From the NCBI GenBank assembly GCA_963719945.1, contig CAVRDX010000001.1, positions 320,001 through 384,000 on the forward strand: DNA of 64,000 bases, in the 5' to 3' direction. The notes under the pieces are model-generated. The model had not been told where the DNA came from, did not search any database, and saw only the letters and a program-made list of their open reading frames with translations. A program made the translations under genes and the position numbers. This document shows positions 1 to 64,000 of the stretch, in pieces (positions within the stretch are counted from its first letter, which is position 1; the number at the start of each line of letters is the position of its first letter). The DNA is from an uncultured Thermoplasmata archaeon. GTDB taxonomy: Archaea; Thermoplasmatota; Thermoplasmata; UBA10834.

Positions 1-800
1 ACCGGCTCCACCTTCCTCATGACATCCGATGCAAATCTGGATTCAGATATGAGCACGCCCATGACGAATGCCCCGATGGCTTCTGAGAATCCGATGGCTA
101 TGGAGAAGTATGCCATGGCGAAACAGAGCCCTAACACGGTGACTATGAGGAGTTCACCGGAACGCTGCTTTCCAATGTAATCGACCAGGCGCGGGACCAC
201 CGCAAGCCCGAATACGAATGCGGCGGCCACGAACACACCCATCTTCAGGAGCAATCCTCCGAGTTGTCCTGGATTGATACCGCCGGACGATACCAATCCA
301 GACACGGCTGCAAGTATCAATACGGCGGCGAAATCCTCCACGATAAGCAAACCCATGACGAGTCTGGCCCGCTCCTTGTCCAGCCCTCCGCTCTCCATGA
401 GCGCCCGAACGATTATCATCGTAGACCCGACTGACAGGATAGCACCCAACAGAGTCGCTTCGAGAGAAGTCCAGCCCAGAGTTAGGCCTAGCTGGAATCC
501 GAATCCTATCATGAGCAGTATCTCAATGGTGGCGGCCACTATCACGGTTATACCGAGCGCCCTCAGCTTCTTGAAGTTGAATTCGAGCCCTATTGAGAAT
601 GTGATTAAGATGATGCCCAGTCTTGCCAGAAGCTCGACGGACTCTCTTGAAGAAGTCACAAAGGGGCCGACGAGTATTCCTGCCAGAAGATATCCGAGAA
701 TGAGGGGTTGTTTGAACCTGTGGAAGAGGACTATGATGACTGCAGCAACCGCTATGACGAGCGCCATGCTCATTACGAACTCTGTCTGCAAGTCTGCCAT
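1..800 (-). CDS. Cation:proton antiporter (CPA2/Kef-type); runs off the window start
   Basis: Manual translation from ATG at 800: MADLQTEFVMSMALVIAVAAVIIVLFHRFKQPLILGYLLAGILVGP..., a typical CPA2 N-terminus. Absent from the ORF track because it is truncated. Confidence 0.85.
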   Translation of the reverse strand, partial: MADLQTEFVMSMALVIAVAAVIIVLFHRFKQPLILGYLLAGILVGPFVTSSRESVELLARLGIILITFSIGLEFNFKKLRALGITVIVAATIEILLMIGFGFQLGLTLGWTSLEATLLGAILSVGSTMIIVRALMESGGLDKERARLVMGLLIVEDFAAVLILAAVSGLVSSGGINPGQLGGLLLKMGVFVAAAFVFGLAVVPRLVDYIGKQRSGELLIVTVLGLCFAMAYFSIAIGFSEAIGAFVMGVLISESRFASDVMRKVEP

Positions 801-1014
801 GATGACTGCACCGCTGCATTGAGCCCTGTCCCGGTCAAGCTCGAGGCATCCCTGTTCAGCCTTCCCGGTCCTCCCCATATTCAGAGCAATAGATGCTCTG
901 GCATCACTGATATGGGTTTGATTACTTAAGCTTGGTTCTTGCCCATAGTACGCCTGGAGCGACTACTAATGATGAGTTCGAACATGAAAGGTTAAAATCC
1001 GAATAGGTTCATCA

Positions 1015-1941
1015 ATGGTCTGGATGGCGGATAGGTTAAGGTTCTCTCAATTCCCAGATGGACAAGATGTCCGAACAAAGCTTTTCGGTCTTGGGAGTGC
1101 TGGATGCAACATGGTAGAGCCTGCTCCATACCCCAAGGTTGCTATATCCACATCGAGTGCTGACCTGGATCGCTCGGGTGCGGAGAGAAGAGTCCTTCTT
1201 GGCCAGGATCGTTTGGTCGGAGCATATCACACCGATCGATCCGTACTGAAACAGATGCCGTCGATAGTCGGACATGAGGTGATGGATGTGTTCAACAACA
1301 CCGATCTGGCATTCTTGATGTGCGGCCTCGGGGGCATCAGTGGGAGTCTCGGGACGAAGGTCTTCTCGACACTCGCTCAGTCAAAAGGGATTCTTGAGGT
1401 CATTCTGGCTGCGACACCGTTCTCCGCGGAGAGCACCAGGAGACGGGAGTTTGCCAAACGGATCCTCGGGGAGCTGCTCGAAACATCCACAGTCTGCATC
1501 GAGTTCGGGAACGACCAGCTGTCCACTCTGGCGCCGAACGTGCCTTTGTCAAAAGCCTTCTCGTTGATGAACAGTATCATGCTCCGACCAGTCATGGAAT
1601 TGTGCGCAACGACATCGAAATTGGACATGGGTCCGCTCGGACGGGTCATCGGTGATTCATCATATGGACGGTTCGGACTAGGCATGGCGCGCGGCGATGA
1701 GCGTGTCGAACGCGTTGTCAACGAAGCGCTCAGTTCGCCTTGGTTCGACTACGATCTCGCAGAGACCGATGCTGGCATCGTGATCTATTCATCTTCAGAT
1801 CCATGGGAAAAGGAAATGGAGTCAATCTTGGGTTCACTGGATTCTCATCTACCTCGTTGCCGCATGATCTGCGGATCATATGCTGATCCTGCTCTTGGTG
1901 ACCGGATAAGAGTGAGTCTGATTCTCTGCCGCACGCTCTGA
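1015..1941 (+). CDS. Divergent FtsZ/tubulin-superfamily protein
   Basis: LFGLGSAGCN (T1 loop), CGLGGISGSLG (degenerate GGGTGTG), TPFSAES..RR, NDQL, and a C-terminal RIRVSLI resembling FtsZ. Confidence 0.8.
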   Translation: MVWMADRLRFSQFPDGQDVRTKLFGLGSAGCNMVEPAPYPKVAISTSSADLDRSGAERRVLLGQDRLVGAYHTDRSVLKQMPSIVGHEVMDVFNNTDLAFLMCGLGGISGSLGTKVFSTLAQSKGILEVILAATPFSAESTRRREFAKRILGELLETSTVCIEFGNDQLSTLAPNVPLSKAFSLMNSIMLRPVMELCATTSKLDMGPLGRVIGDSSYGRFGLGMARGDERVERVVNEALSSPWFDYDLAETDAGIVIYSSSDPWEKEMESILGSLDSHLPRCRMICGSYADPALGDRIRVSLILCRTL

Positions 1942-1966
1942 AGTCTTTTCGTCTCACCCAACATCG

Positions 1967-2461
1967 TCATTCAAGTAATGGGAATCTCTGCACCAATGGG
2001 GTTCTGCTCCACCATCCGCCCAAGCCAATCCATTTGCCAGGCTGCACAAAGGCTATGCCGAGCAGTATGATCATGTATATTATGTGGTCATCCAGAATTG
2101 GATTGTTCTCTGGCGGCAGATTTGAGGACCACATGGTGATCATCAAGATTGCTCCGCCAAATCCTGCAATCTGATTTGCGAATCCGAGAATAAGAGCGAT
2201 TCCCAGAAGGAGAACCGCTGTCATGAAGACTAGGTCCACTATGGTATTCCCTGCGAGTCCTTCATAGAACCCGCTCAGCGGGCCAGAAGTCGCATAGCTC
2301 AAGAATCCTGTGGTTGGTGATCCACCATTTATCCATGAGCTTTCGGAAGACGTGGAATATCCTAGTCCGAACAACTTGTCAATGAATGCCCATAGGAATA
2401 TCCAACCCAGACCTATCCGAGCAGATGCCCAGACATATTGTTCCTTAGTCAACCTCTCCAT
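1967..2461 (-). CDS. DoxX/DoxD-family membrane protein (thiosulfate:quinone oxidoreductase large-subunit-like)
   Basis: RIGLGWIFLWAFIDKLFGLG, WINGGSPTTGFL, NNPILDDHIIY motifs. Confidence 0.85.
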   Translation of the reverse strand: MERLTKEQYVWASARIGLGWIFLWAFIDKLFGLGYSTSSESSWINGGSPTTGFLSYATSGPLSGFYEGLAGNTIVDLVFMTAVLLLGIALILGFANQIAGFGGAILMITMWSSNLPPENNPILDDHIIYMIILLGIAFVQPGKWIGLGGWWSRTPLVQRFPLLE

Positions 2462-2740
2462 CGTCGAAACACCTCGGGCAATAACGCCGTTATCTTGATT
2501 GGTGTCAGGATAATATTAAACTATCTCCGAATCACAGAGCATGTCACGAATTCCGTTTTGCTCAATTCGAAAAGTCTGTGGCAATTGTGCTCTTCGATGC
2601 ATAATTTCGGTTGATGTGAGAATAATCTTTCTAATCATGAACCGAAAATGACTTAGTAGATGGGATGGATGTCTTTGATGCGCCAGTACTATGAATCCGA
2701 TGGTCAAAATTCCCTTTTCTTTTAGGGAAAGGATTGCCTA

Positions 2741-4306
2741 TTGGCGCAAGTGTGGAGGGGAATCGTGAAAGCAATTAGAATAAGCGCTGCATTGGTACTG
2801 GTCGCGGTCGTATTGTCTGCGATGGCAGTTCCAATGATTGCGAAGAATGATGGTGGAGGCGGAAAGTCTGAGACAACGGTCTTGTACCTGAGTGGAACAC
2901 CTCGTGAGATGGGTCTTCAATATGGTGCGATGGCCAAAGACGCGATCGTGAGCAATGTGGCCCAGTTCTGGGATTGGGTTTCTGCGAATGGATTGTCGCA
3001 GCAAGCATTGATTGCGGATGCATTGGCGGATGAGGTGTACCTTACATCTGCGGTGATCGACGAACTGAAAGGTATGTCAAAGACGTCGGGAGTTTCATAC
3101 AACGATCTATTGACATTCAACAAGTACGGAAATGACGATTACGAACAGAAAGCATGCACCTGCTTCGCGGCTGCTGGTAGCGGAACAACTGATGGCGTGC
3201 CTATCACGTCAAAGAACCGGGATCAGAACAACATGCAGGTCCTCTTGCTCGTTGCTCCGGATTCTGGATACAAGTTCATCGGCATGATGTCCGCCGGTGC
3301 TGTCGGTATCTCTCAGGGTATCAATGAGATGGGTCTGTCTATTGGCCACACATGGATGCCAGTTCCTGAATACTATGACCCGGGCTATGCTCCGTTCGTC
3401 GTAAACCAGATGGTGATGGAGCAGTGTGCGGATGTGACTGAGGCTATCGCTCTGATAGGCGAGGTCCCGAAAGCCGAGGGTGCGACATTCATATTGTCTG
3501 ATGCGTCCATAGCGGCCTTCGTCGAGACCGTTCCATCCGTGATCAATACACCTGACACTGTGTACCAGATCATAACGGATGGAGCATATGTCCACACCAA
3601 CCACTATGTCATGGAACCTTTTTATTCATGGGTATTGGATGGTTCATTCCGCTACTTCTGGACGCCATCGGTGGCGAGATATGATCGTGGATTGGAGCTA
3701 TTGGCCGAGAATCCCGTCCTTGATGTCCAGACGGTGATGAGCTTTACAAGGGACCTCGAGAACTTCGGGAACCCCAACACGAATGCAGTGAAGGATGCGC
3801 ATCCCGAGATTCCGGAAGACTGCTGGTGGGATGGATGGCCTGGATTCTCCATCTCAAACGCAAGGACTGTGAGCGCTTCGGTATTCCGTTCTGATCCCGT
3901 CAACTCGGAAGAGATGTCTGTGATGTGGATGGCGATAAACGGTCCTGTGTGGGCACCATATGTTGCATTGCACAATGCAATCCTAAACGAGTTGGACGTT
4001 GCGAGCGTGCTTCTTCAGGATTATGTCACAGGGATTGCCTGGAGCGCAGCATCTCAGCTTAGGAGCAGCGGGCTCTATGAGTGGGGCGATCTGGTTCCAG
4101 TCTACGAGCAGTGGGAGATCGAACAGCTCGTCGATGTGATTGCCAGCGAGGATGAGGCAAGAACTCTGATATCCAACGGAGAGATGGATTCGGCTTGCCT
4201 GTTGCTTACAGTCACAGATGGCGGAATAGCCCAAGCTGCGGTCGAGTTGATGCAGAGCCTGCTAGAGTCACCATTGTCAATGGAACTCATTGCAGTGCCA
4301 CAGTGA
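2741..4306 (+). CDS. Secreted C45-family (Ntn-hydrolase) autoproteolytic acyltransferase/peptidase
   Basis: Signal peptide; GTPREMGLQYG; A-CT autoprocessing site; KNRD; GINEMGL; HTNHY. Confidence 0.85.
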   Translation: MAQVWRGIVKAIRISAALVLVAVVLSAMAVPMIAKNDGGGGKSETTVLYLSGTPREMGLQYGAMAKDAIVSNVAQFWDWVSANGLSQQALIADALADEVYLTSAVIDELKGMSKTSGVSYNDLLTFNKYGNDDYEQKACTCFAAAGSGTTDGVPITSKNRDQNNMQVLLLVAPDSGYKFIGMMSAGAVGISQGINEMGLSIGHTWMPVPEYYDPGYAPFVVNQMVMEQCADVTEAIALIGEVPKAEGATFILSDASIAAFVETVPSVINTPDTVYQIITDGAYVHTNHYVMEPFYSWVLDGSFRYFWTPSVARYDRGLELLAENPVLDVQTVMSFTRDLENFGNPNTNAVKDAHPEIPEDCWWDGWPGFSISNARTVSASVFRSDPVNSEEMSVMWMAINGPVWAPYVALHNAILNELDVASVLLQDYVTGIAWSAASQLRSSGLYEWGDLVPVYEQWEIEQLVDVIASEDEARTLISNGEMDSACLLLTVTDGGIAQAAVELMQSLLESPLSMELIAVPQ

Positions 4307-4481
4307 AACAGGGCGCATCCCTGGTCACGAACCAAACCCTTTATCCTTCAATATTTTCAAGGCTAGTGCTATTAGTTCGAAGAATGAACCAAAACCGGCT
4401 TCTAATACTTGATTCAATTAATTCTGGGGAATCCGACCGGGAAGACCGGCGAGGGTCTACCCGCTTTTTCTATTAATTGGT

Positions 4482-4979
4482 TCAGTGGAACTCTTCGAAG
4501 GAGACGATTTCATCGAAGTTCTTCCTCTTGCGGGCGATCTTGTGGTCTCCTTTGGGATAACCGATGGCAAGCATGGCCACTATCGCATATTCTTCTGGAG
4601 CCTTGATGGCGGCTTTGACTGCATCTTCATCAAAGCTGCCGATCCAGCAGCTGCCCACCCCATCAGCCGTGGCTTGAGTGACCATATTCTGCAGAGCGAT
4701 CGTGACATCCACAGTATACCATTCAGGAGATCGCTTCTTATTCCCGCATCCCACGATTACTACAGGACACTCGGTCAAGAATTTGGCATATCTTCCGTGA
4801 GATAGTGCCTTTCTTATCTGTTGGTCACGCACGACCACGAATTTCCATGGTTGGTAGTTCATGGCAGAGGGCGCGATCCGTCCAGCTTCGAGTATCCTTC
4901 GGAGTGCCTCCTCAGGTATCTCCTTCGAGTCATATTCTCGGATGGATATTCTCTTGTTGATTGGGTCAATCAGATTCAT
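4482..4979 (-). CDS. Nitroreductase family protein
   Basis: RISIREY, APSAMNYQPWKFVVV, GVGSCWIG, LAIGYP. Confidence 0.92.
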   Translation of the reverse strand: MNLIDPINKRISIREYDSKEIPEEALRRILEAGRIAPSAMNYQPWKFVVVRDQQIRKALSHGRYAKFLTECPVVIVGCGNKKRSPEWYTVDVTIALQNMVTQATADGVGSCWIGSFDEDAVKAAIKAPEEYAIVAMLAIGYPKGDHKIARKRKNFDEIVSFEEFH

Positions 4980-5105
4980 GATAATCCCTCTCTCATGGGC
5001 ATCATGCGTTAATTAGCCTTGTGGAATCGTCAGTTCGATTGATGCTGAGGCGCCGTCAGTTATTCATGAGAGTTCACGCATTATCCCAACATCGGAGGAC
5101 CGTGT

Positions 5106-5822
5106 TTGGCCGATGCACTATCAATCGCCGACTTGGAGCGAATGAGAGTCGGTGAACCATTCTTCAGCAGAAAGAATCGAGTGTTCAGAGTGAATCTTGA
5201 AGGAAGGATATGCGTGGCCAAGGTCTCTGGACCAGGACGGGAGAACCTGATTGCACACGAATATGAAGTCCTGTGCAAATGCAGACGGTATGGAGTACCT
5301 GTTCCTGAGCCTATCATGCAATTGAAGGATGCATTCATCATGAGCGCTGTTGACGGAGATAATGCGTCCGAGGTCTTTGATTCATGTTTCGAAATCTCGA
5401 GTAATAGTGCAGGTGATACGAAATTGGGCCAACTTGCCGATCATGTCGCATCTTGGCTCTACTCTTTTCATAAAGCGTTCGATTTCGAATATATCAGAGG
5501 CGATTCGATACTTCGCAATTTCATCGAAGTTCCAGGAGGACTGGTCGGGATTGATCTCGAGGAGTCCCATGAAGGCGACCCGATTGAAGATCTGGGGCAA
5601 GTATGCGCGTACATCATAGCCACAAGACCAATGTTCATTGATGCGAAGTTCGATTTCGCAAGGGCAATAGTTGCTGAGTATGAGGATAGAAGCAAGAGTG
5701 ACATTAGGTTGAAACTACCACGTTCTGTGTCTTGTGCGCTGAGGTATTATGGTGGGTTCAGGAGTGATTGCGCGCTGATGTGCGAATGGGCGGACCGGAT
5801 AGCCTCCTGGAGCAAATTCTAG
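5106..5822 (+). CDS. Protein-kinase-like phosphotransferase (APH/choline kinase/RIO-like)
   Basis: VAK lysine, HEYEVL, GVPVPEP, RGDSILRNF catalytic loop, IDLEE. Confidence 0.75.
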   Translation: MADALSIADLERMRVGEPFFSRKNRVFRVNLEGRICVAKVSGPGRENLIAHEYEVLCKCRRYGVPVPEPIMQLKDAFIMSAVDGDNASEVFDSCFEISSNSAGDTKLGQLADHVASWLYSFHKAFDFEYIRGDSILRNFIEVPGGLVGIDLEESHEGDPIEDLGQVCAYIIATRPMFIDAKFDFARAIVAEYEDRSKSDIRLKLPRSVSCALRYYGGFRSDCALMCEWADRIASWSKF

Positions 5823-6568
5823 ATGTGTATGATCGAATCGATCTCATAGCATCTGGAGAAATATATGATGGCAATAGCCAGCGCAATGGTTGATATCACC
5901 AGCAAGATATCCCATGCAGTCATTCTGAGTGGCTTGAGCAATGTCCGTTTCGGGTACGCGCCGAATCCCCTGCCCGTCATGGATGCCGCAAGAGTGTTGA
6001 CCTTGGACATCGCTGAGATCAGCATCGGCATGGTTGTATATCTTGCAGCTCTGAAGATACCCTTGATGCTCTTGTCCAATTTCATGCCTCTGGTGACCTG
6101 AGCTTCGCGAACTGCACTCAGTTCCATCTGGAAGACAGGGACGAATCTCATAGCCAATGCTGGTAGGTAGGCGAACCTGTAGGGGGCTCCCGAACTTATG
6201 AGCGCAGAGGAGAAATCAGAGGCTCTTGTCGTAGCGACGAATATCCATGACATCGTGATCAAAGCCATGAATCTTCCCGCTATCAACACTCCTGTTTCTA
6301 TTCCTCCCCAATTGACATCAAGGAACAGTATTCTCAGGGCGACTTCTCCGGAATGGTTGAATATCACTTGAGCGAGGAAAATAGCGAATGCGAACCACAT
6401 GACCCCTTTTGTGAAGGTGCTTCTGGCATTTGTGAATACCTTGGCCAATATCACCACAGCCACAAACATAACCATGTACGCAGGATCTGAGATCTGGAAG
6501 ACCATGACCGATAGCACTATCAGGGTGAGGAATTTGGCCAAAGGATTGACGGCGTGAGGTCTACCCAT
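5819..6568 (-). CDS. ecfT: ECF transporter transmembrane T component
   Basis: NPLAK, ALAMRFVP, AQVTRG and SMTGRGF conserved Arg motifs. Confidence 0.9.
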   Translation of the reverse strand: MGRPHAVNPLAKFLTLIVLSVMVFQISDPAYMVMFVAVVILAKVFTNARSTFTKGVMWFAFAIFLAQVIFNHSGEVALRILFLDVNWGGIETGVLIAGRFMALITMSWIFVATTRASDFSSALISSGAPYRFAYLPALAMRFVPVFQMELSAVREAQVTRGMKLDKSIKGIFRAARYTTMPMLISAMSKVNTLAASMTGRGFGAYPKRTLLKPLRMTAWDILLVISTIALAIAIIYFSRCYEIDSIIHI

Positions 6569-8033
6569 CCATCTTCCCTCCGATTGGCAGGAGTTGCTTC
6601 CATGACTCTTCGGATATTTCTTTTACGGCTCCATCTGCAACTGTCTTTCCGTTCTTCATGATCAGAACGTCTGTGCAGAATCCTCGTGCGAACGCGATGT
6701 CGTGGGTCACGATTATTATTGTCTTGCCAGATCTCTGAAGATTGGCAAGCAATTCCATGATCTTGGACACATTATCCTCGTCCTGTCCTGCGAACGGTTC
6801 GTCCAACAGGAGTATGCTCGGACCATGGGCAGATGCGGATCTGATGTTCACCCTTCTCTTCTGTCCGAAGCTGAGGCATTGAGGATGGACGTATCTTCTG
6901 ACTCCTTCGGCGCCCTCAAAAAACTCAATTGAGTTCTCCGCCTCTTGCATCGATGTGCCAAAGTTCTGAGGTCCGAACTTGATCTCCTTCTCGACAGTCT
7001 TCTCGAACATCTGGTGATTCGGATTCTGGAAGACCAATCCGATGTCTCTCCCCAGTACCCATGGCTCGACAGGGTTATTCTTGGTTATACGATGATTCTT
7101 GAATTCTATCGAACCTGAGGATACCTTGATTAGCCCCATGATATGTTTCAGCAGAGTCGTCTTCCCTGAGCCGTTCTCTCCCATAAGCGCGACCACTGCT
7201 CCATCCGTCACCGTGAATTCGACATCTTCCAGTATTCTTTTCTCCCCAATCTGATAATTGAGGCCATTCACCGTAAGAATGGTTCCATTCCTTGGGACGA
7301 CCTCTGGATAAATGCGCGCCTCTTTTAGTGATCTGCAGATATCCGCGAACTTCAGGTCTTCAGCAGTGCAATCATGCGATATTTTGCCCCTATCCATAAC
7401 GATGATCCGAGTCGCCATATCCATGAATTCATGGACTCGGTGCTCCACGACAACTACTGTCATCTTCCTTACGGTTCTGAGCTTCTCGATGGCTAATACG
7501 ACTTCAGCAACGGACTTCGGGTCAAGGCTTGATGTCGGCTCATCAAGTATCAATATCTTCGGATCGAGCGCGAGCATGGACGCTATGGCTACCTTCTGCT
7601 TCTCCCCTCCCGATAGAGTGGATATGTCTCGATCTATCAGGTGAGAAGCATTGACTGATTCCAGCGTTTCGTGGACTTTCTGCCGGATATCTTCTTCCCT
7701 GAATCTAAAATTCTCAAGGCCGAAGGCAATTTCTTCTTCGACCGTTTCGGTGCAGAACTGGGTCTCTGGATCCTGTTGCACCATTGCTATGAATCGTGCA
7801 GTATCAATTGGATCGACCAGCTCATCTCCATCTATTCTGATCGAGCCGGATAGTTCTGCGGGTATGATCTCAGGTATGAATCTGCATACGGCCTGCATGG
7901 CAGTCGATTTCCCAGATGCGCTATTGCCAGCTAGCACGACGAACTCGCCGTGTCCTATTGAGAATGATATATCTTGGACGGCAAGTATTGACCTATTCTC
8001 ATACCTGACGCACAGGTGCGATACTTCGAGCAT
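6561..8033 (-). CDS. ecfA: ECF transporter duplicated ATPase (A-A' fusion)
   Basis: Two NBDs: GNSASGKS/QDPETQ/LSGGEKQ/LDEPT and GENGSGKT/FQNP/LSFGQK/LDEPF. Confidence 0.93.
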   Translation of the reverse strand: MLEVSHLCVRYENRSILAVQDISFSIGHGEFVVLAGNSASGKSTAMQAVCRFIPEIIPAELSGSIRIDGDELVDPIDTARFIAMVQQDPETQFCTETVEEEIAFGLENFRFREEDIRQKVHETLESVNASHLIDRDISTLSGGEKQKVAIASMLALDPKILILDEPTSSLDPKSVAEVVLAIEKLRTVRKMTVVVVEHRVHEFMDMATRIIVMDRGKISHDCTAEDLKFADICRSLKEARIYPEVVPRNGTILTVNGLNYQIGEKRILEDVEFTVTDGAVVALMGENGSGKTTLLKHIMGLIKVSSGSIEFKNHRITKNNPVEPWVLGRDIGLVFQNPNHQMFEKTVEKEIKFGPQNFGTSMQEAENSIEFFEGAEGVRRYVHPQCLSFGQKRRVNIRSASAHGPSILLLDEPFAGQDEDNVSKIMELLANLQRSGKTIIIVTHDIAFARGFCTDVLIMKNGKTVADGAVKEISEESWKQLLPIGGKMDG

Positions 8034-9116
8034 CTACCTCACTTCGATCTTGATGACGTCCTCGACCCAATACGCACCTTCATATTCAGCAGCTACCAGT
8101 GTATAGATGTCATCTTCCACGGTCAGTATTAGGCGGTCATCCGACATGACGCTCACAAATGAAAAAACCACTGTGTAGCCATCACTTCCCCAAATGACCA
8201 CATCTGAAGCATCATCCCCAGGAGACGATTCTTCTATTATGATATTGACGGGCACACCTGTATAGTTCGTGGGTGGTACATATGTCACTACGCCTTTGAG
8301 TTCGGCGTTGATAGTGATTTCCTGGTTCTCGAAGTCACCGTACCGGAAATAATACGGATTCTGCACATCGCCGGTTATTTCAACGGTATCTGAACCTGGA
8401 AGGACGAAGACGAACATGTAATAATACACTCCTCCGATGGCGAAAACTGCCAGGAACGCAACGACGACCGACATCGCTGCGATGGCCTTCTTCTTCTTTC
8501 CCTTCTGCTCCAGGTACGCCTTCTCATCGAACTCGGGTGAATCCACCATCATCGGTTTTCGTGCACGGACGATTCCCGATGTCTCTAATGTGTCCAGCAT
8601 CTGGAGCACGAGCCATCCGCCGAATATCATCCCTGATGCATATGCCAACATACACAGCATGGCAATTAGTATGATTGGGACTCCGGAGAAGAAGAATATC
8701 TGGAAGACCACGACATTGGCTGCCGCGGATAGTCCTCCTGCGAATGTGTACGCAAAGATGTTCCGATCGGATTTGGTGCTGTCTTTGAACATCACTATGT
8801 CGGGAATGATGCCTTGGATCACAGAGACCACGACTATTACGATCCCGTGAGTGCTCCCCATGAATAATTCGATTATACCCTTGACGAGTCCCGTGACGGT
8901 GCCTGCCCCCTTCTTTCTCGTAAGGGCTATTGCCAGCATGATCCAGATGACATGCAATCCTGAAAGGAACTGCCCCGCACCGAAAGGCACGCCAACGATA
9001 TGGTTCACCATGTTCCCCAGGTAGCCCACATATGTCGAAAGCACCCCCCCCAATGCGGACAGAAGAGCTATCGTCACAAGATCTTTCGTGCTGAAGTGAT
9101 ACTTAATGTCGGTCAC
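8034..9116 (-). CDS. ECF S component (YkoE/ABC_cobalt-like) fused to a C-terminal extracytoplasmic molybdopterin-oxidoreductase-like domain
   Basis: About six N-terminal TM helices (KDLVTIALLSALGG...RKKGAG), a further TM, then YTGVPV...GSDGY...YWVEDVIKIEV. GTG start at 9116 overlaps the upstream TGA. Confidence 0.8.
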   Translation of the reverse strand: MTDIKYHFSTKDLVTIALLSALGGVLSTYVGYLGNMVNHIVGVPFGAGQFLSGLHVIWIMLAIALTRKKGAGTVTGLVKGIIELFMGSTHGIVIVVVSVIQGIIPDIVMFKDSTKSDRNIFAYTFAGGLSAAANVVVFQIFFFSGVPIILIAMLCMLAYASGMIFGGWLVLQMLDTLETSGIVRARKPMMVDSPEFDEKAYLEQKGKKKKAIAAMSVVVAFLAVFAIGGVYYYMFVFVLPGSDTVEITGDVQNPYYFRYGDFENQEITINAELKGVVTYVPPTNYTGVPVNIIIEESSPGDDASDVVIWGSDGYTVVFSFVSVMSDDRLILTVEDDIYTLVAAEYEGAYWVEDVIKIEVR

Positions 9117-10603
9117 GCCCCGTCCAATATCGTTATGCTGACTACATTGCTGACCCATCTAGCGCCAGCAGAGGCGTTGATATCGTATCCCTGTCCCTCG
9201 TACGATGTCAATTCGCAGTCGGAGTTACTGTAGAGGCCATCGTCCGGCAGCATCGCCAGCCTCGGTCCGTCCTGCCATTCGGGTGCACTGAGATCATCGT
9301 ACGCTATCGCGATCACCATGAAACCCTGCAATTCTAGCCATGTCTCGCTCGGGTAGACGTTCAGATACCCGAAATCTTGATAGTAGGTGTCAATGGATTC
9401 GATCCTGAGCAAATCCCCTTCCTCCATGCCGCCGACTTGCGCCAGCAGGTCGGAGATCAATATGCCCGTATAGTCTCCTTGACCGCCGATGTTCCCGTAT
9501 GCGTTCTCATATGACGAGTACTTGTGAATCTGGGTCATCTGTCCTAGATCCTCATAGGTAAGGTTGACGACCGTGCCGTCCTTTCCCGTTATCGATATGA
9601 AATCTCCCATCAGTCCAAAGTCGATATCGGTCTTTTCATATGAGATGGATGAAGACGAAACTTCGACAGACACATAGTGGTGGGTGCCGTTGTCAAGGGA
9701 TGCGCCTGCACCGCCCGTTATAATGAACGCTGTGTTCTCTATCTTCTGGTAGTGGAACGCGTGCACATGTCCGGTGAACACCGCGTCTACCTCATCTTCA
9801 AGGACGAACTCCTGGAATCTCTCACACGAATCCAGGTCGAGCGTGTGATTATCTGTGAATGGGTCGTAGCTCGGTGCGTGAGTCACCACGACCTTCCTCT
9901 CCGCATTCTTGAAAATCTCTCTCATCCATTGAATTTCCTCCTCCGATATGTTCAAATCGGACGAGTCCACAATCGCGAATGTTATCCCCGAGTATGCGAA
10001 CGAATAAGACATCGGAGCGAACCTTTTCTGATAATCGATGCCCTCATCGCTCTTGATGTCGTGGTTTCCAGGGGTCGTGTAGATTGGGATCGGGGATACA
10101 TCGAAAGCTGCTTCCAAAGCATCGAATTCCTTTGGCAATCCAGATGGCGTCATGTCTCCACAGTGTATCACGAATTCGTAATCCGCTATGTCGCTGAGGA
10201 TGGTTTCCAGCATCGAATTGAATCCTTGGCTGTCCCCGAGAACAACGAACTTGAACTCGGACTTCTCATCCGTAGTCAGTTCGTATCTATCCCTGCCTTT
10301 CTCTGCCATGAACGAGACGTTCGTTCCATCTCGTGATATTGTATCATCATAGTCTATGATCTGGGCATCTGGATGGCAGTTAGTGAGAATGACCTCTCCT
10401 GAAAAACCATGGAGTGACAGGGTCACTTCAGGGGAGAGGCATCTAAAAATGATCTTGTTGGAGTTTTCAGAAAGCAAGGTGCCTCCAGTGATCTCTGCTC
10501 CTTCATCTGCACGCAGGAACACAGTCATCGATGCCGATAGCAGACAAGCTATGGCTATCGAGCCGATCACCAGGGCAATCTTGCTTCTCTTTGAGTTTAT
10601 CAT
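9113..10603 (-). CDS. Membrane-anchored calcineurin-like metallophosphoesterase fused to a molybdopterin-oxidoreductase-like domain
   Basis: N-terminal anchor; GDSQG, GDMT, GNHD, THAP, GHVH motifs; C-terminal YTGILISDLL...SIDTY...GPRLA...RWVSNVVSI. Confidence 0.85.
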   Translation of the reverse strand: MINSKRSKIALVIGSIAIACLLSASMTVFLRADEGAEITGGTLLSENSNKIIFRCLSPEVTLSLHGFSGEVILTNCHPDAQIIDYDDTISRDGTNVSFMAEKGRDRYELTTDEKSEFKFVVLGDSQGFNSMLETILSDIADYEFVIHCGDMTPSGLPKEFDALEAAFDVSPIPIYTTPGNHDIKSDEGIDYQKRFAPMSYSFAYSGITFAIVDSSDLNISEEEIQWMREIFKNAERKVVVTHAPSYDPFTDNHTLDLDSCERFQEFVLEDEVDAVFTGHVHAFHYQKIENTAFIITGGAGASLDNGTHHYVSVEVSSSSISYEKTDIDFGLMGDFISITGKDGTVVNLTYEDLGQMTQIHKYSSYENAYGNIGGQGDYTGILISDLLAQVGGMEEGDLLRIESIDTYYQDFGYLNVYPSETWLELQGFMVIAIAYDDLSAPEWQDGPRLAMLPDDGLYSNSDCELTSYEGQGYDINASAGARWVSNVVSITILDGA

Positions 10604-10611
10604 GCTTCGAC

Positions 10612-12187
10612 TCAGATTGGCAGGTTCTCGAGGTCTATGTCCACCACGTTGCTGATTTTCATCGAGCCCGGCAGGAACTCGTTCACGAGCCTCAGAGGCG
10701 CCATGTCTGTGAGCATCTCCCAGTCAAGCATGAACGCGAGAACGAGAGTATCGTTGAACGCCGCCGTTGCCGAATCGATCGTCACATCGTACCATCGGAT
10801 GCCGTGAGCACTATGTCGTAGCCTTCGTCGGCCAATGTGCTGTTCAGCTCGTAGTGGCTCTCGTCCGTTCCATCCATCACTGCAACCAGGAGCCACAGTG
10901 GCAGACCTGCGTAGGTGTGCGCTACTTCCTCACTATCGGTGTAATTGTAGTACACTGCGTGCACTCCACCGTAGTTGGTGTATGTGAAGTTCTTCGCGTG
11001 GAGTCCCGAGTAGTATGTTGCGACATATGTCTCTGCAGTTATCACCGCGCTGGTCAATCCCGTCAGGTTCAGAGTCCAGGTCGGGACATCATGCATGTCG
11101 ACGATCGAGATATTCTCGATGGACTTGATCCTCTGACCTGATGTCAGACCATCACCGACGAGCTTGAGCGGGAATTCGTCATCTGAAAGCAGCTCTCCGT
11201 CGAGCCTATTCGCGACGATCAGGTGTCGTTCCTTGCTACTTGCAGCGAGGTGAATGGACTTGTCGGCTCAATAGCCATCCGATGCCATCACCGTCACATT
11301 GTAGCCCGCCTGTGCAAGCAAATCGTTGAATAGGTAGTCGGTGGCAGGTCCATCGGCACCATCGACTGCGGAGACGAGGGTCCAGAGTGCGACACCTGTG
11401 TACTCATGGGTTCCAGTCTCGTTCTCGAAGGTCCATGATGCAGCATGGTATTCGCAGGAGGCAAGGGATTCGAAAGTCTGCCTGTCGATCTGAAGGTCTG
11501 TCACGCCACTCAGGTTGAGTGTCCAATCCTTCATGAATGGAAGGATGGTGATCTCTTCGACGTATTTCGCCCAGAATTGTCCATCGGTTATGGGGGCTGA
11601 CTCGTCAACAATGGCTATGCGCAGGTCCATATCTTCCAGGGGTAATCCGTCCTGCGCATAGGCCACGATCATCGTGAAATCACCTTCTCCGAGGAGCGAT
11701 CCATCCTCAGGATCGTAGTGTGCGAAAGTGCCGTCCTCGACCTGGCTTGAACTATATGCCATCGTGTAGCCGTCGGTGGAGACAACCTCAAGGCTATAGT
11801 CCGTGCCTGAGTACAACAGATCGACGAAATCTGCAAGGGGTATTCCCGTGAATTCAAAGGGTCCTTCTATGGTCCCAGTGGTCTTCTTGAAGCTACCCGA
11901 AGCTGTGGTTGCGGTCATGTCCTTCAGCTCCTCCATCGTAAGGTTGATTGAGGCCTGGTCCTTTGTGACGGTGAGCACCGTGGTGCCTTCGGGCGTCTCA
12001 TCGTCGTCCGTATTCTGAGTGAGCATGTACCCCAATGGTACTGCGACCAAAAGCACGATGATCACTGCAAGAGCGATCAGCTTGGTGGTCGAACCCATGC
12101 CGGCCTTCTTTGGGGCTGCGATGCTTTCCTTGCCTTCTCATTGATTTCATTGGTGCCCGTTTCCGGGGCTTTCGAAGAATCTGACAT
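10612..12187 (-). pseudogene. Membrane-anchored surface protein with three tandem molybdopterin-oxidoreductase-like domains; interrupted (pseudogene or assembly error)
   Basis: ATG at 12187 with RBS GGAGGAG is one base out of frame with ORF 11268-12098. In-frame TGA at 11268-11270 is followed by a short locally shifted stretch, then ORF 10782-11096 continues in the same frame. A frameshift near 10795 leads into ORF 10612-10896. Repeated motifs WTLNL.G / Y.G.PLW.LV / A.DGY / PL.LV. Confidence 0.75.
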
Positions 12188-12316
12188 TACGTAGCTCCTC
12201 CCGATATGTCTATATGAGCATACCGCCGATAACGAGGAGCAATAAAAAGCTATCGCTTTTTCGAGCCCATTTCAGGACCTTGGATATCACAGATTGCCAG
12301 GTGACTCACAGATCAT

Positions 12317-13105
12317 TCATCGTAGGGTCCCAGCGAACACCTGCCATGCCAATGCGGATTTCGCAACGAGGCTGAGGATGATGTAGACCCTCTCGCCGTG
12401 GAGATAGTCCTTCCATTTTCCTTTGGCTCTGTATTGCAGGACCATGTTCACCGCGAACACGTTGAAGAAGATCGCAAGGGATATGAATATGAAATACACG
12501 AAGGTCGGCACCGAATTCCCGGAACCCAGGAGCGCTCCGAAGAAATATATTCCCAATACTATCCATACAAGCAGCCCTGCAAAGCAGCCAAAGAAGTACG
12601 ATGTCCAATTCGTCCGCTTCGTCGTCTGGTTGTGCAGTTCCATCATCAGACCGAACAGGTTCATTGTCGCGTTGAGTGAGAATATGAGTATCAAACTGGA
12701 GAGTTCGAATATGCCACATAGCATCGCAATGACTATTACCATGACCGAGGAGCTTGCAGCATACTCATACCATCTGGCATAGTTGATCCCTTCCTTCAGG
12801 TTCCTGACGTACCATGGATATCCCTTGGGCGAGGACACAGCGAAATGAGCGATCGCAGAGATGAACAGGAACGATGCGACCATGGGTCCAAGTTGAAGGT
12901 TGATTAGAGTGTCTGTCTGGGAGTTTATGGTCTCCGTGACTGGATCATAATGCAGGAGAGTGAGATTGATGGGTAACGATGAACTCTTGCTCAACCAGAG
13001 CATCAATGTCCCTTGGATTAGGTGCAGAAAGCCCATTGCGATGTTGAATTTCCTCAGGCCCACGAATCTAGATTCCTTAACGGATTCCTCCAGATTTCCA
13101 CCCAC
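12317..13105 (-). CDS. Heliorhodopsin
   Basis: LRKFN..MGFLHLIQ, AIAHF, RWYEY counterion motif, SSSVM, GERVYIILSLVAKSALAW with the retinal-binding Lys. Confidence 0.95.
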   Translation of the reverse strand: MGGNLEESVKESRFVGLRKFNIAMGFLHLIQGTLMLWLSKSSSLPINLTLLHYDPVTETINSQTDTLINLQLGPMVASFLFISAIAHFAVSSPKGYPWYVRNLKEGINYARWYEYAASSSVMVIVIAMLCGIFELSSLILIFSLNATMNLFGLMMELHNQTTKRTNWTSYFFGCFAGLLVWIVLGIYFFGALLGSGNSVPTFVYFIFISLAIFFNVFAVNMVLQYRAKGKWKDYLHGERVYIILSLVAKSALAWQVFAGTLR

Positions 13106-13244
13106 CCTTGATTGATGACTCGAATATAATTCGTTTTCCCACTTTTCATATGGTGCTGGATATGCACCAGCAATCGACGCTCTGAGCTTTCCATTCGGTT
13201 CGGAAATTACTTGATTCTTCTATGCGATGTGTCGGTAGGTTTCC

Positions 13245-14002
13245 GTGTCACCAAACAAGGCGATTGTGAGAGCGCCCGGGTCGAGGTATTCGGACTGTCT
13301 GTCGTCGCATCCATTGAAGCGAACCATCGACCTGGTCAATGCACGCAATCAGCATGCTCGCTACCGTGCAACTCTCTCGGAATTGGGCATGGAAGTAATC
13401 TGTCTCGAAATGGATGACGAACATCCCGATTCTTGCTTTGTCGAAGATGTGGCAATTGTCCACAATGGCAAGGCATTGATGTGCAGGACCGCAAAAGAGA
13501 GCCGACAGGGAGAGGAAGGTCCAGTGCGGGAGACACTATCTCATCACGTGTCGATCGGATTCGCAGCAGCTCCTGCGACAATCGAGGGTGGCGACGTCGT
13601 CCATCTTGAAGACTGACTGATTTGCGGTGTCACACAGAGAACGAATGATGATGGAGCGAGACAGATGGGTGAATGGCTCGAGACCAAGGTTGATTTGGTT
13701 CGAGATCCGAAGATCATGCATCTCAAGAGTTTCGTCAGCTCCTTGGGAACGAACCAGCTTGTTGGTCGCGGAAAAATACTCTGAGCACGATGTTTTCGAC
13801 GGACTTGACTGTCCTGGTGGTACCAAACGAGGAATGGTATGGCTCAAACTTGATTGCCATCGATGATTCAGTAATCATGTCGAAAGGGTACCCACGCACC
13901 GAAGCCATTCTGAAATCAAATGGGTTCAGGGTCACAGCGTTGGATATGAGTGAATTCCCTAAATGCGACGGGGCTCTCACATGCCTATCGATCCTCTTCT
14001 AG
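13245..14002 (+). pseudogene. Dimethylarginine dimethylaminohydrolase/amidinotransferase family, interrupted
   Basis: HPDSCFVED, IEGGDV, then in-frame TGA at 13614-13616; reading through gives LICGVTQRTN...MHLKS. Two +1 shifts (about 13755 and 13810) lead to the C-terminus with KCDGALTCLS. Confidence 0.85.
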
Positions 14003-14004
14003 GG

Positions 14005-14613
14005 TCAGGATTTCTTTGATTTGCCAGGTTTTTTCACATTGGCTCGAAGGACATCTCTGAGCTTCTTGCTCTGCTGCTGGTACTTCTCGAATTCTTCATC
14101 GGACATCAACAAGAGTTTGGTGTAGTCGACTAGAGTCTGTTTCTCGAAGAAGCCGACATCCTCCAACCCTCCTATCTGATCAATGATCTCTGGGACCGTG
14201 CCCAGTTCTTCCTTGGCCTCCTCGATCTCTATCATCTTTGCCAGGATATTTGCTCCTTGATCGACGTCGTATCCAAGGCTCTTTAGACCATCGATTATGA
14301 GCTTCGCCTTCTCCTCGAGGTCTTCCTTGCAGCATGAGCTCGTGCCATGCATGCACTGGAACAATTCGGCGGACGCCCTGTAATAAGTCTCAATGAAGTG
14401 CTCGATCCTTTCTTCGCGTGCGACTTCGACCATCTCTGATTCTTTTAATTTCCTTATATGATGGTAGATTGCCTGTGGGGTCAGATTGAGTTCGGATGCC
14501 AATTGGCTGACAGTGTATTCCTTTCCTCTCAGGAGGTAAATCATCCTCCGTCGAGTTTCGTCTCCAAGGAGCTGGAATGCGGCTGGATCTTTAATCACTT
14601 TCATCGATTTCAT
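14005..14613 (-). CDS. ArsR-like winged-helix transcriptional regulator
   Basis: LLGDETRRRMIYLL..TVSQLASELNLTPQAIYHHIRKL...ETYYRA. Confidence 0.88.
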   Translation of the reverse strand: MKSMKVIKDPAAFQLLGDETRRRMIYLLRGKEYTVSQLASELNLTPQAIYHHIRKLKESEMVEVAREERIEHFIETYYRASAELFQCMHGTSSCCKEDLEEKAKLIIDGLKSLGYDVDQGANILAKMIEIEEAKEELGTVPEIIDQIGGLEDVGFFEKQTLVDYTKLLLMSDEEFEKYQQQSKKLRDVLRANVKKPGKSKKS

Positions 14614-14703
14614 GGATGTCCAGACAACATATGGTTTAACAGTGATATAAGGATTTTTATCATTAAAACGAAGGTTTTATTAACTTATACGACTATTGTA
14701 CTC

Positions 14704-14873
14704 GTGGGCGATGAGGACGTGAAGCACGGGAGAAACTACGCAGGAAGCAAATCTCATATCATGTGTCCGCTGGCGGCTCATTCACGCGTTGTGTCGGTCT
14801 TCGTGAGATCCCCTCGTCTGTGCGAGCGTCCCGTCCGCCTATCAATGGAACCTGTCACAAGAGATTCGGCAGG
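14704..14873 (+). ncRNA. Candidate structured leader RNA/ncRNA
   Basis: GTGGGCGATGAGGACGTGAAGCACGGGAG (from 14704) pairs by eye with CTCGTCTGTGCGAGCGTCCCGTCCGCCTAT (to 14842) using many G-U pairs; a second hairpin is CCTGTC...GGCAGG. Confidence 0.35.
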
Positions 14874-14899
14874 GATGATGAAATGAGGTGATTAGGTTG

Positions 14900-15157
14900 A
14901 TGGCAGAATCTAACCTGATGACTAGAGGCAGACACATACAGAACACTCACACGGACGTATCTCGATATGTCCGTAATGAATACAATGATCGTGATTGCAG
15001 ATGGCTAGTCAGCCAGATAGCCTCTTCCAGATGCGGGGCCGTGAAGCTGACGCCTGAGAGTAGACTGAAGGAGGAACGAACTGTCTCAAGCACGATCATG
15101 ACGAAATTGTCATTCGTGATGAGAGGTCTCACGAGCTCTGCAGATCCGGATAAGTAG
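14900..15157 (+). CDS. Small hypothetical protein (85 aa)
   Basis: Strong RBS GAGGTGA at 14885-14891 before ATG 14900; fills the gap up to the convergent dph5. Confidence 0.55.
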   Translation: MAESNLMTRGRHIQNTHTDVSRYVRNEYNDRDCRWLVSQIASSRCGAVKLTPESRLKEERTVSSTIMTKLSFVMRGLTSSADPDK

Positions 15158-15165
15158 TATATCCC

Positions 15166-15957
15166 TCAATCGTCCTTCCCATTGGTCCATTGTCCGAGAG
15201 ATTCCTCTTCCATGAAATGAAGCCTCCCAGGAACAACGATTGAATGCAGGGGTCCTCCGAAATCCATTGCCATGAGCTTCGTCAGAGGACCCGCAGCAAC
15301 TACGCTATCCGGGGATCCCGCTCTAGCAACGACACATACGAGGGAATCATCCTTCGCTGCGCCTTTCCCCATCCTTCTCTCCATCTCCTGCAACAGATGC
15401 AATCCTTCATTCGCCGACATGTATCGAGAATTCTCCGCATCGATATCAAGAAGAACCAGCGTATGCAACCCTCTCTCCAGGTTCTCCACAATCATGTCGT
15501 ACGGGCTTGTGGGGGAGTATCCCTCCTGCGGGAATGGCAGAGTCGTCGTCCGCCCGAACTTATAGTGCTGCAGACCCAGTAATCCTGGTACCGCTGTCAA
15601 GGCAGAGCTGCCGTGGATTACTTCTGTATCGATGGATGCCTTATGAGCACGCAAACGTAGGTCTATGTGAGTCGTCGCGGTCATAGGGTCTCCGGCGACA
15701 AGGAGTGCGACCTTCTTCTCATCCGCCTCTTTGAGTATCCTCTTGCCATCTTCGACTTCCTCTCTTCCAAGCGCTATGATTTCCTTGTTCGTCATCGCTG
15801 AGAGTCTTTCAAGGGCGCCTTCCGAGAGTTTCGAAGTATAGAATTCTGCGAAGACCACATCTGCAGATCTTATGCGATCGAGACCGGCGAGCGTTATGCC
15901 TGTCTCATCATGAAGTCCAAGTCCGATGAATGAGAGTCTGCCGCTTCGTCTCACCAT
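15166..15957 (-). CDS. dph5: Diphthine synthase
   Basis: LSFIGLGL, AEFYTS, AGDPMTATTH, GLQHYKFGRTTT, GLHTLVLLDI, DFGGPLHS. Confidence 0.95.
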   Translation of the reverse strand: MVRRSGRLSFIGLGLHDETGITLAGLDRIRSADVVFAEFYTSKLSEGALERLSAMTNKEIIALGREEVEDGKRILKEADEKKVALLVAGDPMTATTHIDLRLRAHKASIDTEVIHGSSALTAVPGLLGLQHYKFGRTTTLPFPQEGYSPTSPYDMIVENLERGLHTLVLLDIDAENSRYMSANEGLHLLQEMERRMGKGAAKDDSLVCVVARAGSPDSVVAAGPLTKLMAMDFGGPLHSIVVPGRLHFMEEESLGQWTNGKDD

Positions 15958-16088
15958 GGACGTATGAACACTGACCCCATAGATTACATTTATCCATCCA
16001 GGCATTACTTGATTTGCATCCGATTCCCTTTCGATGCATCAATTCTTTAAACCTTCTCGATTACCCTCTTAACCTCGTATTCCAATCT

Positions 16089-16141
16089 CCCCTCGGGACG
16101 GAGCGATGCTTTGGTGGAGTGGCGGTCCTGTCCCGAGTGGG
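16089..16141 (+). promoter_or_regulatory. GC-rich leader hairpin immediately upstream of the corrinoid-protein start
   Basis: CCC-CTCGGGAC-GGA (16089-16102) pairs with TCC-t-GTCCCGAG-t-GGG (16126-16141); TTTAAA promoter-like box near 16045. Confidence 0.5.
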
Positions 16142-16151
16142 GGTAGCTATT

Positions 16152-16799
16152 GTGAGTGCTGAGAAGATTCTGGAGCAGCTGCGCGGAGCCGTGCTGAAGT
16201 ACGATTCCGACGCAGCAGTGTCTGCTGCAAAGGCCGTCATCCACGCGAAGATGGATCCTCTGCAGGCGATTGAGAAAGGACTGGTTCCTGCAATACATGA
16301 TGTGGGTGAAAAGTTCGAGAAGATGGAGATATACCTCCCTGAGCTAATGCTCGCAGGGGACGCCATGAAGTCTGCTCTCGCCCTGCTTCTGCCGCTCGTA
16401 CCGAAGGGCGAGAAGACCTCCAAGGCAACCGTTGTTATCGGCACGGTCCAGGGGGATGTCCATGAGATTGGCAAGAACATCGTTTCTAGCATGCTTATGG
16501 CGGGTGGCTTCGAAGTCATCGACCTTGGCGTGAACGTCAAGACTTCTAGCTTCGTCGACGAGGCCAAGGCAAGAGGCGCCAAGATCATCGGCGCATCAGC
16601 CCTAATGTCCAGCACGATCGGATCGCAGAAGGATATCGTCGATTATCTGAGTGCGTCAGGGGACCGCAGAAAATTCACCGTTCTGATTGGAGGAGGCCCG
16701 ACCACTCAGGAATGGTCTGATGAGATAGGGGCCGATGGTTGGGGCAAGAATGCTGTGCATGCGGTCAAGCTTGCGACCAAAGCGGCCAAAGGGAGGTGA
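16152..16799 (+). CDS. Methyltransferase cognate corrinoid protein (MtmC-like)
   Basis: B12-binding_2 cap (VGEKFEKMEIYLPEL), GTVQGDVHEIGKNIV, SALM, GGGP. Confidence 0.93.
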   Translation: MSAEKILEQLRGAVLKYDSDAAVSAAKAVIHAKMDPLQAIEKGLVPAIHDVGEKFEKMEIYLPELMLAGDAMKSALALLLPLVPKGEKTSKATVVIGTVQGDVHEIGKNIVSSMLMAGGFEVIDLGVNVKTSSFVDEAKARGAKIIGASALMSSTIGSQKDIVDYLSASGDRRKFTVLIGGGPTTQEWSDEIGADGWGKNAVHAVKLATKAAKGR

Positions 16800-16804
16800 T
16801 TCGA

Positions 16805-18193
16805 GTGGTCCAGATACTAGACGTGATGCAGAAGGCGCTCGAGGGCAAGCCGATGAGCGAGACCGACTACCAGCTGAAATCCTTCGCGGCTAAGGTGAAT
16901 GCGAAGGTGAAGGAGTACGATATCCACTTCGACAGGAACACTCCGATACCCGACGATCCTACGCTCGCAGATGATGCATTCCAGGCTGCTGTCGACATTG
17001 TCGTCGAGGTGGGGGCATACTGCACCAATACGAACCGGGTAATATCCTATACCGAGAACGAAGTCAAAGAGGCTCTCAGGTTCGCACCGTCAGAAATAGA
17101 ATTCGGCGAGGGAAAGGATCGAAAAAAGCTACTGCCGAGGAGTGTGGGGGACAAGAACCCTCCATGGTGTCTCCTGGGTGCCGGCGGAGGCGCGTGCTCG
17201 AGCGAGCAGTCATTCCTCGCCCTTGTTGAGGGATACGCTGAGATACCCGAAGCGAATGCGATAACCACTCCAGCGCTCACAAAGGTGGGAGGAATGAGGA
17301 TCAGGCCTGCATCACCTCTCGAAGTCCTTGGAGCCCAGAGGAACGCGGTTCTGTTCAGAGAAGCCTGCAACCGTGTCGGTCGTCAGGGTATGCCCGTGAT
17401 GAACACGCTCTCCACTGCCGAGTCTGACATCGCCCTTGCCGGCGCGCTGCATCCGAAGTACGGCCTGCGTCAATCTGATGGCTACATGATCTGCTGCATG
17501 GATCCGATGAAGGTCGATTTCTCGAGGCTGAACAAGGCTACGGTGGCCCTTGGACTCGGCGGGCCTATCGGAATGTGCTTCGGCCCGATGATGGGGGGCT
17601 ATGCCGGGGGACCTGAAGGCACGGCCATATCGAACATAGCTCACCACATGATGGGGATACTGACATATCAGGCGAGCTGGCTTTTGCCATTCCCGCTTCA
17701 TCTCAGATATGTGTCAAGCAGCTGTCGGGAGCTCCTATGGTTGATCAGCCTATCTGGTCAGGCGATCAGCAGGAACACGCATCTTCTATCCGTCAATCTG
17801 AATTACACCTCTGCCGGTCCATCGACGCTGATGTGTCTGCTAGAGACTTCAGCATCGGTGACCGCTGCGGTGACTTCTGGATTGCACATCGAGTCACTGG
17901 GTGTGGCATCCAACAAGGAGGAGGACAGGACCACTCCGGTCGAGCCGCGGATATCGGCAGAGGTGGGGCACGCGGTAGCTGGTATGAGCCTGGCCGATGC
18001 GAACGAGCTGGTCAAGAAATTGGTCAGGGGATATGAGGACAAGCTTCAGACCCCTCCATTGGGGAAGATGCTCTTCGAAGCATGGGATGTAGAAAAGCGC
18101 AGACCCAGCAAGGAGTATATCGCGGTGTTGAAGGAGTATAGGAAGAAGATGAAGGGTTTGGGGATTGGAGTCAGTGGGGGTCCTTGGGTCTGA
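16805..18193 (+). CDS. Monomethylamine:corrinoid methyltransferase (MtmB) homolog without pyrrolysine
   Basis: KVKEYDIHFD...LADDAFQAA..VGAYCTNTNRVI, RVGRQGM, MGGYAGGPEG, AGPST..CLLE, TPVEPR. No in-frame TAG. RBS GGAGGTGA before GTG 16805. Confidence 0.9.
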   Translation: MVQILDVMQKALEGKPMSETDYQLKSFAAKVNAKVKEYDIHFDRNTPIPDDPTLADDAFQAAVDIVVEVGAYCTNTNRVISYTENEVKEALRFAPSEIEFGEGKDRKKLLPRSVGDKNPPWCLLGAGGGACSSEQSFLALVEGYAEIPEANAITTPALTKVGGMRIRPASPLEVLGAQRNAVLFREACNRVGRQGMPVMNTLSTAESDIALAGALHPKYGLRQSDGYMICCMDPMKVDFSRLNKATVALGLGGPIGMCFGPMMGGYAGGPEGTAISNIAHHMMGILTYQASWLLPFPLHLRYVSSSCRELLWLISLSGQAISRNTHLLSVNLNYTSAGPSTLMCLLETSASVTAAVTSGLHIESLGVASNKEEDRTTPVEPRISAEVGHAVAGMSLADANELVKKLVRGYEDKLQTPPLGKMLFEAWDVEKRRPSKEYIAVLKEYRKKMKGLGIGVSGGPWV

Positions 18194-18281
18194 CCTCGTG
18201 GAATGAGACCCCCACCAATCCTCTGGTCTATGCCAATCATGCGATTGGATTGGTTTATCTATCGAGAATACCGATGGGTGT

Positions 18282-19292
18282 ATGGATATGGAATCTATCT
18301 GCCTAGTCGTTCCAAAGAAGAAGACCGAACCTGTCAGGCGCAGATTGCTGGAGAAGGGCATACTCAGAACGGATCTCCAGGTAGTCTCTGATTCGAAGTC
18401 CGTCTTTCTGCCTGTGAACCAGAGGGTCGATCTGGGCTACCCCATCGAGACCCGCGAGTTCTCTGAACTCGAGGCCCAGATCAAGGATTACAGGTTATTG
18501 GTCGACGTGCCCGATACGCTGAGGCCACTTCTCCCGTCATCATACGATGTCCTAGGTTCAGTGGCCATAGTCAAGATGTCCGATGATGTCCTGCCGCACG
18601 CGAAGCACATCGGGAATGCGATAATGGCCGTGCAGAAGTCGGTCAAGACCGTGTGCGTGGATGAAGGCGTCAAGGATGAGTATCGCACCCGTCAGGTCAG
18701 AGTCGTCGCAGGGGAGGGGTCCACTGAGATCACGCACAAGGAATATGGGCTCACATTCAAGCTGGATGTGGTCAAGGTCTTCTTCTCGCCGCGTCTCGCG
18801 ACAGAGCGCGACGCAGTCGCCAAGCAGGTCCAGCCGGGTGAGGTCATCATAGACATGTTTGCAGGTATCGGTCCCTTTTCCATCATGATCGCAAAGACAA
18901 GACTGCCGAAGGTCATTCACGCCATTGACACGAATCCCGATGCAATCCAATACATGAAGGAGAATATCTCGCTTAACAAGGTGAGCAATGTCAATCCGAT
19001 CCTCGGTGACGCCAGGGAGGTCATAAAGGACCTTGAGAAGGCTGATAGGATCATCATGAACCTCCCTCACAGCGCGAGGGAATTCCTGCTTGACGCGCTG
19101 GACGCCCTCAAGCCCGGCGGAGTGATACATTTCTATGAGATTATGGAAGACGATGAACTGGAGGACCGTTTCCATGCAATCGCCGATATGGCGGTTAGCA
19201 AGGGTAGGGTCATGACTGAGCTCTCTCGGCGGAAAGTGAAGAGCTACTCCCCAACCATGGGTTTCTATGGCTTCGACCTCAAATTCTTCTGA
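18282..19292 (+). CDS. trm5: tRNA (guanine-37-N1)-methyltransferase, Trm5/Taw22 family
   Basis: SYDVLGSVAI, HKEYG, VFFSPRLATER, DMFAGIGPF, RIIMNLP, KSYSP. Confidence 0.9.
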   Translation: MDMESICLVVPKKKTEPVRRRLLEKGILRTDLQVVSDSKSVFLPVNQRVDLGYPIETREFSELEAQIKDYRLLVDVPDTLRPLLPSSYDVLGSVAIVKMSDDVLPHAKHIGNAIMAVQKSVKTVCVDEGVKDEYRTRQVRVVAGEGSTEITHKEYGLTFKLDVVKVFFSPRLATERDAVAKQVQPGEVIIDMFAGIGPFSIMIAKTRLPKVIHAIDTNPDAIQYMKENISLNKVSNVNPILGDAREVIKDLEKADRIIMNLPHSAREFLLDALDALKPGGVIHFYEIMEDDELEDRFHAIADMAVSKGRVMTELSRRKVKSYSPTMGFYGFDLKFF

Positions 19293-19783
19293 TTGCAGGG
19301 CTTGAGTGTGATGCCCTTCTGCCCCTGATAGTTGCCCGACCTCTCTCGATAGGTTTTCAAAGGCGGGGATTTGAGTTCTTCCAGGACGACTTGGGCGAAC
19401 CGTTCACCTATCGGTATATCGACGGGACCGTTCGACGCATTTATGGCAGAAAAGGTAAGATTGCCATGAAACTCTGCGTCGATTCTTCCAAAAGAGGACA
19501 ATATGCCTCTGCGCACCCAGGTGGTCCGGATCCATATCTGCCCTATCAGATCCGGAGGCAATTCGAGATATTCCCGCGTGCCTATGATGAACCACGATCC
19601 CGCGGGTACGGCCGCTACTCCCTCTCTGATTCTGATGTCCGTCGAGGGGATCCAAATCTCTTCTATCGTCACATCATATCCGTTAGGGGTGAGGTTCTTC
19701 TCATTATAGGTTCCGATCTTCAGGGACCCATCGCCTAACCTGGAGAGTATGTCGGTATCTGACAGAACTGCCACGGTGATCAC
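19265..19783 (-). CDS. dcd: dCTP deaminase family protein
   Basis: LSDTDI, PNGYDV, RTTWVRRG, GRIDAEFHGNLT, GNYQGQKG. Confidence 0.85.
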   Translation of the reverse strand: MITVAVLSDTDILSRLGDGSLKIGTYNEKNLTPNGYDVTIEEIWIPSTDIRIREGVAAVPAGSWFIIGTREYLELPPDLIGQIWIRTTWVRRGILSSFGRIDAEFHGNLTFSAINASNGPVDIPIGERFAQVVLEELKSPPLKTYRERSGNYQGQKGITLKPCNQKNLRSKP

Positions 19784-20373
19784 CGTTTCTTCTTGCCTTT
19801 CTTCTCGGTCTTTCTCGGGGTGGGTTTCTTCGTCGCTGCCTCGGGATCCATGTCCTTGATCTTGATTGCAGCCTCATTGGCCAGTGACTTGAATCTATCG
19901 AATGATCTAGGCCATTTCTCGGTGAGCTCGACAGCGAAGGCATCGGACACCTCCTGCGGACCATCGAGTTCGATTCGGTCGAACCCCTTTGAGACCAGGA
20001 GTACGCTCACCTGGTCAGTGACCTTGGCGATTCTCTCCCAGTGGAATAGCTGGTTGATTCCGTCAAGCTCCTTGACGAGGTCGACGACATATTCACTCCC
20101 CAACTTTGTCAGCAGGTGAGTATGCAGGTCTGCAAGTTCAAGCGCTGTCTTGGTCACAACCGTCCTGACCTCGTCCATGAACTCATCGAGGTCCTCATCG
20201 CTCATTCTCTTCAATTTTCCTGGTGAGGATGCCATCGAATCTCTGACCTTGACCAATATCGCAGGCTCGAGCTCGTTCTGGATAGTCCTGAGGATTACGA
20301 TTCCATGTCTGGCCAGCGCGGCTTTTGCATCTCGCAGATCCTTGACAAGTATCGGGTCGAGAAGGTCTTCCAT
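19780..20373 (-). CDS. Hypothetical helical protein
   Basis: 197-aa ORF co-oriented between the M42 peptidase and dcd, with a basic C-terminal tail. Confidence 0.7.
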   Translation of the reverse strand: MEDLLDPILVKDLRDAKAALARHGIVILRTIQNELEPAILVKVRDSMASSPGKLKRMSDEDLDEFMDEVRTVVTKTALELADLHTHLLTKLGSEYVVDLVKELDGINQLFHWERIAKVTDQVSVLLVSKGFDRIELDGPQEVSDAFAVELTEKWPRSFDRFKSLANEAAIKIKDMDPEAATKKPTPRKTEKKGKKKR

Positions 20374-20386
20374 TTCCAGCCTCTGT

Positions 20387-21508
20387 TCATATCTCGGTGA
20401 AGCTGTCGACCTTCTTCTTGTCCATCTTCTTGATGACTTCCACGAGCAGCTTGATAGCGTTCTCCGTATCCGTGAGGCTCAACAAGCCCGCATGTGCGTG
20501 TATGTGTCTCGTCGGGACGCCGATCACAAGGCTCGGACAACCTGCGTTGGATATGTGGATTATGCCCGCATCAGTGCCCCCTCTTGCTATCTGGGAAAGC
20601 TGGTATGGTATCTTGGACCTGTCTGCGGTCGAGAGCACGAACTCAAGCAGTTCCTGATTGGGTATCATGGACGAGTCATAGGTCGTTATCGAAGGTCCAA
20701 GTCCCATCTTCGTCGGTGCCTCGCTCGGTTCGATTCCGGGGACATCCCCTGCTATATCTACCTCAAGTGTGAGACAGACATCGGGGTTCACGACATGAGC
20801 TGTAGTCCTCGCGCCCCTGAGCCCGACCTCTTCCTGAGTGGTGGCTGCTCCTACGACTGTGTTGGGATGCTTGATCTTCTGCTCTGACAGGGTCCGGACC
20901 ACTTCAGCTGCGATGAACGTGCCTATCCTGTCATCGAATGCCTTTCCGATGGCGATGGTGTCGCTGCCCTTCTTCTTGCCATCCCTGAATATCTTCTTCT
21001 CGATGGTCGAGAAGCACGAGTCTGGCATTATGGGGTTACCCAGCCTCACGCCCATCTCCTTGGCTTCGTCTTCGTTTGATGCTCCAATATCGATGAACAT
21101 CTTATCCTTGGTCACGACCTTGCTGCGCTCCTCAGCTGGGAGCAGGTGTGGTGGCTTCGCTGCGATGATGCCTGGTATGATTCCCTTGGCGGTCTTGACC
21201 TTCACCCTCTGGCCAAGCAGGACCTGGTCGAACCAGCCTCCGAGCGGGTTGAATGTGAGGAATCCTGCCTTGTTTATAGAGGATACCATGAAGCCTACTT
21301 CATCGACATGGCCTGGAAGAAGCACGACCGGTTTCTCGGCCGACCCTTTCTTCGTGAATAGCAGCGAACCTAGTTTGTCTGTCGTGATGCTATCGCAATA
21401 CTTCGACACATATCCTTTGACTATTCTGGCGGGCTCCTTTTCGAAGCCAGATGGGCCAAAGCAGTTGGTCAGTTCTTCGAGGAACTTCATTGATTCTTTC
21501 GATATCAA
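20387..21508 (-). CDS. M42-family (TET) aminopeptidase
   Basis: GPSGFE, GHVDEVGF, MFIDIGA, KAFDDR, QEEVGLRGA, GGTDAG, RHIH. TTG start after AGGTGAGG. Confidence 0.95.
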   Translation of the reverse strand: MISKESMKFLEELTNCFGPSGFEKEPARIVKGYVSKYCDSITTDKLGSLLFTKKGSAEKPVVLLPGHVDEVGFMVSSINKAGFLTFNPLGGWFDQVLLGQRVKVKTAKGIIPGIIAAKPPHLLPAEERSKVVTKDKMFIDIGASNEDEAKEMGVRLGNPIMPDSCFSTIEKKIFRDGKKKGSDTIAIGKAFDDRIGTFIAAEVVRTLSEQKIKHPNTVVGAATTQEEVGLRGARTTAHVVNPDVCLTLEVDIAGDVPGIEPSEAPTKMGLGPSITTYDSSMIPNQELLEFVLSTADRSKIPYQLSQIARGGTDAGIIHISNAGCPSLVIGVPTRHIHAHAGLLSLTDTENAIKLLVEVIKKMDKKKVDSFTEI

Positions 21509-21663
21509 AACCTCACCTGTGGCTCCAATCATGTTGACGATAGATAACAGTTGTGTTATGCATGTCGACCGATCCCTTAATGTCTACTTTCGAATAGCTA
21601 GTCCACAGGACTAATATCCCCCTGTGTGTTCGTGGCTGAGTTGCCAATGATGGGTAGAGTGCT

Positions 21664-22182
21664 ATGAAACGGTTCACGCATCTCATCTCAGGAATCGCTG
21701 CAGGGTCAGCGATTGCATCTCTGTCTGGTAGCGAACCCATTTCATTGATGGTACTGGGAGGCTTCTTCGGCATATTCCCGGATTTCGATATCATATTCTC
21801 TGGCCTGGGCAGACGCGTGCACAGGTCTGCTGCATCTCACAGCCTCCTTGCTTCGTCGATCTTCGCTCTGGCGTGGGCGGTCCTTTTGATGACCGTATCG
21901 GGGATGCCTCACTTGTCCTGGTTGGACGCGATCCCTCTCGTCCCATCAACTGTCGTAGTATTCCTGGCTTCGTTCGTCCACACGCTTGAGGATTCGTTGA
22001 CCTTCCAAGGATGTAGGCTATTCTATCCGCTATCCCTCAGAAAATACAAGGGTGGTGTGAGGTACGACGATGTCGCCGCAAATGCTATCCTGACCGTGAT
22101 AGCAGTCGGAGTGACCCTCCTCTTCATCCAGATTGATCTGTCCTCCCTCTTGCCCTTTGTTCTCTCCCTTGGGAACTTATAA
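21664..22182 (+). CDS. Membrane-bound metal-dependent hydrolase (YdjM-like)
   Basis: FTH, FPDFD, HR..SHSL, HTLEDSLT..G..LFYP. Confidence 0.85.
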   Translation: MKRFTHLISGIAAGSAIASLSGSEPISLMVLGGFFGIFPDFDIIFSGLGRRVHRSAASHSLLASSIFALAWAVLLMTVSGMPHLSWLDAIPLVPSTVVVFLASFVHTLEDSLTFQGCRLFYPLSLRKYKGGVRYDDVAANAILTVIAVGVTLLFIQIDLSSLLPFVLSLGNL

Positions 22183-22226
22183 ATGCGGATAAGCTAATCC
22201 CAGCGACAAGGTTCGGGAGGCCAGTT

Positions 22227-22610
22227 ATGTCAGTTATTCAGCCCGATCTCAAATACACAAAGGACCACGAATGGGTGAAGATTGAGGGTAACCTCGCGCG
22301 CATAGGAATCACCGATCATGCACAGACCGAGCTGACGGAGATAGTATTCGTTGAGCTCCCTAGCATTGACAAAGATGTCGGCAAAGGGGATGTTCTGGGG
22401 AACGTCGAATCAGTGAAGACGGTCTCGGAGGTCTTCTCACCAGTCAGCGGCACGGTCAAGGAGAAGAACGACAAGCTCGTCGATTCTCCTGAGCTGCTGA
22501 ACAAGGATCCATACGGCGAAGGGTGGATCGCAGCTGTCGAGATCGGCAACCAGGACGACCTGAGCGATCTCATGTCCGCTGATGATTACAGGAAGCTTCT
22601 CGGCGAGTAG
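22227..22610 (+). CDS. gcvH: Glycine cleavage system H (lipoyl carrier) protein
   Basis: YTKDHEW, GITDHAQ, VESVKTVS lipoyl Lys, NKDPYGEGW. Confidence 0.95.
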   Translation: MSVIQPDLKYTKDHEWVKIEGNLARIGITDHAQTELTEIVFVELPSIDKDVGKGDVLGNVESVKTVSEVFSPVSGTVKEKNDKLVDSPELLNKDPYGEGWIAAVEIGNQDDLSDLMSADDYRKLLGE

Positions 22611-22693
22611 AGTCGTTCGGCACTCAAGCGAGCGCCAATCGGCATCTGCTCCATATGGTCTCTCCGACTATGAACAACTGGGAGGTTTGACAC

Positions 22694-23200
22694 ATGAAGA
22701 ATCCGATAACGCCTGGGAAGTCACAAGATGCCTTTTCCGGATTTCCTGTTGTGCTATGTAGCATGAGCGGACCGAAAGACAACATCATCACATTGGCAAT
22801 GTGCCACATCTTCTCATTTGAACCTCCTCTTGTGGCTATCGGCATCGCACCTAAGCGACACAGCTACGGTCTGCTCCGAGACTCGGATGATTTTGCCATC
22901 AACATACCGACCAAAGGGCTTCTGAAAGCAGTCGAGATATGCGGCTCCAAGTCTGGGCGGAAAGTGGACAAATTCGATGCAGCGGGTCTTACTCGTGAGG
23001 ATGCGGAGAAGATATCGTCCCCTCTGATTGCAGAGTGTCCTGTCAATATCGAGTGCATGAAGGTGAAGGAAGTCGAGGTTGGCGATCATGCCCTTTTCAT
23101 TGGTGAAGTGGTAGCTGCAAGAATGGATGCAAAATACGATTCAAAGGATGCCCTCCTCTATTGGGGGGAATACAGGGTGATTGGAGATATCGTGAGGTGA
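22694..23200 (+). CDS. Flavin reductase family protein
   Basis: SFEPPLVAI, CGSKSGRKVDKF, ECPVNIEC, GDHALFIGEV. Confidence 0.9.
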   Translation: MKNPITPGKSQDAFSGFPVVLCSMSGPKDNIITLAMCHIFSFEPPLVAIGIAPKRHSYGLLRDSDDFAINIPTKGLLKAVEICGSKSGRKVDKFDAAGLTREDAEKISSPLIAECPVNIECMKVKEVEVGDHALFIGEVVAARMDAKYDSKDALLYWGEYRVIGDIVR

Positions 23201-23202
23201 GT

Positions 23203-23697
23203 ATGGCCATGGACGTTGGTGCAGCAATAAGGGCCCGTCGCAGTATCCGCAAATTCAAACACAAGGCATTTCCGCGCGACCTGCTGGAGGATTTGATGGA
23301 TCACATGAGGCTCGCACCGTCTGCCAACAACAAGCAGAGCTGGGAGGTGGTGGCGGTCGTGGATGACGACCTGAAGAATCTTCTGGTACCTGCATGCGCG
23401 AATCAGGGATTCCTTGCGGACTGCTCTGCGTTCATTGTAGGCGTTTCAGAACCGGGCGCCAAGTTCTCAGTCATCGACATGACGATAGCGTTCGACCATC
23501 TGACTCTGCGTGCAGTGGATCTTGGCCTGGGGACATGCTGGATAGGTGCCTACGATCCAGATAAGGTCAAAGGGATACTGGGCATCCCATCTGATCGGGA
23601 TGTGCCAATATGCGTCGCCGTTGGATATCCTGACCAGGAACCGATGGCTCGGAAGAGAAAGAACCTGTCCGAACTGTTCCATATCGATAGATGGTAA
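23203..23697 (+). CDS. Nitroreductase family protein
   Basis: RRSIRKF, LAPSANNKQSW, GLGTCWIGAY, VGYP. Confidence 0.92.
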   Translation: MAMDVGAAIRARRSIRKFKHKAFPRDLLEDLMDHMRLAPSANNKQSWEVVAVVDDDLKNLLVPACANQGFLADCSAFIVGVSEPGAKFSVIDMTIAFDHLTLRAVDLGLGTCWIGAYDPDKVKGILGIPSDRDVPICVAVGYPDQEPMARKRKNLSELFHIDRW

Positions 23698-23824
23698 TCC
23701 TCATCCTTGCGGTTCTGATCTAGCCGACAGATATTACTATCTCTGGCCTCAATATCGGCTCCGTGGTATTCGATTGATTCAAGGTTCAGAATGCTCGGAC
23801 AATGGAAGTTCACCAAATGCTGTC

Positions 23825-24187
23825 ATGACTACTGGCCCGACATCTAGACAATACGATCATCAATGCAGTTCCTGTGGCAGATCAGTGAGTTCGGAAGGTA
23901 CGTTCTGTCCCCACTGTGGCAATGGTTTCGGGATCGTCGATGATCTCGTGGCCGAACCCGAACCATGGACGATGACTTCTCACGGATTTCTGTATCTGAT
24001 ATCTTTCATCATACCCGTGATCGGCATCGTATTCGGGGGATTGTATCTTGGAACGAACGATTCCGATCATAATGTTGTTGGCAGGAATTGTATAATCCTT
24101 GGTGTCTTGGGTGTGCTGACATATTCGATGATCGCAGTATTGTGGTTCTACATGAGCATCTCTGATGCGATCCGTATATTGACCTGA
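23825..24187 (+). CDS. Zinc-ribbon membrane protein
   Basis: CSSCG...FCPHCG followed by two TM segments (FIIPVIGIV). Confidence 0.75.
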   Translation: MTTGPTSRQYDHQCSSCGRSVSSEGTFCPHCGNGFGIVDDLVAEPEPWTMTSHGFLYLISFIIPVIGIVFGGLYLGTNDSDHNVVGRNCIILGVLGVLTYSMIAVLWFYMSISDAIRILT

Positions 24188-24321
24188 ACCGGGTGATTAA
24201 GACCGATCGCAGTGCGTGCTCTTGAACTCGTTTCTGATTCCGAGAATAAATCGCCAATGTATAAATGGTCGTAGTCTATTATCTGCCAGAGCCACTCAGA
24301 GTGTGCCTCGGGTGACACCCG

Positions 24322-26265
24322 TTGTTCATCTTCAATACTTGTCCCAGAGACTGTTATGATACATGTGCGATTGTAACGCGAGTCAGGAACGGGAAGTTGC
24401 ACTCGACAGAACCCAATAAAAAGCATCCTTTCACTGGCGATCTACTCTGCCCGAAAGGGAGGAATATCTCACAATACGTATACTCGCGGCAGCGGATCCA
24501 GTATCCTCTCAGAAGAACAGGTGAGAAGGGTGCAGGAAAGTTCGAGGAGATCACTTGGAACGACGCTCTCAAGGAGATTGCTGAGAACATTCGAGAAATA
24601 TCTCTCCGGCATGGTCCGGAATCGATACTGCAATTCGATTACGCTGGAACAATGGGCATGGTTCAGAGATACTTTCCGACCAGATTCTTCAATGTCATCG
24701 GGGCATCTAGGGTATCACACACCATATGCTCTCGTGCTGGAGAAAAGGCCCTTGAGATAGTCTACGGTTCCACACTGGGTATGCTTCCTGATGAGATTGA
24801 GAAATGCCGACTCATTGTGCTCTGGGGGATGAACCCTGCATGGAGCAGCGCTCATACGTTCGAGATGCTGAAGCGCGCCAAGAAATGCGGCACGAAGATC
24901 TATATCGTCGATCCTGTGAGATCGGCCACGACCGAGCTCGGGACGCATCTTCAAATCAAACCGACCACCGATGCAGCTCTCGCCCTTGGTATCATAAACC
25001 ACCTTATTGAGAACAGGCTATGTAACGAAGTCTTCCTCGACCAGAACACCACTGGCTTCGACCGGTTGGTGGGGGCTGCCAGCAAATATGACATGACCAC
25101 GATTTCCAAGACCACGGGTCTCAAGACTCGCGAGATCGAGGATTTCATAGGAGATTTCGTCTCTCTCCGACCTAACTGTATAATGATTGGATACGGGATG
25201 CAGCGTCATAGGAATGGCGGTGATATGGTCCGTGCGATCAGCATACTGCCCGCATTGATTGGGGAGAACCGCGGGTTCTATTATTCGACGGACCTCGGCG
25301 ATTTCGATATGGATTATCTGGAGGGTGCCTCACTCCGTACTCGGAAGCGTGTGGAGCATAACATGGTGGACATCGGCCGTACCCTTCAGTCGAACAAGAT
25401 CAAGATGATGTTCGTATACAATTCTAATCCGCTTGCAACGCTGCCCAATCAGAGATTGTTGCGAGATGGCTTCATGAAGAAGGACATATTCACGGTCGTT
25501 CATGACCTGTTCATGACCGACACAGCGGACCATGCGGATATCGTGCTTCCTGCAACCAGCTTTTTCGAGCATTTCGATATCCATACCTCGTATCTCCACA
25601 ATTATTTCTCGATAAATGAGAAGGCGATCGAGCCGATAGGCGAAGCCAGGTCCAACAGTGATGTCTTCCGATCGCTCGCCAAGATAATGAATCTGCAGAC
25701 CAAGGAACTCTTCGAAGAAGATGAGAAGGTCGCACGCACGCTGTTATCGAAGAGCAAGGTCGTCGAGGGCAAGTTTGAGGACCTGAAGAAGAAGGGCTTC
25801 TTGAGGATGAAGGTCCCGAACAGGTCAATCTACAACACGCCCACTCGGAAGATCGAATTATATTCCGCTGCGGCAGATGCCGCTGGATTGGGCGGATTGC
25901 CTGTTCATGTCGAGGTGCGGAGAACTCAGCCATTCATCCTGCTTTCACCGGTGCATAAATTCCTCGTCCGGTCCCAGTATCATCTCCGATGGCCGGATAT
26001 CCGACCAGTGGTATACATGAACGAGAAGGACGCCCGTGAAGAGAGCATCGAGAGCGGATCTCTGATCACGCTCAAGAACGAATTCGGCGAATGGTCCGTT
26101 ACATGTGAGATCTCTGACATCGTCCTTCCTGGGGTCCTGGTGACATATTCCGTGCTATGGCCTAAATTGTGTGGCGGCACGAACGTCAACTTCGTCACGA
26201 CGGATTTCGTGCAGAAGTACGGGCAGAACTCCGCCTTCAACTCGACCTTCGTCAAGATAATCTAA
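24322..26265 (+). CDS. Molybdopterin (DMSO reductase superfamily) oxidoreductase, uncharacterised subfamily
   Basis: CPRDCYDTC...CPKG FeS motif, HTICS (Cys ligand), WGMNP, DLFMTDTADHADIVLPA. Confidence 0.9.
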   Translation: MFIFNTCPRDCYDTCAIVTRVRNGKLHSTEPNKKHPFTGDLLCPKGRNISQYVYSRQRIQYPLRRTGEKGAGKFEEITWNDALKEIAENIREISLRHGPESILQFDYAGTMGMVQRYFPTRFFNVIGASRVSHTICSRAGEKALEIVYGSTLGMLPDEIEKCRLIVLWGMNPAWSSAHTFEMLKRAKKCGTKIYIVDPVRSATTELGTHLQIKPTTDAALALGIINHLIENRLCNEVFLDQNTTGFDRLVGAASKYDMTTISKTTGLKTREIEDFIGDFVSLRPNCIMIGYGMQRHRNGGDMVRAISILPALIGENRGFYYSTDLGDFDMDYLEGASLRTRKRVEHNMVDIGRTLQSNKIKMMFVYNSNPLATLPNQRLLRDGFMKKDIFTVVHDLFMTDTADHADIVLPATSFFEHFDIHTSYLHNYFSINEKAIEPIGEARSNSDVFRSLAKIMNLQTKELFEEDEKVARTLLSKSKVVEGKFEDLKKKGFLRMKVPNRSIYNTPTRKIELYSAAADAAGLGGLPVHVEVRRTQPFILLSPVHKFLVRSQYHLRWPDIRPVVYMNEKDAREESIESGSLITLKNEFGEWSVTCEISDIVLPGVLVTYSVLWPKLCGGTNVNFVTTDFVQKYGQNSAFNSTFVKII

Positions 26266-27641
26266 TCGGCATCGTCCTGGGTCGGGATGAAGAATTCCTT
26301 GTGTATTGCCATTATGGTCTTCTTGAGGTCCTTGTTGTCTACCGTGAAGTGATACGCTACCGTGGATGCTCCCGCTGAAATGAGGTCCACATTCACCTTC
26401 TTTGATGCGACCGCTTTGAATACTCTGGCTGCAACACCCTCGGTGTAGCCCAGACCTTCTCCGACTGTGCACACGAGCGCCACTCCTGGGGTTATCTCGA
26501 AGCTCTCCCCGACCCCACCGATGATGCTCTTGATCGCGTCTTTGGCCAGAGTCATCTGGCTCTCATCTATCAGAACGGCAACGCAGGTTTGGGATGTGGT
26601 CGCAGAGAATATGTTCACACCTTCGCTCGCGAGACAGTTCGTGATGTCAGATAGAAATCCTGACTTGTAGCCTGCTCCGGTATCGTACACCTTCAACGTG
26701 GCCACTTTGGGAAGATATGATACGCTCTTTATGACCTCCTTCTTTGTCTGCTTCCCATTTCCGATCGTGGTGCCTGGAGATTCTGGCGAGTAGAGGTTCT
26801 TGATTATTATCTCTATCCCTTTCAAACGTGCTGGCTGAACCGCCCGCGCGTGCAGTACCTGTGCTCCAAAGTACGCGAGTTCCGCAGCCTCCTCATATGA
26901 TAGTGATTCTATTGTGAACGACTCCTTCACGAGCTTCGGGTCCGCGCTCATGAACCCGTCCACTTCCTTCCAGATCTCAATGGGTTTCGCGTTTGTAGCG
27001 TATGCGATCACTGCAGCCGAATAATCCGTACCGCTTCTGCCAACGGTGGTGACATGGCCGTCCTGTGTCGTCCCGAAGAATCCGGTGACGACTGGAGTGA
27101 TTCCCTGTCGTATTGCGCTGTCGAGGCTGGCACCCATGTTCTTCTCGCATTGGTCCAATAGTGCCACAGCGTTCCCATGCTGGTCGTTGGTGATGAATCC
27201 GATGGCGTCGCTCTCCATTGCAATCGCATTGATCCCATCGTTCGTGAGCCTCGAAGCGACCACTATCGCCGAAAGCCTCTCCCCGAAACTGAGTATGAGG
27301 TCGTTGGTTCTTGGTGTGAGCTCCTCGGTATAAGTCACGCCGTACAACAACCTCTCGAGCTTGGTCATCTTCTCCTCGATGAGGTCGAGCGCCTCCTTCC
27401 TGACCTGCCCTTCCGTCTTCGGCAGCATGTCTATGTGCCTCATCCTCAGAGCCAGCAATAGGTCATCGATCTCCTTCTCCTGCCTCGGCCTGGAGACGAA
27501 TTCCTTGAGCGTATTCGTCACTCCAGCCGCGGCCGAAACCACCACAATCTTCGAATCTTTCTCCGATCGTACCACTTTAGATACTCTATCCAGGGAGTCC
27601 TCTGTTCCAAGGCACGTCCCTCCGAATTTCATGACCTTCAA
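26262..27641 (-). CDS. lysC: Aspartate kinase
   Basis: VMKFGGT, SFGERLS, GRSGTDYSA, VDGFMSADP, ELAYFGAQVLH, C-terminal ACT domains. Confidence 0.95.
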   Translation of the reverse strand: MKVMKFGGTCLGTEDSLDRVSKVVRSEKDSKIVVVSAAAGVTNTLKEFVSRPRQEKEIDDLLLALRMRHIDMLPKTEGQVRKEALDLIEEKMTKLERLLYGVTYTEELTPRTNDLILSFGERLSAIVVASRLTNDGINAIAMESDAIGFITNDQHGNAVALLDQCEKNMGASLDSAIRQGITPVVTGFFGTTQDGHVTTVGRSGTDYSAAVIAYATNAKPIEIWKEVDGFMSADPKLVKESFTIESLSYEEAAELAYFGAQVLHARAVQPARLKGIEIIIKNLYSPESPGTTIGNGKQTKKEVIKSVSYLPKVATLKVYDTGAGYKSGFLSDITNCLASEGVNIFSATTSQTCVAVLIDESQMTLAKDAIKSIIGGVGESFEITPGVALVCTVGEGLGYTEGVAARVFKAVASKKVNVDLISAGASTVAYHFTVDNKDLKKTIMAIHKEFFIPTQDDAD

Positions 27642-28414
27642 GGTCTCACCTCATGACTGCTACAACAACCTAAGTAAGCTGGAGATGCCATCCTGCTATG
27701 GACCGTCATCTTCTCTGGATTATGCTCCACTTCGACAATCTTCGGGAATCTGCCATGCATCGCGATGGCGTCTCTGAATTTGACGAACCCTCCGATGAAT
27801 CCTTCCATCCCTTTGAACGGGTCGAATACTGCGTTGAGCGTATCCTCGTCCGTGGCGCGGTTGCCCAATGCGGTCGCCAAAGCATCTGCGAGTATAGCCG
27901 AATCTGCCATCGCGACTGCAGCATCGGCATTTCCGAAACTGATCGAATGGCCAAGAGTTCCGCTGGAAGCACAGACACCAATGATCCTTGATGACGGTTC
28001 GAGCTCCATTGCGACGGCCGACTCCGATCCTGGTTCCCAGAATATCTCCATGGTCGCTGGCTTCTCGAGTATCAACGCGACATCCCCTCCATTATCGACC
28101 CAGCCATGCGAGCAACCTCTGCTCTCCATGGCCTCCATTGCCACCTGGGCGATAGTCCCAGCTACCGCAGACATGGGCCCGATTCCGGCGCGGGCAGAGG
28201 CATCGCACATCCGTGAGATGACTGGTCCATCATCCTCCTTCGGCGTGTATGGCTCGAGGGTCGTCATGAAGAACCGGTCTCTCCGTATCATGCGTTCGAT
28301 ATCCTTCCTCGCGCTCTTGATAGCATCCACCGCAGCCTCCACGTACTGCCCATCTGCTGCGATCGTGGCCGCAGTCTCTCCTATCTCTACCTTTGCGTGA
28401 ATAAATGCTCCCAT
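27638..28414 (-). CDS. UPF0280/ApbE-like protein (MA1715-like, sulfide assimilation)
   Basis: GPMSAVAG, VDNGGD, CASSGTLGHSISFGNADA, ADALATALGN. Confidence 0.9.
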   Translation of the reverse strand: MGAFIHAKVEIGETAATIAADGQYVEAAVDAIKSARKDIERMIRRDRFFMTTLEPYTPKEDDGPVISRMCDASARAGIGPMSAVAGTIAQVAMEAMESRGCSHGWVDNGGDVALILEKPATMEIFWEPGSESAVAMELEPSSRIIGVCASSGTLGHSISFGNADAAVAMADSAILADALATALGNRATDEDTLNAVFDPFKGMEGFIGGFVKFRDAIAMHGRFPKIVEVEHNPEKMTVHSRMASPAYLGCCSSHEVRP

Positions 28415-28815
28415 CAGATCAGTATCTCCATGGCTCTCGGAGGGCAGGCGTCGATGCAGACTCCACAAGCGACGCACTTCTCTTCGTTGAAGCTGACCTT
28501 TCCAGATTTCGGGTCGATCGAAAGCGCCTTCGTAGGGCAGATCGAGACGCACATGCCACAGTGTGTGCATGCGTCGTCATCTCTCCTAACCCCCTCCTTT
28601 ATGGGTCTGACATTCACGCTGTTGTCCTTGAGATAGTCTATCCCCTTTCGGATGTCATCCGCCTTTCCAGACAGTTCAAGGACCATCTTCCCTCCTACTT
28701 CGTCTATCTCCGCCCTGAGTATGTTGACGAGCAGGTGGTACTTGGCAATCAGGTTGTGCGTGATCGGCTGGTTGGATGCTTCAGGGCTGAATGTGAGGAC
28801 GACCTTGGTCTTCAT
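28414..28815 (-). CDS. NIL-domain ferredoxin (MA1822-like)
   Basis: VNILRAEI NIL domain plus CTHCGMCVSICP and CVACGVCIDACP. Confidence 0.92.
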   Translation of the reverse strand: MKTKVVLTFSPEASNQPITHNLIAKYHLLVNILRAEIDEVGGKMVLELSGKADDIRKGIDYLKDNSVNVRPIKEGVRRDDDACTHCGMCVSICPTKALSIDPKSGKVSFNEEKCVACGVCIDACPPRAMEILI

Positions 28816-30023
28816 TGCATCGCCTCCCTCTCGGTACGAACATCAAGGTTCCTGAGGACCCTGTCCATGGGGAATCTCTGGATCGGTTCCTGGATCGCGA
28901 ACTCGCCTTTCATTATCCAGCTCTTGAGGATCTCAGATATCTGCTTCGCCTTATAGAGGCTCGAGAGCGAGGATGTCGGGACCTGCTTTCCTTTGATAGT
29001 GATCTCTCCTGATCTCAGGTCCGCATATGATACATCTCTGAGGACGGGCCTGTTCCTTGACTGCTGGGCATAGTCGAATACCGGCGCCTGTATCTCATCA
29101 TTCGTCACTGCACAGTATCTTGCCATCTCCTCATCGAGGATCGGTATCGGGATCCCAATACCAATTCCGAGGGAAGAGCCGTATCTGCTCAGTGTGAGCC
29201 CCCTAAGGAAGTCTGGTGTCATCTGCTTAAGGTCTCCAAGGACCGCAAGACTCCCAGCCGGCCTCTTCGGCACTCCGTTCGGTGTCCTGGGCGCTCCTGG
29301 ATTGAACTGTGTACCTTCCCATATCACATGTCCCTGGCTTCCACCAAGGAAGATCCTGGTTCCTATCCCGATCGTTCTATAGTATGGGTCGTTTATCAAT
29401 GGGGATATCTCACCAGCGCTGCTGAAAGTCGCGTTCCCGAACTCCGGCAAGAGCTTCCCCATATAGGTGTACATGGTCTTCGGTGACGAATTCGTGGCGA
29501 CAGCGTAGTTCTGATAGCAGTTTCGTACGTTCATCAGGACTGCCTGGTTGATCGTCTTGAGGCTGATGTATGTGTCAATCTCCTTCCTGGGGTAACAGTC
29601 CGTCCCGTAGCTGGTCGCCCTCAACCTCATTGCCTTGCCCCGCACGAGGTCCTCGATGACGTGCCCACCGCCATGGATCATGTTGTTCGTCTCGTCCAAG
29701 GCGGTTGCTCCAATGTACGCATCGACCGCCGCAAGTCCTGCCTGGGCGGGAATCCCGTCGATCCATATCTTCTGCATCTTGATCGGTGGGTCTGAATGCC
29801 CGAAGTTCAGGTATGCGCCGGACGAGCACATTGCTCCGAACGTGCCAGTCGTCACTACATCCACTTCTTTGGCGGCCTTCTTGATTCCGTTCGCTCGAAC
29901 GAATCCTTTGAACTCCTGGGCGGTCATCACGACTACGTCGCCGTCTGCTATCTTTTGATTTATCTCAGCATAGCTCTTGCTCGGGGAGTCCTGTTTCTTG
30001 CCGGACTTCTTTCCATCGCTCAG
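28812..30023 (-). CDS. L-aspartate semialdehyde sulfurtransferase / homocysteine biosynthesis protein (DUF39, MA1821-like), without CBS domains
   Basis: VDVVTTGTFGAMCSSG, GTDCYPR, RNCYQNY, GIGIGIPIPIL. The frame extends upstream (KSYAEINQKIADG) to a CTG at 30023. Confidence 0.92.
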   Translation of the reverse strand: MSDGKKSGKKQDSPSKSYAEINQKIADGDVVVMTAQEFKGFVRANGIKKAAKEVDVVTTGTFGAMCSSGAYLNFGHSDPPIKMQKIWIDGIPAQAGLAAVDAYIGATALDETNNMIHGGGHVIEDLVRGKAMRLRATSYGTDCYPRKEIDTYISLKTINQAVLMNVRNCYQNYAVATNSSPKTMYTYMGKLLPEFGNATFSSAGEISPLINDPYYRTIGIGTRIFLGGSQGHVIWEGTQFNPGAPRTPNGVPKRPAGSLAVLGDLKQMTPDFLRGLTLSRYGSSLGIGIGIPIPILDEEMARYCAVTNDEIQAPVFDYAQQSRNRPVLRDVSYADLRSGEITIKGKQVPTSSLSSLYKAKQISEILKSWIMKGEFAIQEPIQRFPMDRVLRNLDVRTEREAMQ

Positions 30024-31087
30024 ATTAGCCCCTCCCTGAATGCTAGCTCGGCGTTCAGGACGGATCCGCCGGCGCCGCCTCTCACCGTGTTGTGCACGAG
30101 GAGGAGGAATCTCAATCTGTCATTGTTGACCCTGATGCGGCCGATGCTGATCGCCATCCCCTTGGCCCTCTCGGGCTTCCCTGCGTCGCAATCGAGGACT
30201 GGCTGAGGACGGTCGGGTTCCTCCCTCACGATTATCGGCTGGATGGGCGCGCTCGGGAGCTCCAGCTCCTGCGGCCTCGCCCTGAAGCTTGAGAATGCCT
30301 TTGCTATCTTCTCCGCATCCGGCATGTTCCTGTCCTTGATGAAGACCGCCTCCAGGTGTCCGTCCCTTGTACAGACTCTTGCGCAGCTTGCTTCGATGCT
30401 CACTGGCGAGTCTCCGAACCTGCCGTTGCTGTATCCTCCGAGGATCTTCCTTCCCTCTGAGGACATCTTCTCCTCCTCACTCTTGATGTATGGCAGGACG
30501 TTGCCCAGGATGTCTATCGATGGGACTCCTGGATAGCCTGCACCTGATAGCGCTTGGTATGTTGTCACATACACTTCTGTGAATCTGAACGCATCAACGA
30601 GAGGTTTCAGGCCCAGAGCGAGACCGGTGACTGAACAATTGGCATTTGTCACGACGTACCCTCCCTTCTTTCTCCGCATCCTCTGCGCCTCGATGGATGC
30701 AAGGTGGTCCGGGTTGATCTCAGGGACCAGTATGGGTGTGTCGATATCCATCCTATGCGACGATGCGTTCGAGAATACTGCCATGCCCTCCTCAGCGCAT
30801 GCGTCCTCCACCGGGCCCGCGACTTCTGAAGGAAGACCACTGAATATGACCTCTATGCCTTCCTTGGCCAGAGCCTTGGCATCCGTAGTCTGGATCTTGC
30901 GCCTTCCAAGATCTTCATCCATGTCGATGTCGAAGAGCTTCCACACGTTGGCGAGGGTCTTCCCTTCAGATCTGTCGGAAGCGCAGTAGGCGGCCACCTC
31001 GAAATAGGGGTGCATATGGAGCATGTGAGCGAATCTCTGTCCGATCATTCCGCTTGAACCCAGTATTGCTGCCCTCTTCTTCTCCAT
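30020..31087 (-). CDS. asd: Aspartate-semialdehyde dehydrogenase
   Basis: GSSGMIGQ, NASSHRM, NANCS, QALSGAGYPG, HNTVRGGAGG. Confidence 0.96.
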   Translation of the reverse strand: MEKKRAAILGSSGMIGQRFAHMLHMHPYFEVAAYCASDRSEGKTLANVWKLFDIDMDEDLGRRKIQTTDAKALAKEGIEVIFSGLPSEVAGPVEDACAEEGMAVFSNASSHRMDIDTPILVPEINPDHLASIEAQRMRRKKGGYVVTNANCSVTGLALGLKPLVDAFRFTEVYVTTYQALSGAGYPGVPSIDILGNVLPYIKSEEEKMSSEGRKILGGYSNGRFGDSPVSIEASCARVCTRDGHLEAVFIKDRNMPDAEKIAKAFSSFRARPQELELPSAPIQPIIVREEPDRPQPVLDCDAGKPERAKGMAISIGRIRVNNDRLRFLLLVHNTVRGGAGGSVLNAELAFREGLI

Positions 31088-31092
31088 GTGTC

Positions 31093-32175
31093 TCAGTCCT
31101 CCGTGTATTCCTTCACTGAATGCATCAACTTGATGAATTCATCGTGTTCTTTTTCGATTGCCGCATTCTTGATCTTGCCCAGGTTGCTCTCCATGAGGTC
31201 GAGCATCTCCTTCGTCCTGGGGTTGAGTGTCTGAATATCGTGATATACCCGTCGGCTTTCTCCCGATACATCCTTTGCCAGCGCAGCCAGTTTCGCGAAG
31301 GAAGTCCCCTGCACGTTCTGCAGCTCCGCAAAAGACATTCCTGACGATGCGAGAGTTGCGCCGAACAACAGTCCGGTCACATGGGATAGGCCGAGTATGT
31401 ACGCCATCATCTGATCGTGCTCCTCAAGGTATAGCCGTATGACTTTCGCTCCTGCGGATTCGAACATCTCCCTGGCCTCTTCGGTGGCTTGTTTCGATCC
31501 GCAGTCGCATACTACCACGTTCATGCCTTTCGCAGAAGGTGCCCCAGGTCCGAACATCGGGTGGATGCTTGTGATCTTCAACCCATCGGCAGCAGCGAGT
31601 CTCAATATGCCCGCTATATGTGATTTTATGCTGCAGATATCGAGGATGAGCCCAGAAGGACGTGCCGATACTACTCTCCGCAGGTCGTCTGGACACAGAC
31701 CAAGCGGGCTCGCCACGATTATGATGTCGCTGCTATTGATTGCCTGGTCAAGCAACCTCACATTCGAGTAGCCCTTCAGCCGCCCTCGGGGGTCCCAGAC
31801 CTTCACTTCCGCACCTCTATTCGACAGGAACCTGCACATCCACTCCCCCATCTTGCCTGATCCTCCGACTACGATGGCCTTCTTGCCATCCAGTCCCTCC
31901 CGTCTTACTCTCTTCTGCACATTGACGGAATCGGCTATCAGGAGTCGTGAGATCTCCTTCGTGATGTCCTTGTCCGCGTTGAGTGACTTTGCCAGCGCGG
32001 TCATCTTTTCGACAACCTTCTTCTCTCTGGGGATATCTCTTATCTTCAGCCCGTCCCTCTTCTTGATGAGGCCGATCTCGTTTGAGACATCCTCTCTCCT
32101 GACGATGAGTGACATGATCTCAGAATCTATCCTCTCGATCTCTTTTCTGAGGGATCCGAGTTCATCCTTGCTCAG
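31093..32175 (-). CDS. tyrA: Chorismate mutase/prephenate dehydrogenase fusion
   Basis: LRKEIERID CM domain; VVGGSGKMG, DICSIK, HPMFGP, EHDQMMA. Probable CTG start at 32175. Confidence 0.9.
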   Translation of the reverse strand: MSKDELGSLRKEIERIDSEIMSLIVRREDVSNEIGLIKKRDGLKIRDIPREKKVVEKMTALAKSLNADKDITKEISRLLIADSVNVQKRVRREGLDGKKAIVVGGSGKMGEWMCRFLSNRGAEVKVWDPRGRLKGYSNVRLLDQAINSSDIIIVASPLGLCPDDLRRVVSARPSGLILDICSIKSHIAGILRLAAADGLKITSIHPMFGPGAPSAKGMNVVVCDCGSKQATEEAREMFESAGAKVIRLYLEEHDQMMAYILGLSHVTGLLFGATLASSGMSFAELQNVQGTSFAKLAALAKDVSGESRRVYHDIQTLNPRTKEMLDLMESNLGKIKNAAIEKEHDEFIKLMHSVKEYTED

Positions 32176-33248
32176 ATGAATCCCCCCTGAAGCATCAGGT
32201 CCAATATCACGGACGCTGCTGAATTCTCCACTACCGGGACCGCTCTCGGCACTATGCACGGGTCGTGTCGTCCCTTCACTTCCAGTTCCACGGGTGTCTT
32301 TTTCTGGATGTCCACACTCATCTGGGATGCTGCGATCGAAGATGTCGGTTTGAATGCCACTCTGAATTCTATAGGCATTCCATTCGACAGTCCACCCAGT
32401 ATGCCGCCAGCATTGTTCGTCTTGGTCAAGATCTTGCCGTTTCTGACGATGAATGGGTCGTTGTGCTCGCTCCCGGTCATGGACGCAGCCCTGAACCCTG
32501 ATCCGAACTCGACACCCTTGACTCCGGGTATGGAGAACATCATCGCGGACATGGAGCTCTCTATTGAATTGAAGAATGGTTCGCCGATCCCGACAGGGAC
32601 GCCGCGCACAGTGCACTTGACGATTCCGCCCACGCTGTCCTTGTTCTCATGGGCGCGGACGATTTCATCCATCATCTCCTTGGCGACATTCCTGTCCGCA
32701 CACCCGACAGCGTTGGCCCTTGCGACCTTCTCCACAACGCTGGAAGGCAACTCTTTGTCCAACTTCACGCTTCCTATCTGGACAGTCTGCGCGACGATCC
32801 CTACTCCCTTCTTCCCGATTACCTGTCTCGCTATCGCACCTGCGATCACGAGGCCCGCCGTCATCCTGCCTGAGAATTGGCCTCCGCCTCTGTGGTCGTG
32901 ATGTCCATGGTATTTCACCATAGCTGGGTAATCAGCGTGCCCTGGCCGTGGGACGCGCCTGAATGAATCATAGGCCGATGAATCCTTATCGATGTTTCTG
33001 ACGAGGCCGACTATCGTGGTTCCAGTGGCCTTTCCATCCACGATTCCTGATATGAGTTCGAGCCTGTCTCGCTCCTTCCTGGGCGTGGTATGCACACCCT
33101 TTCCAGGGGATCGTCTGTCCAGCTCCACCTGGATCACGGCTTCTGAGATCTTTGAACCCGGAGGGCATCCCTCTATCTTGGCTCCGACGCAAGGGCCATG
33201 GCTGGACCCGAAGATGCCCACTCTGTATCTCCTTCCGAACTCGTTCAT
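32172..33248 (-). CDS. aroC: Chorismate synthase
   Basis: GSSHG, RPGHAD, RGGGQFSGR, KPTSSI, GRHDPCIVPRA. Confidence 0.96.
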   Translation of the reverse strand: MNEFGRRYRVGIFGSSHGPCVGAKIEGCPPGSKISEAVIQVELDRRSPGKGVHTTPRKERDRLELISGIVDGKATGTTIVGLVRNIDKDSSAYDSFRRVPRPGHADYPAMVKYHGHHDHRGGGQFSGRMTAGLVIAGAIARQVIGKKGVGIVAQTVQIGSVKLDKELPSSVVEKVARANAVGCADRNVAKEMMDEIVRAHENKDSVGGIVKCTVRGVPVGIGEPFFNSIESSMSAMMFSIPGVKGVEFGSGFRAASMTGSEHNDPFIVRNGKILTKTNNAGGILGGLSNGMPIEFRVAFKPTSSIAASQMSVDIQKKTPVELEVKGRHDPCIVPRAVPVVENSAASVILDLMLQGGFI

Positions 33249-34507
33249 CTTCTCACCTCGAGACGACATCCAAGTTGATGCATGTCTCTCAGGAATCCGG
33301 GATAGGATACCTTGTAAGATTCGTCGTCCTCAATCGTCGTCCCTGATGTCGATACCAGAGCTGCAAGTACTGCGGCCATAAGAATCCTGTGGTCTCCATG
33401 AGTCTGGATGCTGGCACCATGGAGTTTCTCCCCTCCAAGTATCTCGCAGCCATCTTCAGTTGGTTTGACCCTTGCGCCCATGTCTCTCAGGAAGTCGGTC
33501 GTGGTCAAAATCCTGTCGCTTTCCTTCTGTTTCAGGTTCCGTCCGCCCTTGAGTACTGTCTTACCATCAGCGATCGCCCCGACAACTGCTAGCACGGGGA
33601 ACAGGTCGGGCGTATCTCTCACGTCTATCTCGATCCCTTCGAGTCTTCCTCCCTGGACACGCGCGGAATCGTTGGATACGGTCACATCGGCGCCGAAACT
33701 CTTCAGGTGGTCCAGGATGGCCTTGTCTCCCTGGGGGGACCTAGCATCCAGATTCTTGACGGTCACATCTCCATCCGTGACTGCTCCAGCTGCGAACAGG
33801 AATGCCGCTGAGGAATAATCTCCAGGGACTGTATAGCTGTCGCGGACCAATCTCTGATTCCCAGGCACATGATACGCGTTCTCGGAGGCATCCACACACG
33901 CCCCGAACTCGCCTAGCATATCAAGCGTGATATCGACATATGGCCTTGAGACGAGGTTTCCTGTGATTTGGATGTCGGTATCGGTCTGCTTCTGCGTGCA
34001 CGCTATGATCAATGATGATATGAATTGGGAACTGACCCCTCCAGATATGGTGGATCTGTCTTTCGTGATCGGCCCTGTCACTGTCAAGGGTGGGTTGCCA
34101 GGCACTCCTTTGTACTCACACCTAGCGCCAAGCTGGGTGAGCGCATCGATGAGTGGTGCCATTGGCCTCTTGATGAGGCTCGCATCTCCTGTGAGTGTTG
34201 TTTTGGTGGGTAGCAACGAAGCAAGACCAGTGATAAGTCTCATGGTCGTTCCAGAGTTCTTCGCATCTATGATGCCGGCCGCTTGCGACAGTGTGTCACA
34301 TATGATGTTTACATCTGCTTGAGTCCCTGTGACGGATGCCCCCAGCAAGTGCAAAGCATCCAGTGTCGCTCGCGTGTCCTCCGAGATGAGTGGATGCTTC
34401 AATGTGAATGTGGAATGGGTGAGCGCACCGAGTACCATCGCTCTGTGCGTGTATGATTTTGACGGTGGCGCCAGCGCGGTGCCTCTGGCGGTGGACGATT
34501 TGATCAC
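33245..34507 (-). CDS. aroA: 3-phosphoshikimate 1-carboxyvinyltransferase (EPSP synthase)
   Basis: PPSKSYTHR, NSGTTMR, SSQFIS, PGDYSSA, KESDRI, DHRI, SYPGF. Confidence 0.96.
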   Translation of the reverse strand: MIKSSTARGTALAPPSKSYTHRAMVLGALTHSTFTLKHPLISEDTRATLDALHLLGASVTGTQADVNIICDTLSQAAGIIDAKNSGTTMRLITGLASLLPTKTTLTGDASLIKRPMAPLIDALTQLGARCEYKGVPGNPPLTVTGPITKDRSTISGGVSSQFISSLIIACTQKQTDTDIQITGNLVSRPYVDITLDMLGEFGACVDASENAYHVPGNQRLVRDSYTVPGDYSSAAFLFAAGAVTDGDVTVKNLDARSPQGDKAILDHLKSFGADVTVSNDSARVQGGRLEGIEIDVRDTPDLFPVLAVVGAIADGKTVLKGGRNLKQKESDRILTTTDFLRDMGARVKPTEDGCEILGGEKLHGASIQTHGDHRILMAAVLAALVSTSGTTIEDDESYKVSYPGFLRDMHQLGCRLEVRR

Positions 34508-35370
34508 GATTGCCGTGGAACCACCTCCCTCGCTGGGATATCGTTGAGTTCGGCTGAGATGATTGTTCCTTCGAACGATCCCAGAATTTCCTTGATGCGA
34601 TCTCTATCCGCATGACGTACGAGCACGGCGGTGGCCGGTCCGGTTCCTGAAATTCCAGCGGCTACGGCGCCAGCCCCCCTGGCCGCCTCTGCGACTTCCT
34701 CCGATACATCGAGGACTTTCGAGCAGGCCTTTGAATTCAGCTCCATCGCTCTGGCGTAGTCTCCCTTGAGTGCGCTTCCGATGGCTTCCTCTACCTGGGA
34801 TTTGACAGGGCTGAAGTCCATGTTCTTGACATCCTCTTTTCGGATTCTCCTCTCTGGGACATGCAGCAGCACTGTGATAGGATCCTGGACATACCATCTC
34901 TTCAATATCCGCCTCGCCTTATTGTCCGTTATCACTGCGCCTCCATGGAAACATGCGGACGCGTCGTCGAACGCGCCAGTTACCGTCACACCCGCTTTTA
35001 TGGATTCATCGATGGCCAGGCCGACGAGGTCGTCATCGTACAGATTGACGTTCAGCGCCCTTGATGCTGCGAGAACGATTGCGTTCGATGCTGCGCTGCT
35101 GCTTTTCAGTCCTCTTGAGATCGGTATGTCTGATCGTATGATTACGGCACCACCTATATCGCGCATACCTGCGCGTTGACCGACACATTGGATGCATCCT
35201 CTGACGAGGTCGGTTCCCTCATCGGCTCCTTCGAGTCGAATCGATCTATCCCCTTGAGACAATCTCACCTCTGCATCTATCTGCAGCGAGATGCCGATCG
35301 CCGAGCCGATCCCTGTTGGAATGGCATTGACTATCGTCACAGCCCCCCTGCAGGACGCCCTCCCGATCAT
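34504..35370 (-). CDS. aroK: Archaeal (GHMP-type) shikimate kinase
   Basis: IVNAIPTG, PISRGLKSSSA, VTGAFDD, SGTGPA. Confidence 0.93.
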   Translation of the reverse strand: MIGRASCRGAVTIVNAIPTGIGSAIGISLQIDAEVRLSQGDRSIRLEGADEGTDLVRGCIQCVGQRAGMRDIGGAVIIRSDIPISRGLKSSSAASNAIVLAASRALNVNLYDDDLVGLAIDESIKAGVTVTGAFDDASACFHGGAVITDNKARRILKRWYVQDPITVLLHVPERRIRKEDVKNMDFSPVKSQVEEAIGSALKGDYARAMELNSKACSKVLDVSEEVAEAARGAGAVAAGISGTGPATAVLVRHADRDRIKEILGSFEGTIISAELNDIPAREVVPRQS

Positions 35371-36854
35371 CGTAATGCCTCCTTTGCAGCCCTGGACATG
35401 GCCTTTATGTCCGGCTCTCTGGAGGTCCATATTCTGAATGATTGTGCACCTTGATGGACCAGCATGTCGAGTCCGTTGACTGCCTTTGCCTCCCTAGACA
35501 TGGCAATCTTCATGGACTTCGTGATGGGCGGATTGTACACTAGATCGAAGAGTATGGTCCCCTTATTGAATACTCGCGCGGGAATGGGTATCTTCCCTCT
35601 AGAGCTAGTCGCCCCCATGGGAGTGCAGTTCACCACTATGTCGTATGAATGACCTCTTCCTTCGAGGGGTAGAGATATTGCGTCACCTTCGACCATGACG
35701 GCGACCTCTTTGGCTTTCTTTAGGTTCCGTGCAGCAACGGTGACATCCGCCCCGAGATGGGAGAGCACATAGGCCGCCGATCTTGCGGCTCCCCCCGCGC
35801 CTACGATGAGTGCGGATGTATCGGGTGAGATGCGTATTTTTCCTTCAATCATCCGAGTTAATCCTATTACATCGGTGTTTTCTCCGTAAATTCTTGAACC
35901 CTCGAATCTCACCGTGTTTACCGCCCTTGTCGCGAGGGCTGAAGGCCCCAATCTATCACATAGCGAGTGCACCGTCTTCTTGTGCGGTATGGTCACATTG
36001 AGACCTTTGAAGCCGAGGTCCCTGATGCGCTCGAGAGTCTCTCGATCGAGGTTCTTCGGAGGGATATCTAGCCGAAGGTATGCTCCCGTCAACCCCGATC
36101 TCGCAAGAGCAGCTTCCTGCATCGGTTGGGACACCGAATGGGAAACAGGGTGTCCTATCAATCCAAGGACTATCTTATCCCGTTTGTACAGGCTCAACTG
36201 AGTTCTCAGATCCAATTGACCCGGTGCTGCAGGCTTGCCTGGCATGCAGCAATAAACCATTGATGAGCCCATCTGACGGACGCACACTCGTGTCAACTGT
36301 CCTTGCTCCCCCATGCCTATTAACGTGAATCGTTCGCCATCCATGGAGAACTTCATGGATATGGTTGAGAGCATCAATGCCTGACCCGCATCCTCACACG
36401 GCATGGCGACCTTGCCAATATCCCCCGCTTTGCATGCCCTTCTGAGCCTTGTCTCTATCTCCCTAGCCTTCACGGGTTTGGTGAAGTGACTCGATGCGAT
36501 GATCTCCGGCCTGGTCCGTGCCTTCTTCATCTCCTTGAGAAGATCTGCATCTGGTTCCAGCTCCAGGTCGACGTATTCAAACCCTGCCTCAAAAACCGCT
36601 CTCAGCGCCTTTCTTCTGGCAGCTTTCGTCAACCGGGACGCCCCTCCTTCCCTATATGATCTCAAGGTTGCGATAGCGGGTCCCTTGACCGCCCTCCTGA
36701 TCCTTGCCAGAAAAGCAGCGTCGACTCGGTCGATTTCCATCAAGTCCAATCTGATCTCAACAAGGTCTGCGCCAAGGCTGAATGCCTTCTTTGACGAGCT
36801 CGAAACTCCGGAGATGCTTCTCTCTACGATAGAAGCGACAATGAATGTCATCAC
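35367..36854 (-). CDS. aroDE: Type I 3-dehydroquinate dehydratase/shikimate dehydrogenase fusion
   Basis: EIRLD, SSHF, GKVA, GMGEQG..TR, APGQ; then GHPVSHS, NVTIPHK, AVNT, NTD, GAGGAAR, DLVYNP. Confidence 0.93.
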   Translation of the reverse strand: MMTFIVASIVERSISGVSSSSKKAFSLGADLVEIRLDLMEIDRVDAAFLARIRRAVKGPAIATLRSYREGGASRLTKAARRKALRAVFEAGFEYVDLELEPDADLLKEMKKARTRPEIIASSHFTKPVKAREIETRLRRACKAGDIGKVAMPCEDAGQALMLSTISMKFSMDGERFTLIGMGEQGQLTRVCVRQMGSSMVYCCMPGKPAAPGQLDLRTQLSLYKRDKIVLGLIGHPVSHSVSQPMQEAALARSGLTGAYLRLDIPPKNLDRETLERIRDLGFKGLNVTIPHKKTVHSLCDRLGPSALATRAVNTVRFEGSRIYGENTDVIGLTRMIEGKIRISPDTSALIVGAGGAARSAAYVLSHLGADVTVAARNLKKAKEVAVMVEGDAISLPLEGRGHSYDIVVNCTPMGATSSRGKIPIPARVFNKGTILFDLVYNPPITKSMKIAMSREAKAVNGLDMLVHQGAQSFRIWTSREPDIKAMSRAAKEALR

Positions 36855-37886
36855 TCACTTCTCCCGGATTGTCTCCTCGATGCGCATGCCGAAGTGCCTT
36901 CCGCCACGCTCGAGTCTCAATAGTATGGAGTCACCCAGCTTCAGGTTTGATACGGATACGACCTTCCCCTTTGAGAAGACGCGGATCGTCTCTGCATTCT
37001 GGACGATGGTCGAATGTCGTTCCCCGTCCACCTCAGCCTCGATCAGCAGGAGCGGCCGTCTCTCGACTTTCGTTCGGCCCACGACGACCTTTCTGGTATG
37101 TCCATCTGCGCCTACAACCAACGCCTCGTCTCCGCCTCTCAGTTCTGAGAGATATTTCGTAGTGCCATCTGGCATCAGTATGTATGCATGCACGGGCCCA
37201 GCGTTCACCCTGAACGGCCTCGATGCTGCGTACTCGGATTCGAGCGATTCGGAATGGATCAGGAACAAGGATGACGAGGTATTGCCGATGAGCATCCCTT
37301 CACCGATACCCATCATCGAACAGGTGTCTATGCATACCCTGTCCCCGAGACCCAATTGCCTGAGAACGGTTATCTTCCCCTCTCGCAGGGCGAGTTTGGG
37401 TGCACCCTCATCCAGCAATTTTCGGAGCTTGGCAAGCTCATCCAATTTCTCTGGGACGAACAAGACTCCATCGGCCCCTCTCTCCATGGTCTCAAAGAAG
37501 AGTCTGGCCTCCTCGGCAGTCCTTGCGAGCATTATCAACCTCGCTCCAGTGCCCTGAAAGTGGACGATCAGGTTCTCGAGTGGAATGATCTTCCAATCCT
37601 TCGCCGATATCACGATGTTCTGTATCTTCTCGGCCGCCTTCTTGGCGGACAGCTCGTCCGATTTCTTAACGATATCAACTAGTTGGCCGATCTTTTCACC
37701 GTTCTCGATGAAGTCTCTGCCATCAAGTGTGATTTCTCTGAACCTTCCAAGGCTGACGAGCTTCTGGTCTTTCTTCTCAAGGACAACAGTATCGAATCCG
37801 TTCTCCAGAGCTGCTAACACAATCCTCTTACTAGTATCACTATTGGGCTGGTGGATAGCCCCGATCCACACCTGACGGTTGATCAG
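36855..37886 (-). CDS. 3-dehydroquinate synthase II (archaeal AroB')
   Basis: DWKIIPLENL, GDRVCIDT, RPFRVNAGPVHAY, QNAETIR, GRHFG. Probable CTG start at 37886. Confidence 0.94.
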   Translation of the reverse strand: MINRQVWIGAIHQPNSDTSKRIVLAALENGFDTVVLEKKDQKLVSLGRFREITLDGRDFIENGEKIGQLVDIVKKSDELSAKKAAEKIQNIVISAKDWKIIPLENLIVHFQGTGARLIMLARTAEEARLFFETMERGADGVLFVPEKLDELAKLRKLLDEGAPKLALREGKITVLRQLGLGDRVCIDTCSMMGIGEGMLIGNTSSSLFLIHSESLESEYAASRPFRVNAGPVHAYILMPDGTTKYLSELRGGDEALVVGADGHTRKVVVGRTKVERRPLLLIEAEVDGERHSTIVQNAETIRVFSKGKVVSVSNLKLGDSILLRLERGGRHFGMRIEETIREK

Positions 37887-37890
37887 AGGC

Positions 37891-38676
37891 TCACCGCCTA
37901 TAAGCATCCTTAGGGGACATGCCCTCGAAAACAACACGTCCCATGGCTCTTGTGATGCCTGTGACGTCATCGTGCTGGAAGACGTTCCTTCCTATCGATA
38001 CACCCTTCCCTCCAGCCTGAATCGAATCGTGGACCATCTGGAGCAGAGCTTCGTCGGAATCCATCTTCGGTCCGCCTGCGATGACGACCGGTATCGGCGT
38101 TCCTCTGACGACTTCCTTGAAAGTATCTATCGATCCCGTGTAGCTCGTCTTGACGATGTCGGCACCCAGCTCAGCTGACATTCTGGCACACTGCTTGATC
38201 GCGTCCACATCGAACGCGCTCTTGACGTTCTTGCCTCGTGGGTAGCACATCGCGAGCAATGGCATGCCTAGCTCGCGACATCTATCGGCAACTGTTCCGA
38301 AATCTGCAACCATCTTGTCTTCGTTGTCGCCACCGACGTTGCAGTGTATTGAGACCGCATCAGCACCGATGTTTGCAGCTGCATCCGCGCTCGCGACCAG
38401 GACTTTGAAATTCGGGTCCGGGGAGAGTGATGTGCTGGCTGATATGTGGACAATCAATCCAAGTTTGGCGCCGACCGACGGTCCGAGAAACGGAACAAGG
38501 CCCTTGTGTACGACTATCGCGGAGGCTCCGCCTTCCGCGAGCTTGTCAACAGTGGACCCGATATTCTCTATTCCCTTCACTGGACCTAGGGATATCCCGT
38601 GGTCCATGGGAACTATGACGGTCCTTCCACTCGCGTGGTCGAAGATCCGTCTCAGTCTTATTGCCTTGCCCGTCAT
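37891..38676 (-). CDS. 2-amino-3,7-dideoxy-D-threo-hept-6-ulosonate synthase (archaeal AroA', class I aldolase)
   Basis: PMDHG, HKG, YPRG, AELGADIVKT, AGGPK, GRNVFQH; adjacent to AroB'. Confidence 0.92.
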   Translation of the reverse strand: MTGKAIRLRRIFDHASGRTVIVPMDHGISLGPVKGIENIGSTVDKLAEGGASAIVVHKGLVPFLGPSVGAKLGLIVHISASTSLSPDPNFKVLVASADAAANIGADAVSIHCNVGGDNEDKMVADFGTVADRCRELGMPLLAMCYPRGKNVKSAFDVDAIKQCARMSAELGADIVKTSYTGSIDTFKEVVRGTPIPVVIAGGPKMDSDEALLQMVHDSIQAGGKGVSIGRNVFQHDDVTGITRAMGRVVFEGMSPKDAYRR

Positions 38677-38827
38677 TTTTCTCACCGATTCTTGCGTGCT
38701 ATTCCTTGTCACTGCCGGCTTCCATGTTACTGGACCTATATGACCCTTGCTACTCTTTAGCAGTCCGAAGGCGTACATTATGTCGCAATATTAATGTATT
38801 ATTGTACACATGTAGTCATCGATTGGT

Positions 38828-39328
38828 ATGTGGGACAAGATAGCAAACTACTTCGAGAAATTCCCTTCGCAGGCGAAGGTTGCTAGGTATCTTTTGAAGT
38901 ACGGTTTGAGGATTGACAGGGACCATGTCTACTGCGGTGAAGTGCAGATCGCAGATTCATCCCTTGCAAGGGCCGCAGGTGTGGACAGGCGTGTTGTGAA
39001 GTCGACGATCGAGACCATAAAGGCTGACCCAACACTGCTGAAGTTCTTTTCACAGCTGCAGCCTACGAACCATCTGAAGAATGCGGCGTCCGCGATGGGC
39101 TGGAGCGCGATCGAGATCGTGCCAACGGATGCTCACGAGCCTGGGATCATTTCGTCGGTCGCTGAGATTCTGGCGAGGTCCCAGATAAGCATCCGACAGG
39201 CGATCGTGGACGATCCGATGACTTCAGAGGAACCCAAACTGTTCATCGTGACCGAGAGTCAGGTACCCTCTGAACTGATACCATTGATCCGTCAGGCGCG
39301 CGGGGTCAAGGGCGTAACGATCTACTGA
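38828..39328 (+). CDS. ACT-domain regulator of amino-acid metabolism (archaeal)
   Basis: ARAAGVDRRVV HTH-like region plus C-terminal ACT (PGII, ISIRQA); divergent from the aro operon. Confidence 0.85.
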   Translation: MWDKIANYFEKFPSQAKVARYLLKYGLRIDRDHVYCGEVQIADSSLARAAGVDRRVVKSTIETIKADPTLLKFFSQLQPTNHLKNAASAMGWSAIEIVPTDAHEPGIISSVAEILARSQISIRQAIVDDPMTSEEPKLFIVTESQVPSELIPLIRQARGVKGVTIY

Positions 39329-39360
39329 TCTGGATGCTACAACTGAGGGGAGGGAGACAT

Positions 39361-40290
39361 GTGCGTTCCTCGGGCGAGTTCTCGAAGGCATACCTCGCCA
39401 TTGGTGTGGCGATGGTCTCCATCTCTTTCGCCTCCATTCTCATCAAATGGAGCGAGAGCCCTCCGTTCGTAATCGCATATTATCGGCTAGGGTTCACGTG
39501 CCTCATTCTGCTTCCGTTTCTGATCTGGTACGGAGGATTATCCGAGATACGTAGTTTCTCCCGTCGGGATTGGCTACTGGTTATCCTGAGTGGCGTTGCT
39601 CTATCATTCCATTTTGGCCTATGGATAGTATCGTTGAGCCTAACTCTCGTATCCACATCTGTTATACTGGTGACTTCGCATCCGATCTTCGTCGCTGCCA
39701 TATCCCATTTCCTGATGAACGAGAAGGTGAAGAAGGTCGCAGCAATCGGCATAGTCGTGGCGTTCTCCGGGGTCGTAACTATCTCCCTAAGTGATTACTC
39801 AGAAGGCGGAAACAATCTGATTGGGGACCTCTTGGCCTTCCTGGGTGGCATATGTGCTGGGATATACTTCCTCTCCGGACGGGTCGCGAGGCAGAGAATT
39901 TCCGTTCTTCCCTACGCATTCACAGTCTATGGATTGTCTGCCGCGATCCTGATGGGTTCTGCAGCCATCGTCGGCGACGGACTAATAGTGACCGAGGACC
40001 GAGAAATCATTCTATTTCTGCTCATGGCCATAGTGCCGACGATATTCGGCCACACGATGTTCAACTACGCCCTCAAAAAGGTCCCAGCTCACATAATCTC
40101 CACGAGCGTACTGGGAGAACCAGTAGGGGCTTCCATCCTCGCATATCTCCTGCTCCCGGGAGAAATCCCTGGAATACTCATAATCGCAGGTGGCTGTCTC
40201 GTGGTTCTCGGACTCTACATTGTCCTGGCCGGTCGTGATAAGGGCGAACCTAGGCTATCAGAAACACCTCCTCAATCAGAGATGCTGTGA
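39361..40290 (+). CDS. DMT/EamA family transporter
   Basis: About 10 TM, PIFV, GHTMFNYAL, LGEPVGASIL. Confidence 0.9.
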   Translation: MRSSGEFSKAYLAIGVAMVSISFASILIKWSESPPFVIAYYRLGFTCLILLPFLIWYGGLSEIRSFSRRDWLLVILSGVALSFHFGLWIVSLSLTLVSTSVILVTSHPIFVAAISHFLMNEKVKKVAAIGIVVAFSGVVTISLSDYSEGGNNLIGDLLAFLGGICAGIYFLSGRVARQRISVLPYAFTVYGLSAAILMGSAAIVGDGLIVTEDREIILFLLMAIVPTIFGHTMFNYALKKVPAHIISTSVLGEPVGASILAYLLLPGEIPGILIIAGGCLVVLGLYIVLAGRDKGEPRLSETPPQSEML

Positions 40291-40314
40291 TATTCATCGG
40301 GCGAATACAAGATA

Positions 40315-40608
40315 CTACTTGACTTTGCATTCCGGTCTCGATTTGACATCGGCCATTATCGTCTTGAGTGTGACCACATCGCCGACCTTGCTCACGAAAT
40401 CTATTGGCAGACAGATCTTGACGCTTCCAAGGAATGGCTTCTTGAATGCAAGTTCCCTGGCGGCATCGTCCGTGAGTTCTATATTCAGATGTGTGACCTT
40501 CCAATTATTCGTATCCACATTCGTTCCATCGATCTGACCCAATACGAAAGCATCCGATGTCACGACTTCCAAACCCACCAGTTTCACTGCTGTTACCATA
40601 TCCTCCAC
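40315..40608 (-). CDS. PRC-barrel domain protein
   Basis: LVGLEVVTSDAFVLGQI...VSKVGDVVTL. Confidence 0.8.
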   Translation of the reverse strand: MEDMVTAVKLVGLEVVTSDAFVLGQIDGTNVDTNNWKVTHLNIELTDDAARELAFKKPFLGSVKICLPIDFVSKVGDVVTLKTIMADVKSRPECKVK

Positions 40609-40895
40609 CTGTTCTACGAAACCACCTTCGCCCGTATGTAGATTGTCCCATTGTCTTCAAGAAGCGTGCGATTCATTGAAAATCATGATTTTTCGGTCGG
40701 GAACAAGTCTTATGCTGCAATCATGACAGCGATACGCTCCAAATGTGCTACTTGCTAATTGGCCAGGTACTCAATGATAGTGTGCGCTATTGAGCGTTTT
40801 TCTCCACGGTTGACCTCAATTTACGATTGTACTGGATATATGTACCGTACCTTTCAAGCGGAAGGTCTATTAGGCTGCAAATCAACACTGTTATT

Positions 40896-41501
40896 ATGAA
40901 CCCAAACCTGGATGATGTCGATAGGAAGATCCTGCGGGAGCTGCAAAAGGATGGTCGAGCATCTTTCAGGGACATCTCTTCTCGCATAGGTGTCAGCACT
41001 CCCACGGTGAGCGCGAGAGTACAAGCTATGACTGACATGGGTCTGATAAAAGGGTATTCGACACTTCTCGATGCGGACATGCTGGGACAGGTGTCCGTGA
41101 TGCTGACGATCAATGCGAAGCCATCCCACCTCGAGGATATCTATGAGCGACTCATGGAAGATGAGATGGTCAGACAGATCTTCATTCTCTCTGACTCAAG
41201 ATTGTTGTGCATGCTGTCCTTCTACAATCAGGTGAAGTATAAGCTGTTCATCGAAACAATATCCAAGATACCTGAGATTCTCTCGATGGATGCATCGATG
41301 ATACTGAAGGCTCCAAAGGAGAATCAGAGAGCCGCGCTCACCGACGAGGCTGGATTGCTCATCCGATGTTATTATTGCGGGCATATGATACATGACGAGG
41401 GTGTTAAGATCAAAATGGATGGGAAGTATCACTATCTCTGCTGCAGCGTATGCTCCAAACTCTACAAGGAGAAATACGAAAAGTTGAGGAAATCAGCTTA
41501 A
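40896..41501 (+). CDS. Lrp/AsnC regulator with C-terminal TRASH domain (CopR-like)
   Basis: LDDVDRKILRELQKDGRAS HTH; CYYCG...YLCCSVC. Confidence 0.88.
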   Translation: MNPNLDDVDRKILRELQKDGRASFRDISSRIGVSTPTVSARVQAMTDMGLIKGYSTLLDADMLGQVSVMLTINAKPSHLEDIYERLMEDEMVRQIFILSDSRLLCMLSFYNQVKYKLFIETISKIPEILSMDASMILKAPKENQRAALTDEAGLLIRCYYCGHMIHDEGVKIKMDGKYHYLCCSVCSKLYKEKYEKLRKSA

Positions 41502-41546
41502 TGTGGATTATCCTCAGTCTCTGAGATTATTTTCAATTGTTCATGA

Positions 41547-41687
41547 TCAGGCGTATTTCTCAGGATTCTTATCAAACGCCTTCTTGCATCCAGGTGCGCA
41601 GAAGAAGAAATCCTTTCCATTGTAAGTCGATTTCCATTTGGCGGTCTTAGGGTCCACTTCCATCTTGCATATCGGGTCTATTGCCAT
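41547..41687 (-). CDS. YHS/TRASH-domain metallochaperone (46 aa)
   Basis: Manual translation MAIDPICKMEVDPKTAKWKSTYNGKDFFFCAPGCKKAFDKNPEKYA; upstream GAGGAG; below the ORF-track cutoff. Confidence 0.88.
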   Translation of the reverse strand: MAIDPICKMEVDPKTAKWKSTYNGKDFFFCAPGCKKAFDKNPEKYA

Positions 41688-41909
41688 TTCCATCTCCTCA
41701 CGATCGTAATTGGGGAGCGGAGCCAGGTTCTCAGTTGCGGGGCATAGAGTGGGGTCTAGCTCCGCTCCTAGACATTACTATTGCCTCTTCGTCGGGATAT
41801 CTCTTGTCCCTTACGGCACTGCCAATCAATTTACACCAGTCTTACGGTGAAATAACAACGCTTATATCAAGTACCATTTATGAGGAACTCCGGAATCTGG
41901 TGAATAAAG

Positions 41910-42695
41910 ATGCCGATATTCGAAAAGTCATCCGAAAAGGCCGTGACACGCGCGATTCTGTCCGAATTTTCGAAGGACATGGAGCGATTCTCCGAGGCAG
42001 AAGTCATCATCGTTGGCGGTGGTCCGAGCGGACTCATAGCTGCAAGGGATTTGGCTCTTAAAGGCGTAAATGTCTTGATTCTTGAGAAGAACAACTACCT
42101 GGGCGGCGGCTTCTGGGTCGGCGGATTCTTCATGAATACGATAACAATCAGAGCTCCGGCACATAAGTTGCTCGACGAGATTGGCGTAAGATACCGCGAA
42201 TTCGAGAAAGGGCTCTATGTGACACCCGGTCCATATGCCTGTGGGAAGCTTATTGCAGCTGCAAGCGAAGCTGGTGCTGGCATACTCAACATGACCATGT
42301 TCGATGATGTTGTGCTCCGCGAGAACAACCGGGTCGCTGGTGCAGTCATAAACTGGTCTCCTGTCACCTTCCTTCCGAAGGCGGTCAATTGCGTGGACCC
42401 CATTGCTATCGAATCCAAAGTCGTGATCGATGCAACTGGTCATGACGCGACTGTAGTGCGGAAGCTGGAAGAGCGTGGTCTGATCAAGACCCCTGGCTTC
42501 GGCGCGATGTGGATCGAAAAGAGCGAGGACGCGGTCGTCGAGAAGAGCGGTATAGCTCATCCTGGTCTGGTTGTCATTGGAATGGCCGTTTCCACGACAT
42601 TCGGATTGCCAAGGATGGGTCCGACTTTCGGGTCGATGCTGCTATCTGGAAGAAGGGGTGCCGAAGTTGCTCTTGAGATGCTCAAGAGCGATTAG
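41910..42695 (+). CDS. thi4: Thiazole synthase Thi4 (Cys-type)
   Basis: GGGPSG, GGGFWVGG, NCVDP, DATGHDA, PRMGPTFGSMLLSG. Confidence 0.94.
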   Translation: MPIFEKSSEKAVTRAILSEFSKDMERFSEAEVIIVGGGPSGLIAARDLALKGVNVLILEKNNYLGGGFWVGGFFMNTITIRAPAHKLLDEIGVRYREFEKGLYVTPGPYACGKLIAAASEAGAGILNMTMFDDVVLRENNRVAGAVINWSPVTFLPKAVNCVDPIAIESKVVIDATGHDATVVRKLEERGLIKTPGFGAMWIEKSEDAVVEKSGIAHPGLVVIGMAVSTTFGLPRMGPTFGSMLLSGRRGAEVALEMLKSD

Positions 42696-42718
42696 TACTC
42701 CTGCGAAACTTGTGAACT

Positions 42719-42738
42719 GAGGGGAATCATCCCCCTCT
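42719..42738. terminator. Short hairpin between convergent thi4 and carB
   Basis: GAGGGG-aatcatc-CCCCTC. Confidence 0.4.
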
Positions 42739-42756
42739 AGATGCTCATGAAGAAGC

Positions 42757-45700
42757 TCAGGTCTTCCTGTGGAAATGGGATAGGTCGTTGACCGAAAGGC
42801 CTCTCGTCGCCACATACTCCATTGCGAGCACGGCGGCGCTGGCCCCTTTTATCGTTGTGAACATCGGTATCTCGAGTTCGACTGCTAGTCTTCTCATCAT
42901 GTAACCGTCCCTCCTTGCGCCCGATGCTTCGGTGGGTGTTGTGATTATCATCTGGACCTGTCCTTTCCTCATCAGGGACAGGGCATCTGGGGAGTTCTTT
43001 TCTGAGATCAAGTATACCGTTGTAGCGTCGATTCCCCTGGATCTCAGCATGCTCGCAGTTCCTTTTGTGGCGACTATGCCGAATCCGAGCTTGCTCAGAC
43101 GCCGCGCGAGTTCGATGGCATCTTCTTTATCGTTATCCGCAACACTGACATATACCGTGCCAGACTTGGGCAGCTTCTGCCCTGCACCGGCAAGGGCTTT
43201 GTAGACGGCAGCTGGATAGTCGGAATCTATACCCATGACCTCTCCGGTCGACTTCATTTCGGGTCCGAGTATGCTATCGACGCCGACGAGCTTGAGGAAT
43301 GGGAAGACCGATGCTTTGACTGCATAGTGGTGTATCTCCGTATCCTTGGTCAATCCCAGTTCTTCGAGGGTCTTTCCAAGCATCACCTTCGTCGCAACCT
43401 TGGCTAGAGGAACACCTGTCGCCTTCGAGATTATCGGAACCGTCCGACTAGCCCTCGGGTTCGCCTCGAGCATGTAAAGTATGCCCTCCTTGTATGCCAG
43501 TTGGAGGTTCATCAATCCGATTGTCCCTAGGCTCACTGCGACCTTCCTGGTTATCGATCTGATCTCTTCAATGACCTCGCTCGAGAGCGTGATTGGCGGG
43601 AGAACCATTGTCGCATCCCCGGAATGCACACCAGCTTCTTCGATGTGCTCGAGGATGCCTCCTATGAATACACTCTTTCCATCGCTCACAGCGTCCACAT
43701 CTATTTCGATCGCATGGCTGAGATACTTGTCGACAAGTATCGGGTGCTTCTTCGACACCTTCGCGGCGCTGCGCATGTATGTCTCCAATTCCGATTCATT
43801 GTAGACGATCTCCATTGCGCGTCCGCCAAGCACATAACTCGGTCGGATCAGGACCGGATATCCTATATCATCGGCGAGATTCTTCACCTCGTCGAATGAG
43901 AATCCTGTGCCGGACTTGGGCTGATGTATCCCGAGTTCTTGCATGAGCTTCGAGAACTTCTTCCTGTCTTCCGCAAGGTCGATGGCCTCGGGCGAAGTCC
44001 CCAATATCTTGGTCTTCTTCCCCTTGAGCGCATTTTCGAGCGGAATGGCCAGGTTTATTGCGGTCTGTCCCCCGAACTGCAGGATTATGCCGTCTGCATC
44101 CTCCTTCTCGATGATATTGAGGACATCTTCTGTGGTGATTGGCTCGAAGTAGAGCCTTGTGGAGATATCGAAATCGGTAGAGACGGTCTCTGGATTATTG
44201 TTTACTATTACTGCGTCTATGGATTCTCCCTTCAGCGCAAGCGCTCCATGCACACAACAATAATCGAACTCAATGCCTTGCCCGATACGGATCGGACCGC
44301 TGCCTACTATGATCACAGTCTTGTTGACCGAAGGCCTGGCTTCACACTCACGTTCGTATGTTGAATAGAAGTATGGAGTCTCCGCCTCGAATTCTGCAGC
44401 GCAGGTATCAACCATCTTGTAGGTGGGGTGCAGATCATTCTTCCTTCTTGCCTCCCTCACTACATGTTCGTCCTTTCTCACAAGTGAAGCGATGTGCTCA
44501 TCACTGAATCCAAGTCTCTTTGCATTCAGCATCGTGGTTGCATCCAGTCCATTGGATTTGAGCTCGTTCTCCATATCGATGATGTTCTGGATCTTCCTGA
44601 CGAAGAATTGGTCCCACTTCGACATCTTGCATACGCGATCCACACTGAATCCTCTTCTCAGTGCTTCGGCGATCACATAGAGCCGAAGGTCCGTGGCTAT
44701 GGCAAGCTCCTTTTCGATATCCTCATCTGTCCAGGACTCCGGTTCCAGGGCAATCCTGTCGATTTCGAGTGACCTCACAGCTTTTAGGATGGATTCCTCA
44801 GCGCATCTGCCGATCGCCATGACCTCCCCAGTGCTCTTCATCTGGGTCCCAAGTCTCCGGTCGACAGTCCGGAACTTGTCAAAGGGCCATCTCGGTATCT
44901 TCATCACGACGTAATCGATGGATGGCTCGAAGGCTGCGCAGGTTTTCTTGGTAATGGCATTTGGAATTTCGTCTAGAGTCTTCCCAATGGCAATCTTTGC
45001 CGCAACTCGAGCAATCGGATAACCCGTGGCCTTCGATGCGAGTGCAGAACTCCTGGAAACTCTCGGATTAACCTCGATCACCCGATATTCTCCAGTGTCG
45101 TGATTGAATGCGAATTGGACATTCGCCCCTCCCTCGATCCCCAATGCCCTTATGATGTTGAGCGATGCGGAGCGCAATCTCTGATGGTCGTCGTCGCTGA
45201 GCGTCTGGGCGGGCGCGACGACAATGCTCTCGCCCGTATGGATACCCATCGGGTCCAGGTTCTCCATGCTGCAGATGATTATGCAGTTATCGTTCCCATC
45301 GCGCATGACTTCATACTCAAATTCTTTCCAACCAATCACGCTTTCCTCGATCAGGACCTGCTTGATCCTGGAATATGCCAAGCCCCTTCCAGCGATGTCT
45401 TCTAGCTCTTTTTCGTCATATGCGATTCCGCCACCAGTCCCTCCGAGTGTGAATGCTGGCCGGACCAGTACCGGATATTGTCCAATCTCCTCCACTGCCT
45501 TCTTGGCCTCATCTATCGAGTGCACCGTCTTGCTCTTTGGAATGGGCTCGCCGAGGCCGAGCATCGTCTTTCTGAACAATTCTCGGTCCTCAGAAAGGGC
45601 TATCGCCTCTGGCTGACTGCCGAGGAGTTCTACGTCAAGTCGTTCCAGGTACCCTTTCTCAGCAAGTTCCGAACACAAGTTCAGCGCAGTCTGTCCACCC

Positions 45701-45972
45701 ATTCCTGAGAGAATCCCGTCAATCTTCTCCTTCTGGATTATGGCTGCAACGGTTTCGATGTCCAGCGGCTCTATGTAGACGATGTCTGCCATCTCCAGGT
45801 CTGTCTGGATCGTCGCTGGATTGGAGTTGACGAGGACTGTCGTGTATCCCTCCTCTCTGAGTGATTTGCATGCTTGTGATCCCGAGAAATCAAACTCTGC
45901 TGCTTGCCCTATGATTATGGGTCCAGAGCCGATGACCATCAGTTTCTTGAGATCATCCCTTCTCGGCATCAA
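42757..45972 (-). CDS. carB: Carbamoyl-phosphate synthase large subunit
   Basis: GSGPIIIGQAAEFD, duplicated ATP-grasp domains, MGS domain. Confidence 0.98.
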   Translation of the reverse strand: MMPRRDDLKKLMVIGSGPIIIGQAAEFDFSGSQACKSLREEGYTTVLVNSNPATIQTDLEMADIVYIEPLDIETVAAIIQKEKIDGILSGMGGQTALNLCSELAEKGYLERLDVELLGSQPEAIALSEDRELFRKTMLGLGEPIPKSKTVHSIDEAKKAVEEIGQYPVLVRPAFTLGGTGGGIAYDEKELEDIAGRGLAYSRIKQVLIEESVIGWKEFEYEVMRDGNDNCIIICSMENLDPMGIHTGESIVVAPAQTLSDDDHQRLRSASLNIIRALGIEGGANVQFAFNHDTGEYRVIEVNPRVSRSSALASKATGYPIARVAAKIAIGKTLDEIPNAITKKTCAAFEPSIDYVVMKIPRWPFDKFRTVDRRLGTQMKSTGEVMAIGRCAEESILKAVRSLEIDRIALEPESWTDEDIEKELAIATDLRLYVIAEALRRGFSVDRVCKMSKWDQFFVRKIQNIIDMENELKSNGLDATTMLNAKRLGFSDEHIASLVRKDEHVVREARRKNDLHPTYKMVDTCAAEFEAETPYFYSTYERECEARPSVNKTVIIVGSGPIRIGQGIEFDYCCVHGALALKGESIDAVIVNNNPETVSTDFDISTRLYFEPITTEDVLNIIEKEDADGIILQFGGQTAINLAIPLENALKGKKTKILGTSPEAIDLAEDRKKFSKLMQELGIHQPKSGTGFSFDEVKNLADDIGYPVLIRPSYVLGGRAMEIVYNESELETYMRSAAKVSKKHPILVDKYLSHAIEIDVDAVSDGKSVFIGGILEHIEEAGVHSGDATMVLPPITLSSEVIEEIRSITRKVAVSLGTIGLMNLQLAYKEGILYMLEANPRASRTVPIISKATGVPLAKVATKVMLGKTLEELGLTKDTEIHHYAVKASVFPFLKLVGVDSILGPEMKSTGEVMGIDSDYPAAVYKALAGAGQKLPKSGTVYVSVADNDKEDAIELARRLSKLGFGIVATKGTASMLRSRGIDATTVYLISEKNSPDALSLMRKGQVQMIITTPTEASGARRDGYMMRRLAVELEIPMFTTIKGASAAVLAMEYVATRGLSVNDLSHFHRKT

Positions 45973-47045
45973 TCTCCCTCCAGCATAGTCTTCAATCGGT
46001 CAAAGAGGAATCTCGAATCGCTTGGTCCGGCATGCGCTTCCGGATGGAACTGTACCGAGAATATCGGGAGTTCCTTGTGCCGGACGCCTTCGACGGTCCA
46101 ATCATTCAGATTGACGAAACAGACATCTAGCCCTGCATCTTCTGCAGATTCGCGGTCAACTGCGAACCCATGGTTCTGTGATGTGATCAGGACCCTGCCT
46201 TCGAACTTCACTGGCTGATTGATGCCTCTGTGGCCGAATTTGAGCTTGTAGGTCTTCGCCCCAAACATGAGTGAGAGAAGCTGGTTACCGAGACATATGC
46301 CCATCATCGGATATTCTTCTTTGAGTTTGGCTAGGGTGGATACCGTAGCGGAAAGCATCTCAGGATGCGCTGGATTGCCGGGACCATTGGTGATGAATAT
46401 CCCATCTGGCTCGAAGCTTCTCACGGTCTCAGGCGTTGCATCATATGGGAGCTGGATCACATTGAACCGCTTCCTCAGCTCAATCAAGATGTTCTCTTTC
46501 ACTCCACAATCAAATACTGCGACGGTCTTCGATTTCTTCTCATCGAATCTTATCGGTATGCCCGTGCTCACACTTGCCACTAGATTGGTTTGATCTGGGT
46601 TTTTTGAAATCTTCACCTTCTCGAGCATAGCAGCAGGGTCTCCCGCAGTGATTCCTCCCATCATCGTCCCCACATCCCTAATCTTTCGGATGAGAGCTCG
46701 CGTGTCTATGCCACTTATGCCCGGAACCTTCGATGCTCTGAGAAATTCGTCAATAGTCTGCACGCAATCTCTGTGGCTCGGAAACCTCGAATGTTCCCTG
46801 ACCACATATCCCCAGACCTGGACTGCCTTTGACTGATTATCATGGGAATTAGTCCCATAATTTCCGATGAGTGGATATGATGATACAAGGATCTGGCCAC
46901 AGTACGACGGGTCTGTCAGAGATTCCTGATATCCCGTCATTCCGGTGGAGAAGACGACTTCTCCGATTCTATCTTCGAGAAAGCCGAAGAGCACCCCATC
47001 ATAGACCGTCCCATCTTCGAGGACAAGGTAACCCTTCATTCGCAC
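45969..47045 (-). CDS. carA: Carbamoyl-phosphate synthase small subunit
   Basis: GYQESLTDPSY, NGPGNP, GICLG, FHPE. Confidence 0.97.
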   Translation of the reverse strand: MRMKGYLVLEDGTVYDGVLFGFLEDRIGEVVFSTGMTGYQESLTDPSYCGQILVSSYPLIGNYGTNSHDNQSKAVQVWGYVVREHSRFPSHRDCVQTIDEFLRASKVPGISGIDTRALIRKIRDVGTMMGGITAGDPAAMLEKVKISKNPDQTNLVASVSTGIPIRFDEKKSKTVAVFDCGVKENILIELRKRFNVIQLPYDATPETVRSFEPDGIFITNGPGNPAHPEMLSATVSTLAKLKEEYPMMGICLGNQLLSLMFGAKTYKLKFGHRGINQPVKFEGRVLITSQNHGFAVDRESAEDAGLDVCFVNLNDWTVEGVRHKELPIFSVQFHPEAHAGPSDSRFLFDRLKTMLEGD

Positions 47046-47168
47046 GACCTGTCGTGTATTCCAAGAAGGGTTAAAGAAGCTTATTGTGTGGAGTCGGACT
47101 CAATTCGTTTCGATTATCCAGTTCTGGACATTGAATCCTTGCATCAGCTGGATTCTCGACAAATGGAA

Positions 47169-47738
47169 TCATTTCTTGGATGACTCCCAATCCCTTCGTA
47201 GCAGAGCGAACAGGTACTCATCGACATACTCACCATTCCATTTGGAGTAGTCTCGAAGAATCCCCTCCTGCACGAACCCTAGCTTCTTGATCAGGGACCT
47301 CGAGCGTGGATTGGTTGCCATGATTGTAACCGCTATCCGGTTCAACCCCATTTCCTCGAAGCCATATCGAATGGCTTCATTCATGGCTTCGACCATGATT
47401 CCCTGTCCCCAGTGCGCTGGCTGCAGATCATATCCCATATCGGCCTTCTTGAAATCCTTGTTCCAGGCGTAGAATCCGCAGCTACCTATTATCTCGTCAG
47501 AATCCTTAAACCGAATTCCCCATCTGATGCCTCTGGCTTCCTCGAAGAGGCCGACGATGTAGAGGTTCAGCTCCTCTTTGGCAGTCTCGATATCCTTCGG
47601 GCCTTCGAAACCCTGTCCTTCGATTATCTCCTTAGTGGAGAAATGATTGAAATACCATTGATAGTGGTCCTTGGAAATCTTGCCCAGTATGAGTCTTTCT
47701 GTTTCTATGACCGGGAACTCAACTTGCTGTGCTGGCAT
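47169..47738 (-). CDS. RimJ/RimL-like GNAT acetyltransferase
   Basis: IETERLIL, HWGQGIM, NPRS..KLGF..EG. Confidence 0.9.
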   Translation of the reverse strand: MPAQQVEFPVIETERLILGKISKDHYQWYFNHFSTKEIIEGQGFEGPKDIETAKEELNLYIVGLFEEARGIRWGIRFKDSDEIIGSCGFYAWNKDFKKADMGYDLQPAHWGQGIMVEAMNEAIRYGFEEMGLNRIAVTIMATNPRSRSLIKKLGFVQEGILRDYSKWNGEYVDEYLFALLRRDWESSKK

Positions 47739-47826
47739 GTGCTTCAGTGATTGACGCGATTTGACATAAAGATTGCCTGCCCATTTCCCATGTCAATCCA
47801 TCATCGTATCGAAACGCAGATGGGCA

Positions 47827-48405
47827 TCACAACGCTGCGGTCACATCAGAGATCGAGTATGTCAGTGTGCAGTCTATGTCCTCGAATCCGTCATCGCTTC
47901 CATCCGAGGTCCAAGAATCCTCAAATGGTGATGTGAGTGTATGAGAGATGAAATACCCAGTTCCAGATTCACAATCGATCATGTGATTCCCTGCAGGATC
48001 CCCGTCATACACCTTTATCGTGAAGCTGAGGCTGATTACGTTCTCAGGCAATTCGACCGTAGCTTCGAACGGGAACTCAAGCACCATTGAGTCATTGAAC
48101 ACTTCGCTTGTGAAACTCTCATTGGTCGGAACCATATCGTTTCCAATGTATGCTATCCATATCACAAAGCATGGGTCACCAGCGAAGGTGCCATCCTCTT
48201 GATAATAGTCTATCGAGACAATGACCTCCCTGAGTGCTGAATCATCCGCACCGATGATTGTCAGGACCGCTCCTGCTATCAGAACGACGGCGATACAGAA
48301 TGATATGATGGAATACAACCTCTCCTTCTTCATGATGAAAAAGGTCCCAAGGATGGCAAACAACACTCCAAGAGCAATGATCGGCCCGATTATGATCAGT
48401 TCCAT
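47827..48405 (-). CDS. Hypothetical membrane-anchored protein with an acidic extracellular domain
   Basis: Two N-terminal TM segments then an acidic beta-rich region; RBS GAGG before ATG 48405 (48468 is an alternative start). Confidence 0.7.
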   Translation of the reverse strand: MELIIIGPIIALGVLFAILGTFFIMKKERLYSIISFCIAVVLIAGAVLTIIGADDSALREVIVSIDYYQEDGTFAGDPCFVIWIAYIGNDMVPTNESFTSEVFNDSMVLEFPFEATVELPENVISLSFTIKVYDGDPAGNHMIDCESGTGYFISHTLTSPFEDSWTSDGSDDGFEDIDCTLTYSISDVTAAL

Positions 48406-48464
48406 GTGGTCCTCGGTGCGAGTAATGCGTTCTTTCCCTATGACCCTTTCTCGCGAGCGGCGGA

Positions 48465-49223
48465 TCATTCAAATAGGACCCTGAGAGTGGTCGCTATGGC
48501 CTGGGCCGCAAATACCTCAACCTCTGGCTGAACTTCCTTTCCTCTCATCGTGATCCTCATTGAGCTGGGGATGCTATGGATGTGCTTGGCATTCTGGAGC
48601 ATTATCAGCATATGGTCTTCAGGTCCATGGATGTCGAAATCATGTTTCAGTTGGCTCTCGTTCCCTACACGGACTTTTCCATCCATGGTCATCGTGAGGG
48701 TGACATTCTCGTTTTCGGTGCTGAAACCTATTGTGGAGCCTTTCTTTCCTATGATCCGCGCGAATCTCCCAGGGGGTGTAGAATTCATCTTCTTCCACCA
48801 GTTGCTTTCCATTCGTACATTGCTTCGGTTCAGAAACGATATTATCGGAAGATTCTCTCTGTTGCTCGATGATGTTGCGGAGTCACTCCTGATGCGAACA
48901 TCCTCTAAGTGTCTCTTGTGCGAGACGATTACAAATAGGGTTATGGATAGTGCGAAAATCCCGAGGATGATTGCAGCATCGGCAACATCCCGCTCGTGGA
49001 TTAGGAGTCTCACCGTTACAAGCGCTGGTATAAGGAACAGATATCGTAATCTCTTCTGGATGTAGCGGTTGACATTCGAGTCTTCTTTTTGAGTGTACAC
49101 GTATGAAGCATGTTTCTTATTCTCTGAAATCGAAGCAAGTTCATTGCCACACATAGAACAGTAGATCGTATGCTCTCGGTTCTCATGGCCGCATTTCGGA
49201 CAATCCACAGCGCGCTCCTCCAC
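48465..49223 (-). CDS. Zinc-ribbon membrane protein
   Basis: CPKCG...YCSMCG, two TM segments, soluble C-terminal domain. Confidence 0.7.
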   Translation of the reverse strand: MEERAVDCPKCGHENREHTIYCSMCGNELASISENKKHASYVYTQKEDSNVNRYIQKRLRYLFLIPALVTVRLLIHERDVADAAIILGIFALSITLFVIVSHKRHLEDVRIRSDSATSSSNRENLPIISFLNRSNVRMESNWWKKMNSTPPGRFARIIGKKGSTIGFSTENENVTLTMTMDGKVRVGNESQLKHDFDIHGPEDHMLIMLQNAKHIHSIPSSMRITMRGKEVQPEVEVFAAQAIATTLRVLFE

Positions 49224-49397
49224 TTGTTCTGTGAACCTCTGGGCGTGTTATTATACTTGGGGTGGATCAGAGCGCTCATATCAATCGTGGAACGTGCTGT
49301 TGGTTCATTCGGAACAGGCAATGAAATGAGTTCAGCTGGCTCTTCACCATTCAATCTCTTTATAATACCTCGAAAACAATAGTCCGTCGAGCAGAAG

Positions 49398-50255
49398 ATG
49401 TTTCCAGAGCATTGCAAGGAAGTCAGCGTAAGGTCTGTGGATTTCCAGTTGACTGAGGAGAACATACTCAGGTTCCTTGGCGGTAAAAATGCATACATCC
49501 GGACGAAGTACTTCGTCTTGAACTCCGGTGATTCCTGGGCTGTAGCTGCTATAACGAAGCGAAGCGCCAACTCTGTGCTTCATCCGATAGAGTCCGTTCG
49601 AATACTGGCGCTGCCCAGTGAAACGCGATTCATCTACGATCCCTTGCTGGAGGTATTGTCCGCCACTAAGATGGGGATGATTCGTGAACAGACTGGTTCG
49701 CGTTGCGTGGTCGTGAAGGGTCGGTCCGAACACATATCCTTCTTCGTGGAAGAAGCCGCAGAACGGTTGACCGTCTTCGATGTGGTGCCGCCAGCGCCAT
49801 CGAAGCTGGTGAGCATGGTCGATCAAGTCCTTGAGTCTGAGCTCCAGGACAGGTTCGTCAAACGCGAGGTCATCGAGCTAAACCTCAACGATGTCGCTGC
49901 TGGAATCGATACTCCAATCATAATGTATCCCTGCAGGGCGTCCGGTCTCAGTTCAGATAAGGTGGTCATGTATCTCGATGAAACGCGGGAGCTGGATCGT
50001 TCAAAATTAGATGGTGTGACGCTGGTTGGGTGCAGTCTATCTGCTCGCATCTTCAAAGCCATCTATGGCAGAGAACCGAAGCTGGTCAATATCTGTCCTC
50101 GTGACCTCGCCAGACAGAGGAACATCCAGGGTCCGATGCTCGTCAAATGTTGCAAGGTCAAGGAAGGGTTCGAACGAGATGGCGATATGGTCATCGTCCC
50201 ATGGGGTACCAGGATGTCCGAGGTTGCAGACGCGCTGAGATCCGTCCTGGGTTAG
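49398..50255 (+). CDS. Conserved hypothetical Cys-rich protein
   Basis: EHISF, FDVVPP.PSKL, YPCRASG, GCSLS, NICP, KCC pattern suggests metal or FeS binding. Confidence 0.75.
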   Translation: MFPEHCKEVSVRSVDFQLTEENILRFLGGKNAYIRTKYFVLNSGDSWAVAAITKRSANSVLHPIESVRILALPSETRFIYDPLLEVLSATKMGMIREQTGSRCVVVKGRSEHISFFVEEAAERLTVFDVVPPAPSKLVSMVDQVLESELQDRFVKREVIELNLNDVAAGIDTPIIMYPCRASGLSSDKVVMYLDETRELDRSKLDGVTLVGCSLSARIFKAIYGREPKLVNICPRDLARQRNIQGPMLVKCCKVKEGFERDGDMVIVPWGTRMSEVADALRSVLG

Positions 50256-52168
50256 ATGTCCAGCTCTTCTTCTCTGAACGCGACAACTGGGCACGGGCCC
50301 AGGCATTTGCTGCAATGGGTGCACTTCTCGGCATCGATGATCGCTCTACCATCCAGGTGCAGGGCACCGAACTCGCATCTTCCGATACATATCCCGCAGC
50401 CAGTGCAATTCATCGCCTTGAACACAATCTCTTTGGTGATCAAAGCTCTTCGATCGAGTTCCTCTTCCGTTTTGCCTCTTATCATGACTGGTCCTTCACC
50501 GAATACCGTCAGGCCGCGCACCTCTACGATCTCTCCATCTGGTGATGTCGTAACTGTGCCTATCGCATTCATGAGGTTGGCGACCCTATCCATGTCTAGT
50601 CGTTTTGTGAATACACCTTCCATGCTCAATCCTTCGACACATGGGCTGTAACCTTTCGTGCTTCTGAACTCGAGGGGTGTTTCGCTCTCCTGGGTTGATT
50701 CATTCGCCTTCAGGTCGATGCCTTTCATGGACAATTCGCTCAAAATCGATTCCGGCACCTTTCGCCATCTCCATAGGTCGTATTCTCTCCATGCGTCGGG
50801 CATGCCTTTCCTCTTAGAGTATTCGTCGAGCAGCGCGTCCCATCTCCCATATTCCTTGCTTATATCCCTGACCTTCTTCAACTCGGCGAGATCCGTCGCT
50901 GGACACAAGAAACAACCTATTCTTTCCAACCCCTGGCGGTACAGGGGATTGTAGTTCGCCTTCCTCGAAAAGAGATAGATCCAGACATGGAGGGCGGTCC
51001 ATTTCTGAATCGGTGATGCGCCAAGCTGGTTCGGGGTCCAAGGATTCCTCCATATGCGTCCCTTGCCCGCCCTGAGTTCTGATTCGTAAGCACGTTGTCC
51101 TATGAATGAAAGAACACCCTTCGGGAAATTCTTCTGGATTATCCTCGTGGCCGGCCCCAGCTTGCATGTCTTGCAGCACCATCTGTAATCCTTTGCCGGA
51201 GGGCCGAAGAGCGAGACATTCCTCCAAAAAGCGTCCCCTGCTTCTTCCTTGACTATTTCCAGAGAATATTCCTCAGCGACCTCCTCGACGTTCCTCCTGG
51301 TCTCCTGGAACTCGAGTCCCGTGTCTATGAACATGAGCTTTGGTCTGATTCCAGCCTCGAGGACCAACAACAATGTCGCGAGACTATCTTTTCCGCCGCT
51401 GTAGGAAACTGCGATGGGCAGGGGATTCTCGCTCACCACCCTGCTGATGAAAGTCTTGGCCTCGCTCACTCTACGTTCCAAGACCTCTTGATTGGCAACA
51501 AGCACATCATCCCAAGTAACCTCAGCGCCTCGTGGTTCATGGGCTTCATTCGACACGACCCACCTTGTCTTGACCGCGGTTCCCTTCGTGCCTGGTCTGA
51601 GCATCTCCTCTGCAGACATCTTCGCGACGCCTACTGAGACCGGTTGTCTTCCCTTGTCCAGAACCAATACGTCGTCTCCCTGCCTGATCCCTGGGTCGCA
51701 TTCGAGAACCCCAACCGCCAATGTGCTCGCCTTTCTATTCCTGATGGGATCGAGAGCTCCGTCATCGACGATGACCCAGCTCTTTGAGATCAGTGGTGCG
51801 AGGAGTTTGGCGCTGAGCGGCTTGAGCAGGAATCTGTTCCCGTGCACTATGTCGAACCTGATTGCGCCCGCGACCTCCCCGTCAAGGATTATCTCATCCA
51901 TGCGGTCCAGGTCTGGCGCTTTGTTCAAAAGAACGATCTTTTCAGACGGTATCAGGGCATCTCCGGTTCCGGGGCCGAACTGTCGGTTCACGATCTCTCG
52001 GATGTACTGAATATCTGATTCGAAAGCGGGCCTCGCATCTCCCGGAGGAGTGATCTGGAGCCCTCTCGTATCCGAGCCGCATCTCCCACAAGACCTCTCC
52101 TCGAGTACCGGAAGGTTGCAGGCATCGCACCAGCGAAGGTGGATCTTGCCAAGTCGTATCTCTGCCAC
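50252..52168 (-). CDS. PAPS-reductase-family protein with PUA and 4Fe-4S ferredoxin domains
   Basis: N-terminal Zn-finger (WCDACN..CGRCG), PUA domain, SYSGGKDS, RWCCKTCK, RIGCFLCP, two C-terminal ferredoxin motifs. Confidence 0.9.
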   Translation of the reverse strand: MAEIRLGKIHLRWCDACNLPVLEERSCGRCGSDTRGLQITPPGDARPAFESDIQYIREIVNRQFGPGTGDALIPSEKIVLLNKAPDLDRMDEIILDGEVAGAIRFDIVHGNRFLLKPLSAKLLAPLISKSWVIVDDGALDPIRNRKASTLAVGVLECDPGIRQGDDVLVLDKGRQPVSVGVAKMSAEEMLRPGTKGTAVKTRWVVSNEAHEPRGAEVTWDDVLVANQEVLERRVSEAKTFISRVVSENPLPIAVSYSGGKDSLATLLLVLEAGIRPKLMFIDTGLEFQETRRNVEEVAEEYSLEIVKEEAGDAFWRNVSLFGPPAKDYRWCCKTCKLGPATRIIQKNFPKGVLSFIGQRAYESELRAGKGRIWRNPWTPNQLGASPIQKWTALHVWIYLFSRKANYNPLYRQGLERIGCFLCPATDLAELKKVRDISKEYGRWDALLDEYSKRKGMPDAWREYDLWRWRKVPESILSELSMKGIDLKANESTQESETPLEFRSTKGYSPCVEGLSMEGVFTKRLDMDRVANLMNAIGTVTTSPDGEIVEVRGLTVFGEGPVMIRGKTEEELDRRALITKEIVFKAMNCTGCGICIGRCEFGALHLDGRAIIDAEKCTHCSKCLGPCPVVAFREEELDI

Positions 52169-52203
52169 AAGCTTCTGGAAAGTGCCTACGTATTATAGAC
52201 TTT

Positions 52204-52212
52204 CCACTCAGA
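52204..52212 (+). repeat. Target-site duplication, left copy (CCACTCAGA)
   Basis: Identical to 53587-53595 and abuts the left TIR. Confidence 0.9.
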
Positions 52213-53586
52213 GGTTCTGTCAATCTTCGGATGGTGTTGTCGATGGTGCCTTTCCAGATGACATGAATATCTCGTCGATCGCACGAGTAGCATGCATGTA
52301 GCCAGGTAGCGGATATGTTCCTATCCAGATGCTTTCTTCGATGCTCCACAGAGCAGTCGTGTTCCACATTCAGGGTGAGCTACCATCTGAGGTTAGGGCG
52401 CTCATGGTAGGTTTTCGCCTGGCAGTCAACTCCGCGATCAGAGCCGGTTTGCATGCGAGAGTGACCTCCAGGAACGCCCTGGCGAAGCTGGCGTACAAAG
52501 ACTTCAGGAAGGAGCATCCGAACATGTATGCCCAGCATCTGGTATCCTCGTTCGAAGTCGCGGGTTCGATACTCAAGAACCTCCGAAGGCGTTGGGGGAA
52601 GGGTCCAATTCATCGCATTCCATATGTGCGGCGACTGATGATGAAGGCGGAGAACCAGGCATACAAGCTCGATCGAGAGAATGGCGTGGTCGACCTTCCG
52701 ATACGAGCAGGATGTCATGTGAAGCTGAGGCTCGTCCTGAGCGATTACCATCGCGTCTTTCTGAACGACAGAACTCTCTCCCTTGGTTCACTGACACTCC
52801 TATCTGACAGGGTCATAATAGTCTTCAGGAAGAGTCCACCTAAATCATACATTCCAGAGATGGCCCTGTCTCTGGATACCAATGAGCGGAGCTTGGACGG
52901 CGTGTTCCTGAGCAAAGGGGAAAGTGCGCCAGTTCAAGCAGCATATCCCGATGTCGCGATAATCCAGGCACGGCATCACGATCGACGTAAGCGTCTTCAG
53001 AAGAGGAAGGCGCACGATCGACGGACATCTAGACGGTTGTGCAACAAAGAGGGGAGGAGGGAACGCCATCGGATCGAGTACCGCATGCACCAGGTGGCCA
53101 ACGCAGTGCTCGGCTTCGCGGAGGAGCATAAATCGACGATTGTGCTCGAGGATCTGAATGGTATGATCGGGCGTAAGCGTGGCAAGTCGCTCAACAGACG
53201 TTTGAGTTCGTGGCCTCGGAGGAAGCTGCACAACATCATCGAGTACAAGGCAGCCTGGAAAGGCGTGCCAATCATCAAGGTCGATCCATACAACAGCAGC
53301 AGGAGGTGCCCGATATGTGGGAGATTGAATCATTCCCGAATGGGCGCCGAGTTCGAGTGTGAGTGCGGTTGGCGTGCGGACAGGCATGTCAACGCCGGCA
53401 TAAACCTGCTGCAGACAGCCTTCCCGGATGGGATGGCAGGGGGCTTACGGTTCAGCCCCGGCGCGTTCCAGCATGACGTGGTGATGACCCTCTACGACCC
53501 ATTCATGGGCGCACGGTCGGAGCCGAATGGGACGAGTCGATCGGTGGGGCGGTCATGATGACCACCACCCGATTATTGACAGAACC
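52213..53586 (+). mobile_element. Non-autonomous TnpB-carrying insertion element with TIRs and a 9-bp TSD (1,374 bp)
   Basis: GGTTCTGTCAAT (52213-52224) and ATTGACAGAACC (53575-53586) are perfect inverted repeats; CCACTCAGA flanks both ends; the only gene is tnpB. Confidence 0.9.
52329..53558 (+). CDS. tnpB: TnpB-family RNA-guided endonuclease
   Basis: RuvC-I LSLDTNERSLD, bridge region RMHQVAN, RuvC-II IVLEDL, IEYKA, SSRRCPICG..FECECG zinc finger, RuvC-III DRHVNAGINL. Confidence 0.93.
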   Translation: MLSSMLHRAVVFHIQGELPSEVRALMVGFRLAVNSAIRAGLHARVTSRNALAKLAYKDFRKEHPNMYAQHLVSSFEVAGSILKNLRRRWGKGPIHRIPYVRRLMMKAENQAYKLDRENGVVDLPIRAGCHVKLRLVLSDYHRVFLNDRTLSLGSLTLLSDRVIIVFRKSPPKSYIPEMALSLDTNERSLDGVFLSKGESAPVQAAYPDVAIIQARHHDRRKRLQKRKAHDRRTSRRLCNKEGRRERHRIEYRMHQVANAVLGFAEEHKSTIVLEDLNGMIGRKRGKSLNRRLSSWPRRKLHNIIEYKAAWKGVPIIKVDPYNSSRRCPICGRLNHSRMGAEFECECGWRADRHVNAGINLLQTAFPDGMAGGLRFSPGAFQHDVVMTLYDPFMGARSEPNGTSRSVGRS

Positions 53587-53595
53587 CCACTCAGA
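53587..53595 (+). repeat. Target-site duplication, right copy (CCACTCAGA)
   Basis: Identical to 52204-52212 and abuts the right TIR. Confidence 0.9.
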
Positions 53596-53596
53596 C

Positions 53597-54010
53597 CTAC
53601 TTGAGCGCCTTGAGCTGCTTTACGACAGATTCGACGGCGTCCTTCGCCCTCTCTATCCTGTCCTCTGCCTGGAGCCTGCTCATGCCTGGGCCCGTGATGC
53701 CGAGGCCGACGGGTTTCTCGAACTCGACCGCGAGATCGGTGATTTTCCTCGCTGCTTGGCCTATGACGATCTGGTCATGTGCAGTCTCACCCTCTATGAC
53801 CGCGCCAATCGTCACGACGCCATCAATCGATTTATCCTTCAGAAGCGTCTTGATCGCCAGAGGCATATCGAAGACGCCCGGGACCATCATGATTCTGGAT
53901 ACATCTACATCCAGGAATTTCGCATGCTCCTTCGCCCTTTCAAGCATCATCTGTGTCAGGTCGAAATTGAATTCGCTGCACACGATGCCAATCTTGTACT
54001 TGCTTGCCAT
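53597..54010 (-). CDS. ribH: 6,7-dimethyl-8-ribityllumazine synthase
   Basis: SEFN, VPGVFDMP, GAVIEGETAH, KPVGLGITGP. Confidence 0.95.
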   Translation of the reverse strand: MASKYKIGIVCSEFNFDLTQMMLERAKEHAKFLDVDVSRIMMVPGVFDMPLAIKTLLKDKSIDGVVTIGAVIEGETAHDQIVIGQAARKITDLAVEFEKPVGLGITGPGMSRLQAEDRIERAKDAVESVVKQLKALK

Positions 54011-54034
54011 TTCAGAACCTCCTTCTTTCAATCG

Positions 54035-54951
<917 letters not shown>

Positions 54952-54957
54952 GGGAGT

Positions 54958-55665
54958 CTACCTCTTCCTGAACTCCTTCCACGCATCGATCACGTCTTTC
55001 CCCTCGATGAAGACCAGATCGTGTTTCTCAGCATATGTTCTTGCCGCTTCCTTCGAGAGAGCCCTGCCATCGTCTCCCATCATCTCACAGATGGTTGCTG
55101 ATGGCACGAGTCCCGTCATTATGACGAGGGCGGTGGTGAGTTCGGTGTGGCCGAACCTGGTCTCGAGTATCTGATCCGATGTGTTTAGAAGATGAACATG
55201 TCCGGGGGCCCTGAAGTTATTACCCAGTTCTCTCTTGCCCCAACCGTCTCCCTGTGCGACAGCTGTCCTTGCGAGTTTTGCGAACTCTGTGATCGTCAGG
55301 GCTCTATCGTCATCGGTTATGCCTGTGAATGTCTTCCGATGGTTTATCGTGATCCCGAAAGCGGATTTGACGTCGTATGGGATATCATTGGGCGTAAGCC
55401 CCTTCATTACGGGGTACTCTTCAGACATCCCCGCGAACACTTCTGTAAGGAATGGCAATCCGAGGCTTCTCCTTATGGCCGGGTCTGCAGTTGTGCAAAT
55501 CAACCCTCCAGCATTCTTCCTCAGAGTCCTTATCGCTGAAGATGTGACGAACTCAGATGCGATGACCATGTCCGTCTCCTCCTCACGACCGTCGGCGTCG
55601 TACACGAGGACGAACCGTCCTTCCCTGAGCTCATTGAGCGCTCGCAACACGGTATCTGAAGCCAT
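54958..55665 (-). CDS. ribB: 3,4-dihydroxy-2-butanone-4-phosphate synthase
   Basis: DADGREEETD, TGITDDDR, FRAPGH, RFGHTE, ICEM. Confidence 0.95.
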   Translation of the reverse strand: MASDTVLRALNELREGRFVLVYDADGREEETDMVIASEFVTSSAIRTLRKNAGGLICTTADPAIRRSLGLPFLTEVFAGMSEEYPVMKGLTPNDIPYDVKSAFGITINHRKTFTGITDDDRALTITEFAKLARTAVAQGDGWGKRELGNNFRAPGHVHLLNTSDQILETRFGHTELTTALVIMTGLVPSATICEMMGDDGRALSKEAARTYAEKHDLVFIEGKDVIDAWKEFRKR

Positions 55666-55724
55666 CTGAGTCGTTCATTCGGTGGGAACATATTATGGAT
55701 GTTGTAGTTACCATTCCGAAAGTA

Positions 55725-58628
55725 TCAGTCTACCCTTCTTAAAGCCTCAGCGGGGGCCAGTCTGGCTGCCTTCCTAGACGGTGACAGAGTCGATGCGAGT
55801 GTCATCGCGAAAGCGATGATCGTTATCATGAGGATCTCGGACCATGGTATCACAAAGTGCGAGAACTCATCGAACCCTCCCCATGCGAACAACCTCCACG
55901 AGAGGCCCAGCCCGAGCAATATGCCCAGCGTTATCCCCAGCAGCGACACGAACGATGTCTCCAGGAGGAAAGTCTTCAGAATCATGTCCCTCTGAAAACC
56001 TATCGCCCTCATGACGCCTATCTCCTGCCTCCTCTCTGCGATGTTCCTTATGGTTATGATGCCGAGTCCTGTGATGCCAACGATGAGGCCAACGCCCAGG
56101 AAGATCTCCATGAGTTGCATGGTCGATGACGACATCTTCATGAATTCTTCGATGAGATCCTTCACGACGACTGCCATCAGGCCATACTCGGCGAAGGTCT
56201 TCTCCATCTCAGCCCTTATCTGCTCGTCAGTGAACCCTGTGCCACCGATTGTATCTATGTAGAACAGGTTCTGTTGATAGGTCGGAGCATTCGTCTCTAC
56301 GAACTCTACAGATGTGAATACACCATTCAGGAGCAATTGGTCCATGATGCCTATCACAGTCATGTTCTTCGTCATGCCGGTGGAGAATGTCACAGTGAAT
56401 GTGTCGTCAACACCGAGTGGCAAACCGCCAGAAGTGAACGAGAACATGCTCTGGGAATAGCTGCCATCGAGTATTGCGAGACTCGAGTTGCTGGCTATCG
56501 CATTCCAAGCGTCCTCATCCGAGGAGAAATTCTCTGATCTCGATGCCAGTGAGAAATCTCCATCAGATAGCATTCGGTCATTGAATCCTATCAGATTCGC
56601 TGTGGGTGTGAGGTTGGAACTATCGGTATGCAAGGACACGAGCGCCGATCTGGCCGATTCGACCCGCATTATCACGTCTGTCCCAAGCGAAGCATTTACC
56701 TCATCCATTCCATCGACCATGTCCTCGTCAGTGATGTCGTGGAGCGAGAAGGCGATTATCTCAAATCCTCCAGAGAACTTCTCGGACATCGTGTCCACGC
56801 TTTCCCTCTGGAAGGACGCGATCATCGCTATGACGATCACTGTGAACATTATCAATGCGAATATGAAGAGTGTCAGCCCTGTCCTGAACTTCTTGTTCAA
56901 GGGATAACTGATGGCGATCTTCAATATCGGCAGCATGGTCTTCCCGCGTCCGAACAGTCTCATGAGTCCGGCCAAGAGCAGGTCGCTATTGAACATGGCC
57001 AGGATCACGCCACCCGTGACCAGTAGGACTCCGGATAAAATGAACATCTCCATGTCTCCTCCCAGCGCTCCGAATATCTGGTCTACAATATCGAGTGGGT
57101 CCAGCATCCAGAATATCATGAAGATGCCTGCAAGGGAGAATGGCACACGCGGACCGACGAACCTGATAGCTATCATGGCCGCTCCCAATGCGATAAGACA
57201 TGGGCCACTCACGATGCCTGCGGCTTGCTCCGCGGAAGCGCTCACTATGATCATCAGAATGCCAAACAGAATAGCCAGTGCGCCTGTGATGATGTATCTT
57301 CTCTCCGATTTCACAAGCATCGGTTCAGGTATGTCCCTGATCGCTCTCACTATGTTGAGCTTGCTCACGCGCCATGATGCGATGATCACTGTCAACGCTG
57401 TGAGCAGGAATCCGGAAGTGGCAGCGATTCCAAGGCTCTCCCATTGGAAGTGAAGAGACCAGCTCATGCCAGCGCCTCCGAAGATCATCGAGAAGGCTTC
57501 CAGCATCACGAAGGCTATTAGCAGCCCTGCAAATGCGCCGACGATCGAAGCCGCAATCGCATATACGATGCCTTCGAACATGAATGTCTGGGTAAGATCT
57601 CCTCTCTGCATGCCGATGGCTCTGGAAATGCCCATCTCGGGCTTCCTCTCCTCGGCCAGCATGACAAATATATTGATGATGAGCGCGATGCCGGCGATTA
57701 TTGCGAAAGAGCTCATCACTATGAATATCTGAGATATCTGATCCGCAGCCGTCTCCGCTGATTCTACACCGTCTCTCTTGACCTCAGATATCTCGTAGTC
57801 ATATGCGGGGTCCAGGTTCTGCTCTAGCTCGACGACCGCCTGCTCGGATACTCTGTATCCTTCTTCGATGCTTCCAAGGCACGAGACGTCGATTGCGTTG
57901 ATCATACCCGGTCTTGCGAATATGGAGTCCTGAGCAAATTGCAGATCAATGAATAGAATGTCCGAGAATCGCCAGATCCCCATGCCCTCCTCCACAGCCA
58001 CACCAGCTACTTCTAGATAGACCGGCATGCCGTCTTTAGAGAGGACGAAGAGCTGGTCTCCAATCGACGCATCTATTTCATCGGCGAGACCCGCATTCAA
58101 AACGACCTTTCCAGAGGTAATGTCCTCCGCTCCGAAGTCGTTCCCATCGGAATCCATCAGTCCTCCTATGGCGTTATTGGGGTCGTAGGCGAATATTAGT
58201 GCGGAAGGAATTGAAAGGTTATTATTCACATTGATTATCGTCGCAGCTCTCCTTATGGCCGGCGTGACCATATCGATGTGTGGCATCGATCCAGATTCCT
58301 GACTGCCGATCAGGTCATCTGCAATGGTTTGGTTGAAGAACACCGACGCTCCGGATTCATCCTCGACGGTCACGAGTATGTCTGCGTTGCCAGAGCTCTC
58401 GAACACATCGCCCTTGATGATATAGTCTAGGGTGTCCCCGACTACGAGTGATCCTGATATCATCGCCGTGGCTACGAGCAGGCCACTGACCACTATGACC
58501 GCATACCTTGTCCTCCTGGTGACGTTCCTGATGGCCATCCGTGCGAACATCCTGCGTCTCATTGCCAGGAGTCCTACAGCAACCAAAACGATGGCGACGA
58601 TGACGACAAGCTGAACAAGTGCACTCAT
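55725..58628 (-). CDS. ABC transporter permease, double FtsX/MacB type
   Basis: Two FtsX repeats (ERKPEMGISRAIG; ERRQEIGVMRAIG) with large extracytoplasmic domains. Confidence 0.9.
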   Translation of the reverse strand: MSALVQLVVIVAIVLVAVGLLAMRRRMFARMAIRNVTRRTRYAVIVVSGLLVATAMISGSLVVGDTLDYIIKGDVFESSGNADILVTVEDESGASVFFNQTIADDLIGSQESGSMPHIDMVTPAIRRAATIINVNNNLSIPSALIFAYDPNNAIGGLMDSDGNDFGAEDITSGKVVLNAGLADEIDASIGDQLFVLSKDGMPVYLEVAGVAVEEGMGIWRFSDILFIDLQFAQDSIFARPGMINAIDVSCLGSIEEGYRVSEQAVVELEQNLDPAYDYEISEVKRDGVESAETAADQISQIFIVMSSFAIIAGIALIINIFVMLAEERKPEMGISRAIGMQRGDLTQTFMFEGIVYAIAASIVGAFAGLLIAFVMLEAFSMIFGGAGMSWSLHFQWESLGIAATSGFLLTALTVIIASWRVSKLNIVRAIRDIPEPMLVKSERRYIITGALAILFGILMIIVSASAEQAAGIVSGPCLIALGAAMIAIRFVGPRVPFSLAGIFMIFWMLDPLDIVDQIFGALGGDMEMFILSGVLLVTGGVILAMFNSDLLLAGLMRLFGRGKTMLPILKIAISYPLNKKFRTGLTLFIFALIMFTVIVIAMIASFQRESVDTMSEKFSGGFEIIAFSLHDITDEDMVDGMDEVNASLGTDVIMRVESARSALVSLHTDSSNLTPTANLIGFNDRMLSDGDFSLASRSENFSSDEDAWNAIASNSSLAILDGSYSQSMFSFTSGGLPLGVDDTFTVTFSTGMTKNMTVIGIMDQLLLNGVFTSVEFVETNAPTYQQNLFYIDTIGGTGFTDEQIRAEMEKTFAEYGLMAVVVKDLIEEFMKMSSSTMQLMEIFLGVGLIVGITGLGIITIRNIAERRQEIGVMRAIGFQRDMILKTFLLETSFVSLLGITLGILLGLGLSWRLFAWGGFDEFSHFVIPWSEILMITIIAFAMTLASTLSPSRKAARLAPAEALRRVD

Positions 58629-58640
58629 GTCAATCCTCCT

Positions 58641-59390
58641 TCAGAATGGCGTCGGTGCGAATTCTTTTTCGATTCTGCCGTCCCGCATGGTCACTATCCT
58701 GTCAGCGATCTTCCCCACATTGTAGTCGTGGGTCACGATGATGAATGTCTGCGCATTCTCCTTGTTGAGATGCTTCAGGAGGTCCATTATCTCCTTGGAG
58801 TACTCGCTGTCGAGATTGCCTGTGGGCTCGTCACCGAAGACGATCTCAGGTTTGTTTACAAGTGATCGTGCTATCGTGACCCTCTGCTGTTGCCCGCCAG
58901 AGAGCTCCGCAGGCTTATGGTTCTTCCATTCCAGCAGGTCTACGGACTTGAGAGCTTCGGTTGCCCGTTCCCTCGCGAGTCGCGGATTAGTTCCTGAGAG
59001 TAACAGCGGAAGCTCCACGTTCTCTGCAGAGGTCAACACTGGCAGGAGGTTGTAAGCTTGGAATATGAAACCGATCTTCTCCGCCCGATAGCGAGTCCTC
59101 TCGCGATCGGACATGTCGGATAGCGGTCTCCCGCGTATGAACACCTCTCCCGAGGTTATGTCATCAAGACCAGACATGCAGTTGAGCAGTGTGGTTTTTC
59201 CGCAGCCAGAAGGTCCCATGACCGCTATCATCTCCCCTTCCTTTGCATGGAAATCGACACCTCTGAGAGCATCAACCTTGACTTTTCCGGAATCGTAGGT
59301 CTTGAAGATTCCTTTGGCTACGACTATTCCTTCGTCTGCGGGTGAGCTATCTTCCTTCTGCCTGACCCGTCTCGTTTTTTCATTCTTCAT
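58641..59390 (-). CDS. ABC transporter ATP-binding protein (LolD/MacB-like)
   Basis: GPSGCGKT, GFIFQAYNL, LSGGQQQR, DEPTGNLD. Confidence 0.95.
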   Translation of the reverse strand: MKNEKTRRVRQKEDSSPADEGIVVAKGIFKTYDSGKVKVDALRGVDFHAKEGEMIAVMGPSGCGKTTLLNCMSGLDDITSGEVFIRGRPLSDMSDRERTRYRAEKIGFIFQAYNLLPVLTSAENVELPLLLSGTNPRLARERATEALKSVDLLEWKNHKPAELSGGQQQRVTIARSLVNKPEIVFGDEPTGNLDSEYSKEIMDLLKHLNKENAQTFIIVTHDYNVGKIADRIVTMRDGRIEKEFAPTPF

Positions 59391-59559
59391 GCTCGTCCCC
59401 TCATCTGTGCCGAATTGCCATGGTAAATAACGGCCTTAACTCTGCGAAACCAGGAAGCATATTTAGGCTTTGTTGCGGGATTCCTTGGGTCACAGATTCA
59501 ATCAAGTAATCGCAACCTCATTTATACTCCGACGTACATTTGAGTATGGTTTTAGGCAT

Positions 59560-60600
59560 ATGCTCGATTCCGTCAAGAATATCCGCGCTATCGATCGAAA
59601 GGGCATGGCGTCCCTGATCGAAAAGATGCCTGACCATCTTTCCGAAGGTTTGAGGCGCGGGCGCAGGACAGGGCTTTCCAAATTCACTCCCAAGAACATA
59701 TTGATCTGTGGTATGGGTGGTTCAGCAATAGGTGGTGACCTTCTAAAGGCGTGGCTTATCGATTCGTGTGCGATTCCATGCGATGTAATCAGGTCCTATG
59801 CAGTTCCGAGCTACATCAGCAAGGATTCGCTTGTGATCACTGCAAGCTACTCGGGTAACACGGAGGAGACTCTGTCCATGCTCGAAGATGCGAGGAGGAG
59901 GAGAGCCAAGATAGTCTCCATCTCTTCTGGCGGCAAATTGGCTGAGGTCTCATCTACCTCTTCGATACCGCACGCGAGGATACCCACTGGCCTGCCTCCG
60001 AGAGCGACCATCGGGTTCATGTTCGGAGCGATGGTCGGCGTTGTTGAGCGGGTAGGGGCGGCAAAACCGGATAAGCAGGTCGAAGAGTCGCTTCGCGTCC
60101 TTGCCAAGATCAATGAGCTGTGTGGTCCCGCGGTGTCCACTCTTGATAACCCTGCCAAGAAGCTTGCACATGAGATGTTTGGCCGAGTACCCGTCATTGT
60201 AGGACAGGGCGTCGCTGCTCCGGTCGCCAAGAGGTGGGCCAACCAGCTCAATGAGAACGCAAAGTGTCTCGCATTCTCATCAGAATTGCCTGAAATGGAC
60301 CACAACGAGATCGTTGGGTACTCATCTGACCCTCGAGGAAAGGGTTTCTCAATCGTATTCTTGGATAAGAGCGCCAACGAAGAGCGGATGGCCGACAGGA
60401 TCGAGGCGACGATAGACATCGTGCGTTGCCATGCGCAGGTTCATTCCGTCGAGAGCTTGGGAAACAGTCCGATGGCAAAGATGCTCTCTCTTGTCATGCT
60501 CGGGGATTATGTGAGTGTGTACACGGCGATCCTCAACAAGGTCGACCCTTCCACCACTGAACCTATAGAACGCCTCAAATCGATTCTATCAAAAAAGTGA
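59560..60600 (+). CDS. Bifunctional phosphoglucose/phosphomannose isomerase
   Basis: GMGGSAIGG, SYSGNTEET, PPR, QLNENAK, PEMDHNE. Confidence 0.92.
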   Translation: MLDSVKNIRAIDRKGMASLIEKMPDHLSEGLRRGRRTGLSKFTPKNILICGMGGSAIGGDLLKAWLIDSCAIPCDVIRSYAVPSYISKDSLVITASYSGNTEETLSMLEDARRRRAKIVSISSGGKLAEVSSTSSIPHARIPTGLPPRATIGFMFGAMVGVVERVGAAKPDKQVEESLRVLAKINELCGPAVSTLDNPAKKLAHEMFGRVPVIVGQGVAAPVAKRWANQLNENAKCLAFSSELPEMDHNEIVGYSSDPRGKGFSIVFLDKSANEERMADRIEATIDIVRCHAQVHSVESLGNSPMAKMLSLVMLGDYVSVYTAILNKVDPSTTEPIERLKSILSKK

Positions 60601-60644
60601 GCATGATGGCTCTGCAGTTGTTCATATTCTCTGCTTGTTGTTTT

Positions 60645-60677
60645 AAAAAAGTGATGTGAGGGGACTGTCCCCCCTCA
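60645..60677 (-). terminator. Hairpin plus T-tract downstream of the RHH gene
   Basis: Minus strand TGAGGGG-ggacagt-CCCCTCA-catcac-TTTTTT. Confidence 0.55.
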
Positions 60678-60790
60678 AGGTGCCCATGCATGCCTTCCGA
60701 AGGCAAGCCCTTCCTTTCCCTCTTTCTGAAGTGTGAGGCCTCAGGATATTCCCTGCCTCTTTCCAAGGCTTCCGTTCCCCACTTGGAACA

Positions 60791-61192
60791 TTATCGATTA
60801 CGCATCTTGTCTGCAGTACGACCCATCCCTTTTTTCGTACTGCGTTCGTCCATCGCCTCTGTGATCTTCTGGCGTAGGCGTTCCCTGCCCTCGAGATAGT
60901 ATTGCTTCCTATCATCGACCCATCCGGCAAGGGCGGTCGTGACTGCCTGCGATATGTCAGTCGCATCCCCACTGGCAATGAACATCTCGACGTCCTCGGC
61001 GAGTGCCGAAGGGACAATCGCAGTGACCTTCTCGGAGTTCCATGTAACTGCTTCGTCGTGAAGGTATGCTGAGATTGCCTCTCTAACTACATCTGAGACG
61101 CTCTGCAGGCCCGTCCGCTCTCTGATTGCCTCTAGTTCCCTAAGATCATCATCGGGCACTCGGACATTGATGCGCGCAGTCTTCGTAGTCAT
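60791..61192 (-). CDS. Double ribbon-helix-helix (CopG/CdrS-like) regulator
   Basis: RINVRVP...SVSDVVREAI and a second repeat KVTAIVP...DISQAVTTAL. Confidence 0.82.
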   Translation of the reverse strand: MTTKTARINVRVPDDDLRELEAIRERTGLQSVSDVVREAISAYLHDEAVTWNSEKVTAIVPSALAEDVEMFIASGDATDISQAVTTALAGWVDDRKQYYLEGRERLRQKITEAMDERSTKKGMGRTADKMRNR

Positions 61193-61207
61193 TGTAACTC
61201 GGAGCCT

Positions 61208-61237
61208 TGTACGACAGATTGTCGCACAGTATATAAA
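61208..61237 (-). promoter_or_regulatory. TATA box with adjacent palindromic operator
   Basis: Minus-strand TTTATATA (61230-61237) followed by TGTGCGACA-atc-TGTCGTACA (8/9 inverted repeat) ahead of the RHH ATG. Confidence 0.6.
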
Positions 61238-61430
61238 TACATATCTGGTAAAAATGGTACCTTCGTTTCCACTGTTTCGAGTGGAACTTCAAGAACCTGC
61301 AAAGATCAATCCGATTTGCCAACGTCAGAATGTTTGATAGCGCTCTTGCCGAGTTTGACAACATTTCCGTAGGAACTAGTCTATTTTCTGGGTGCATAAT
61401 TTTTTAATCTACGATTGTTTCCCTGACTTC

Positions 61431-62726
61431 GTGCCTTCACCAAGAGAGATTGCGCAGTCGATAAGGGTCATCACTCGCAAACACAATCAATGGTTCAAAG
61501 ATTCGATCCCGCTGATCGCGTCCGAGAATGTTATGAGTCCAGCCGCAAGGGAAGTAATGAATTCTGACCTGCACAATAGATATGCGGAAGGACTGCCAGG
61601 GAAGCGATACTATCAGGGCAACATATTCGTGGACGAGATAGAGGTGATCTGCGAGGACCTCGCCAAGGAGGTCTTCGGATGCAGGTTCGCGGATGTCCGG
61701 CCCACATCCGGCACCGTATCGAACCTCGCCGTCCTCATGGCCATTGCCAAGCCCCGTGACAAGATGACGACTGTGGCCCTCTCCGATGGGGGTCATATCT
61801 CACATGCCAAGATCGGTGCGACTGGTCTTCGTGGCGTTAAGACATTCAACTATCCGTTCGATGAAAAGTCGATGAACATCGATGTTGCAGGGGCCAAGAA
61901 GCTCATACGTGAGGTCAAACCGAGGGTGGCTCTATTCGGCCAGTCCGTCTACCTTTTCCCGACACCCCTTGATGATCTGAGAGATGTCATCGAGGAGGTT
62001 GGCTGCACTACATGGTACGATGCTGCCCACGTTCTCGGTCTCATAGCCTCCAAGAGGTTCCAGGACCCGATGAGGCAAGGAATCGATGTCGTGTCTGGAA
62101 GCACTCACAAGACACTCCCTGGCCCACAGCATGGGATGATACTATCCGATTCAGGAAAGGCTGGGTTGGAATCATCCCTCAGACGGGGCGTTTTTCCTGG
62201 GGTGACCAGCAACCACCACTTGCAGTCAGTCGCAGCTCTTGCAATCACTCTTGCGGAGACCAAGGAGTTCGGCGAAGCATACGCGGATCAGACGATACGT
62301 AACGCGAAAGCTCTTGCGCAATCGCTACACACCCGTGGAATGGATGTGCTCTGCGAGCACCTGGGATTCACGGAATCGCACACATTAGTGCTAGATGTTG
62401 AGGAGTTCCATGGCGGTGCAAAGGTCGCGAAAGCATTGGAGCAGGCCAACATCATAGCCAATAAGAATCTCCTGCCCTGGGATTCCGATCCTGTGAGGCC
62501 ATCTGGCATTCGTCTGGGATCACAGGAGGTCACCCGAATCGGCATGAAGGAGAAGGATATGGATATCATCGCAGAGCTGATACACAAAATTGCGGCAAAA
62601 GGCGCTGATCCAGGATCCGTCCGGAATGAAGTTGTCGAATTCAAGAAGGATTTCACCAAGGTCCACTACTGCTACTTCGAGGGGGAAGAGGCATATGACT
62701 ATCCCTCATATGACGGGGACCTCTGA
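61431..62726 (+). CDS. glyA: Serine hydroxymethyltransferase
   Basis: LIASEN, YAEGLPGKRYY, GGHISH, GSTHKTLPGP, SGIRLG. Confidence 0.97.
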   Translation: MPSPREIAQSIRVITRKHNQWFKDSIPLIASENVMSPAAREVMNSDLHNRYAEGLPGKRYYQGNIFVDEIEVICEDLAKEVFGCRFADVRPTSGTVSNLAVLMAIAKPRDKMTTVALSDGGHISHAKIGATGLRGVKTFNYPFDEKSMNIDVAGAKKLIREVKPRVALFGQSVYLFPTPLDDLRDVIEEVGCTTWYDAAHVLGLIASKRFQDPMRQGIDVVSGSTHKTLPGPQHGMILSDSGKAGLESSLRRGVFPGVTSNHHLQSVAALAITLAETKEFGEAYADQTIRNAKALAQSLHTRGMDVLCEHLGFTESHTLVLDVEEFHGGAKVAKALEQANIIANKNLLPWDSDPVRPSGIRLGSQEVTRIGMKEKDMDIIAELIHKIAAKGADPGSVRNEVVEFKKDFTKVHYCYFEGEEAYDYPSYDGDL

Positions 62727-62799
62727 TCAGGCCCCATTTCCGATAAGGATGACTCTAAGTTTATTATCGCTCAGCTGTATCACTGAACTCTGATTAGGG

Positions 62800-63585
62800 A
62801 TGGCAACTAGAATTCGCGTGATACAAGTGGCCATCGCGGCCGTCAACATTCTGATATTCGCATTAGCGTTCACCAGCATATGGCCTTTTCCGAGTGGGGA
62901 TTTCAAGCTCAACCTGCCAGAGTCAGAGGATGTTGAATGGTCCATCGAAGATGGGTTCGTCTACGTATCGGCGCCATATTCCATAGACAACGGTGGGTTC
63001 TATGATGTGAGCGACCTTCAGATTTCGTATGAGGTGACCAACTATACCTCCGCCCTGGTTCATTCTGACACCATCAACATCGGGACGATCTCCGCAGGGG
63101 CCGTGACTTCTGATACGATCGAGTTCTCTTTTCCGCTCAATGATTTCCATAATGCGAGTGTTGTATGGCTGATCTTCAATGACGATTTCCTCAACTTCGC
63201 ACTCGAAGTGTCCTGTTATTACACGATGAAGCTGGTCCATTTCTATGCTGAGTACTCGGTGAGCGTTCCATGGGATGCGCTGATACAGGACATCGGAATT
63301 GACGAGGTCTGGACCGACGGTGCACAGCTCCAAGTGGCCTACCATGCGACCACATCTATGATATTGCATACGCTGGGAAGTACCACTATCATAGCCACCT
63401 TTTACAATGGTAGCTCGTTCCTGGCGCAAGACTCGGATATATTGGTCCTTGGAGAGGCCTATACGGGAACGTTCTCATTCGACCTTCCGTTCAGCTCCAT
63501 CCCAGACCGTATTGTGCTCGAAACCACAATTGTAGGATACCATTTCGTGGAGACAGTTCCATTCGATTCGGGGTGGTTGACTTGA
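62800..63585 (+). CDS. Hypothetical membrane-anchored extracellular protein
   Basis: N-terminal TM followed by a beta-rich acidic domain. Confidence 0.75.
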   Translation: MATRIRVIQVAIAAVNILIFALAFTSIWPFPSGDFKLNLPESEDVEWSIEDGFVYVSAPYSIDNGGFYDVSDLQISYEVTNYTSALVHSDTINIGTISAGAVTSDTIEFSFPLNDFHNASVVWLIFNDDFLNFALEVSCYYTMKLVHFYAEYSVSVPWDALIQDIGIDEVWTDGAQLQVAYHATTSMILHTLGSTTIIATFYNGSSFLAQDSDILVLGEAYTGTFSFDLPFSSIPDRIVLETTIVGYHFVETVPFDSGWLT

Positions 63586-63598
63586 CGGGGGTATCTCC

Positions 63599-64000
63599 AT
63601 GACCCGCAAGAACAGGGTCTCCGATGCAGTGTGGACTGCATTCACAGAGGCGCTCAGATTCGTCATCGTACCCCTCATCCTGGTGGACCTGGTGACGAGC
63701 AATTATCCTCAATTGACCACCGTATTCATGGCGGACATTGAGATGTTGGTCGTGTTCTTCGGCGGGATGATTGTCGCATCGAGCACCCTTGAAGCGGTCC
63801 ATCGCCCTGGTACTTACAAGCGCATGCTGTTCGGCATCACCGCGTTGGTCTTTGTGGGTCTATGGCTATTCATGATCTTCGGTGGCGGCATCGCGCAGTT
63901 CTATTTCGGTCCTTACTTCGTCGAGTTCGATATGACGAAGATTGTGTACATCGTACTCTTCGGTCTATCGTTGAAGAGCCTGCTGATAGTGATGACGTTT
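63599..64000 (+). CDS. Hypothetical membrane protein; runs off the window end
   Basis: Manual translation MTRKNRVSDAVWTAFTEALRFVIVPLILVD..., hydrophobic; GGGGG RBS upstream. Confidence 0.7.
   Translation, partial: MTRKNRVSDAVWTAFTEALRFVIVPLILVDLVTSNYPQLTTVFMADIEMLVVFFGGMIVASSTLEAVHRPGTYKRMLFGITALVFVGLWLFMIFGGGIAQFYFGPYFVEFDMTKIVYIVLFGLSLKSLLIVMTF

Follow-up and report, generated by a model that had tools for sequence, protein, structure and literature searches.

The Bacillus subtilis group I ECF thiamine/HMP transporter YkoEDC (PMC5037267), in which a single operon encodes a PF09819 S component, a fused double ATPase and a T component, shares its layout with the archaeal locus analyzed here, and the two S components agree in their core by profile and by fold. 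The archaeal system differs in the seventh transmembrane helix and the putatively extracellular SUOX-fold domain on S, in its accessory surface proteins, phosphoesterase and kinase, in the replacement of the stacking Trp and thiazole-binding residues, and in the absence of a THI-box, and its genomic logic points to Moco/Wco rather than to thiamine. A further relative is PruR of Agrobacterium and other Proteobacteria, a periplasmic stand-alone sensor that binds monapterin or neopterin and regulates the c-di-GMP enzyme DcpA (PMC11194511). PruR (7KOS, 7RKB) is likewise a small, exported, non-enzymatic SUOX-fold protein, whereas the archaeal domain occurs in several copies, some of them joined to a transporter or a phosphoesterase; the invariant Tyr of its DGY motif and its C-terminal Trp are candidate counterparts of Y104 and W160, which sandwich the pterin in PruR. 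The domains are also homologous to the Moco domain of the SUOX family (PF00174: SorA, SoxC, YedY/MsrP, nitrate reductase), but they have no dimerization or catalytic partner domain and occur as tandem copies, probably anchored outside the cell, in genomes unable to make Moco. Use of ready-made Moco from outside is so far documented only for Caenorhabditis elegans, which takes up the dietary cofactor and for which the protein-bound form can be bioavailable (PMC7849362, PMC9793310); PMC9026282 names this uptake as the sole known exception to de novo Moco synthesis. There the organism is an animal and the machinery is unrelated. We found such a route described for no prokaryote, and our literature search found no paper describing a system like the one below.

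The window, a 64,000-nucleotide stretch of DNA from an uncultured Thermoplasmata archaeon, carries what is probably an ECF importer of the dedicated (group I) kind for salvage of a Mo/W pyranopterin cofactor, either Moco/Wco or a close molybdopterin derivative, the substrate being assigned from genomics. This reading is based on gene content, folds, topology signals, phyletic complementarity and riboswitch linkage. Five co-oriented genes on the minus strand abut or overlap, as the preliminary description had it. From the downstream end these are a 249-aa T component (5819-6568; PF02361 CbiQ, E 2.8e-26; TIGR02454 ECF_T_CbiQ, E 2.9e-12, whose 46.8 bits lie under the 111.8-bit cut-off); a fused EcfA-EcfA' double ATPase of 490 aa (6561-8033), which overlaps the T gene by 8 nt, has two ABC_tran domains as in YkoD, and scores above cut-off against both TIGR04520 (353 bits) and TIGR04521 (358 bits); the S component with its SUOX/PruR-fold domain (8034-9116, 360 aa from the GTG at 9116; PF09819, E 7.5e-19); a metallophosphoesterase with a C-terminal SUOX-fold domain (9113-10603, 496 aa; PF00149, E 4e-16), whose TGA stop shares a GTGA overlap with the GTG start of the S gene; and an anchored surface protein with three SUOX-fold domains (10612-12187). 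While this inventory of ECF, phosphoesterase and surface genes is real, it had overlooked a sixth conserved gene, encoding a 238-aa minimal kinase on the plus strand (5106-5822) and convergent with the operon.

The surface protein was correctly described as an anchored multi-domain design, but the gene is broken. Set against the intact genes L001 (690 aa) and P0125 (523 aa; 86-88% identity), it has two inserted nucleotides near 12134, downstream of the 12187 ATG; at 11268-11270 a GGA has become a TGA stop; a +1/-1 indel pair comes directly after it, at about 11260-11215; and the frame shifts by -1 near 10795. The flanking genes are intact. These lesions mark the surface-protein gene as a pseudogene here, which would leave capture to the domains carried by the phosphoesterase and the S component. 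Elsewhere the gene is found in 20/20 related loci, and intact orthologues carry 3-5 domain copies.

The five domain copies are homologous to one another by BLASTP (D2-D3, 3e-19; D1-D4, 4e-7; D1-D5, 3e-4; D3-D5, 1e-3) and contain YTG, DGY and W..V motifs. Pieces from the window match PF00174 only below threshold (E 0.002-0.05), while intact surface-protein orthologues pass it with 44-66 bits against a cut-off of 24. The profile of the S-fused domain matches SorA and SoxC at E 1.2e-4, and Foldseek with this part of the AF2 model of the S component retrieves SorA, YedY and nitrate reductase (E 4e-5 to 1e-3 for the SUOX family) as well as PruR. Each domain is preceded by a transmembrane helix with K/R before and D/E after it, a charge bias that supports the prediction that the copies face outward. 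The mutual homology and the likeness to the SUOX Moco domain that had been proposed are thus borne out, the proposed extracellular placement is supported, and the cluster did not turn out to be a characterized ECF family of known substrate in which the phosphoesterase is not conserved. The label "Cys-less" fits the S-fused domain, in which no Cys is invariant; it fails for one type of surface-protein domain, with an invariant Cys 18 residues ahead of its YTG motif, and for the phosphoesterase-fused domain, with a conserved Cys close to its C-terminal end.

The S component itself, which has more than 600 full-length homologues, is predicted to consist of a YkoE-like six-helix core, a seventh transmembrane helix (6 K/R before, none after) and the outward-facing domain. 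Among PDB sequences its core profile matches YkoE (5EDL) at E 4.5e-9, and in the AF2 model (pLDDT 82.7) the core matches 5EDL by Foldseek at 5e-6. Both profile and model place it as YkoE-like and of the vitamin type rather than the CbiM/NikM metal type. Residues E77 and Q95, which bind the pyrimidine in YkoE (PMC5037267), align to invariant E83 and Q101, whereas the position of the stacking W49 is taken by an invariant His, that of Y46 by Ala and that of D131 by Gln.

The phosphoesterase is of the calcineurin type, and an N-terminal anchor with an N-in/C-out charge bias predicts that it is extracellular. Its GDxQG, GDxxxxG, GNHD and GHxH motifs are kept across 21 orthologues, bacterial and Asgard ones among them; the gene is present in 15/20 related loci and missing from 5/20. 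The kinase gene directly adjoins the T gene in all 19 related loci that extend that far. Of the 33 cluster-bearing genomes, 30 have a high-scoring orthologue, to which two partial copies can be added, against 0/168 genomes free of the cluster. The invariant residues K39, E52, G132-D133..N138, D150 and E152-E153 are all present, several orthologues score above the Pfam APH cut-off, and no transmembrane segment was found in the protein. By these sequence criteria the kinase is the sixth gene of the system, strictly co-occurring with it and presumably cytoplasmic. Its AF2 model (pLDDT 94) is closest to PRPK/Bud32 (TM 0.68-0.70), followed by RIO, APH and MTR kinase. The nearest of these folds, Bud32/PRPK and RIO, are those of atypical protein kinases or ATPases.

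The inventory of cofactor genes in the archaeon's own genome (87% complete, 4 contigs, 1.78 Mb) bears directly on the substrate. No member of the MoaC, MoeA_N, Mob_synth_C, MoaE or MoCF_biosynth families (MoaA/MoaC/MoaE/MoeA/MogA) was found in this 87%-complete assembly, nor was ModA, WtpA or TupA; SBP_bac_11 is absent and the sole PBP_like_2 protein is PstS. The same genome has four AFOR_N matches, three of them full-length (3-4 AOR genes), and one gene of the DMSO-reductase family. Since Mo/W-pterin enzymes are thus encoded together with an ECF importer but without genes for making the cofactor or importing tungstate, the cofactor is probably imported ready-made. Across 201 Thermoplasmata genomes the cluster occurs in 33, all AOR-bearing, and in 0/93 without AOR; carriers hold 1-6 AORs. 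MoaC and MoeA are both absent from 28/33 carriers and present in five, of which one has a fragment copy, one a pseudogene locus with 5 stops, and three intact genes; WtpA is found among carriers solely in these last three. MoaC is present in 53/75 AOR-bearing genomes without the cluster. The cluster is therefore complementary to MoaC, MoeA and WtpA among AOR-bearing genomes, although the Fisher p of 8e-8 overstates the case because related genomes are not independent. The same contrast recurs within two families and within genera g2 and g41, and two closed single-contig genomes (G137, G144) likewise carry the cluster and lack MoaC/MoeA. Complementarity is not exclusive: 20 AOR-bearing genomes of other families (f9, f17, f18 and f22) have neither MoaC/MoeA nor the cluster, so another route must exist.

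Full-length S-fusion orthologues in the same operon are found in Bacillota, Bipolaricaulota and Asgard archaea. All six Asgard carriers and three bacterial ones, Bipolaricaulota included, have no MoaC and yet 2-10 AORs; ten Bacillota carriers and three in Thermoplasmata retain MoaC, and so the system cannot be read as a plain substitute for biosynthesis. Full-length orthologous operons of Bacillota sit behind Moco/Wco riboswitches at 6 loci, as the preliminary description had suggested checking. At L085, L086, L098, L103 and L104, RF01055 scores 55-78 bits (gathering score 36) and lies 200-450 nt upstream of the gene that opens the co-oriented operon; at L101 the riboswitch occurs twice, at the start of the locus about 4.4 kb before the first gene with detected homology, and again downstream of the T gene. 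These operons thereby resemble moa, mod and tup genes. The RF01055 regulon described in PMC2408646 comprises molybdate/tungstate transporters, biosynthesis genes and user enzymes; beyond these, a term search of that paper gave only "other genes of unknown function" in a Syntrophomonas wolfei operon.

In the mechanism we propose, the importer would take the place of both de novo cofactor synthesis and the uptake of tungstate. Non-catalytic SUOX/PruR-fold copies on the anchored surface protein, the phosphoesterase and the S component would face outward, capturing the cofactor, which is chemically labile when free, and protecting it. In systems that include the surface metallophosphoesterase, this enzyme would trim the captured molecule and may cleave MGD/MCD or remove the terminal phosphate. 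The YkoE-like S component would then receive the pterin from its own fused domain, with the retained Glu/Gln pair, aminopyrimidine-binding in YkoE, available to it, and the fused AA' ATPase and T component would power import. The cytoplasmic kinase could act on the imported molecule, for example by re-phosphorylation or trapping, although a small-molecule substrate for it is only a guess, and the cofactor would pass to enzymes of the AOR and DMSO-reductase families. Because this genome lacks MoeA, the metal would arrive pterin-bound or be inserted by another route.

The original suggestion, that capture and processing outside the cell feed an ECF cofactor importer, is supported, and of the three substrates then considered the Mo/W-pterin is favored; nothing points to a corrinoid. 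A thiamine-related compound would make the system an ordinary YkoEDC-type thiamine/HMP importer with extra surface domains, in which the phosphoesterase dephosphorylates TPP/TMP and the kinase re-phosphorylates thiamine. The closest solved S component is indeed a thiamine binder whose pyrimidine-contacting E and Q are retained, and YkoD and YkoC have their counterparts in the fused ATPase and the T component. The Escherichia coli thiamine kinase ThiK belongs to the APH family, and the archaeal kinase matches it weakly (E 0.029). However, ThiC is present in 33/33 carriers, showing no complementarity with the cluster, the W49, Y46 and D131 positions are substituted, and the only TPP riboswitch seen, at L100, lies on the other strand as the leader of a distinct operon of ThiL and a binding protein, while the bacterial leaders are Moco/Wco riboswitches; we consider thiamine import highly improbable.

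Two further readings keep the link to pterins or to Mo/W. The substrate might be a non-Moco pterin (of neopterin/monapterin type, a folate or methanopterin precursor, or another heterocycle) bound by PruR-like domains, given that PruR structures 7KOS, 7RKB and 7KOM are the best size-matched neighbors of the fused domain (TM by target 0.57-0.62) and that PruR proteins bind such pterins without the Mo-ligand Cys (PMC11194511), which the S-fused domain also lacks. This is unlikely, as the cluster tracks the loss of Moco synthesis and WtpA and occurs solely in AOR genomes, the riboswitches of the bacterial operons are of the Moco/Wco class and not THF or others, and where MoaA, MoaC, MoaE and MoeA are missing, the needs of AOR enzymes could not be met by a small pterin. 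Alternatively, the system could import only the oxyanion (tungstate/molybdate) as an ECF-type replacement of WtpABC with anion-binding extracellular modules. The cluster is kept in carriers that lost WtpA, Moco riboswitches commonly govern molybdate/tungstate transporters (PMC2408646), and P0242 joins a WtpA to these same domains, a fusion that counts in favor of cofactor salvage as well. But the domain fold is that of a pterin binder, S is not of the metal type, and an oxyanion alone gives no working cofactor for 1-6 AORs in carriers without MoaA, MoaC, MoaE, MoeA and MogA, so that we regard this as a decidedly poor prospect.

Regulation of the putative Mo/W-cofactor importer appears to differ between the archaeal window and the bacterial operons. 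Neither a TPP nor a Moco/Wco riboswitch was found in the archaeal window, and no TOBE/ModE-type domain in the genome; instead of a riboswitch the operon has a conserved operator-like palindrome (TATGCTC-N5-GA(G)CATA; 12205-12222, minus strand) upstream of the SD and the 12187 ATG, about 20 nt downstream of a TATA-like box at about 12241-12249. The operator-like site is unique within the 1.78-Mb genome, and the TATA box together with TATGCTC-N4/5-GAGCATA is kept ahead of the operon's first gene in four of the family's genera.

Six genes in the window belong together, and we class them as an ECF importer of the vitamin type that has new accessory parts and probably serves a new class of substrate. 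Five form a co-oriented minus-strand operon in which neighbors abut or overlap. A membrane-anchored multi-domain reading frame, the surface-protein gene, comes first (10612-12187, -), followed by a calcineurin-type metallophosphoesterase with a C-terminal extension (9113-10603, -; PF00149), an S component that also carries a C-terminal extension (8034-9116, -; PF09819, E 7.5e-19), a fused double ECF ATPase of 490 aa for which TIGR04520 and TIGR04521 both score over their cut-offs (6561-8033, -) and, next to the ATPase gene, a T component of the CbiQ family (5819-6568, -; PF02361). The S gene starts at the GTG at 9116, within a GTGA overlap with the phosphoesterase stop, a start that agrees with the ~358-aa length of S homologues. 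The presence of EcfA/A' ATPases and EcfT in one operon with an S component is the arrangement of group I (dedicated) ECF systems. The preliminary description had counted five genes; it left out a sixth member, the conserved 238-aa kinase gene that is convergent with the operon (5106-5822, +). The order surface protein, phosphoesterase, S component, AA' ATPase, T component and then convergent kinase is kept in 20 genomes with the cluster (carriers) from three families, and surface-protein homology occupies the first-gene position in all 20 related loci fetched.

The extensions and the surface protein are built from one repeated domain, present in the window as five copies that had been proposed to be homologous to each other and to resemble the sulfite-oxidase-type Moco-binding domain (SUOX fold). 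Both proposals are borne out, the first by sequence comparison within the window and the second by profiles and models. The window fragments match PF00174 (Oxidored_molyb) below threshold only; intact surface-protein orthologues score 44-66 bits against its cut-off of 24, and a profile of the S-fused domain (71 sequences) matches SorA and SoxC among PDB sequences (E 1.2e-4). An HMM of this domain recovers the surface-protein copies in part only. In an AlphaFold model of the S component with its fused domain (the S fusion; pLDDT 82.7), the C-terminal domain matches SorA, YedY, nitrate reductase, SoxC and PruR proteins by Foldseek. The copies had also been described as Cys-less, which holds for the S-fused domain, with no invariant Cys across the 71 sequences, but not for one surface-protein domain type, in which a Cys 18 residues before the YTG motif is invariant (residue 408 of P0123; domain copy D2 in the window, ~11455, -). 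A profile of this Cys-bearing type found no SUOX match among PDB sequences. The domains share the Moco-binding fold and homology of the sulfite oxidase family (PF00174) but lack its catalytic context, namely a dimerization or electron-transfer partner and a Moco-making host, and unlike sulfite oxidase enzymes they are fused only to a membrane anchor, the S component or the phosphoesterase. The fold similarity of the S-fused domain extends to PruR, a secreted SUOX-fold protein without the Mo-ligand Cys that binds small pterins (PMC11194511). PruR is stand-alone, with a PW motif and a pterin site at N102/Y104/W160, and its gene lies beside that of a DcpA-type diguanylate cyclase/phosphodiesterase (PMC11194511), whereas the cluster has no DcpA gene and its domain is fused. 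A hydrophobic helix precedes each domain, with K/R on its N-terminal side and acidic residues after it, and the S fusion has an extra seventh helix. From this charge pattern all copies should face outward, in agreement with the extracellular placement predicted earlier. In one archaeal protein of 665 aa (P0242), a genuine WtpA (447 bits, cut-off 355) carries relatives of the surface protein's SUOX-fold domains at its C-terminal end, a fusion that ties the domain family to tungsten acquisition.

In the window genome itself the surface-protein gene is a pseudogene, as seen by comparison with the intact 690-aa gene of an 88%-identical relative (locus L001) and an intact 523-aa three-copy orthologue (P0125). 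A 2-nt insertion lies soon after the ATG at 12187, GGA has become TGA at 11268-11270, a +1/-1 indel pair scrambles ~15 codons, and a -1 frameshift is found near 10795. L001 also differs by 492 nt in frame, which reflects copy number (four copies there, three in the window) and not damage. Of the surface protein with three domain copies described before, the anchored multi-domain frame at 10612-12187 therefore stands, but the gene is broken by a stop and frameshifts. The idea that the in-frame TGA is recoded, perhaps as Sec, was rejected because orthologues have Gly there and four further indels disrupt the frame. Sequencing error is an unlikely source, as the adjoining genes of 490, 496 and 521 aa are intact while five lesions fall within 1.5 kb; the intact long neighbors indicate local decay rather than poor sequence. 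With the surface protein dead, the system in this genome would run on the phosphoesterase-fused and S-fused domains. Upstream of the gene, an operator-like palindrome, TATGCTC-N5-GA(G)CATA (12205-12222), lies ~20 nt downstream of a TATA-like box at ~12241-12249. The box and the palindrome (TATGCTC-N4/5-GAGCATA) are kept upstream of the first gene in four genera, slightly degenerate in the window genus, and the palindrome site is unique in the 1.78-Mb window genome. Canonical ModE is not supported as its regulator, the genome being without a TOBE/Mop domain. No riboswitch matched Rfam at gathering score over the whole 64-kb window, nor at E<=5 around the promoter.

The phosphoesterase scores 60 bits against PF00149 (cut-off 21.5) and has the five metal-binding/catalytic motifs of calcineurin-like enzymes; GDxQG, GDxxxxG, GNHD and GHxH are kept in 21 orthologues, and wherever the gene is present this conservation reaches out to bacterial and Asgard members. 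Its absence or reduction to a remnant in 5 of 20 loci makes it accessory. The kinase gene is present in all 19 related loci that extend far enough; by its profile, 30 of 33 carriers have a high-scoring orthologue, two partial copies were found besides, and the 168 non-carriers have none. The catalytic Lys, Glu, Asp and Asn and the metal-binding Asp of Bud32/RIO/APH-like kinases are all invariant (alignment A3), several orthologues pass the Pfam APH cut-off, and no membrane segment was found. The structural model (pLDDT 94) is nearest to PRPK/Bud32 (Foldseek E 1e-9, TM 0.68-0.70) and then to RIO, APH and MTR kinases, a ranking that leaves both a small-molecule kinase and a Bud32-like ATPase as candidates. 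Assignment of the cluster kinase as KEOPS Bud32 was rejected, since its NCBIfam scores fall well short of the cut-offs and there is a 244-aa paralogue besides. This lower-scoring paralogue occurs in every genome of family f1, with or without the cluster (e.g., G000:C1:263050-263604, outside the window), and probably serves as the housekeeping KEOPS Bud32; it may be the source of the cluster kinase.

The genomic setting speaks to what is imported. The window genome (1.78 Mb in 4 contigs, 87% complete) has four AFOR_N matches, three of them in full-length frames of 618-642 aa, and a DMSO-reductase-family molybdopterin oxidoreductase of 647 aa (24322-26265, +) whose best matches, the Fdh-alpha and DmsA models, remain below their cut-offs. 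In the same 87% complete assembly there was no match to MoaC, MoeA_N, the MoaA C-terminal domain, MoaE or MoCF_biosynth and no SBP_bac_11 (ModA/WtpA) protein; the single PBP_like_2 protein is PstS, adjoining pstC and phoU. The organism therefore has W/Mo enzymes of two pterin-dependent kinds, of the aldehyde ferredoxin oxidoreductase (AOR) and DMSO-reductase families, and no known route to the pterin or to metal uptake. ThiC is present.

The same pattern is found across the class, as a neighborhood survey of 201 Thermoplasmata genomes, recommended in the preliminary description, made evident: the cluster occurs only with AOR genes and mostly without MoaC or MoeA. The S fusion is present in 33 of the 201, mainly in families f1 and f16 and sporadically in three others (genome G098 is counted as cluster-negative, and none of the conclusions rests on it). 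AOR genes are found in all 33 carriers, and the cluster in none of the 93 AOR-free genomes. Only five carriers have MoaC and MoeA. Intact copies are present in G102, G027 and G129, and an intact MoeA lies beside a MoaC fragment in G040; in G185 (G185:C4:48611-50094) the moaC frame has five stops and the adjacent moeA is truncated while the importer is intact, which looks like a biosynthesis locus in the course of decay. Of the 75 AOR-bearing genomes that lack the cluster, 53 have MoaC, and MoeA lies at contig ends in two more. Within f1, MoaC/MoeA are found in 2 of 15 carriers, whereas 6 of 8 non-carriers have MoaC and 8 of 8 have MoeA; within f16 the figures are 3 of 15 carriers versus 8 of 9 non-carriers, and the contrast is also seen inside genera g2 and g41. 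Neither MoaC nor MoeA is present in G137 and G144, two closed single-contig genomes that carry the cluster along with three AORs. WtpA is limited among carriers to the three with intact biosynthesis and is present in 8 of 9 f16 non-carriers. ThiC served as a control: all 33 carriers have it, and it exhibits no such complementarity. These co-occurrence figures are counts, and we give no weight to a Fisher value because related genomes are not independent. Twenty AOR-bearing genomes from families f9, f17, f18 and f22 (G008, G017, G021, G033, G053 and 15 others) have neither MoaC/MoeA nor the cluster. A search of five such genomes with profile A1 found no divergent importer and only a canonical PF00174 enzyme in two, including a 344-aa SUOX-family enzyme in G021 (L010:7624-8655). 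Another cofactor route must exist in these 20 genomes.

A scan of species-representative genomes extended the survey outside the class. Full-length S fusions that are 42-47% identical, C-terminal domain included, occur in Syntrophomonadaceae and other Bacillota, Thermovorax subterraneus DSM 21563, Syntrophaceticus, Bipolaricaulota/Acetothermia and several Asgard phyla, and there too the genes run from the surface-domain protein through phosphoesterase, S component and ATPase to the T component; two Asgard loci and one bacterial locus have a co-oriented kinase homologue. The cluster loci were also surveyed for riboswitches, as had been advised, and here the Moco/Wco riboswitch RF01055 is found on the operon strand in six of 18 bacterial loci (Rfam; 55-78 bits, gathering score 36), most of the others having too little upstream sequence for a judgment. 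In five of the six (L085, L086, L098, L103, L104) it precedes the first gene by 200-450 nt, and L101 has two copies, one at the locus start ~4.4 kb upstream of the first homologous gene detected and one after the T gene. Elsewhere this riboswitch is known to precede moa, mod/tup and Moco-enzyme genes (PMC2408646). Thermovorax subterraneus DSM 21563 (L103) is a cultured carrier with a riboswitch-led operon. MoaC is absent and 2-10 AORs are present in all six Asgard carriers and in three bacterial ones; the ten Bacillota carriers retain MoaC. A TPP riboswitch beside the S-fusion gene of an Acetothermia contig (L100:4860-4963, -) was rejected as an operon leader because it is on the opposite strand; it heads ThiL-like and binding-protein genes, a separate thiamine salvage operon.

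The domain fold, the riboswitch linkage and the complementarity, which concerns tungstate uptake as well as pterin synthesis, all favor the Mo/W pyranopterin cofactor, or something close to it, as the most likely substrate. With neither MoeA nor WtpA present, the metal would most likely be taken up while attached to the pterin. Import of thiamine has to be considered, as the S component has the six-helix ECF-S fold (PF09819) and matches the thiamine-binding S component YkoE both by profile (5EDL, E 4.5e-9) and in the membrane core of the S-fusion model (Foldseek E 5e-6, TM by target 0.77). In YkoE thiamine is bound by W49, Y46, E77, Q95 and D131, of which E77 and Q95 hydrogen-bond the aminopyrimidine ring (PMC5037267). 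An HMM alignment to 5EDL places E77 and Q95 at the invariant E83 and Q101 of the S component, but the full binding set is not kept: the stacking W49 is matched by an invariant His, Y46 by Ala and D131 by Gln, so that the thiazole ligands are replaced. The cluster also lacks the genomic thiamine link of the YkoE thiamine/HMP family, that is, a THI-box leader or complementarity with HMP synthesis. Thiamine import fits the ancestry of the S component only, and the carboxylate/amide pair E83/Q101 could equally hold the aminopyrimidinone ring of a pterin. Import of the oxyanion alone, or of a small pterin alone, would each leave a gap, as neither can supply AORs in genomes without MoaA, MoaC, MoaE and MoeA.

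For import of the finished cofactor, the steps can be sketched by analogy with other vitamin salvage routes. We would guess that the phosphoesterase cleaves a dinucleotide form or dephosphorylates the cofactor outside the cell, and that the kinase might re-phosphorylate or trap it after uptake. Moco is held to be too unstable to share and must be made by the cell that uses it, with C. elegans the sole exception (PMC9026282), and the literature searched contained no prokaryotic Moco or molybdopterin importer, only the C. elegans work and one speculative sentence on T11SS. We lean toward the view that the cluster is the first prokaryotic uptake system for finished Mo/W pyranopterin cofactor, and that entire lineages in the Thermoplasmata, Asgard archaea and Bipolaricaulota abandoned cofactor synthesis as well as tungstate transport and became Moco/Wco auxotrophs, which scavenge metal-loaded cofactor by means of capture domains of the SUOX fold, the ECF importer and its own kinase. 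If so, Moco/Wco would be an exchanged 'vitamin' in anoxic microbial communities, and the tungsten enzymes of AOR-rich archaea, Asgard included, that lack biosynthetic or tungstate-uptake genes would be explained. For ECF transporters, both the substrate class and the architecture, with extracellular capture domains fused on, would be new, and proteins that bind and stabilize the free cofactor would offer tools for Moco biochemistry and perhaps for cofactor delivery. This reading lends itself to direct testing, given parts that are small and soluble and a carrier in culture.

Several neighbors of the cluster were also recorded. Heliorhodopsin genes (window 12317-13105, -; L024:13712-14446; L029:5090-5845) occur in two arrangements, immediately upstream of the operon in the window genus and adjoining the kinase gene in genus g20 of family f16; this could reflect a link or coincidence. 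At L001:422-2463 an MtmB-family methyltransferase and a B12-binding corrinoid protein are encoded a few kb from the cluster, and an MTTB-family gene lies near it in L002.

Follow-up and report, generated by a model that had tools for sequence, protein, structure and literature searches.

Introduction

Pyrrolysine (Pyl)-free homologues of the methyltransferase MtmB have long been known and are numerous, and just one of them has a known substrate. This is MtqB, characterised in 2026, which methylates cob(I)alamin with tetramethylammonium or choline as donor (PMC13044021). The mtmB gene has been reported in Thermoplasmata orders sister to Methanomassiliicoccales, among them Ca. Gimiplasmatales (PMC11264602); the same paper credits reports of mttB, mttC and mtmB in such sister clades to Zinke et al. 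and to Hu et al. 2021. The window analysed here, a 64-kb stretch (64,000 nucleotides) of DNA from an uncultured Thermoplasmata archaeon, encodes an MtmB homologue next to a corrinoid protein, and raises the question of which methyl donor such an enzyme would use without Pyl, and where the methyl group would go in an archaeon of a non-methanogenic order. Both the enzyme class and the presence of mtmB in sister Thermoplasmata orders are already in the literature (PMC13044021; PMC11264602), this branch being uncharacterised.

Gene pair and coding status

The MtmB homologue occupies an open reading frame at 16739–18193 on the plus strand, with zero internal stops and no in-frame TAG, in which the GTG at 16805 is the probable start of a 462-residue product (Table 1). 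The Shine-Dalgarno-like motif ahead of this start overlaps the stop codon of the corrinoid gene, which suggests translational coupling of the two genes.

Table 1. Features of the corrinoid protein and MtmB homologue genes, in window coordinates
Feature	Position	Strand	Basis and remarks
Corrinoid (cobalamin-binding) protein, 215 aa, predicted methyl carrier	16152..16799	+	Pfam domains; GTG start
Shine-Dalgarno-like GGAGG, GGGAGGTGA	16791..16799	+	Read off the sequence; overlaps TGA stop of the corrinoid gene; 5 nt before GTG 16805
Pyl-free MtmB-family methyltransferase, 462 aa, type A of the Thermoplasmata clade	16805..18193	+	PF05369; 1L2Q alignment; AF2 model
Met199 codon, aligned with Pyl202 of M. 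barkeri MtmB	17399..17401	+	Alignment to 1L2Q
Tyr227-Met228-Ile229-Cys230-Cys231-Met232 codons, barrel strand	17483..17500	+	Alignment; model strand 227–230
Met257-Cys258-Phe259 codons, barrel strand	17573..17581	+	Alignment; model strand 255–259

Purifying selection is strong on both genes, with dN/dS of 0.04–0.08 for the MtmB homologue and 0.06–0.09 for the corrinoid gene, and these values, along with conservation across 121 homologues at ≥71% identity, rule out a pseudogene or chance reading frame. Rfam returned zero riboswitches or other RNA families within the 64-kb window. Among the listed sequencing data sets that share words with the stretch none was RNA, and the DNA ones share small fractions.

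Family, fold and clade

The MtmB homologue matches the Pfam MtmB profile (PF05369) over profile positions 1–449 of 450 and scores 323 bits, the cut-off being 25, and its alignment to the M. barkeri MtmB structures 1L2Q and 1NTH (E 2e-68) spans residues 6–454. The AF2 model, of pLDDT 94.4, finds the same two structures and 1TV2 as its best Foldseek matches, with a TM of 0.94 and an rmsd of 1.4 Å over 452 columns at 33% identity, the MtgA structure 6SK4 also being among the matches. A full-length profile match and a TIM-barrel fold therefore place the protein in the MtmB family, and the preliminary description, which had called it a full-length member without in-frame TAG and proposed alignment to M. 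barkeri MtmB as a check, is upheld on both counts.

Within this family, a separate Thermoplasmata clade of Pyl-free MtmB, as delimited by sequence, is new here. Its identity is ~30% both to the Pyl enzymes and to the MtqB-like clade, and does not exceed 41% to any sequence beyond the clade; the MtmB homologue shares 28–35% identity with Pyl-type MtmBs from this class, which have one TAG each. Of 25 other genomes sampled from the same non-methanogenic Thermoplasmata order, 24 were found to carry the branch. When representatives clustered at 50% identity were searched, 891 matches were obtained, with 123 full-length proteins among the best 150 of these 891, and a profile search of genome contigs returned Methanomassiliicoccales Pyl-MtmB loci only.

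The surroundings of the pair vary among relatives. One genus (g3) has the order EamA transporter, MttB, MttB, corrinoid protein and MtmB homologue, while a second (g2) carries a family-5 solute-binding ABC transporter and a PAS-GAF kinase, with a pterin methyltransferase 8.4 kb upstream of the locus, and a third (g1) shows housekeeping genes. The EamA genes of g3 and f2 fall into separate clusters. Conserved neighbours were dropped as a clue to the substrate, because the context beyond the corrinoid gene differs between genera.

Pyrrolysine position and active-site pocket

The Pyl202 column holds Met199 in the MtmB homologue and Met in 120 of the 121 clade members. The X of Pyl202 in 1L2Q pairs with the Met of GMPV-M-NTLS, and, counted from GTG 16805, this Met is indeed residue 199 at 17399–17401, as the preliminary description had it. 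Canonical MtmB combines a TAG-encoded Pyl with a genomic Pyl system; here the codon is ATG, and Pyl genes were not found in the 87% complete genome.

Four polar residues of M. barkeri MtmB, Glu205, Glu229, Glu259 and Gln333, surround Pyl and its pyrroline ring. In the alignment all four are replaced, by Leu202, Met228, Cys258 and Leu332, respectively. The replacements are nearly invariant in the 121-member clade, as are Tyr227, Phe259 and Tyr334, which flank the pocket. No charged or acidic residue stands at the four compared positions, and the predicted pocket is hydrophobic, with many sulfur-containing and aromatic residues, at the site that holds Pyl and its acidic partners in methanogens. 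The absence of an acidic residue at these positions is not typical of quaternary-amine sites.

Cys230, Cys231, Met232 and Cys258 are present in 121 of 121 type A members. In the type B paralogue the triad Cys230/Cys231/Cys258 is swapped jointly for Ala/Ser/Asp, and all three cysteines together were not seen in any other MtmB clade sampled; by this comparison the clade-specific Cys triad in an invariant pocket is new here, and its contrast with the paralogue offers a concrete structure-function comparison. Alignment and AF2 model place the triad on the adjacent barrel strands 227–230 and 255–259, at Pyl-contacting positions, and just beneath the modelled corrinoid interface. Three invariant cysteines would be in keeping with metal binding, or with a neutral donor of the sulfur or oxygen type.

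Corrinoid partner and complex model

The adjacent gene encodes a protein with the Pfam B12-binding_2 and B12-binding domains. Among NCBIfam models it scores best with MtgC, MtbC and pyl_corrinoid, in each case below the cut-off. The DxHxxG cobalt-ligand motif (D102/H104/G107), which an adjacent corrinoid gene of a three-component system is expected to encode, is present and is invariant in 13 homologues of this protein. In all 20 related loci examined, which come from two families, the gene immediately precedes that of the MtmB homologue.

A complex model of the two proteins scored 0.81 against 0.00 for the best control, and so passed a mark which 58 of 80 solved complexes and 2 of 110 mismatched pairs reach; the runs had at least 91% of contacts in common, with a partner pLDDT of at least 89. 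Part of this pass may be owed to resemblance to MttB-MttC and MtaBC, whose complexes have been solved. In the model the DxHxxG loop of the corrinoid protein (100–103), with residues 152–155 and 182–183, faces the barrel-mouth loops 203–207, 232–233, 262–269 and 300–303, which is consistent with docking of the B12 face on the barrel mouth. The earlier suggestion that methyl groups pass from the enzyme to the neighbouring corrinoid protein is supported by the invariable adjacency and by a complex model that passes its controls.

Host genome context

Searches of the host genome, which is 87% complete, did not find PylD, PylS or tRNA-Pyl, nor Mcr or MtrH, and gave zero matches to URO-D-type (MtbA/MtaA) genes across all of it, window included. 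TAG is an ordinary stop codon in this genome, and a hidden Pyl system is ruled out for the assembled 87% by the lack of PylD, PylS and tRNA-Pyl. With Mcr not found, there is no evident sign of a pathway that uses coenzyme M.

A RamA-type reductive activase, the further component expected of a three-component system, is encoded at C1:732848–733624 (PF14574, 336 bits) and was found in 49 of 49 genomes of the order searched. A MeTr/MtgA-like pterin methyltransferase lies at C1:237226–238116, 100 kb away and beside an MttB cluster; it is homologous to MeTr/AcsE (2YCK, E 2e-36) and likewise occurs in all 49 genomes. A gene cluster at C1:~813–821 kb encodes a tetrahydrofolate (THF) methyl branch made up of FolD, Fhs, two HdrA-like proteins, MetV and MetF. 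The absence of an MtbA/MtaA-type methyltransferase and of RamA from the window, noted in the preliminary description, is thus confirmed, and the genome does encode RamA and a candidate second methyltransferase, both outside the window. The genome check that it had proposed, for the Pyl system, Mcr and methyl-THF transferases, accordingly gives the MeTr-like protein as the one of these that is present.

The idea that the MtmB homologue and the corrinoid protein form a split methionine synthase was given little weight, as a MetE-like methionine synthase is found in 46 of the 49 genomes.

Proposed mechanism and alternative explanations

The explanation that best fits the whole, to which we assign a probability of about 0.5, is that a Pyl-free MtmB-fold enzyme moves a methyl group from a charged onium donor, via the adjacent corrinoid protein, to THF. 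The TIM barrel would bind a donor other than monomethylamine in its hydrophobic sulfur and aromatic pocket, and the Co(I) corrinoid protein would dock at the barrel mouth and take the methyl group by nucleophilic attack. Such a donor would most likely be permanently charged and hence pre-activated, a quaternary ammonium compound (choline, tetramethylammonium) or possibly a sulfonium, for which no Pyl would be needed. Telling against such a donor are the lack of acidic residues at the four compared positions, the three invariant cysteines, and the induction of another Pyl-free MtmB-superfamily protein by dichloromethane instead of an amine (PMC9768040). The methyl-Co(III) protein would then be unloaded onto THF by the MeTr/MtgA-like pterin methyltransferase, a candidate for this service whose gene lies 100 kb off, next to the MttB cluster. 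Methyl-THF would enter the branch of MetF/MetV-HdrA, FolD and Fhs for oxidation, or serve acetyl-CoA synthesis in relatives that bear CODH/ACS, while RamA would re-reduce the corrinoid once oxidised. This path from donor to corrinoid protein to THF is the most likely one because Mcr, the Pyl system, MtbA/MtaA and MtrH were not found, yet RamA, the MeTr-like protein and the THF branch are present. What the analysis shows is the family, the fold, the lack of Pyl, the exchanged pocket residues, the conserved gene pair, a compatible docking model and the presence of the downstream genes, whereas the kind of donor and each step of catalysis are inferred. That the enzyme is not a Pyl-dependent MtmB, as had been supposed at the outset, seems borne out by the lack of a Pyl system in the genome, the exchange of the four polar residues and the precedent of MtqB (PMC13044021).

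Other readings differ in how the methyl group is activated or in which direction it travels. Zinc sites are formed by a Cys with a vicinal Cys-Cys pair in MetH and BHMT, and by Glu/Cys/Cys in MtaB. Metal-assisted transfer, in which Cys230, Cys231 and Cys258 would bind zinc and pass a methyl group to the corrinoid from a neutral S- or O-methyl donor (methanethiol, dimethylsulfide, methylthiopropionate, methanol or a methoxy compound), is a possibility to be kept in view, if on the unlikely side: the constancy of the triad across type A, its position at Pyl contacts under the modelled interface, its joint exchange in type B and its absence as a set from the other sampled MtmB clades all favour it, but cysteines also line non-metal pockets, that of MtqB being described as sulfur- and aromatic-rich with no metal (PMC13044021), thiol- or methanol-related genes are not linked to the pair, and the proximity of the three residues is a prediction from strand positions. 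A more specific version, rather doubtful as it stands, would make type A a zinc-thiolate methyltransferase on an MtmB scaffold, with a neutral S- or O-methyl substrate or a thiol acceptor, and the Ala/Ser/Asp paralogue an enzyme for a cationic amine, both in archaea that feed THF rather than coenzyme M. If type A were metal-dependent in this way, a single family would hold a third chemical solution, besides Pyl and a pre-charged donor.

Halomethanes (chloromethane, bromomethane, dichloromethane) react with Co(I) unactivated and would fit a hydrophobic pocket, uncharged at its four compared positions; moreover, in ‘Ca. Formimonas warabiya’ grown on dichloromethane the most strongly induced protein is Ga0180325_111810, a Pyl-free member of the MtmB superfamily (PMC9768040). 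Such donors are nevertheless improbable here, as the Formimonas protein is linked to this clade at superfamily level, no dehalogenation-related cassette is linked at the locus, and the MttB homologues and transporters that neighbour the relatives point to polar, osmolyte-like substrates. The enzyme could also work in reverse, as a methylcorrinoid:acceptor methyltransferase that passes methyl groups to a thiol or other acceptor from a corrinoid loaded by methyl-THF or MttB homologues. The genome is without an MtbA/MtaA-type second methyltransferase, the Cys triad would suit thiolate activation and a MetE-like gene adjoins the MtmB homologue in one relative; against these stand the fact that every MtmB-family member characterised so far acts as a substrate:corrinoid (MT1) enzyme (PMC13044021), the near-universal MetE-like methionine synthase and the lack of an evident coenzyme M pathway, which together leave this direction with little likelihood. 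Least of all is monomethylamine demethylation without Pyl to be expected. Family and fold are those of MtmB, and MtqB retains low residual monomethylamine activity (PMC13044021), but Pyl and its four surrounding polar residues have given way to hydrophobic and sulfur residues, the Pyl system was not found in the genome, and, by the established chemistry of Pyl enzymes, monomethylamine donates its methyl group poorly unless activated (PMC9842639).

The identity of the donor would reveal what methylated compounds are diverted by these archaea from the pool on which methylotrophic methanogens otherwise draw. The branch is always paired with a corrinoid protein, and RamA and the pterin methyltransferase are encoded in all 49 genomes of the order searched.

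Comparison with known systems

M. barkeri MtmB (1NTH, 1L2Q) shares with the window protein its Pfam family, TIM barrel and corrinoid partner, but has Pyl202 in place of Met199 and retains the four polar residues, and the present host is without detected Pyl machinery or methanogenesis genes in its 87% complete genome. MtqB/MtqC of Methanococcoides methylutens Q3c resembles the pair in being a Pyl-free MtmB-family enzyme with a corrinoid gene and a sulfur and aromatic pocket. However, MtqB serves a methanogen and delivers its methyl group to coenzyme M via MtbA; in the non-methanogen studied here the proposed acceptor path leads to THF. The Methanosarcinaceae Pyl-free clade matched to MtqB by description has Met at the Pyl column, as here, but keeps the Glu229 equivalent, lacks the Cys triad and is 25–30% identical to the MtmB homologue. 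M. methylutens Q3c has several Pyl-free mtmB genes, and the two kinds of Methanococcoides Pyl-free homologue compared here are 30% (P0492, P0489) and 24% (P0529) identical to the window protein; both kinds fall in a 20-leaf clade with Pyl enzymes, the window protein lying outside it across a well-supported split. The function of MtqB cannot be transferred to the MtmB homologue, because of the ~30% identity and the different part of the tree. When metagenomes were scanned for the M. methylutens homologue, no corrinoid gene was found beside its closest relatives, and one was found downstream of a 73% relative.

Ga0180325_111810 is likewise a Pyl-free member of the MtmB superfamily with an evident role outside monomethylamine demethylation, but it is bacterial and dichloromethane-induced (PMC9768040). 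A parallel in pathway design is the glycine betaine:THF system MtgB/MtgC/MtgA of Desulfitobacterium hafniense (cited in PMC13044021), in which a Pyl-free methyltransferase, a corrinoid protein and a pterin methyltransferase lead to THF and a RamA-type protein provides reactivation. MtgB, however, is a member of the MttB superfamily and not of the MtmB family, and the genes considered here are dispersed, the pterin methyltransferase lying by the MttB cluster. The sister-order archaea are organisms of the same kind, with mtmB, mttB, mttC, an H4F branch and no Mcr (PMC11264602). In the papers on them, mtmB is annotated as methylamine-specific, and the missing Pyl, the active site and subtypes are not discussed; the second methyltransferase is given as ‘undescribed’, a role for which a conserved MeTr-like candidate is named here.

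The gene pair and its products

The MtmB homologue of the window scores 323 bits over the entire Pfam MtmB profile (cut-off 25) and contains no in-frame stop, which bears out the preliminary description of a full-length MtmB-family reading frame lacking an in-frame TAG. Family membership is upheld by alignment with the M. barkeri MtmB structures 1L2Q and 1NTH (E-value 2e-68), and the methionine that had been placed at the Pyl202 position was found there, with codon coordinates and residue number correct. GTG 16805 is most plausibly the start; a GGAGG overlaps the stop codon of the corrinoid gene, with this GTG five bases downstream, and both genes share one orientation. The corrinoid protein combines helical cap (B12-binding_2) and Rossmann (B12-binding) domains, as in methyltransferase corrinoid proteins, and its cobalt-ligand motif DxHxxG (Asp102, His104, Gly107) does not vary among 13 homologues. 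In NCBIfam it comes closest to MtgC, MtbC and the pyl_corrinoid subfamily, scoring under the curated cut-off of each.

Coordinates of the features discussed (window positions unless a contig is named; G000, the window's genome; C1, its contig)
Feature	Position	Strand	Remarks
Corrinoid protein gene, 215 aa	GTG 16152 to TGA 16797-16799	+	Pfam B12-binding_2 and B12-binding
Pyl-free MtmB-family methyltransferase gene, 462 aa	GTG 16805 to 18193	+	Pfam MtmB
Met199 codon	17399-17401	+	aligned with X (Pyl202) of 1L2Q
Pseudogene	13245-14002	+	Pfam ADI/DDAH_eukar; in-frame TGA 13614-13616; frameshift between ~13764 and 13801
L135: corrinoid protein, two Pyl-free MttB homologues, divergent MeTr/AcsE-like pterin methyltransferase	G000 C1:233184-238116		outside the window
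THF gene cluster	C1:~813-821 kb
Short archaeal MetE-like gene of a relative	G109:C35:11428-13714		Meth_synt_2
CdhC example in a relative	G094:C12:290161-297267

Conservation and modelled partnership

A search of 5.8 billion proteins returned upwards of 120 homologues that are 71-95% identical, the named ones all deriving from Thermoplasmata or Thermoplasmatota metagenome-assembled genomes. Across a sample of 201 genomes from the class, stop-free close homologues at 64-95% identity were found in 21 of the 22 genomes that share the window's family with it and in 3/3 of a sister family; the Methanomassiliicoccales families have single-TAG MtmB genes, just 28-35% identical to the window protein. 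A corrinoid gene lies immediately upstream of the homologue in all 20 loci examined, in agreement with the cognate partner claimed earlier, and the methyltransferase and corrinoid genes show dN/dS values of 0.04-0.08 and 0.06-0.09, respectively, against same-genus orthologues. Judged from sequence, the MtmB homologue is a functioning gene whose pairing with the corrinoid gene is conserved.

The window protein was modelled confidently by AlphaFold2 (pLDDT 94.4, pTM 0.94) and superimposes on 1L2Q/1NTH with a TM of 0.94 and an rmsd of 1.4 A. Its complex model with the corrinoid protein scored 0.81 (best control 0.00), a mark attained by 58 of 80 solved complexes versus 2 of 110 mismatched pairs, with at least 91% of contacts in common between runs and a partner pLDDT of at least 89. 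In the predicted interface the barrel-mouth loops 203-207, 232-233, 262-269 and 300-303 of the methyltransferase meet the corrinoid protein at its cap helix, at its DxHxxG loop (100-103) and at residues 152-155 and 182-183. The model supports binding of the two proteins, short of proof, and its score may in part be due to resemblance to the MttB-MttC and MtaBC complexes, whose structures are solved.

The rebuilt active site

Counted along the 1L2Q alignment, Pyl202, Glu205, His228-Glu229, Ser231-Gln232, Asp258-Glu259-Gln260 and Gln333 of M. barkeri MtmB correspond to Met199, Leu202, Tyr227-Met228, Cys230-Cys231, Met257-Cys258-Phe259 and Leu332 of the window protein, while Tyr335 is retained as Tyr334. 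Glu205, Glu229, Glu259 and Gln333 are the residues that we take, from the MtmB structure papers, to ring the pyrroline; no acidic residue remains at these four positions, and Cys230, Cys231 and Cys258 form a triad in the pocket. In the models these sites fall on barrel strands 227-230, 255-259 and 329-334, right below the predicted corrinoid interface. Met199, Leu202, Tyr227 and Met257 each occur in 120 of 121 clade members; Asn200, Cys230, Cys231, Met232, Cys258 and Gly260 are present in all 121.

Many relatives harbor a second copy (type B), approximately 65% identical, which retains Met199 and has Ala-Ser in place of Cys230-Cys231 and Asp in place of Cys258. Because type B swaps all three positions, the triad comes or goes as one set. 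Together, the three cysteines are found in no other MtmB clade sampled. Type B (loci L045, L046, L047, L138-L149, L151) is absent from the window's genus and is carried by two others, g2 and g3, as well as by family f2; in family f1 it has no adjoining corrinoid gene. One f2 genome has three copies with their own corrinoid gene, 2/3 of them with Asp at position 258.

Genomic context and the probable methyl route

In the window's genus the pair is flanked by housekeeping genes (diphthine synthase, Trm5); in other genera it is linked with methylotrophy genes. A single strand in g3 reads EamA transporter, MttB, MttB, corrinoid protein, MtmB homologue, and in g2 the pterin methyltransferase lies 8.4 kb upstream of the pair, the interval holding a PAS-GAF histidine kinase and an ABC transporter whose solute-binding protein belongs to family 5. 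The window also contains a pseudogene related to amidinotransferases and dimethylarginine dimethylaminohydrolase; an intact counterpart of 251 aa, 85-88% identical over two matching segments, occupies the same place in the same-genus locus L038, and a further homologue adjoins the type B paralogue of genome G137 (L045). In one relative from the sister family a MetE-like gene lies convergent, ~70 nt past the MtmB homologue.

Within the assembly (1.78 Mb, 4 contigs, 87% complete), PylD, PylS, tRNA-Pyl, McrA, URO-D-type methyltransferases (MtbA/MtaA), MtrH and CdhC were not found, and TAG terminates ~23% of long reading frames. The genome encodes RamA and seven uninterrupted MttB homologues, two of which adjoin a second corrinoid protein, 45% identical to that of the pair. 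Transcribed divergently from this MttB cluster (L135) is a pterin-binding methyltransferase of 297 residues, which among solved structures comes closest to MeTr/AcsE, the methyl-THF:corrinoid methyltransferases (2YCK, E 2e-36); ABC-transporter permeases, one with PKD domains, follow. A separate cluster encodes FolD, formate-THF ligase, two HdrA-like proteins, MetV and MetF. The pterin methyltransferase and RamA are each present in 49/49 genomes of the order, and CdhC, a CODH/ACS component, in 31/49, same-genus relatives included. In genome G094, for example, CdhC lies inside an open frame of ~1,400 aa, with second RamA-like and pterin-binding genes close by; TGA codons interrupt several of the tblastn matches to this second pterin gene.

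On the most economical reading, methyl groups would pass from the donor to the corrinoid protein and, via the MeTr-like enzyme, to THF and its branch, with RamA serving reactivation. For the non-methanogenic Thermoplasmata Ca. Gimiplasmatales, mtmB, mttB, mttC and an H4F methyl branch have been listed and the second methyltransferase termed undescribed (PMC11264602); for the same genes in Methanomassiliicoccales sister clades, that paper refers to Zinke et al. and Hu et al. 2021. The preprint of Zinke et al. describes Pyl-free MttB alongside corrinoid proteins, with MtaA absent, in orders RBG-16-68-12 and UBA10834. The MeTr/AcsE-like protein is here named as a candidate for this second methyltransferase.

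Candidate methyl donors

The earlier proposal of a non-canonical enzyme feeding methyl groups to a corrinoid is supported. Our best explanation, to which we give a probability of about 0.5, is that the enzyme acts as a substrate:corrinoid methyltransferase on a pre-activated onium donor and that the methyl is fed to THF; the donor class is its weak link. Since the four Pyl-contacting positions lack an acid and the pocket holds the Cys triad, other chemistries stay in play. These features would suit metal-assisted demethylation of a neutral S- or O-methyl donor, which we regard as doubtful, and would also fit a halomethane donor or an enzyme running in the reverse direction, both of which seem quite improbable. 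Monomethylamine is the most unlikely donor.

Comparison with known MtmB-family proteins

Among representatives clustered at 50% identity, a search yielded 891 family members; of the best 150 listed, 123 are full length and uninterrupted, and the residue at the Pyl column varies greatly across the family. The nearest protein outside the window's own clade, among the matches listed, shows 41% identity. The Thermoplasmata clade has support 1.0 in a FastTree phylogeny of 162 sequences and nests in a superclade (support 1.0) with Heimdall-, Thor- and Hodarchaeales (39-40% identity), Bathyarchaeia (38%), Anaerolineales and Deltaproteobacteria (36%), and representatives whose clusters bear Bathyarchaeota, Spirochaetota and Thermoleophilia names. 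Pyl enzymes fall elsewhere, in a 20-leaf clade that includes Pyl-free Methanosarcinaceae proteins (Methanococcoides, Methanolobus, Methanohalophilus, Methanohalobium). Methanomassiliicoccales also have uninterrupted MtmB paralogues (P0188, P0380, P0382, P0387), 44-59% identical to their Pyl-MtmBs, with the Pyl column occupied by Ile, Val, Lys or His and the Glu205/Glu259 equivalents kept in most; the Lys may reflect annotation of TAG read-through.

The window protein belongs to a kind of enzyme already known. Most Pyl-free clades in a tree of 1,061 MtmBs lack a known function, the first shown being that of MtqB from Methanococcoides methylutens Q3c, which is active on tetramethylammonium and choline and weakly on monomethylamine (PMC13044021). 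A Pyl-free MtmB-superfamily protein is also induced by dichloromethane (PMC9768040). The Pyl-free Methanosarcinaceae clade agrees with the published description of MtqB in its genera and in branching beside the Pyl enzymes, and may contain MtqB; Q3c carries several Pyl-free copies. Only one metagenomic relative of the Methanococcoides homologue has an adjacent corrinoid gene. The window protein is 25-30% identical to this MtqB-like clade and 24% to a second, still more distant Methanococcoides homologue; what appears new, on sequence comparison, is the clade-marking Cys triad and a paralogue that replaces it as a set.

What the first reader, a model, noticed from the sequence alone, without database searches (positions are those of the whole stretch)
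52204..53595. TnpB inside a DDE-type transposon shell: terminal inverted repeats plus a 9-bp target-site duplication
Seen: a 1,374-bp element encoding only TnpB. It is bounded by perfect 12-bp TIRs (GGTTCTGTCAAT / ATTGACAGAACC, imperfectly extending to about 24 bp) and flanked by exact CCACTCAGA direct repeats. Established: IS200/IS605 (HUH TnpA) and IS607 (serine recombinase) elements, the classic TnpB hosts, have no TIRs and make no such TSD, whereas TIR plus TSD is the signature of DDE transposases. From recall, IS6-family IS257/IS431 ends begin GGTTCTGT. Inference: this is a non-autonomous element mobilised in trans by a DDE (possibly IS6-like) transposase, i.e. an RNA-guided nuclease partnered with a different transposition chemistry. 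The intact TSD suggests a recent insertion.
Basis: partly seen in the sequence, partly recalled or inferred. Interest (0 to 1): 0.9.

Follow-up and report, generated by a model that had tools for sequence, protein, structure and literature searches.

The report
TnpB gene riding IS6-type transposon ends
A 1.4-kb jumping element in an uncultured Thermoplasmata archaeon carries only the RNA-guided protein TnpB and its guide-RNA scaffold between IS6-type inverted ends, makes a true 9-bp target duplication, and lands in one orientation just upstream of host promoters; TnpB inside a DDE-type transposon was published in 2023, so this is a new partner family and a new target rule.

Summary
Window 52213-53586 is a 1374-bp element with a 24-nt inverted repeat (12 nt perfect), an intact 409-aa tnpB, and exact CCACTCAGA repeats on both sides. 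Four copies in this genome each have a different 9-bp duplication. Two relatives hold the empty site with one copy of the 9-mer.

The end motif GGTTCTG-N8-CGGGTGGTG occurs in 23 of 41 genomes of the family. The same ends bound small non-coding derivatives (MITEs) and elements with other cargo genes. They also follow the stop codon of IS6-family DDE transposase genes (SWIM-HTH-DDE) in relatives and metagenomes. This genome has no such gene and no Y1 TnpA. Trans-mobilisation by an IS6-type transposase is therefore supported but not proven: no two-ended intact partner was found.

Two further results:
- The last 260 nt fold into a covariation-supported ωRNA-like structure.
- In 40 of 43 independent insertions, TT lies directly 5' of the left duplication, with a TATA-like box 4-9 nt further upstream and usually a divergent host gene.

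TnpB is under purifying selection, with His in place of the RuvC-III Asp.

Other agents of this scan reached the same IS6-type reading on other copies in this genome. DDE-associated and solo TnpBs with inverted ends were published in 2023.

The parts
52192..52197 (.). A/T-rich TATA-like box (ATTATA), 16-21 nt outside the left end. It is most likely the TATA box of the divergent host gene that starts at 52168.
   Evidence: At least 5 of 6 A/T at these positions in 34 of 43 independent insertions, against 6.6% of genomic TT sites. An outward-reading ORF is present at 35 of 42 sites.
52201..52203 (+). TTT directly 5' of the left duplication. This is the conserved TT(B) target motif: a candidate TAM, and the complement of the promoter's BRE 'AA'.
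   Evidence: T at -12 in 40 of 43 and at -11 in 43 of 43 independent insertions. There is no mirror motif on the right flank. P = 2e-49. 21 of 23 MITE insertions show it too.
52204..52212 (.). Left copy of the 9-bp target-site duplication, CCACTCAGA.
   Evidence: The 9-mer is single in the empty sites of G005 and G010.
52213..52236 (+). Left terminal inverted repeat (LE), GGTTCTGTCAATCTTCGGATGGTG.
   Evidence: pair I1. The family motif GGTTCTG-N8-CGGGTGGTG is in 23 of 41 family genomes; the reversed control gives 0.
52329..53558 (+). tnpB, 409 aa, intact. RuvC-I Asp, RuvC-II Glu and the zinc finger are present. RuvC-III reads ADRHVNA, with His for the canonical Asp.
   Evidence: Median dN/dS is 0.16, and D-R-H is conserved in 26 of 27 copies.
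53327..53586 (+). ωRNA-like structured region. It overlaps the 3' end of tnpB and runs to the tip of the right end.
   Evidence: Consensus fold of 23 diverse copies: 60 pairs, 96.9% paired against 30-43% when slid, 19 pairs with compensatory changes against 2-6, and 0 of 500 shuffles reach it. No Rfam family matches.
53563..53586 (-). Right terminal inverted repeat (RE), CACCACCCGATTATTGACAGAACC on the + strand. Its variable spacer pairs with a segment about 50 nt upstream in the RNA fold.
   Evidence: helices 13 and 14, with covariation.
53587..53595 (.). Right copy of the 9-bp target-site duplication. By analogy with other TnpB elements, it would be the first 9 nt of the ωRNA guide.
   Evidence: The guide role is inference only.
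50252..52168 (-). Host gene left of the element (PUA + PAPS reductase + 4Fe-4S domains), transcribed away from it. Its start lies 45 nt from the left end.
53597..54031 (-). Host gene right of the element (lumazine synthase family). Its stop codon lies 2 nt beyond the right duplication.

Best explanation
This is a non-autonomous insertion sequence. A tnpB gene and its 3' ωRNA scaffold are packaged between IS6-type terminal inverted repeats.

Movement (inferred): the element does not move by the single-strand Y1 route of IS200/IS605. A DDE transposase supplied in trans recognises the ends GGTTCTG-N8-CGGGTGGTG and makes 9-bp staggered target cuts. The best candidate is the SWIM-HTH-DDE IS6-family transposase of related archaea, whose own gene is followed by the same end. 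That machinery also moves MITEs and elements with other cargo.

Target choice (shown as a pattern): insertion is strongly oriented. The left end lands 9 bp downstream of a TT that sits next to a TATA-like box, usually at the upstream edge of a divergent host promoter.

Role of TnpB (inferred): TnpB with its ωRNA probably serves as the element's retention and homing module. The guide would be the right duplication plus the flank. The empty site then reads TTB + protospacer and would be a target. In the occupied site the protospacer is preceded by ...GAACC, and the left copy matches only 9 nt, so neither should be cut.

Shown: ends, duplication, empty sites, shared ends, RNA structure, target motif, purifying selection. 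Inferred: who moves the element, the guide and TAM, and nuclease activity.
For: Ends, duplication and empty site:
- The ends and the 9-bp duplication are at the stated coordinates.
- Four copies in this genome have four different 9-bp duplications.
- Further insertions in relatives have 9-bp duplications matching 8 or 9 of 9.
- The empty site, with one 9-mer, is in G005 and G010. An independent 349-bp MITE sits 1 bp away at the same spot in G006.

Shared ends:
- The end motif is in 23 of 41 family genomes; the reversed control gives 0.
- IS6-family DDE genes (PF13610; SWIM + HTH + DDE) carry the same motif just after their stop codon, in 11 genome loci and 14 or more metagenome loci. One example is GGTTCTGGTGCATTAGCGGGTG, against TnpB-element right ends that read GGTTCTGTTGCATTAGCGGGTGGTG.
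- The LE type GGTTCTGTCACAAGTCGGGTGGTG is also shared between IS6-derived and TnpB elements.
- The same shell carries a peptidase C11 gene with a perfect 9-bp duplication. It also bounds 23 MITE insertions.
- The published bacterial IS6 inverted repeat starts GGTTCTGTTGCAAAGT (PMC2920175).

Absence of other routes:
- This genome has no PF13610, rve, DDE_Tnp_1 or Y1 gene.
- Y1 TnpA is in 0 of 11 genomes of the genus, although all 11 hold the element.

RNA, target and protein:
- The ωRNA-like fold is supported by covariation.
- The TT and A/T-box target rule and its asymmetry hold across 43 insertions, and a divergent ORF lies at 35 of 42 sites.
- tnpB has a median dN/dS of 0.16.

Precedent: DDE-associated TnpBs with inverted ends, and solo TnpBs with the same ends, are described in PMC10691335.
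Against: - No intact IS6-like element with both ends was found. Every full-length IS6-like gene examined has the right end only, with no left end within 2.5 kb upstream.
- None of the 46 family genomes searched has an intact close homologue of that transposase. They hold only C-terminal remnants, plus one 33%-identical 440-aa gene without these ends.
- IS6 elements classically give 8-bp duplications (my knowledge of the family); here the duplication is 9 bp.
- The RuvC-III Asp is replaced by His, so nuclease activity is unproven.
- I could not tell whether TT is read by TnpB as a TAM or by the transposition machinery. Two elements in the same shell with no detectable tnpB obey the TT rule (L107/L063 and L204). 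One does not (L197).
- No RNA data could be obtained.
Confidence: 0.62

Rival explanations
1. The TT plus TATA-box rule has nothing to do with TnpB. The transposase, or a host factor bound at BRE/TATA such as TFB/TBP, directs oriented insertion to the upstream edge of promoters as a safe haven. TnpB is then only one of several cargos, and its TAM may differ.
For: - The A/T box sits at a fixed distance in 34 of 43 sites.
- An outward-reading host ORF starts mostly 35-68 nt from the left end at 35 of 42 sites, against 4 of 42 in the reversed control.
- Two elements in the same shell with no detectable tnpB also sit behind TTB, and L204 also behind a TATA-like box (L107/L063 and L204).
- Cargo varies between elements.
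Against: - TT is far better conserved (43 of 43 at -11) than the TATA-like box. That is the reverse of what I would expect of natural promoters (my knowledge).
- A transpososome with two like ends is not expected to choose an orientation.
- In known TnpB families the TAM matches the transposon's target motif (PMC13565253). Both readings can therefore hold at once.
- One cargo element without TnpB lacks the TT.
Confidence: 0.3
2. TnpB is no longer mainly a homing nuclease. It has His for the RuvC-III Asp and a guide whose first 9 nt always match the left flank next to a host promoter's BRE. It could act as an RNA-guided binder or regulator, like the TldR proteins, at the occupied locus.
For: - D-R-H is conserved in 26 of 27 copies under purifying selection.
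- The geometry TT + 9-nt match beside BRE/TATA is seen at most sites.
- Nuclease-dead TnpB regulators are known; the review cites TldRs.
Against: - The RuvC-I Asp and RuvC-II Glu are invariant, and an Asp two residues upstream is conserved.
- The D-to-His change characterises large TnpB branches that the authors consider probably still active (PMC10691335 section 8).
- The element is multi-copy and mobile rather than fixed at one host locus.
- A 9-nt match is short.
Confidence: 0.1
3. TnpB itself, an RNase H-fold enzyme, is the transposase of these inverted-repeat elements, so the element is autonomous.
For: - No other transposase gene was found in this genome.
- No intact IS6-like partner is present in the 46 family genomes, although the element is widespread with MITE derivatives.
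- tnpB is under purifying selection.
Against: - The same ends bound IS6-type DDE genes and cargo elements that lack tnpB.
- TnpB is dispensable for transposition in the studied families (PMC13565253).
- No TnpB is known to catalyse strand transfer.
- The assembly is only 87% complete, and copies here are 9-13% diverged, so present mobility in this genome is not required.
Confidence: 0.05
4. It is an ordinary IS1341-type member of IS200/IS605, moved by a Y1 TnpA, and the inverted repeat and direct repeat are coincidental.
For: The source databases annotate these proteins as 'IS200/IS605 family accessory protein TnpB'.
Against: - More than 60 insertions have 9-bp duplications and inverted ends.
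- Empty sites hold a single 9-mer.
- This genome has no Y1 gene, and neither does any of the 11 genomes of the genus.
Confidence: 0.01

Closest known systems
DDE-transposase-associated TnpB branches (DDE-1 to DDE-6) and solo TnpBs with the same ends (Altae-Tran et al. 2023, PMC10691335)
   Same: TnpB sits inside a transposon with inverted terminal repeats. The tnpB 3' end lies within 250 bp of the transposon end (here 28 bp). Solo tnpB copies carry the ends of a transposase-bearing element, which implies mobilisation in trans.
   Different: - The DDE partners named in the texts I could read are IS630 in the paper, and ISL2, IS630 and IS1031 in the review PMC13565253. IS6 is not mentioned in the paper's main text.
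- I found no element that holds both the DDE gene and tnpB.
- The 9-bp variable duplication and the oriented TT/TATA target rule are not described there, as far as I could read. The supplement was not checked.
IS1341 group (tnpB-only) of the IS200/IS605 family
   Same: About 1.3-1.4 kb, a single tnpB gene, an ωRNA-type structured 3' end, many diverged copies per genome, and short non-coding derivatives.
   Different: IS200/IS605 elements have no terminal inverted repeats and make no target duplication; a Y1 TnpA moves them as single strands (PMC13565253). This element has a 24-nt inverted repeat and a 9-bp duplication, and there is no Y1 gene in the genus.
IS6 / IS26 family (IS257, IS1216, IS240)
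   Same: The terminal sequence GGTTCTG(T)TGCA... is the same as the printed IS6 inverted repeat (PMC2920175). The candidate partner gene matches Pfam DDE_Tnp_IS240.
   Different: - This element encodes no DDE transposase.
- The duplication is 9 bp, not the classical 8 bp.
- The candidate partner is longer (about 395 aa) and has an N-terminal SWIM zinc finger.
- Oriented promoter-proximal targeting is not, to my knowledge, a feature of the IS6 family.
Fanzor1 in eukaryotic DDE transposons
   Same: An RNA-guided TnpB relative rides in cut-and-paste transposons that have inverted ends and target duplications.
   Different: In Fanzor1 the short 5' duplication is read as part of the TAM, and the 3' duplication lies in the ωRNA scaffold (PMC13565253). 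Here the duplication is 9 bp and variable. The conserved TT lies outside it, and the 3' copy would be guide sequence.

Membership tests
IS200/IS605 (IS1341 group) | No terminal inverted repeats; subterminal hairpins instead | tested here: not met
   A 24-nt terminal inverted repeat, conserved as a motif in 23 of 41 family genomes.
IS200/IS605 (IS1341 group) | No target-site duplication | tested here: not met
   9-bp duplications at more than 60 insertions. The 9-mer is single in empty sites.
IS200/IS605 (IS1341 group) | A Y1 (HUH) TnpA available in cis or in trans | tested here: not met
   PF01797 is absent from this genome and from 0 of 11 genomes of the genus. The assemblies are incomplete.
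TnpB / OMEGA effector | TnpB fold with RuvC D-E-D triad and zinc finger | tested here: inconclusive
   PF07282 matches at 8e-19, and TnpB and Cas12f structures match by sequence. The RuvC-I Asp, RuvC-II Glu and CxxC...CxC are invariant. RuvC-III has His for Asp in 26 of 27 copies, a published type of rearrangement.
TnpB / OMEGA effector | Structured ωRNA overlapping the gene's 3' end and reaching the transposon end | tested here: met
   Covariation-supported fold of the last 260 nt.
TnpB / OMEGA effector | TAM 5' of the protospacer that matches the transposon's target motif | tested here: inconclusive
   TT(B) lies directly 5' of the left duplication in 40 of 43 insertions. Whether TnpB reads it is untested.
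IS6 family | Encodes a DDE_Tnp_IS240-type transposase | tested here: not met
   tnpB is the only ORF in the element, and PF13610 is absent from the genome. At most it is a non-autonomous derivative.
IS6 family | Short terminal inverted repeats beginning GG(T/C)TCTG... | tested here: met
   GGTTCTGTCAAT here, and GGTTCTGTTGCA in relatives. The printed IS6 repeat is GGTTCTGTTGCAAAGT.
IS6 family | 8-bp target duplication | tested here: not met
   The duplication is 9 bp throughout. The 8-bp figure for IS6 is from my own knowledge.
IS6 family | Transposition through cointegrates | not testable with these tools
   The only hints are RE-9 bp-LE junctions in L080 and L197.
DDE-associated TnpB transposons (Altae-Tran 2023) | Inverted terminal repeats, with the tnpB 3' end within 250 bp of an end | tested here: met
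   The tnpB stop codon at 53556-53558 lies 28 bp from the right tip at 53586.
DDE-associated TnpB transposons (Altae-Tran 2023) | A DDE gene in the same element, or a solo copy with ends nearly identical to a DDE-bearing element | tested here: inconclusive
   This is the solo form. The right-end motif is shared with IS6-like genes, up to 22 of 24 nt. No DDE-bearing element with both ends was found.

The most novel reading that the evidence does not exclude
TnpB may take part in choosing or holding the target. Its TAM (TTB) would be the complement of the archaeal promoter's BRE. DDE-mediated insertion would then be fixed at 9 bp from a TnpB-readable motif, in one orientation. In the occupied locus the ωRNA's first nine guide bases would re-match the left flank beside the host promoter. 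This would be a minimal, guide-independent coupling of an RNA-guided protein to a DDE transposase, or a built-in promoter-proximal regulator, rather than simple co-travel.
Probability: 0.12. Interest if true: 0.85.

Novelty: new variant of a known kind. Interest (0 to 1): 0.6.

Why it matters
TnpB is the ancestor of Cas12. Its biology is understood almost only for IS200/IS605 and IS607, which excise without a scar. How a guide-RNA nuclease pays its way in a cut-and-paste or copy-in DDE transposon is an open point raised in the 2026 review (PMC13565253).

This archaeal family offers a clean, testable case:
- a defined end motif;
- a candidate IS6-type transposase;
- a conserved ωRNA;
- a predicted short TAM (TTB) that sits outside a variable 9-bp duplication;
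- more than 60 natural insertions showing oriented landing at the upstream edge of promoters.

If the target rule is set by the transposase, this is a rare example of promoter-directed, oriented insertion in archaea. If it reflects the TAM, it shows how homing can work with a long, variable duplication.

The D-E-H RuvC site is also worth an activity test.

Tried and rejected
- Autonomous partner in this genome. A pair search for GGTTCTGT(C/G)AAT ends with a 9-bp duplication found only the TnpB copies. A self-BLAST found no other repeated insertion sequence.
- Left end of the full-length IS6-like genes. I tried motif scans, a best inverted-repeat search over the upstream DNA held for each locus (1.7-2.7 kb), and BLAST between loci with different flanks. 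None found a left end. This remains unresolved.
- tnpB next to IS6-like genes. None was found in 60 or more loci.
- DNA homology between the 3' ends of the TnpB element and the IS6-like element beyond the inverted repeat. It is weak and unconvincing.
- Rfam. No family matches the 3' RNA.
- Two contig look-ups returned no DNA.
- The Y1 route was rejected.
- A search for more IS6-type left ends without TnpB gave only three hits. That is too few to separate TAM from transposase preference.
- Not done: structure prediction, complex prediction, and the supplements of PMC10691335. Those supplements might already list this branch.
Full report
**1. The observation**

- CCACTCAGA lies at 52204-52212 and again at 53587-53595.
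- GGTTCTGTCAAT lies at 52213-52224, and its reverse complement at 53575-53586.
- The repeat finder extends the inverted repeat to 24 nt at 88% complementarity and lists the 9-bp direct repeat.
- The only long ORF inside is 52329-53558 (+), 409 aa, matching the TnpB/Cas12f TNB domain (PF07282, E = 8e-19).
- Database names for near relatives place the organism in the Thermoplasmata, as a metagenome-assembled genome.

**2. A real mobile element with a real target duplication**

The 1.78-Mb assembly holds four copies, 87-91% identical to each other.
- Three have both ends and different perfect 9-bp duplications: CCACTCAGA, GTCTCAAGA and GGCGAATGT.
- The fourth (contig 1, 171965-173317) lacks its left end. 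The junction is what a deletion between two ATGGTGC repeats would leave, one in the duplication copy and one internal, so its duplication was CCATGGTGC.

Relatives add further insertions with 9-bp duplications matching 8 or 9 of 9.

The flanks of the window copy align colinearly over 800 of 800 positions in two genomes of the same genus (G005 and G010), with one copy of the 9-mer. In a third genome (G006) the same intergenic spot holds an independent 349-bp derivative of another subfamily. It has the same orientation, and its duplication is shifted by 1 bp.

The insertion therefore post-dates the split from G005 and G010. Nothing shows that it is recent, because no near-identical copy exists.

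**3. The family**

- DNA matches to the element occur in 26 of 61 relatives searched, including all 11 other genomes of the genus.
- The end motif GGTTCTG-N8-CGGGTGGTG occurs in 23 of 41 family genomes. The reversed control pattern gives none.
- Short derivatives of 349-593 bp keep the left end plus the last 280-380 nt. I examined 23 such insertions, most with 9-bp duplications.
- The same shell also carries other cargo. A 2017-bp element in G013 has a clostripain-family peptidase gene and a perfect CGGACCAAG duplication. An element in G027 has neither tnpB nor the IS6-like gene in the 1.5 kb held.

**4. The protein and the RNA**

Among 27 intact copies the median dN/dS is 0.16.
- The RuvC-I Asp (LDTNE), the RuvC-II Glu (LEDL) and the zinc finger are invariant.
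- RuvC-III reads D-R-H-(I/V)-N-A. The His aligns with the catalytic Asp of a solved TnpB.
- This Asp-to-His change is a published type of TnpB active-site rearrangement whose activity is untested (PMC10691335 section 8).

The last 260 nt (window 53327-53586) are very conserved and fold into a consensus structure of 60 pairs.
- 96.9% of cells are paired, against 30-43% when partners are slid.
- 19 pairs show compensatory changes, against 2-6 in the slid controls.
- None of 500 shuffles reaches the observed values.
- One helix pairs the variable spacer of the right inverted repeat with a segment about 50 nt upstream. This may explain why the two ends are imperfect copies of each other.

No Rfam family matches. 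I read this as the ωRNA scaffold. Expression could not be checked.

**5. Who moves it**

- This genome has no IS6-type DDE, no rve, no DDE_Tnp_1 and no Y1 TnpA gene. It is 87% complete.
- Y1 TnpA is found in none of the 11 other genomes of the genus.
- IS6-family DDE genes (PF13610) occur in a few relatives, mostly as C-terminal remnants. Full-length genes of about 395 aa, with SWIM zinc finger, HTH and DDE domains, occur in metagenome contigs.
- In nearly all of these loci the stop codon is followed by CACCCG-N8/9-CAGAACC, the same right-end motif. The loci have several different downstream flanks.
- A remnant in G019, also seen in a metagenome contig, joins a left end of the TnpB-element type to the last third of the transposase gene and its right end.
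- A paper prints the bacterial IS6 inverted repeat as GGTTCTGTTGCAAAGT... (PMC2920175). Many right ends in this family read GGTTCTGTTGCA.

The shared ends, the MITEs and the varied cargo argue for one trans-acting IS6-type transposase.

The weak points are these.
- No full-length IS6-like gene has a recognisable left end in the 1.7-2.7 kb of upstream DNA held for each locus.
- No intact close homologue exists in the 46 family genomes searched.
- The duplication is 9 bp rather than the classical 8.

**6. The target rule**

I oriented 43 independent TnpB-element insertions by tnpB.
- T occupies position -12 in 40 and position -11 in all 43, directly 5' of the left duplication. Position -10 is G, T or C in 40 of 43.
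- The right flank shows nothing comparable.
- Against the genomic TT frequency of 0.048 this gives P = 2e-49.
- A box with at least 5 of 6 A/T at -21 to -16 is present in 34 of 43 sites, against 6.6% of genomic TT sites (P = 2e-32).
- At 35 of 42 sites an outward-reading ORF of at least 100 aa starts mostly 35-68 nt from the left end. The reversed-sequence control gives 4 of 42.
- 21 of 23 MITE insertions follow the TT rule.

In the window, the PAPS-reductase-like gene starts 45 nt from the left end.

The left end therefore abuts the upstream edge of a divergent BRE/TATA promoter. The TT is the complement of the BRE 'AA'.

**7. How it most likely works**

A DDE transposase binds the two ends and inserts the element with a 9-bp stagger next to TT, in one orientation.

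If TnpB takes its guide from the DNA beyond the right end, as other TnpB elements do, the guide begins with the duplication.
- The empty site reads TTB + protospacer and would be cut.
- The occupied site would be protected, because the right copy is preceded by GAACC and the left copy matches only 9 nt.

That would give the homing and retention role known from IS605 and IS607, with a TAM matched to the transposon's target motif (PMC13565253).

I could not decide whether TT is read by TnpB, by the transposase, or by both. Two elements with no detectable tnpB obey the rule and one does not.

**8. Comparison and novelty**

Altae-Tran et al. (2023) reported six DDE-associated TnpB branches with inverted terminal repeats. 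They also reported solo TnpBs with the same ends, taken to be moved in trans. The kind is therefore known.

As far as I could read, the new points are:
- the IS6-type partner;
- the archaeal family;
- the variable 9-bp duplication with a conserved TT outside it;
- the oriented, promoter-proximal target.

Other agents of this scan reached the IS6-type reading on other copies of this genome. I tested that reading independently here.

Noticed in passing
window 53370-53390 (codons for ADRHVNA): The RuvC-III motif has His where the catalytic Asp is canonical, with an Asp two residues upstream. This is conserved in 26 of 27 family members, and tnpB is under purifying selection.
   Followed up: partly
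L197:494-2510 (G013 contig 15): A 2017-bp element with the same inverted ends and a perfect 9-bp duplication (CGGACCAAG) carries a clostripain-family peptidase (Peptidase_C11) gene instead of tnpB. Its left end lies exactly 9 bp from the right end of an older IS6-like remnant, giving an RE-9 bp-LE junction. L080:3558/3568 shows the same kind of junction. It resembles a tandem-dimer or circle junction.
   Followed up: partly
L078:3460-4318 (also L079 and L082): An insertion of about 859 bp, with a 270-aa ORF, sits 64 nt inside the right end of the IS6-like element. The IS6-like right end also has a second, subterminal copy of the CACCCG-N-ACAG motif.
   Followed up: no
L078:2083-2364 (-), and equivalent positions in L074-L085: A conserved 93-aa zinc-ribbon ORF is transcribed divergently from the IS6-like transposase gene and appears to belong to the same unit.
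   Followed up: no
G000 contig 1, 171965-173317 (L003): This copy lost its left inverted repeat by a deletion between two 7-bp ATGGTGC repeats. The same truncated copy is present in G005.
   Followed up: yes
G000 contig 1, 142210-144448 and 155626-157864 (outside the window): A 2240-bp duplication at 98.75% identity. It is the only other long repeat in the assembly, and its content was not examined.
   Followed up: no
window 53597-54031 and 54035-54499 (-): Two adjacent lumazine-synthase-family (DMRL_synthase) genes in tandem, just right of the element.
   Followed up: no
L047/L060 (G006 contig 12, 177785-178666): An intact 436-440-aa ORF with an IS6-type DDE domain, only 33% identical to the SWIM-DDE group and without the GGTTCTG ends. 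G006 is one of the genomes richest in TnpB elements and MITEs.
   Followed up: no

Follow-up and report, generated by a model that had tools for sequence, protein, structure and literature searches.

A TnpB-bearing transposon family with 9-bp target duplications at archaeal promoter edges, and a tentative model for its RNA-guided retention

Introduction

Can an RNA-guided TnpB protein favor the retention of a transposon that duplicates its target site, and what would then spare the locus that the transposon occupies? Reviews link TnpB to IS605 and IS607, elements that excise without leaving a scar, and describe its combination with prokaryotic DDE transposons as rare and of unclear advantage (PMC13565253). 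The question is raised by a mobile element of 1374 bp, at positions 52213-53586 of a 64,000-nt stretch of DNA from an uncultured Thermoplasmata archaeon (hereafter the window). According to the original prediction, the omega-RNA of this element takes its guide from the DNA beyond the right end, a T-rich motif next to the target acts as the TAM, and only alleles without the element would be cut.

Results

Boundaries of the element and its target site

The element carries tnpB as its sole gene and lies between two neighbors on the minus strand, a PAPS-reductase/PUA gene (GTG start at 52168) and ribH (stop at 53597). Its inverted ends are 24 nt long and 88% complementary, without a mismatch in the outer 12 nt, and a direct repeat of 9 bp, identical in its two copies, lies on either side (Table 1). 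The GGTTCTG terminus and a subterminal CGGGTG are conserved in the ends of the whole family. An element-free orthologous intergenic site is found in two genomes of the same genus (L122 and L123) and in four more distant genomes. The 9-mer is single-copy at the element-free sites, which confirms both the boundaries of the element and the duplication of its target, and the single copy in L122 and L123 is the empty site that had been reconstructed from the window. A short contig that joins position 52206 to position 53599 with 11 other letters also represents the empty site; it comes from a related species and not from the strain of the window, and says nothing on expression or on mixtures of alleles. 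Judged from these sequences, the element moved as a unit of terminal inverted repeats and target-site duplication. The 24-nt inverted ends and the 9-bp duplication, with which the empty sites agree, rule out membership in IS200/IS605 or IS607.

Table 1. Features of the element and its flanks in window coordinates
Feature	Position	Strand	Basis
TATA-like box of the divergent PAPS-reductase/PUA gene	52190..52199	-	sequence, ORF and Pfam; hexamer at the same offset in the family
TTT, candidate TAM, also complement of the BRE A-run of the neighboring promoter	52201..52203	+	directly 5' of the left duplication
Left copy of the 9-bp target-site duplication	52204..52212	.	repeats 53587-53595; single-copy in the L122 and L123 empty sites
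Left terminal inverted repeat	52213..52236	+	inverted-repeat match; motifs common to the family
tnpB, 409 aa	52329..53558	+	Pfam Cas12f1-like_TNB (PF07282), E = 8e-19
Predicted omega-RNA scaffold, 184 nt, several stems	53403..53586	+	covariation, 44 sequences
Terminal stem-loop of the scaffold, 45 nt, overlapping the right inverted repeat	53536..53580	+	per-sequence folds; outer helices covary (10-11)
Right terminal inverted repeat, also the 3' end of the scaffold	53563..53586	+	repeat match, family alignment
Predicted guide template	53587..53606	+	family conservation ends at 53586

Copies, distribution and re-used sites

Four copies, about 87% alike, are present in the genome of the window: two are intact, a third is frameshifted and lacks 33 bp, and the fourth carries a deletion in its interior. 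A search of this genome with nhmmer finds just these four elements and no additional omega-only copies. The divergence of ~13% among the copies gives no sign of recent activity. The TnpB family is present in 32 of the 49 genomes of the order, and 1075 protein clusters of a large protein collection belong to it at E <= 1e-10. The outgroup TnpBs (44-47% identity) are single copies with no recognizable inverted ends or duplication.

The three copies in the genome of the window that retain both ends have 9-bp duplications that all differ from one another. Across the family, the two duplicates match at 8 or more of the 9 positions in 14 out of 27 complete copies, and their length is 9 bp wherever the flanks match. 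The 9-mers vary from copy to copy, and the flanks of different copies are unrelated. Miniature derivatives in which tnpB is deleted (G040 and G006) have exactly kept the left end and the omega region, and follow the same flank rule as the full elements. The G040 deletion derivative, which is ~350 bp long, inserted independently into the same 45-nt intergenic gap as the element of the window, in the same orientation and with a duplication shifted by 1 base. In L133, a second element has inserted in the same 9-mer beside the end of a resident one, next to a promoter. This re-use of a 9-bp site by successive insertions points to the transposase as the factor that chooses the site.

A covarying scaffold that ends at the right terminus

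When 48 right ends were aligned, the sequence was found to be near-invariant from about 53403 to the terminus at 53586, beyond which the flanks are unrelated. No other part of the element is as well conserved: the mean pairwise identity is 0.84-0.87 here versus 0.5-0.8 elsewhere. For 44 of the sequences RNAalifold predicted 45 pairs, 18 of which have compensatory double changes; the 18 pairs span five helices and lie mostly far from the inverted repeat, and the observed covariation was reached by none of 500 shuffles. A hairpin at 53440-53459 has a loop (53449-53453) that could form a pseudoknot with the last five bases. When it is added, pairing holds in 97.3% of cells compared with 27-45% in slid controls. 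Its bases are always pairable, yet nearly invariant, so that the pseudoknot is an unproven candidate.

The hairpin that had been noticed just inside the right inverted repeat is present at 53541-53572, as the inner part of the terminal stem-loop, and holds the stop codon of tnpB (53556-53558) in its loop. The same terminal architecture recurs in 44 per-sequence folds. Because every subfamily keeps the stem-loop and builds its stem from different sequences, the hairpin is more than a product of chance. An Rfam scan of positions 51800-54000 gave no family match. Taken together, the covariation and the conservation boundary at 53586 show a predicted scaffold of 184 nt, omega-RNA-like in form, that runs from the 3' part of tnpB exactly up to the right terminus, as originally proposed. 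Since conservation stops exactly there, the guide is most likely taken from the flank, beginning with the duplication: the first 9 nt of the template would be the right copy of the duplication, and the remainder unique flank from the region of the ribH 3' end.

A conserved histidine in RuvC-III

Besides its Pfam assignment, the TnpB protein matches the TnpB structure 9nzp (phmmer, E = 2e-11) and several Cas12f structures, its zinc ribbon is intact, and its gene stops 28 nt from the transposon end. The RuvC-I Asp and the RuvC-II Glu are kept, and RuvC-III has His (motif DRHxNA) instead of Asp; phmmer aligns this His with the Asp that is catalytic in TnpB and Cas12f proteins of solved structure, and the TnpB of the element therefore lacks the canonical D-E-D triad. 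The substitution is shared by 118 of 120 relatives. The nearest outgroups have His or Gln at this position, and more distant relatives have DRDxN. His at the equivalent position works in other RNase-H-fold nucleases, and DNA cleavage by a D-E-H site is plausible for this protein. Because the His is family-wide, cleavage of empty alleles is an assumption of any model that includes it. We also considered a nuclease-dead, immobilized regulator of the TldR type, and rejected it because only one of the three catalytic residues has changed and the elements are multi-copy, with unrelated flanks, in many genomes.

A one-sided TT motif at the edge of promoters

We compared 51 non-redundant left flanks and 45 right flanks. 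Counted from the left terminus, T occupies -12 in 46 and -11 in 50 of the 51 left flanks, and A occupies -10 in only 4. The two T occur together in 46 left flanks (background in intergenic DNA 6.4%, p = 2e-49), which places the left end 9+1 bp from the TT. Thus, the shared T-rich motif that the original prediction expected before the duplication is there, on the left only. The mirrored AA was found in 3 of 45 right flanks, the level expected by chance, which rules out a symmetric target of the form TTN-N9-NAA. Being variable, the 9-mer is ruled out as the TAM and has to be assigned to the guide. A Fanzor-type use of the duplication as TAM is likewise rejected, because the 9-mers differ between copies and the conserved motif lies outside the duplication. 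The predicted geometry of the junctions was also borne out: the left one has TTT but only 9 contiguous matches to the guide, and the right one has the full match, preceded by the terminus of the element (..AACC) and not by TT.

The same flanks resemble promoters. An A/T-rich hexamer occupies positions -21 to -16 of the left terminus in 36 out of 51 family insertions, and a TATA-like box accompanies 34 of the 46 TT sites versus 14% expected (p = 1e-19). Furthermore, the start of an outward ORF (at least 80 aa) lies 44-50 nt from the end in 18 of 50 left flanks versus 3 of 42 right flanks. In the genome of the window, an A-run at exactly the matching offset precedes TATA-like hexamers upstream of ORF starts. 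Because the TT lies at a fixed distance from the TATA-like box, with a divergent start beyond it, the left flank reads as the reverse complement of a BRE/TATA promoter. From its sequence context, the TT is the putative BRE A-run of a promoter pointing outward from the element, and in the window this predicted promoter belongs to the PAPS-reductase/PUA gene. Copies are thus usually found at the upstream edge of a promoter directed away from them, and the promoter-like context of the TnpB copies is on the left in 34 cases and on the right in 1. The TT is still there at 12 of the 15 sites without a TATA-like box. We considered whether the box might drive tnpB itself, and rejected this because its far side has no BRE-like A-run and the gene starts in these flanks are on the opposite strand.

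A transposase in relatives without TnpB

Remnants of a DDE transposase adjoin family-type ends in L137, L142 and L144, and a metagenome scan with a fragment of this transposase returned 52 loci. Among them, L168 is a complete transposon of 3499 bp with family ends and a perfect 9-bp duplication. Its transposase (402 aa) combines SWIM, HTH and DDE_Tnp_IS240 domains (PF13610, E = 5e-20), and its cargo is an SfiI-like restriction-modification pair. A search of the 3 kb next to 48 metagenomic transposase loci showed no TnpB, and a second end of the transposase loci was found only for L168 and deletion derivatives. PF13610 is absent from the genome of the window, which is 87% complete, and occurs in only 4 of the 49 genomes of the order, truncated or unrelated. 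As its genome is without such a transposase, the copy in the window is non-autonomous and probably inactive here. From its inverted ends, which are those of the transposase-encoding L168, we assign it to a family of IS6-like transposons, in which it carries tnpB and the omega-RNA scaffold as cargo.

The transposase-proximal ends of the TnpB-less elements provide about ten independent sites, 5 with the geometry of TT plus 9-mer and 5 without. L168 is among the five TT sites, four of which have a TATA-like box. TT is therefore found in 46/51 TnpB-bearing versus 5/10 TnpB-less insertions (Fisher p = 0.007), with the caveat that the TnpB-less sample is small. In several subfamilies, the end that TnpB-less elements direct toward the promoter resembles the right end of the TnpB elements; this sample is also small, and for the subfamily of the window's own element the assignment of the ends is ambiguous. 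Since the relatives without TnpB use the same geometry, promoter-edge targeting stems at least partly from the transposition system.

The evidence on the TAM claim of the original prediction points both ways: TT does occupy the TAM position at 46 of 51 sites, but it is embedded in a promoter-like target that is common to TnpB-less elements, so it is not enough on its own to identify the TAM. TT is an insertion preference, and it may be a TAM as well.

Discussion

A tentative model for retention

Our best reading of the data, which we hold with less than even confidence, is that TnpB might promote the retention of a transposon built on an IS6-like chassis, with the duplication plus flank as its guide and TTN as its TAM. 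The IS6-like transposase would insert the element at promoter edges, and transcription through the right end would produce a guide made of the duplication and unique flank. Should TTN be the TAM of TnpB, an allele would unite the TAM with the full protospacer only when it is undivided and free of the element; such an allele alone would be bound, probably cut, and then repaired from an occupied copy of the chromosome. The occupied locus would be spared, as its left junction offers the TAM with 9 matching bases, and its right junction a full match without the TAM. This presumes that more than 9 matched bases are needed, as in ISDra2. The choice of promoter-proximal sites would come from the transposase, and TnpB would impose the further, strict condition that TT stand on the left. 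Such a TAM filter would explain the strictness of the TT and the one-sidedness of 34:1, which a symmetric DDE transpososome does not obviously explain.

We further speculate, with more doubt, that the complement of the BRE (TTN) was adopted as the TAM, in which case each insertion at a promoter edge would automatically create a pair of guide and TAM directed against its own empty allele. Several observations weaken the retention model. RuvC-III has His, the TT coincides with the BRE of a promoter-like target that TnpB-less elements such as L168 share, sites are re-used, and the TnpB-less sites are few (about 10); moreover, no transposase with family ends was found in the genome, which is 87% complete, and the copies have diverged by about 13%. 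In sum, the scaffold and the one-sided motif of the original prediction have held, whereas its use of TT to identify the TAM and the cutting of empty alleles are less secure than proposed.

Alternative explanations

A possible alternative, which we nevertheless consider unlikely, is that the TT is a mere footprint of promoter-directed insertion, with the real TAM being different or missing at most sites and the apparent geometry a coincidence. The element would be placed by the IS6-like transposase or by selection in a compact genome, and an omega-RNA may still exist. This explanation would account for the TATA-like box at a fixed offset in 34 of 46 TT sites against 14% expected, the clustering of divergent gene starts 44-50 nt away, and the A-run that the promoter-like sites of the genome itself have at the matching offset. 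It also fits the geometry shared by TnpB-less elements, including L168 with its perfect duplication, and the re-use of sites, with the G040 insertion 1 nt away in the 45-nt gap and the second element of L133 in the same 9-mer. However, it would not lead one to expect that the TT is a far stricter feature than the TATA box, being present at 12 of the 15 sites without a box, or that it is stricter with TnpB (46/51) than without (5/10). Moreover, the 34:1 orientation of the TnpB copies is not obviously explained by a symmetric DDE transpososome, and TnpB-less elements mostly have the other type of end on the promoter side.

Improbable, in our view, is a TnpB that does not cut: with the D-to-H change, the protein would still bind DNA under RNA guidance and would mark the empty allele, or the edge of the promoter, for another purpose. 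Much as Cas12k does, it might bring in the transposase for re-insertion guided by RNA, or it might affect local transcription. The idea would suit the His found in 118/120 relatives, the His or Gln of the nearest outgroups and the DRDxN farther out, as well as the tendency of inactivated TnpBs toward regulatory roles (PMC10691335). On the other hand, the protein fits a published 'rearranged RuvC-III' category, and for branches with a conserved D-to-H change, some of them archaeal, it has been argued that activity is probably retained (PMC10691335). In this family, the RuvC-I Asp and the RuvC-II Glu are conserved, and a multi-copy mobile element with variable flanks is unlike the immobilized dead TnpBs. 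The use of His in other RNase-H-fold nucleases, mentioned above, also speaks against an inactive site.

Very improbable is that the 3' structure is not a guide scaffold but coding and transposase-binding DNA, or an mRNA 3' stabilizer or terminator: the region does encode the C-terminal tail of TnpB, overlaps the right inverted repeat and has no Rfam match, but the compensatory changes in 18 pairs over five helices lie mostly away from that repeat, tnpB-deleted miniatures retain exactly the scaffold region, and its position and length fit published TnpB omega-RNAs.

Significance

The family is abundant, and provides a concrete geometry by which a guide could be derived from the flank despite a variable duplication. 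If the more speculative reading, in which the BRE complement was adopted as the TAM, is true, it would represent RNA-guided drive or retention fitted to a duplication-forming transposon and served by a D-E-H RuvC site. In addition, the conserved D-to-H change in a proliferating family makes it a natural test case for cutting by 'rearranged' TnpBs. The most unexpected by-product of the analysis is the promoter-edge targeting itself: this transposon family inserts on the upstream side of archaeal promoters, right at their edge, and is positioned there to the exact base. We know of no described prokaryotic parallel to such targeting.

Comparison with known systems

As in IS200/IS605 elements of the ISDra2 type, the predicted omega-RNA of the family covers the 3' part of tnpB and reaches no farther than the right end, and a motif of the left flank lies at the TAM position; the guide would likewise come from the flank, and the joined empty site would be the only full target. 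The family differs in that Y1 and serine recombinases, asymmetric subterminal hairpins at the ends and scarless excision are all missing, and in having inverted ends, a 9-bp duplication that would supply the first 9 nt of the guide, and His instead of Asp in RuvC-III. Fanzors in eukaryotic DDE transposons are similar in that a TnpB homologue resides in a transposon with inverted repeats and a target-site duplication, with an omega-RNA that reaches the terminal repeat. The Fanzor duplication is fixed (TA or TTAA), with its 5' copy forming part of the TAM and its 3' copy part of the scaffold (as summarized in PMC13565253), whereas the 9-mer is variable here.

Short elements, an IS240-type DDE domain and cargo-carrying derivatives are features in common with IS6 (IS26 and IS240 type). 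The family differs in its 9-bp duplication, in place of the classical 8 bp, in the N-terminal SWIM zinc finger of its ~400-aa transposase, in its insertion at promoter edges, and in its cargo of TnpB and omega-RNA or of a restriction-modification pair. The ends begin with GG, and we take them to resemble the IS26 end. None of the ten best matches of a full-text literature search linked the IS6 family to TnpB or omega-RNA.

A similar gene arrangement is that of the TnpB branches associated with DDE transposases, and of the solo TnpBs described inside DDE-type inverted ends, where no more than 250 bp separate the end of the gene from the terminus (Altae-Tran et al. 2023, PMC10691335). Their mobilization in trans has been published in outline (PMC10691335; reviewed in PMC13565253), and the element of the window, with its inverted ends and a gene 3' end 28 nt from the terminus, is presumably moved in the same way, by a transposase that sister elements encode. 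The DDE-type partners named in these two papers are IS630, ISL2 and IS1031 (PMC10691335, PMC13565253), whereas the partner here is IS6-like, with SWIM and DDE_Tnp_IS240 domains, and makes a 9-bp duplication. Neither of them describes a guide beginning with a duplication of variable sequence, a candidate TAM outside that duplication, or a target at the promoter edge (PMC10691335, PMC13565253). Thus, the occurrence of TnpB in DDE transposons is already published, and it is the IS6-like version with a 9-bp duplication that is new here.

Insertion beside promoters and re-use of sites

The element's left end, like the left ends of family loci L012-L113, lies at a fixed spacing from an archaeal BRE/TATA promoter, with the 9-bp duplication plus 1 nt separating it from the BRE A-run, and these promoters point away from the element. 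Among the family left flanks, a TATA-like box occupies positions -21 to -16 from the left terminus at 36 of 51 sites, and a gene starts 44-50 nt away at 18 of 50. The family looks like one whose insertion is directed to promoters.

Sites can also be used more than once. At L124, a locus in another genome that is orthologous to window 52200-52212, an independent insertion lies in the same 45-nt intergenic gap; it is a derivative of ~350 bp comprising the left end and the omega region, oriented as the window element is, with its duplication shifted by 1 base. This gap is a re-used hot spot. Elsewhere, element ends face each other at a constant distance (Table), and at L133 the 9-mer between them recurs on the other flank of the second element, which would fit an insertion of that element at the duplication already made by a resident copy.

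Table. Coordinates of the features described
Feature	Position	Size or spacing
Left flank of the element, promoter side	window 52168-52212	
Codons for ADRHVN (RuvC-III)	window 53376-53393	
Orthologous site with derivative (L124)	G040:C9 about 269.8-270.2 kb	
Facing element ends	L133:3384-3394	exactly 9 nt between
Facing element ends	L163:3611-3621	exactly 9 nt between
Facing element ends	L169:4275-4285	exactly 9 nt between
Facing element ends	L170:2540-2550	exactly 9 nt between
Facing element ends	L186:1914-1924	exactly 9 nt between
Degenerate copy	G000:C3:308280-309621	
Degenerate copy	G000:C1:22251-23303	
Miniature derivatives	L134 (G006:C5), L135 (G040:C4), L136, L139 (G005)	350-410 bp
Complete transposon, family inverted ends	L168:106-3604	3.5 kb; perfect 9-bp duplication
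Region upstream of IS6-like transposase gene	L148, L151, L160, L164 about 2150-2410	

TnpB and derivative copies

In TnpB, His replaces the third catalytic Asp of RuvC, a substitution invariant in 118 of 120 family members; the nearest outgroups carry His or Gln there. This genome (G000) carries four copies, of which two are degenerate: one has a frameshift and a 33-bp deletion, the latter taking out the pseudoknot hairpin, and the other an internal deletion of ~320 bp. In the loop of the terminal hairpin (window 53541-53572), two G000 copies have TCA instead of a stop codon, and the frame therefore extends to the element end. The miniature derivatives, present in several copies per genome, lack tnpB and retain both ends and the omega-RNA region; their left end obeys the same rule as that of tnpB-bearing copies, TT just before the 9-mer plus one base.

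Transposase-bearing relatives

The intact IS6-like transposase gene is preceded by a small divergent zinc-ribbon ORF, which is conserved, and by an intergenic region that is palindromic and A/T-rich; many such loci occupy one shared site, ahead of an RHH-ftsZ gene pair. The complete transposon at L168 encodes a transposase of 402 aa (SWIM + DDE_Tnp_IS240), and its cargo consists of an SfiI-like restriction enzyme with an N6/N4 methylase; since it combines the family ends with restriction-modification genes, the same chassis moves a restriction-modification system.
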